From Zygophlyctis sp. KS116 (Eukaryota > Fungi > Chytridiomycota), in contig BAAFSQ010000245.1 in NCBI GenBank assembly GCA_054661495.1, positions 1-14,667 of the forward strand: a stretch of 14,667 bases of DNA, in the 5' to 3' direction. This document shows positions 1-14,667 of this stretch, piece by piece. The first letter of the stretch is position 1; each line of letters begins with the position of its first letter. Under the pieces are notes generated by a model. It worked only from the letters and a program-made list of their open reading frames with translations. It was not told the origin of the DNA and did no database searches. The position numbers and the translations under genes are program-made.

Positions 1-36
1 CATTTTACAGTCATTAGAGGAGAAAACACTCCTTAA
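1..36 (+). CDS. Possible 3' end of an upstream convergent gene (HFTVIRGENTP*)
   Basis: Frame 1 is open from base 1 to TAA at 34-36, 12 bp from the TMEM69 stop, which fits the tight packing seen elsewhere. It is too short to verify. Confidence 0.2.
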   Translation, partial: HFTVIRGENTP

Positions 37-48
37 ATTCTTAATTTT

Positions 49-543
49 TTATGAATTTTGTAAATAATCCAAGACTATACTTGTCGTTAGACTAGTCACA
101 ACAATTCCTGTAAGTCCAAACCGTAAATTTATATACCATTTTGGAATAAAGTTTGCTTTATATAGTCTTCTTTCATAAGCATATAGTCCTAAAAATCCAA
201 TTCCTTGAATCATTAAAGTCACTGGAACATGTGGAACCAGACAAGAAGAAAATCCAACCAACATTGGTATTACACCTGCAACATATTTCTTGGAACAAGG
301 ATTAGAAAAGAGTATTCCCCAATGTACAGCTCCAAGAAAACTAAGAATAGAACATCCATACAATGACTGCAAGTATAATAGCTGATCCAGACTAGAAGGA
401 AAATAATAAATACCAACAGTTGAAGCTACAAAAGGAGTTAGACCCAAGGCTCCAATAAAGTATGGTGTAATTCCTGGATTTTTACTGATAAGAGGAGTAG
501 AGTCGCTAAAGAGTCTTTTAATCGCCAATGGAGATAGTCGCAT
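49..543 (-). CDS. TMEM69 / DUF3429-family small multi-pass membrane protein, probably mitochondrial (164 aa)
   Basis: First ATG is at 543 (the track's start at 564 is GTG). The N-terminus MRLSPLAIKRLFS resembles a mitochondrial presequence. Family-like motifs: GALGLTPF, YGCSILSFLGAVHWG and PKWYINLRFGLT. No intron is needed. Confidence 0.85.
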   Translation of the reverse strand: MRLSPLAIKRLFSDSTPLISKNPGITPYFIGALGLTPFVASTVGIYYFPSSLDQLLYLQSLYGCSILSFLGAVHWGILFSNPCSKKYVAGVIPMLVGFSSCLVPHVPVTLMIQGIGFLGLYAYERRLYKANFIPKWYINLRFGLTGIVVTSLTTSIVLDYLQNS

Positions 544-705
544 TATTTTATGATTATATTCCACTGCTCTTGTAATGATTTACCGATAATCAAAGACAAG
601 TGTGTAAAATCATAACCAACAATAGTAATATTAGTAACATTATCAGCAATACAAAAATAGATCATCCGCTAAACAAGACAATGCCGTCACTTGGCACTAT
701 AAAAA

Positions 706-1213
706 ATGATTTCAAGACTTGCAAAGCGATTTCTCATTTGTCGCAGAGGAATATCATCCCATAACCAAAATCCAAAGACTCTAAAGGAATCGGTGAGAGG
801 TATATTTTGGATTTCTAAAGACAGAGTATGGTCCATTGGCAGTTGGAGTTTACTTTAGTATTTCATTTTCAGTATTTTGTTGTTGTTTAGCCTCAATCAG
901 CTTCTTTAAAGTTGATATAAATAGAATTCAGGAATGGATGTATGCTGCTAAAAAGTATGTAGGATTTGATCCTCAAAAACCAGAAATAATAGATAATACA
1001 ACTACAACTTTAGGAACTCAAATACTCTTGGCAATTGCATTGTCTAAACTATTTGTTCCTTTAAAATTAGGATTAGCTGCTGGATTAACTCCTATTCTTG
1101 CTAGAAAATTAAGATATTATGGTTTTAATTTATCAGCTAAAGGAGGATATAAAGATGCAAGAGATCAAGTCAAGCAGAAATTCAAGTCTTTTAAAGATCA
1201 AAATATCCCATAA
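706..1213 (+). CDS. FAM210 / DUF1279-family mitochondrial membrane protein (160 aa, 2 exons)
   Basis: Exons 706-799 and 825-1213, with a 25-nt intron at 800-824 (gtatat...gacag). Splicing gives MISRLAKRFLICRRGISS...LKESVREYGPLAVGVYFSIS, an Arg-rich presequence plus a DUF1279-like 'K/REYG..A.GVY' motif. The C-terminal AIALSKLFVPLKLGLAAGLTP also fits the family. Confidence 0.8.
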
Positions 1214-1222
1214 AACTCTCTA

Positions 1223-2061
1223 TTAAAGAGATTTTAGAGAAAAGGTAAAATTCAAAATATTCTTATCAGTTGTACAAGAGACTTGAATAAATTTTTGAGA
1301 ATTAGTCTCAATTTTTAGAATGCAAGTATTTGTCTGATCTTGTTTTAATTCTGATGATTGAGAAATTCCAGAAAGAGTTATAGTATGTAACATTTCTGAT
1401 TTCAAGAAAAATGAAATATTCATGTTACTAATTGTTGGATTTTCAATCTGTAAATGATTTGAATCAATTGTCGTTATAATTGGAAAGTAATCAAGAGCAG
1501 AATAGCGTATCAAGAAATTTGTACTAGATGCTTTTGGTTCTGGTTTAACAAGAATATGACTGCATTGGATACATTTTCTAATCTTTTTTGAAACGAGTCT
1601 AATCTTTTCTGGATACTGAAGAGTAGTTTTAGTATTTACGACAGTTGATAAAGGATTTGGTGTGAATTCTTGATCAAATTCTTTCCGTTCATTGAGTAAA
1701 GAAATTTGTGTATTAAAGTGTTTGATGAGATTAGCAAAGTTGATTTCTGTTGAAGAATCTTGTTCAAGTTCTAAATCTAAGATTTTAATAAATTACTCCA
1801 TGTAAATAGACAATTGTTGCAATTCCATTCATTATTTTCCAATTGTACAGTTGCATAGCAGAATGGGCAAGATGCACAATTACGAATGCAAGTTCCAATG
1901 CCAGAGACTGAGCTGACTGGGGCTTCTAGAAAGCAAGATGGGCAATAATAGCAATTAATTTCAGTTTTGGAACAATCTCGACAGGATAAAGTCATACAAG
2001 TTGGACAGCAGTATAAATATTCCAGAGGCCATTCAGAAGTACAAGAACACAAGTAAATCAT
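1223..2061 (-). CDS. DCTN4: Dynactin subunit 4 (p62), short form (about 270 aa, 2 exons)
   Basis: Exons 2061-1797 and 1770-1223, with a 26-nt intron at 1796-1771. The N-terminal Cys cluster (LYCCPTCMTLSCRDC...EINCYYCPSCFLE...CIRNCASCPFC...CNNC) joins YPEKIRLVSKKIRKCIQCSHILVKPEPKASSTNFLIRYSALDYFP. Both match recalled p62 conserved blocks. Confidence 0.8.
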
Positions 2062-2146
2062 TTCTCACGTAGGGTCTTAAGTGGTTTTAATCTATAACGC
2101 ATTGTAATCTATGCCACATTGTAATCGTAATCGTTATTTTTAAATC

Positions 2147-3526
2147 TTAATTGCTAAAAAATAATGTTGTTAGGCGGCTATCAAGTGTTGCCAACGTTTT
2201 AGACATGGTAGAGCTGCCAGATGGTGTATTACCTTGAATGCATAATCTGGCATGTGAGATTACATTTTTACTTAAATGACTTGTTTTTGTATATTCGATA
2301 GATTCTATAGACTCTTTTCTTTCTGAAGCGAATTCTATCGGTCCTAATGAAATCCATACAGGCTGATCATTTTCGCCTTGAAGATTGATTTGATCCAGTT
2401 CAACTGGATTATACTTTTTATACATCTTTTCTAAAAGTACATGAGAATTAATCATTTTTCTAGCTGCATTCTTAATGTATTTACATGCATCAAACCAATC
2501 ATGGAATCCAATAATATTATGTTGATAAATTTGAAAAAATCCAATTGCTGCTCTATACAATGTCTTTTCTCCTTGATAAAATAAAGAATCTAGAATTCTT
2601 AGAGTAGAATCATTTGGAAAGACTGTAATAAATAAATTCATAAACCATCCAGTTGTAATAGATAAAAATGGATCTAGTCTTTGATCAATTCCTTTTAACC
2701 ATTTAGATAATTTAGCTAATCCAAAACTTTCTCCATGTTCTCTAATAATCCAATTCCATAATACTTGTTGTTGTACTCTTGCGCCTTTAATATCAGATCC
2801 ATACATCTTTGGTGGCATCAACTTTTCAACAATAATAATCAACATCCAAAATACTTTTTCTTCAATTTCCTCAATCACTTCTTGAGATGGATTGTTAGGA
2901 ATTGATTTTGAAAATACCAATAATAGAAATGCTACAATAAAATTCAAACTTTGACAGTATCCAATCTGATAAGTACAAGTACGAATTGGTTTTTTTGAAT
3001 TATCTGGATGAGGATATGAATAATATGCAAAAGCTACTAAAACCTTTCTTAGAGATGCTGATAATCCCAATTCAGTTTTAAATTTTGGATGATTTGGAAA
3101 TGTTCGCAGTAAATCTAATTGTTAAAATTACTTTTAGTACCTTGATCAATCATTTCAACAAATGATAATACTTTATTATTGTCACTAGAATATCCAGATT
3201 GTAAGTCTTGAAGTTCTTTCCAATATAGCAAAGAGAATAATTCTGGGACTGAAGATTGTAGGAATGCGGCACCAGAATATTCAAACCATATTTTAGCTCT
3301 TAGATGCATCGGTATACCATGTCTAATGATCCATTTTACTAAATATTCAATTTAAATTAAGATTACTCTTTGAGCATTTCTGTGGTATTTTACTTGAAGT
3401 CGTTGGAATCAACTTGAGCCATTCTTGATCTATATAATCTTTTACAACTTGGTACTGTTTGTCGTATGATCTCTGAGTCTCGAAATTGATCGCTTCATCA
3501 AGCGGAAATCCCAAAGAGTCTGACAT
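2147..3526 (-). CDS. TBC-domain Rab GTPase-activating protein (Msb3/Gyp3/GRTP1-like, 441 aa, 3 exons)
   Basis: Exons 3526-3367, 3338-3141 and 3114-2147, with introns at 3366-3339 (28 nt) and 3140-3115 (26 nt). Splicing restores IIRHGIPMHLRAKIWFEYSGA and the arginine finger IDQDLLRTFP. The glutamine finger GYCQSLNFI and LRILDSLFYQG follow. Confidence 0.9.
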
Positions 3527-3635
3527 TCATAAAACGTCATTGTGTGTTCCATGTCACCCTTTGATCTGTCACATTCCTGAGCCGTTTCATGGATAGACAA
3601 ATTTGTTGTTTGAAATTTTGAAATTGCAATTACAA

Positions 3636-4792
3636 ATGCCCAAACTAACAATGGGCTTAATCTTTCTGTTACTCATATCAAGTTCAATGGGCTTAAGGAT
3701 CCGGAAAAGGTATGATCAAACGCTTTTAATATTAGATCACTGCAAGACTCATTGGTTCAAATGCAGTCGTCGGCATTTGATAAAAGTCAATCAATACCAT
3801 CTCTTTTTTCTAAAAGTGAAGTCTCTGGTCCAAATGCTCCAATTCCACCAATCGCCCCTCCAATCGCACAAAATACTCAAGATCAATCAACTCAATCAAC
3901 TATAAATTCCAACGCAAACTCTATTCCATTGTCTGATCAATCGGCTTCATCTGCAAAACAATCTGTCAATGGAAATTCTATAATTCAAGATAATATGGCT
4001 AAATTGGATACTCCCCCTGTGGAAGGTTCTATTTCTAATCTCCCAAAAACAAAATTAATAGCATTATTTATTGCTCCAACTCTTGTATTAATTCTAATCT
4101 TAATTGCAGTCTGGACACTGTATAGAAAGGGAGTTCTTACGGGATGTATAAGAAGGACAAAGAAGGAGTCACATGCTAGATCAAATTTACTACAAGAACA
4201 AATGAGAAACGATACTTCACTTAATTCCATACTATCACCATATTACGGTTTTAAACTTAAATCACAGCATTCCGATTCAATACCCGAATTATCAGAATGG
4301 TTAGAATCTGTTCATGGATCAGATGAAGATGATGAAAAATCTATTCCATTTCCAAACAGACAAGTTTCACCGTCAATTTTACCTAGTATTTCTTCTGATA
4401 ATGGGCCAAGAAAGTCATCAAGTGTAACAGAGCCAAAGCCTGTACTCTCAACTTCTTCAGAAACTACAAAATCAATAATTAATCAAAAGCATTCAATATT
4501 AACTACAGGGTCATTTGGTGCAAGTTATCAAAATACCCATATTTTAAGGCCCCAGGAAGGAAATATTTGGAAGTTGGGGGCTTTAAAATATTCCAAAAAG
4601 AAATCATATCCTTTAATAACTCCATCCCCATCAGAAGAAAAAGTAGGTTTCATGCGGTCTTTGTGGCAGGTCCCAAAGACTCTGAGTGGAGGGAGCATGG
4701 AAAATGAAAACACAAAATCATGGTGGAGTAAAAAATCAGTTTCCGTAAAGCAAGATACAAATATTGATCTTGATAATTTTCATGTTTGGTGA
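3636..4792 (+). CDS. Uncharacterised type I single-pass membrane protein: signal peptide, KR site, S/T/P/Q-rich ectodomain and long Ser-rich tail (371-376 aa, 2 exons)
   Basis: ATG at 3636 or 3651, with a 26-nt intron at 3710-3735. Splicing gives MGLIFLLLISSSMGLRIRKR-SLQDSLVQMQ, joining track ORF 3603 to ORF 3752. The TM helix LIALFIAPTLVLILILIAVWTLY is followed by basic RKG...RRTKK. Confidence 0.75.
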
Positions 4793-4828
4793 TTTTTTTA
4801 AAGTAATTTCGTTATTCAACATTTCTTT

Positions 4829-6410
4829 TCATATCGAGTCTTTTATTTGAACCAGTAGTATAATGTTAAATATTGATAGTAAAAGTGCAACTAAAACCAA
4901 TATTATTGTCATGATCCACGAGTTTGCAAATGATACATCTTCTGTTTCGTTAACTGAACTTGAATCCTGAGTTTCAGAGTCTATTGTACTGCTAGCTACT
5001 TTAAAACATTTGAGTGCCATAAATTTATTCGTAGATGTGAACTGAACCAAGGGCCAGACTGCAAAAGGGAGCTGTAAAGACAAGACGACTTGGGTAAACA
5101 CAAGCAATTTCCCAAGTCCTATATTTCCAGAAGTTAGAGCGATAGCTAATGCTGGAACAATGGCAATTGTTCTTGTGACCATCCGTCGAACCCAAGGAGA
5201 CAAACTGATCGAGTCACCTAAAAAGCCAGACATTACATATTGACCTAAGATTCAGTCATGATTCAATATTACCTGCTAATGTTCCTGTTATCGTTGAGCT
5301 CTGACCTGAACATAACAATCCGATTCCAAAAAGAATACCAGCTCCTTTTCCAAGAGTATTTGTTAAAATGTCATACGCTTGATGTAAATCCCCCACCTCT
5401 CCATTTCCAGATAATGCAGACGCAGAAACAATAAGAATAGATGCATTTACAATTAGTGCCAAACAAAGTGCAAGAGTTGAATCAGCATAAGAAAATTGTA
5501 ATATACGATCCATTGTATCCTTTTTTACAGGATTTTTTTCCTCTTTCTCTTCATTTACATCGAATATATCTCCTAGATTATCTTCATCGCCACATTTTCT
5601 ATATTTGACAATGCTTGAGTGAAGATAAAGGTTATGGGGCATCTTTAAATTTAATAATTATATCTTACGACTGTTGCACCTATAATCCCCATCGCCACAT
5701 ATAATTTCTTAGGATCCGTAAATATTGATACCTGTGGCAAAAATCCAATAAAAACTTCATTCCAATTTGGATTAGATTTTCCAACCACTATTAGCAAACA
5801 AATCCCAACAGTCAATATTAGCAATCCGATTCCTCGTTCAAACCATCGTAGGTTTTTTGCGTTCCATCCCAACAGTATAATAAATACATCAACCCCAGTA
5901 ATTACAACTCCCCATTCGATCGGGATTTTGAAAAGAAGATTTAATGCAACTGCAGACCCAATCACTTCGGCAATATCGCACGCTATGATTGCTATTTCAC
6001 AAAGAATATACAAGAAAAATGAGAAGTATTTGTTGTAGTGCTCTCTGCAGCTCTGAGCCAGATCTAGACCTGAAACTACTCCTAGTTTAACACACGAACG
6101 TTGCAGCAAAACTGCCATTAAATTGGATAAGAGAATAATAAACAACAAATCATAACCAAACTAGCGTTATTATACTATCATGTACCAAGCTCCCAGCCGA
6201 TAAGTCAGTAGCCCAGTTACCTGGGTCCAGATAACCTACAGCTACCATGTAACCTGGACCCATGAATTTTCCAAATGTTCTCAACCATGATAATGCAGAA
6301 TTTATTTGAACGTTTTTAGTATGTCCACTATTTGACTTTAATGTATCTTGTTCAGATGATGTAGGAGTTGAATTCCCACTATTGATTTCTAAATCAATCG
6401 CTTTCGCCAT
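4829..6410 (-). CDS. SMF1: Nramp/SMF-family divalent metal (Mn/Fe) transporter (500 aa, 4 exons)
   Basis: Exons 6410-6186, 6160-5669, 5642-5273 and 5244-4829, with introns at 6185-6161 (25 nt), 5668-5643 (26 nt) and 5272-5245 (28 nt). Motifs: GPGYMVAVGYLDPGNWATD, GATVMPHNLYLHS, GQSSTITGTLAGQYVMSGFL and QVVLSLQLPFA. The exact SMF paralogue cannot be resolved. Confidence 0.93.
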
Positions 6411-6434
6411 TTAAATTAAATTAAAATGATAACG

Positions 6435-7608
6435 TCACTTTAAAATCATTGGCAAAATACTGTCCATGACTTGCAATCCCTTTGATGTTGGTACCAGTCG
6501 ATTTCCATTGGTTCTATGATCAAAGAAACCATCCTTGACTAATTCATTGATTCTTTCAATATCCAAAATATGATTAGCATTTTCAAGAGGTATTCCTTCC
6601 AATGTCCGAAGACCTAATACAACAATTTCCTTTGATAGAGTCTTTGAATCAATAATTTGACTCCTTTTGATTCCATGATTAACCATTTTAATTTCTCTCA
6701 TCCACTGTTTAGGCTCTAGAATTCTAAACGTTTTAATTATGGATGAATCTGATAAAGTAAATCTTCCATGAGCTCCGGGACCGATTCCAATATAATCTAA
6801 TCCCCTCCAATATCCTAAATTATGTTTAGACTTGTATTTATCAGAAACAGTAAATGTCGAAACTTCATACTGCTGATATCCCATGTTTGCACAATTCTAT
6901 AATCTAAACTTTTTGTAAAAATACCTTTATAGTGTCTTCATACATTGTAGCAGAATCACATTCATTAGGTACTTGTAATCCACTATTGAAAAATTTAGTA
7001 CCTCTCTCAATCATCAATTGATATAGCGTCAAATGTGGCACTTTAAGTCGTAAAATATCAAGTAATTCTAACCGCCATTCAGCAGGAGTCTGATTATGTC
7101 TACAATAGATAAAATCTAGGCTAATATTATCAAAGAGAGATTGAGCAATTTTTAAAGATTTTAGAGCAGTTTCGACTGTATGATCTCTATTAAACTCCTT
7201 GAGCGTGCTATTTTGCAGAGACTGAAAACCCATACTAAGCCTATTTATACCAGCTTCTTTAAATGCTTTTAATGCATCAAACGTCAAGTTTGAATTCGGA
7301 TTTACTTCTAATGTTACTTCTGTTTGATCAGTCTTGTACTCTTTGAGCTGATCTAATACTTTTGATATCAAAACAGGACGGGCTAAAGATGGAGTCCCAC
7401 CTCCAAAGTATACACTATTAAGTATTCTAGATGTTCCAAGATTTAATCGGTTGAGATCAAAGGATAAATCAGCAATCATTGATGATTCCATCCGATCATG
7501 CTGCATTCCTCCTTCTGGGATTAGATATTTGTTGAATGCACAGTATGAACATTTTGTGGAGCAGTATGGCCAATGGACATAAACTGAAAACTTGAGTCTT
7601 GTCATCAT
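6435..7608 (-). CDS. RSAD1: Radical SAM heme chaperone HemW / RSAD1 (HemN-like family, 381 aa, 2 exons)
   Basis: Exons 7608-6925 and 6896-6435, with a 28-nt intron at 6924-6897. Motifs: YVHWPYCSTKCSYC (CX3CX2C), YFGGGTPS, EVTLEVNP, GINRLSMGFQS, YEVS, the HemW-type HNxxYW (HNLGYW) and YIGIGPGAHG. Confidence 0.9.
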
Positions 7609-7710
7609 AAAAACCTATACTACTATTGAGCCATAAATTCTAGATTTAATTATTAGAAACTGAATGGTCTGGACAAAGAGATCATGTAATGAAATCGACC
7701 AACTACTGAC

Positions 7711-7718
7711 TGACGTCA
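7711..7718. promoter_or_regulatory. Perfect CRE-like palindrome TGACGTCA (candidate ATF/CREB bZIP site) in the HemW/ARH divergent promoter
   Basis: Exact palindrome within the 157-bp intergenic region 7609-7765. Function is inferred only. Confidence 0.4.
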
Positions 7719-7765
7719 AGACAAACATAAAAATCTCCTAAACGTTTTGACGGTTTGAGAAAGAA

Positions 7766-8920
7766 ATGCAAGTTTCACAAGATAAAATTGCTGGTAGTTT
7801 ATGGGCATTGTTTATTGGGGATGCATTAGCCATGCCTGTGCATTGGTATTATGATATTAGAGGTAAGAACCCATTATTAAAGACATTAGAAATAAAAAAA
7901 GACTTTGGTTGGATAAAAGATTATCAAGCTCCCAAAAGTAAACATCCTTCCTCAATCATGAATTTGTCTTCAACCGGTGGGAAGCATGGAAGAGGAGATC
8001 AAAGTTCGAATGTTGTCGGAGAAGTTATTTTACATGGAAAAAAGAAATTCTGGGGAACTCCTCAGATACATTATCATCAAGGAATGAAGGCAGGGGAGAA
8101 TACGTTGAATGCAGTCGTGTCGAGAGTCTTGATGAGAGATTTGACAGCAAAGAAGGAGTATTTGCCAGAATCGTTTATAGATTCATACGTCAAATTCATG
8201 ACAACTCCAGATAGTCATAATGATACGTATGCGGAATCATATCATAGAGACTTTTTTACAAATTATTCTTTAGGCAAAAAACCAATGGAATGTGCTGGTA
8301 AAGAAGATCACAATTCAGCTTCAATGGGAGCTTTTGTTTCTTTGCCAATTCTTATTATCTTTTTGCATTACTCTAAAGCAAGCCGAAATGAAGTTATTCA
8401 AAAGTGTATCACTCATATAAAATTGACACACACGTCTGAATCGTTAAATGAATTTGCAGTGGTATATGTAAATCTGATGTTGGATATACTAAGCTTTCCG
8501 ATTCATCCCATTCCGGAATCAAATTTGATAGACTTGTTTGCAAAGGCAGGAACTCAAATTCCAGAAAAAGGGCCCTTGGATATTCCATCCTTGTTAAATC
8601 AATATGGAAATGAAAATTCGAAAGATTCAGATGTAGTGGGAAGATATTATTCTTCTGCTTGTTACATCTCAGACTCTTTGCCAAGTATTCTCTTCCTAGG
8701 GGCAAAGTATAGTCGTCATGGAATTCTTAAAGGTTTATTGGCAAATGCGAATGTTGGTGGTGATAATTGTCATAGAGGAGCTGCATTGGGGGGATTGTTA
8801 GGAGCTGCATTTGGATTCAAAAGCATCGATCCCGTTTGGATCAAGGGATTATTTGATGAGCCAAAGTTAACTGTTGAGATTCAAAATTTTATCACAACGA
8901 TCGAGTCAAAAGATTCATGA
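7766..8920 (+). CDS. ADP-ribosylglycohydrolase-fold protein, SelJ/J1-crystallin-like subgroup (375-384 aa)
   Basis: GSLWALFIGDALAMPVHWYYD at the N-terminus and NANVGGDNCHRGAALGGLLGAAFG...IDPVWIKGL at the C-terminus. There is a probable in-frame 27-nt intron at 7863-7889 (gtaaga...cattag). Confidence 0.85.
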   Translation: MQVSQDKIAGSLWALFIGDALAMPVHWYYDIRGKNPLLKTLEIKKDFGWIKDYQAPKSKHPSSIMNLSSTGGKHGRGDQSSNVVGEVILHGKKKFWGTPQIHYHQGMKAGENTLNAVVSRVLMRDLTAKKEYLPESFIDSYVKFMTTPDSHNDTYAESYHRDFFTNYSLGKKPMECAGKEDHNSASMGAFVSLPILIIFLHYSKASRNEVIQKCITHIKLTHTSESLNEFAVVYVNLMLDILSFPIHPIPESNLIDLFAKAGTQIPEKGPLDIPSLLNQYGNENSKDSDVVGRYYSSACYISDSLPSILFLGAKYSRHGILKGLLANANVGGDNCHRGAALGGLLGAAFGFKSIDPVWIKGLFDEPKLTVEIQNFITTIESKDS

Positions 8921-9070
8921 GCTGATATTTTTAAAATATGTTTAACATTTCAAGCAAATTGAAATAATACGTTAAACGACTTTATGCAAGTTTCTAATAG
9001 AGAATAGGTACAACTCAGGATACTCTTATTATAATATACATAATGCCTTGAATTTTAGATTTATTCATGA

Positions 9071-12000
9071 TCAAGGAAACAGTTCTGGTCTTGCTCTATT
9101 ATCTGAAAATAGAGCCAGAGTAATCATCTCAACTCCCCAAGCGAGTCCAAAGTCTAGTACCATTGTTGTAAGTAACTTTGTACGAAACTAATCGTTAAAG
9201 AAGAAATCTTACTTCATCTTTAAAAGGTACGAGCTGAAGAGATTCATTCAAAGAAGGAAATGACTCAGAAGCAGCTGAAAATGCAATTAGAGATACAATG
9301 GCCAAACTGTTAAAAAGAGACTTGTTCTGAAATAGAGATTCTCGAAATGGTAGACCCTGTAATTTTTAGTGAGATTAGAGTACCTGATAATTGATTGCAA
9401 AAGTAGAAACCTGCATAACAAGCGAAACAAGATACATTGCGCTGTTAAGTAAGTTTGGCACGAATTCTGCATCCGGTAGAATCTCGACCTCCTCTTCTTC
9501 ATTAAAGATCATAACTTGCTGTCTTATATAGAACATGGCAGCCACATGAACAGCAGCCTGCCCCAATACTGACAAGATAATATAAAGATTAAAAATATTT
9601 GGCTGGGGTCTCTTCTTTGATAGCTTTTCGACAGCCTATATGGTAAAATCAATAGACTTACGCTAGATTTTGCGATTCCAAAAAAACAAATTGTTAAAAG
9701 AAATCCTGCGATGGTCGCCTGCCAATCTCCCTGTTTAACACCTGCTAAATGAAGTACGCTCAGTGAGTAGGCGCTGATTAAAGAATTTAAAGCCAATATC
9801 TTATACATTTGAATCATTGCCACTAAAGTAGATCTTCCTTGACGGGCAATATTAACAACTAAATTTATGATTGGGAAGCGCAATACCTGAAGTGACACTC
9901 GATACCTTTGAAGTAAAAGGCGCCGCCACTGAAGCATCACCAAACTTAATAACAGGAACTTCATCTTCCATTTCTCCCATTAATTGAGTCATAGTATCCT
10001 GAGTCTAAATTATATATTTTACTTACCTGTAACTGGGCAGGCGGCTAAATATTTATTCAATTTCTCACTTACATTATTAGCAGCTTGACCGGGAGTCGGA
10101 GGGAGTCCCCATGATTTACGCATCTGCTCCTGCTTTTCTAGTAGCTTTTTTCTATGTCTTTCTCTTAATCGTACTGCAAGTTTCTCCAATTCTTCTTGAT
10201 TTCCGTCCAGCAATGCAACACCTAACATTTAAATAGTATTTATACCAATATGGCTTTGTTTAAGAGCCCCTACATCATTTGTGCCATCCCCCGCCATCAA
10301 TGTAATATACCCAGCTAATTTAAGCTGCGTCAAAATCATTTCTTTCTGCGAAGGAGAGGTTCTAGCATAAATCCAAATTCTCGGCAATAATTTTGAAAAT
10401 AGTTTTGACCCTTCCAACAGTGAAAGTGCATTACCAGTAACACAAAGGTCGTATGAGAAAATCTTTTCGTCAATATTTTCACTAGAGGGATCCATTTTAA
10501 TCCTAACAGACTCGTCAATCGACCACCATTCTAGTCCTAATGAAATTATATAGTGATCTATACCTTCATTTTCACGAGTATCACCAATCAAGATGTTTCT
10601 GGTGGATATTTCAACTTCTTTTGCAACATGGCAAGCTGTTAAAGCATTATCCCCAGTAATCATCACAACTCTATGAGATGAGTAATTGAGGCTTTTGACA
10701 GCTGACTTTGCGTCCGGTTTCAAAGGGCAGAAAAACACCAAAAATCCAGCAAACTCCAACTCCGATTCCACCTCACTACGATGAAGGTCTTTTATCTATT
10801 GTAAGATTTAATATAAAAACTACTACTTTTGTGGCTGAAACATTCAAATACTTGAAACCAAGAGCTAAGACTCGCTTTCCTTTACGTGCCCAATTTTTAT
10901 AATCTTCTTCATAACCTTGCGGTACTTTGGAAAGCATTCCTTGAATTGTTTCAGGAGCCCCTTTAACAGCAACAAGTAGTTTGTTTGAATCTGATACAGA
11001 AGAAATAGTTGACATTCTTTTTAGTTGAGAAGAAAACTGAAATCGTCGGATTATCTTGAGCTTATCCGAAGATTTTTTAGATTTTGAGACAACTACATCA
11101 GATGAAGATAGAGTCCAATCTATAGATTCTAAAGTGTTTTTTTCCATAGGATCGCCAATTATGCCATCATCCAGCAGAGCAAGGGCATGCGCAGCGGCTA
11201 ATACTCGACATGTCTCTTTTGGAACAGACTTGATATTATGTAGCACATCAGAAGGATGAGTTCCACTGAGACCAGCAACACCTTCAACGATTAGATTTTC
11301 TGCTGTTAGAGTTCCCGTTTTATCAAAACATGCCACATCTATTCGACCAGCAAAAGGAATTCTAAACGGCTCTGTACAAAAGATGTACATTTTTGATAAT
11401 GCAACAAGGGAGTTGTTGACTGCCAATGATAATTCCATAGGAAGTTCTGGGGGAACTACAGACGTGATGATCAAAATACAATGAAGTAAAAGTTTAGACT
11501 GACTTCTTTCATCATCTTTAGAGCCTTCAGTCCATACATACCATGACGCAATAACTGCGAAAAACAACAGAAATAGAATAAAGAGCAGGGCTTCCAAATT
11601 ATTCGCAGTAACACGTTCAGTAGAGTATATAATAGTTCTCACAAGTTTTCCTTGTTCAGTTGAGAATCCAGTTCTTATGACAACCGTTAATGCACCTCCA
11701 TCTGGAGTCACAATTTTCCCACTTCCTTGCGTAACTTGTAAAACCTTTGTCCCACCAAAAACTACATGCCCCTTGTCTGATTCCATATTAAAAGTTTCAT
11801 CGGGCTCTCTTATATCAATAGACTCTTTCAACTGTGGCGTTGATTCTCCAGACAACATTGCTTCATTTGCTATACACGAACCATCAAGAAGCAAAAGATC
11901 AGCAGGAACTGGAGCCTCATCTTTACATCTAACAAGAGAAAGTAAATCTAAAGGCAATAACTTATCAGTACTAAATTCCTGCCATTTCCCATCTCTAAAA

Positions 12001-12779
12001 ACATTTACCATATAAGGTTTAATAGACATACTTCTAAATTCCTGCAAGTTTTTCAATCTCTAATTATATTTAGAAAAATTATTCTTTATACCTGCACAAC
12101 CACTGTAGCTTCAAATACCATGAGCATAAAAAGCGTAAAAAGAGAATAATACCACATTTCATCCAAAAACCATAAAGCAACACAAAACAGTTGAAAAATA
12201 AAAAAAGGCGCAACCAAATGCTCTTTAAATAGTTCCATAAAACTAGGAATAGGAATATCAAATCTATTTTAATCAAGAATTTCTATAATACCTGTTATAA
12301 CCATATTTACCCCTCGCCCTTCTCAGCTCTGATTCACCCTTTAACCCATCCAACTCTTTAAATTCCATAAACTTTGTAGGAGTATCTCCTGGATAGTCTA
12401 TCCCTTTAAAGTCTTTTGTATCTTCATCCCAAATATACTTTTTCTTTTGAAATACAAAAAATATTCCCTCTTTAGACTTGTTTAATAGTACAAGTTCCGC
12501 TGATCCTTGATGCGGTCCGGGAACAACAAGAACATGAGTTCCCTCATTAATCCCAGATGCATGTCTACAACTGTACCAGGCCTTTATTTTAACAGACCAG
12601 ATTGTGGATAGGTACATCAACCCCTGTAATCCCATCAGAAGCAAGAACGACAGTCCTGCAAACTCTCTCTCCATAGAATTCAGGAAATACAACCAAGTTG
12701 ATAAGAAAATTACAGAAACACTTGAGAAAAAGTACGAATTTGATCGTTTTACCAAGAGCTTATAATTGAATAATGACAT
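9071..12779 (-). CDS. SPF1: P5A-type ATPase, ER transmembrane-helix dislocase SPF1/ATP13A1 (about 1136 aa, 12 exons)
   Basis: Exons: 12779-12292, 12263-12092, 12059-10827, 10795-10564, 10536-10246, 10221-10073, 10044-10027, 10004-9887, 9858-9662, 9635-9384, 9356-9213 and 9187-9071 (3411 nt, open throughout). Motifs: [21 protein letters not shown]5A-type PPELPMEL, phosphorylation site [26 protein letters not shown] and [12 protein letters not shown]. Confidence 0.95.
10027..10044 (-). other. 18-nt phase-0 microexon (PPAQLQ) in SPF1
   Basis: Flanked by an acceptor (...tatttag, 10045) and a GTAAGT donor (10026). The upstream intron also starts GTAAGT (10072). Confidence 0.7.
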
Positions 12780-13089
12780 TTCTAGATTCTATAATGAATA
12801 AGAAAATTAAAGTAATTACTTGTAATCGTTTATTTACTGGAACTTTAATATGCGTAGACTATCTCGGGAATCTACTATTGCAGTCGGCAACTGGTATTTT
12901 TTGTCACCTTTTCCTAACACTTTAGAACTTGTTGCAGCTGCTCCATCATTAATTAAGGATTCCAGTCAACATTCTAAATCAATCAATAATCAAGATCGAT
13001 GGATTGGCTTGATTATGATTCCAGGGGATCGTTGGACACGAGTATTTCTAGTCTCCGATGATGCATACGTCATTCCAAATGAATTTTAA
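12773..13089 (+). CDS. NAA38: Sm/LSm-domain protein, most like NatC auxiliary subunit NAA38/LSMD1/Mak31 (87-94 aa, 2 exons)
   Basis: ATG at 12773 (or 12794). Exon 1 ends at 12893, a 32-nt intron with a CTAAC branch site spans 12894-12925, and exon 2 is 12926-13089. Protein: [41 protein letters not shown] (Sm1: R.F.G.L...D..GN.LL...E) ... DRWIGLIMIPGDRWTRVFLV (Sm2: R.IGL.MIPG). Confidence 0.8.
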
Positions 13090-14667
13090 AAGAGCAGAGG
13101 TGGGGGATGTGCCCAAAATACTCAAATTAGCTCCTTCATTATCAGTAGAGGAACTTTCAAAGATTATGTAATAATTAATTTTTTTTGATTTTAGTGAGAA
13201 AAGTCCAGTGGCAGTGATTGGATCAAGTCAAGATGAATCAGAAATTTATGGTCTTTTAGTACTTGATAATGATCCAAAAAATTCAAATTTAAATCAGGAT
13301 TGTGATGATTGGGAAGATTGGATCAATGATGAATATGATGTAAATATGAATGTAAAATCTTGTTTTTAACTGGTTAGTTGGAAAATACGCTTTTTCTTTC
13401 AGTTTTCATTGGTCATCCAGATTATAATATTCAAGTTTTAGACTCTATACTAACATATGTTTTTGAATGGTTACCTATGCTTACATATATTGGATATTTA
13501 GTGAACAGTTCATACACTGTAGGTTCTCCAATCTCTGATTTTAAATTACCAAAAGATGTGGATAAATCAGACAATAAAAAGACAAAGGCTTTAAAAACAA
13601 AATATTTTAATCAGATTTTATCAAAAGGGACAAGGCCGTCATTATGGTTAAGTTTAAGAAAGGATTTTACAAAAACTTTCAAGATTAGAAAGTCTAGAGT
13701 AGAAGATTGTGATGATATATCTCCAATGCTCTTAAAGCAAAATAGTGTATTGTTTTAAAAAAATTAAAAATGTAGCAATTATCACAGAAAAAGATGGAAT
13801 ATTTTCTCTCTCAATTACTTGAAACTCATTCAGATGTCACAAAAACTCTTGTAGCAGAGGTATTTTCTATTCTTTAAAGTAATAGTGTGGCGGGAAAGTT
13901 GTTGGATTCATGAGTTTTTCACTTGATCCGTCTGTAGATCAACTTGATGAAACATTTGATTTAGATGAATATGATGGTCTAAGGAAAGGTATTACTTTTA
14001 TATTTATCACAAGAGGATTCTTCTTTGGATGCATTTTGCATAAATTTATTCTGTATTGAAAATGGTTTAGCGAATATGGCATATGAATTAGTCAAGGCAG
14101 CGTATCTTATACTTCCAGAATATAACTATTGCATATTGACGGTATCTCCAACTGTTCAAGAGCATCCACTATGGAAAAACTTTACATTGGTTTCTCCAAG
14201 ACCTGGGAAACACTCGTCTTGTGTCCTTTATGTCAATAATAGGTTTTCCGCTAGAGTTTCGGTTCGATATGCAGTGATCAGTGAATTGGATCAAGTAAAA
14301 AGATTTTTGGATGCCTCAAGTCAGTCGATGGATATTTATAACGAATTTCAGAGAGGTTTAAACTTTACGGATGATATTTTGGCACAAAAACCATTCATAA
14401 TGGAGAATTCCGGTCAGATAATCGGAGTGGCTACTTTAGGAAAGTGCATTAATTCAAGTCAAGTGGTTGATCAGTTTGATGTTGCAAAATTTATAAATAT
14501 TCCAAGAGACGGGTTTGACGGTAAATATCTATACCTTTGCAATTTCATCATTAATCCCCTTTTCGAAGCACAGTCCAGGGCTGTATTTCGTGTAAGTGAA
14601 TTATTGCAACTAATTGATCTAGAAAATTATGCAAGTGGCGAAAGTAGACTGCCTAATTCATTCTTTT
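13079..14667 (+). CDS. CFAP61: Cilia- and flagella-associated protein 61, 5' portion (runs off the window)
   Basis: In-frame ATGs at 13058, 13061 and 13079. Introns at 13168-13194, 13352-13377, 13747-13775, 13860-13885, 13989-14013 and 14592-14622. The spliced frame is open and gives WEDWI...LENTLFLSVFIG, IRKSRVEDCDD, YFLSQLLE...LVAECGGKVVGFMS, FDLDEYDGLRK, DAFCINLFCIE, NYCILTV and NFIINPLF, matching the recalled CFAP61 N-terminal domain. Confidence 0.82.

Follow-up and report, generated by a model that had tools for sequence, protein, structure and literature searches.

Bidirectional promoters serve head-to-head gene pairs in eukaryotes. The known cases closest to the locus described here are overlapping genes of strongly compacted genomes. 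In Encephalitozoon cuniculi, 129 annotated head-to-head or head-to-tail overlaps between coding sequences (CDSs) were reduced to 9 by start correction, and at the remaining ones the signals lie inside adjacent CDSs and leaders are shorter than 7 nt (PMC2803860). Microsporidian transcripts often start in upstream genes (PMC3629993). In Giardia muris, 441 genes (9.5%) overlap their neighbours, by 21 bp on average, and the median intergenic distance is 37 bp (PMC7641422). Sanchytrid genomes measure 10-11 Mb (PMC8371127), similar in size to the 12.7-Mb assembly used in this study.

Here we analysed a 14,667-nt stretch of DNA (the window) from Zygophlyctis sp. KS116, in which the P5A-ATPase gene SPF1 and a gene of the LSm family start head to head. 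The results showed that their overlap is real, conserved and rare in its own genome, and that it is an extreme of known compaction and no new mechanism. A sequence-only reading of the window had called the arrangement very unusual, which was overstated, since the whole genome is compacted and precedents exist in E. cuniculi and G. muris. Our literature search, conducted largely without subscription journals, found no report on gene overlap in chytrid-like fungi and no confirmation of a human NAA38/CYB5D1 overlap.

Start codons of SPF1 and the LSm gene interlock

Re-reading of the sequence confirmed the reported geometry. SPF1, on the minus strand, starts at CAT 12777-12779, with an in-frame TAG (12791-12789) four codons upstream, and the first in-frame ATG of the LSm gene lies at 12773-75 on the plus strand, just after an in-frame TGA at 12767-69. 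The two CDSs overlap by 7 nt with interlocked start codons, while use of the second in-frame LSm ATG at 12794 would leave a gap of 14 bp to SPF1 (Table 1). Two conserved genes on opposite strands thus have overlapping first in-frame AUGs; these AUGs are conserved, and the residues that follow them are under protein-level selection. The -3 position was a purine at both ATGs in all sequences.

At 4/130 predicted starts, the first 12 nt contained an antisense ATG followed by an open frame of 39 codons or more, and the overlap pattern in one genome alone is weak evidence; its weight comes from the relatives. No AUG-bearing upstream exon model was found for SPF1 or LSm in the window, and the idea that either gene has a conserved coding exon further upstream was rejected, since none exists in the window and the models of the relatives are inconsistent. 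Two lake metatranscriptomes yielded five short RNA contigs, none overlapping 12767-12800. No Rfam family exceeded its gathering score, no meaningful repeats or palindromes were found, and sigma-70 scans stayed at chance level.

Table 1. Features at and around the SPF1/LSm junction, in window positions
Feature	Position	Strand	Basis or detail
SPF1 first coding exon	12292..12779	-	Pfam, structure matches, orthologues; gene extends to about 9071
Shared heptamer ATG-A-CAT	12773..12779	both	LSm ATG 12773-75 (+), SPF1 ATG 12779-77 (-)
LSm/NAA38-like exon 1 (N-terminal helix, Sm1 motif)	12773..12893	+	Pfam, orthologues
Candidate SPF1 5'-UTR intron, antisense to LSm codons 4-16	12782..12819	-	Splice scores
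Second in-frame LSm ATG (Met8), alternative start, conserved	12794..12796	+	
Putative LSm intron, 32 nt, C-rich	12894..12925	+	Frame and orthologues
LSm exon 2 (Sm2 motif GLIMIPG, stop TAA 13087-89)	12926..13089	+	
Synonymous-frozen block in last LSm codons; candidate CFAP61 promoter	13036..13072	+	TCCGA 13054-58, ACGTCA 13067-72
CFAP61 exon 1	13079..13167	+	RNA contig, conserved start, PF16092 downstream

Identity of the two genes

SPF1 exon 1 matched Pfam PF23143 (E 1.2e-6, from residue 16) and yeast/fungal P5A-ATPase structures (E 1e-12). The gene combines the 2TM hairpin PF23143 with an E1-E2 ATPase core, an N-terminal hairpin and core that it has in common with Spf1/ATP13A1, and its protein starts about 5-15 residues later than SPF1 of other fungi. 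The SPF1 introns 9357-9383 and 9636-9661 were spliced out in RNA contigs. Profile and structure searches were run exon by exon or on unspliced ORFs, and joined models entered the gap statistics only.

LSm exon 1 matched PF01423 weakly (E 0.0015, profile positions 2-40, starting at residue 3), and the F-L-x-S-I ahead of Met8, kept with synonymous changes, aligned to the N-terminal helix region of the Sm fold. The assembly holds 15 other LSm-family loci, which we assign from their sequences to SmB, D1, D2, D3, E, F, G and LSm1-8. These account for all seven Sm proteins and all eight LSm proteins of the rings, so that the present gene, with an Sm-like domain outside that set, is likely NAA38 (LSMD1/Mak31) by elimination. 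The direct match to that name was weak: an exon-1 profile run against the PDB found yeast Naa38 as its best match at E 0.18, with LSm8 close at 0.39. The name NAA38 proposed by the sequence-only reading is thus likely, on elimination together with this weak match. The LSm protein shares with NAA38/Mak31/LSMD1, the NatC auxiliary subunit, an Sm-like domain of about 95 aa, but it is divergent from NAA38. Its Atlas annotation gave the LSM domain only, AlphaFold on the single sequence was uninformative (pLDDT 35), and the CG density of the gene was unexceptional (82nd percentile).

The junction is conserved in relatives

We compared the junction with five relatives that span it: L017 (96% protein identity), L018 (75%), and L019, L020 and L021 (62-66%); L022 and L043 duplicate L021. 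These junctions come from independent ENA, JGI and Logan assemblies, and a search of JGI metagenomes by DNA pattern and by protein gave no matches. The gene order from FAM210 to CDC50 and the junction itself were retained in five independent assemblies, so a collapsed assembly, which had been named as a possible source of the overlap, is excluded. Across lineages, LSm proteins shared 70% identity, their codons showed synonymous changes, and the frame was intact in the window, L001, L019, L020 and L021. An assembly artefact, or an LSm ORF that is a dead gene, would fit the metagenomic origin of the assembly, the TGA at LSm codon 17 in L017 (about 30 nt from an N gap) and the lack of LSm RNA among the five short RNA contigs. 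The same junction and gene order in assemblies from all three sources and the conserved protein and frame argue against it, and this explanation, to which we give hardly any credence, appears already largely refuted.

The heptamer read ATGACAT in the window, L017, L019 and L021/L022/L043, ATGTCAT in L020 and ATGAAAT in L018. The changed middle base in L020 preserved the geometry: SPF1 and LSm have swapped Thr2 and Ser2 there, and both ATGs are intact. SPF1 residue 3 was Leu, Ser or Phe, and the T that forms the LSm ATG was always retained. In total, the LSm ATG was present in 6/6 sequences and the SPF1 ATG in 5/6, so that the orthologues support the earlier view that both starts are genuine. 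The exception is L018, which has ATT in place of SPF1 Met1 (L018:35-37) with the N-terminal region still conserved; this codon is 35 nt away from the contig end, coverage of the contig is 0.24, and the ATT is a sequencing error or a non-AUG start.

Downstream of the SPF1 start, YKLLVK (codons 6-11) was kept in all six sequences, and residues 6-35 were conserved at the protein level, both with synonymous changes. Together with the conserved F-L-x-S-I of LSm, the YKLLVK motif indicates that translation starts upstream of both. The conservation statistics are modest, because the relatives represent only about four independent lineages and some 40% of synonymous codons stay unchanged in any case.

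These data bear on the possibility that no true CDS overlap exists and the interlock is an annotation artefact, with LSm translated from Met8 (14-bp gap) or SPF1 from Met36 or a non-AUG codon. We consider this improbable. Start correction removed 120 of the 129 annotated E. cuniculi overlaps, all three other overlaps predicted in our genome sample were wrong starts, Met8 is conserved, and L018 carries ATT at SPF1 Met1. However, protein-level conservation with synonymous changes covers LSm residues 3-7 and SPF1 residues 6-35, a start at Met8 would leave little of the N-terminal helix region of the Sm fold, and a start at Met36 would lose the first part of the PF23143 hairpin. Moreover, the first LSm ATG persisted in every sequence despite changes in the SPF1 residues that encode it.

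The overlap is the tail of general genome compaction

The host is a flagellated fungus-like organism (CFAP61 is present) that was found in lake metatranscriptomes, and its metagenome assembly consists of 1175 contigs. Genome statistics were obtained from a 262-kb sample, about 2% of the assembly, with a home-made, strand-separate gene finder. This program recovered eight other hand-annotated genes of the window and three RNA-verified introns (26-27 nt); it missed LSm and truncated SPF1. The sample was about 91% genic, with 1.9 kb per gene and very short intergenic spaces throughout. Median gaps were 162 nt between divergent genes (n=31), 87 nt between tandem genes (n=67) and 39 nt between convergent genes (n=33, six overlapping). 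Seven divergent pairs, about a quarter of the sampled head-to-head pairs, were separated by 23-53 nt, and 14/67 tandem gaps measured at most 30 nt. The three other divergent overlaps predicted in the sample were start mis-calls, and no second verified head-to-head overlap was found among about 30 pairs. A spacing of -7 nt is rarer than roughly 1 in 30, yet continuous with the gap distribution. These findings indicate that the SPF1/LSm overlap is the tail of general genome compaction.

The motifs CGCGT, CGACG, TGACGT/ACGTCA, TCCGA/GTCTGA and AACCCT were enriched upstream of sampled starts, with a peak at -50..0, which suggests short leaders throughout the genome. Head-to-head gaps of 23-37 nt contained promoter-like motifs. 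The -3 position showed a purine bias, with A at 75 and G at 20 of the 131 predicted starts. The sampled upstream motifs included CGCGT/TCGCG (MCB/SCB-like), TGACGT (CRE-like), AACCCT/GCCCTA (telobox-like) and GTC[CT]GA. In the window and sample, introns peaked at 24-29 nt, and the donor +3 position was A in 94% of predictions.

Several further observations concern gene spacing. In the window, FAM210 and dynactin p62 are convergent with a 9-nt gap (1213-1223), and the tandem gap from HemN to NRAMP is 24 nt (6410-6435), compared with 18 nt in L043. An ADP-ribosylglycohydrolase gene (PF03747; 7766-8920, at most one predicted intron) lies between HemN and SPF1 in the window and in L017. It is absent from the otherwise syntenic L021/L043, where 34 nt separate the HemN start from the SPF1 stop, and appears to be a lineage-specific gain or loss. 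At L039:8820-9380 (G000 C3, about 49162-49170), a small membrane-protein-like ORF and a downstream gene form a putative 9-nt head-to-head overlap; the true start of the downstream gene may be a later Met, and no Pfam match was found there. At L025:7872-8555 (G000 C1, about 28106-28117), an intronless 149-aa ORF with hydrophobic ends and no Pfam match would share 12 nt with its divergent neighbour and overlap the first ATG of the downstream gene by 8 nt.

The 3' end of the LSm gene overlaps CFAP61

The LSm gene is overlapped by neighbours at both ends, as the CFAP61 ATG (13079-81) sits within the last 11 nt of the LSm CDS on the same strand. The CFAP61 start, M-x-F-K/R-R-A-E, was kept in L001, L017, L019, L020 and L021, and an RNA contig (13114-13298, without the intron 13168-13194) joined the upstream exon to CFAP61. 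Two other models of this region were set aside. An over-calling gene model fused LSm to CFAP61 across an intron at 13069-13099; this was rejected, as it removes the conserved F-K-R-A-E. A CFAP61 start at ATG 13061 is unlikely, its frame being broken in L020 and L021. In L001 (385-616), unrelated coding sequence follows CFAP61 exon 1 and its intron, reflecting a chimeric contig, an extra exon or a rearrangement.

Within the last LSm codons, 8/9 synonymous-capable codons were invariant among the window, L020 and L021, against 0.40 in the SPF1 background (P 0.0035 for a block picked post hoc; the best nine-codon background window reached at most 7). The block includes TCCGA and ACGTCA, 6-23 nt 5' of the CFAP61 ATG, which were present in all six sequences covering it and were both enriched within 100 nt upstream of the starts of sampled genes. 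This frozen TCCGA/ACGTCA block is the best candidate evidence of a promoter embedded in coding sequence.

The close spacing of the two genes raises the question of an operon-like organisation, with LSm and CFAP61 on one mRNA under translational coupling and the head-to-head interlock as a selected device for co-regulation. The distance from LSm stop to CFAP61 start is short in the relatives (-11, 0, +7 or +15 nt), and tandem gaps of at most 30 nt are frequent in the sample, as given above. We regard such an organisation as very improbable, since the LSm-CFAP61 distance is not fixed, and the promoter-type motifs frozen just upstream of CFAP61 point to a promoter of its own. The RNA contig begins at 13114 and is uninformative on the 5' end. 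In addition, the three proteins, an ER dislocase (SPF1), a probable NatC subunit (LSm) and a flagellar protein (CFAP61), are not known to act in a common pathway.

Candidate leader and promoter signals of SPF1

The sequence-only reading had placed the promoter and 5' UTR of each gene inside the other's coding sequence, unless the mRNAs are nearly leaderless. Because the SPF1 and LSm CDSs overlap, the promoter and leader of either gene have no room outside its neighbour, and to this extent the claim holds; signs of embedded cis-elements were also found. In the window, none of the enriched promoter 5-mers came closer than 100 nt to the junction, and no marked element for an LSm promoter was found inside SPF1.

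Upstream of SPF1, splice scoring suggested a candidate 5'-UTR intron with its donor at 12819 (-40 from the ATG) and its acceptor at 12789 (-9; 31 nt) or 12782 (-2; 38 nt). The score was 9.7 in the window, 8.0 in L020 and 7.5-7.9 in L019/L021 (38-nt form), compared with a median of 8.8 for true introns and with values of at least 9.5 in 0.2% of random antisense 50-nt windows. The donor position was identical in the four sequences tested, and the candidate intron encloses an AUG that L018, L019 and L021 carry at -16, out of frame with SPF1. The signal may be a by-product, as conserved Thr and Ser codons of LSm supply its GT and AG, and we judge the case for a real 5'-UTR intron to be about evenly balanced. 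The putative LSm intron on the opposite strand is unusually rich in C, with a fraction of 0.22-0.27 in six sequences. The median of 478 predicted introns was 0.07, and the LSm values exceeded their 99th percentile, which makes the LSm intron a candidate site of SPF1 promoter elements.

The same region could be read without such signals. Both ATGs would be real and the mRNAs nearly leaderless (below about 15 nt), as in Encephalitozoon, with transcripts overlapping by 10-30 nt only; the intron-like stretch would be incidental, as would the C-rich intron. Consistent with this, head-to-head gaps of 23-37 nt that contain promoter-like motifs leave little space for leaders, the motif peak lies within 50 nt of the ATGs, the AUG at -16 is out of frame with SPF1, and E. 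cuniculi 5' UTRs are shorter than 7 nt (PMC2803860). However, the -3 purine bias (95/131 starts), absent from E. cuniculi, and the candidate intron ahead of SPF1, conserved and with high scores, speak against it, and the microsporidian near-leaderless signature was lacking, with no CCC beside either ATG. We therefore consider this reading unlikely, while granting it more weight than a mis-called start.

Taken further, the candidate signals may point to a triple use of the 317-bp LSm gene, as protein-coding sequence, as the site of both neighbours' promoters and as the antisense SPF1 leader with a spliced UTR intron. The SPF1 promoter would then lie in or near the C-rich LSm intron and the CFAP61 promoter in the last LSm codons. 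We put this forward tentatively, as a possibility that we would not presume to be correct.

Discussion

We believe, with somewhat better than even confidence, that both ATGs are the true starts of two ordinary genes, each transcribed on its own, that became interlocked by compaction, with promoters in the neighbours and short leaders. Genome-wide compaction would have removed the spacer until the first codons of SPF1 and LSm interlocked. The interlocked spacing would then have been locked, because indels or most substitutions in the 7 nt presumably harm one gene, and could persist without any special function. The SPF1 and LSm promoters would each lie inside the neighbouring gene, and the mRNAs would have short capped leaders, tens of nucleotides long and complementary to the 5' coding region of the neighbour, from which normal scanning would allow translation of both. 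The LSm gene, presumably expressed, is the likely platform: SPF1 probably initiates within LSm exon 1 or the LSm intron, its leader may splice out the 31/38-nt 5'-UTR intron, and transcription of CFAP61 is probably initiated from motifs in the final codons of LSm.

The locus is a head-to-head coding overlap of two conserved eukaryotic genes with cross-species support, whereas most such claims dissolve on start correction. It also presents an intron-rich flagellated fungus compacted to the level of Giardia and microsporidia, apparently by shifting cis-elements into neighbouring CDSs. The overlap implies no new molecular machine; it offers a system for testing the minimum spacer and leader tolerated by RNA polymerase II and scanning ribosomes, and for testing transcriptional interference between overlapping 5' ends. 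For annotation, it means that gene callers that forbid overlaps drop the small gene and truncate its neighbour. If the triple use of the LSm gene were true, the placing of promoters inside neighbouring genes would be the rule in a zoosporic fungal lineage rich in introns, beyond the reduced microsporidia.

Compared with bidirectional-promoter pairs, the locus likewise has divergent genes with coinciding regulatory regions, and many pairs in this genome are spaced at 23-165 nt. In contrast to such pairs, SPF1 and LSm have no intergenic DNA between them, so no spacer promoter is possible. The extreme compaction, with signals possible in the adjacent CDS, resembles that of E. cuniculi and Antonospora locustae, in which head-to-head gaps are about 35 bp and transcripts initiate in neighbours (PMC2803860, PMC3629993). 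Unlike E. cuniculi, which shows no nucleotide bias upstream of the AUG and nearly lacks introns, the present host is a flagellated fungus of 12.7 Mb that is rich in introns, has a -3 purine bias and carries an overlap conserved across species. The G. muris genome is comparable in size and density (PMC7641422); Giardia, however, is almost intron-free and unrelated to the intron-rich host described here.
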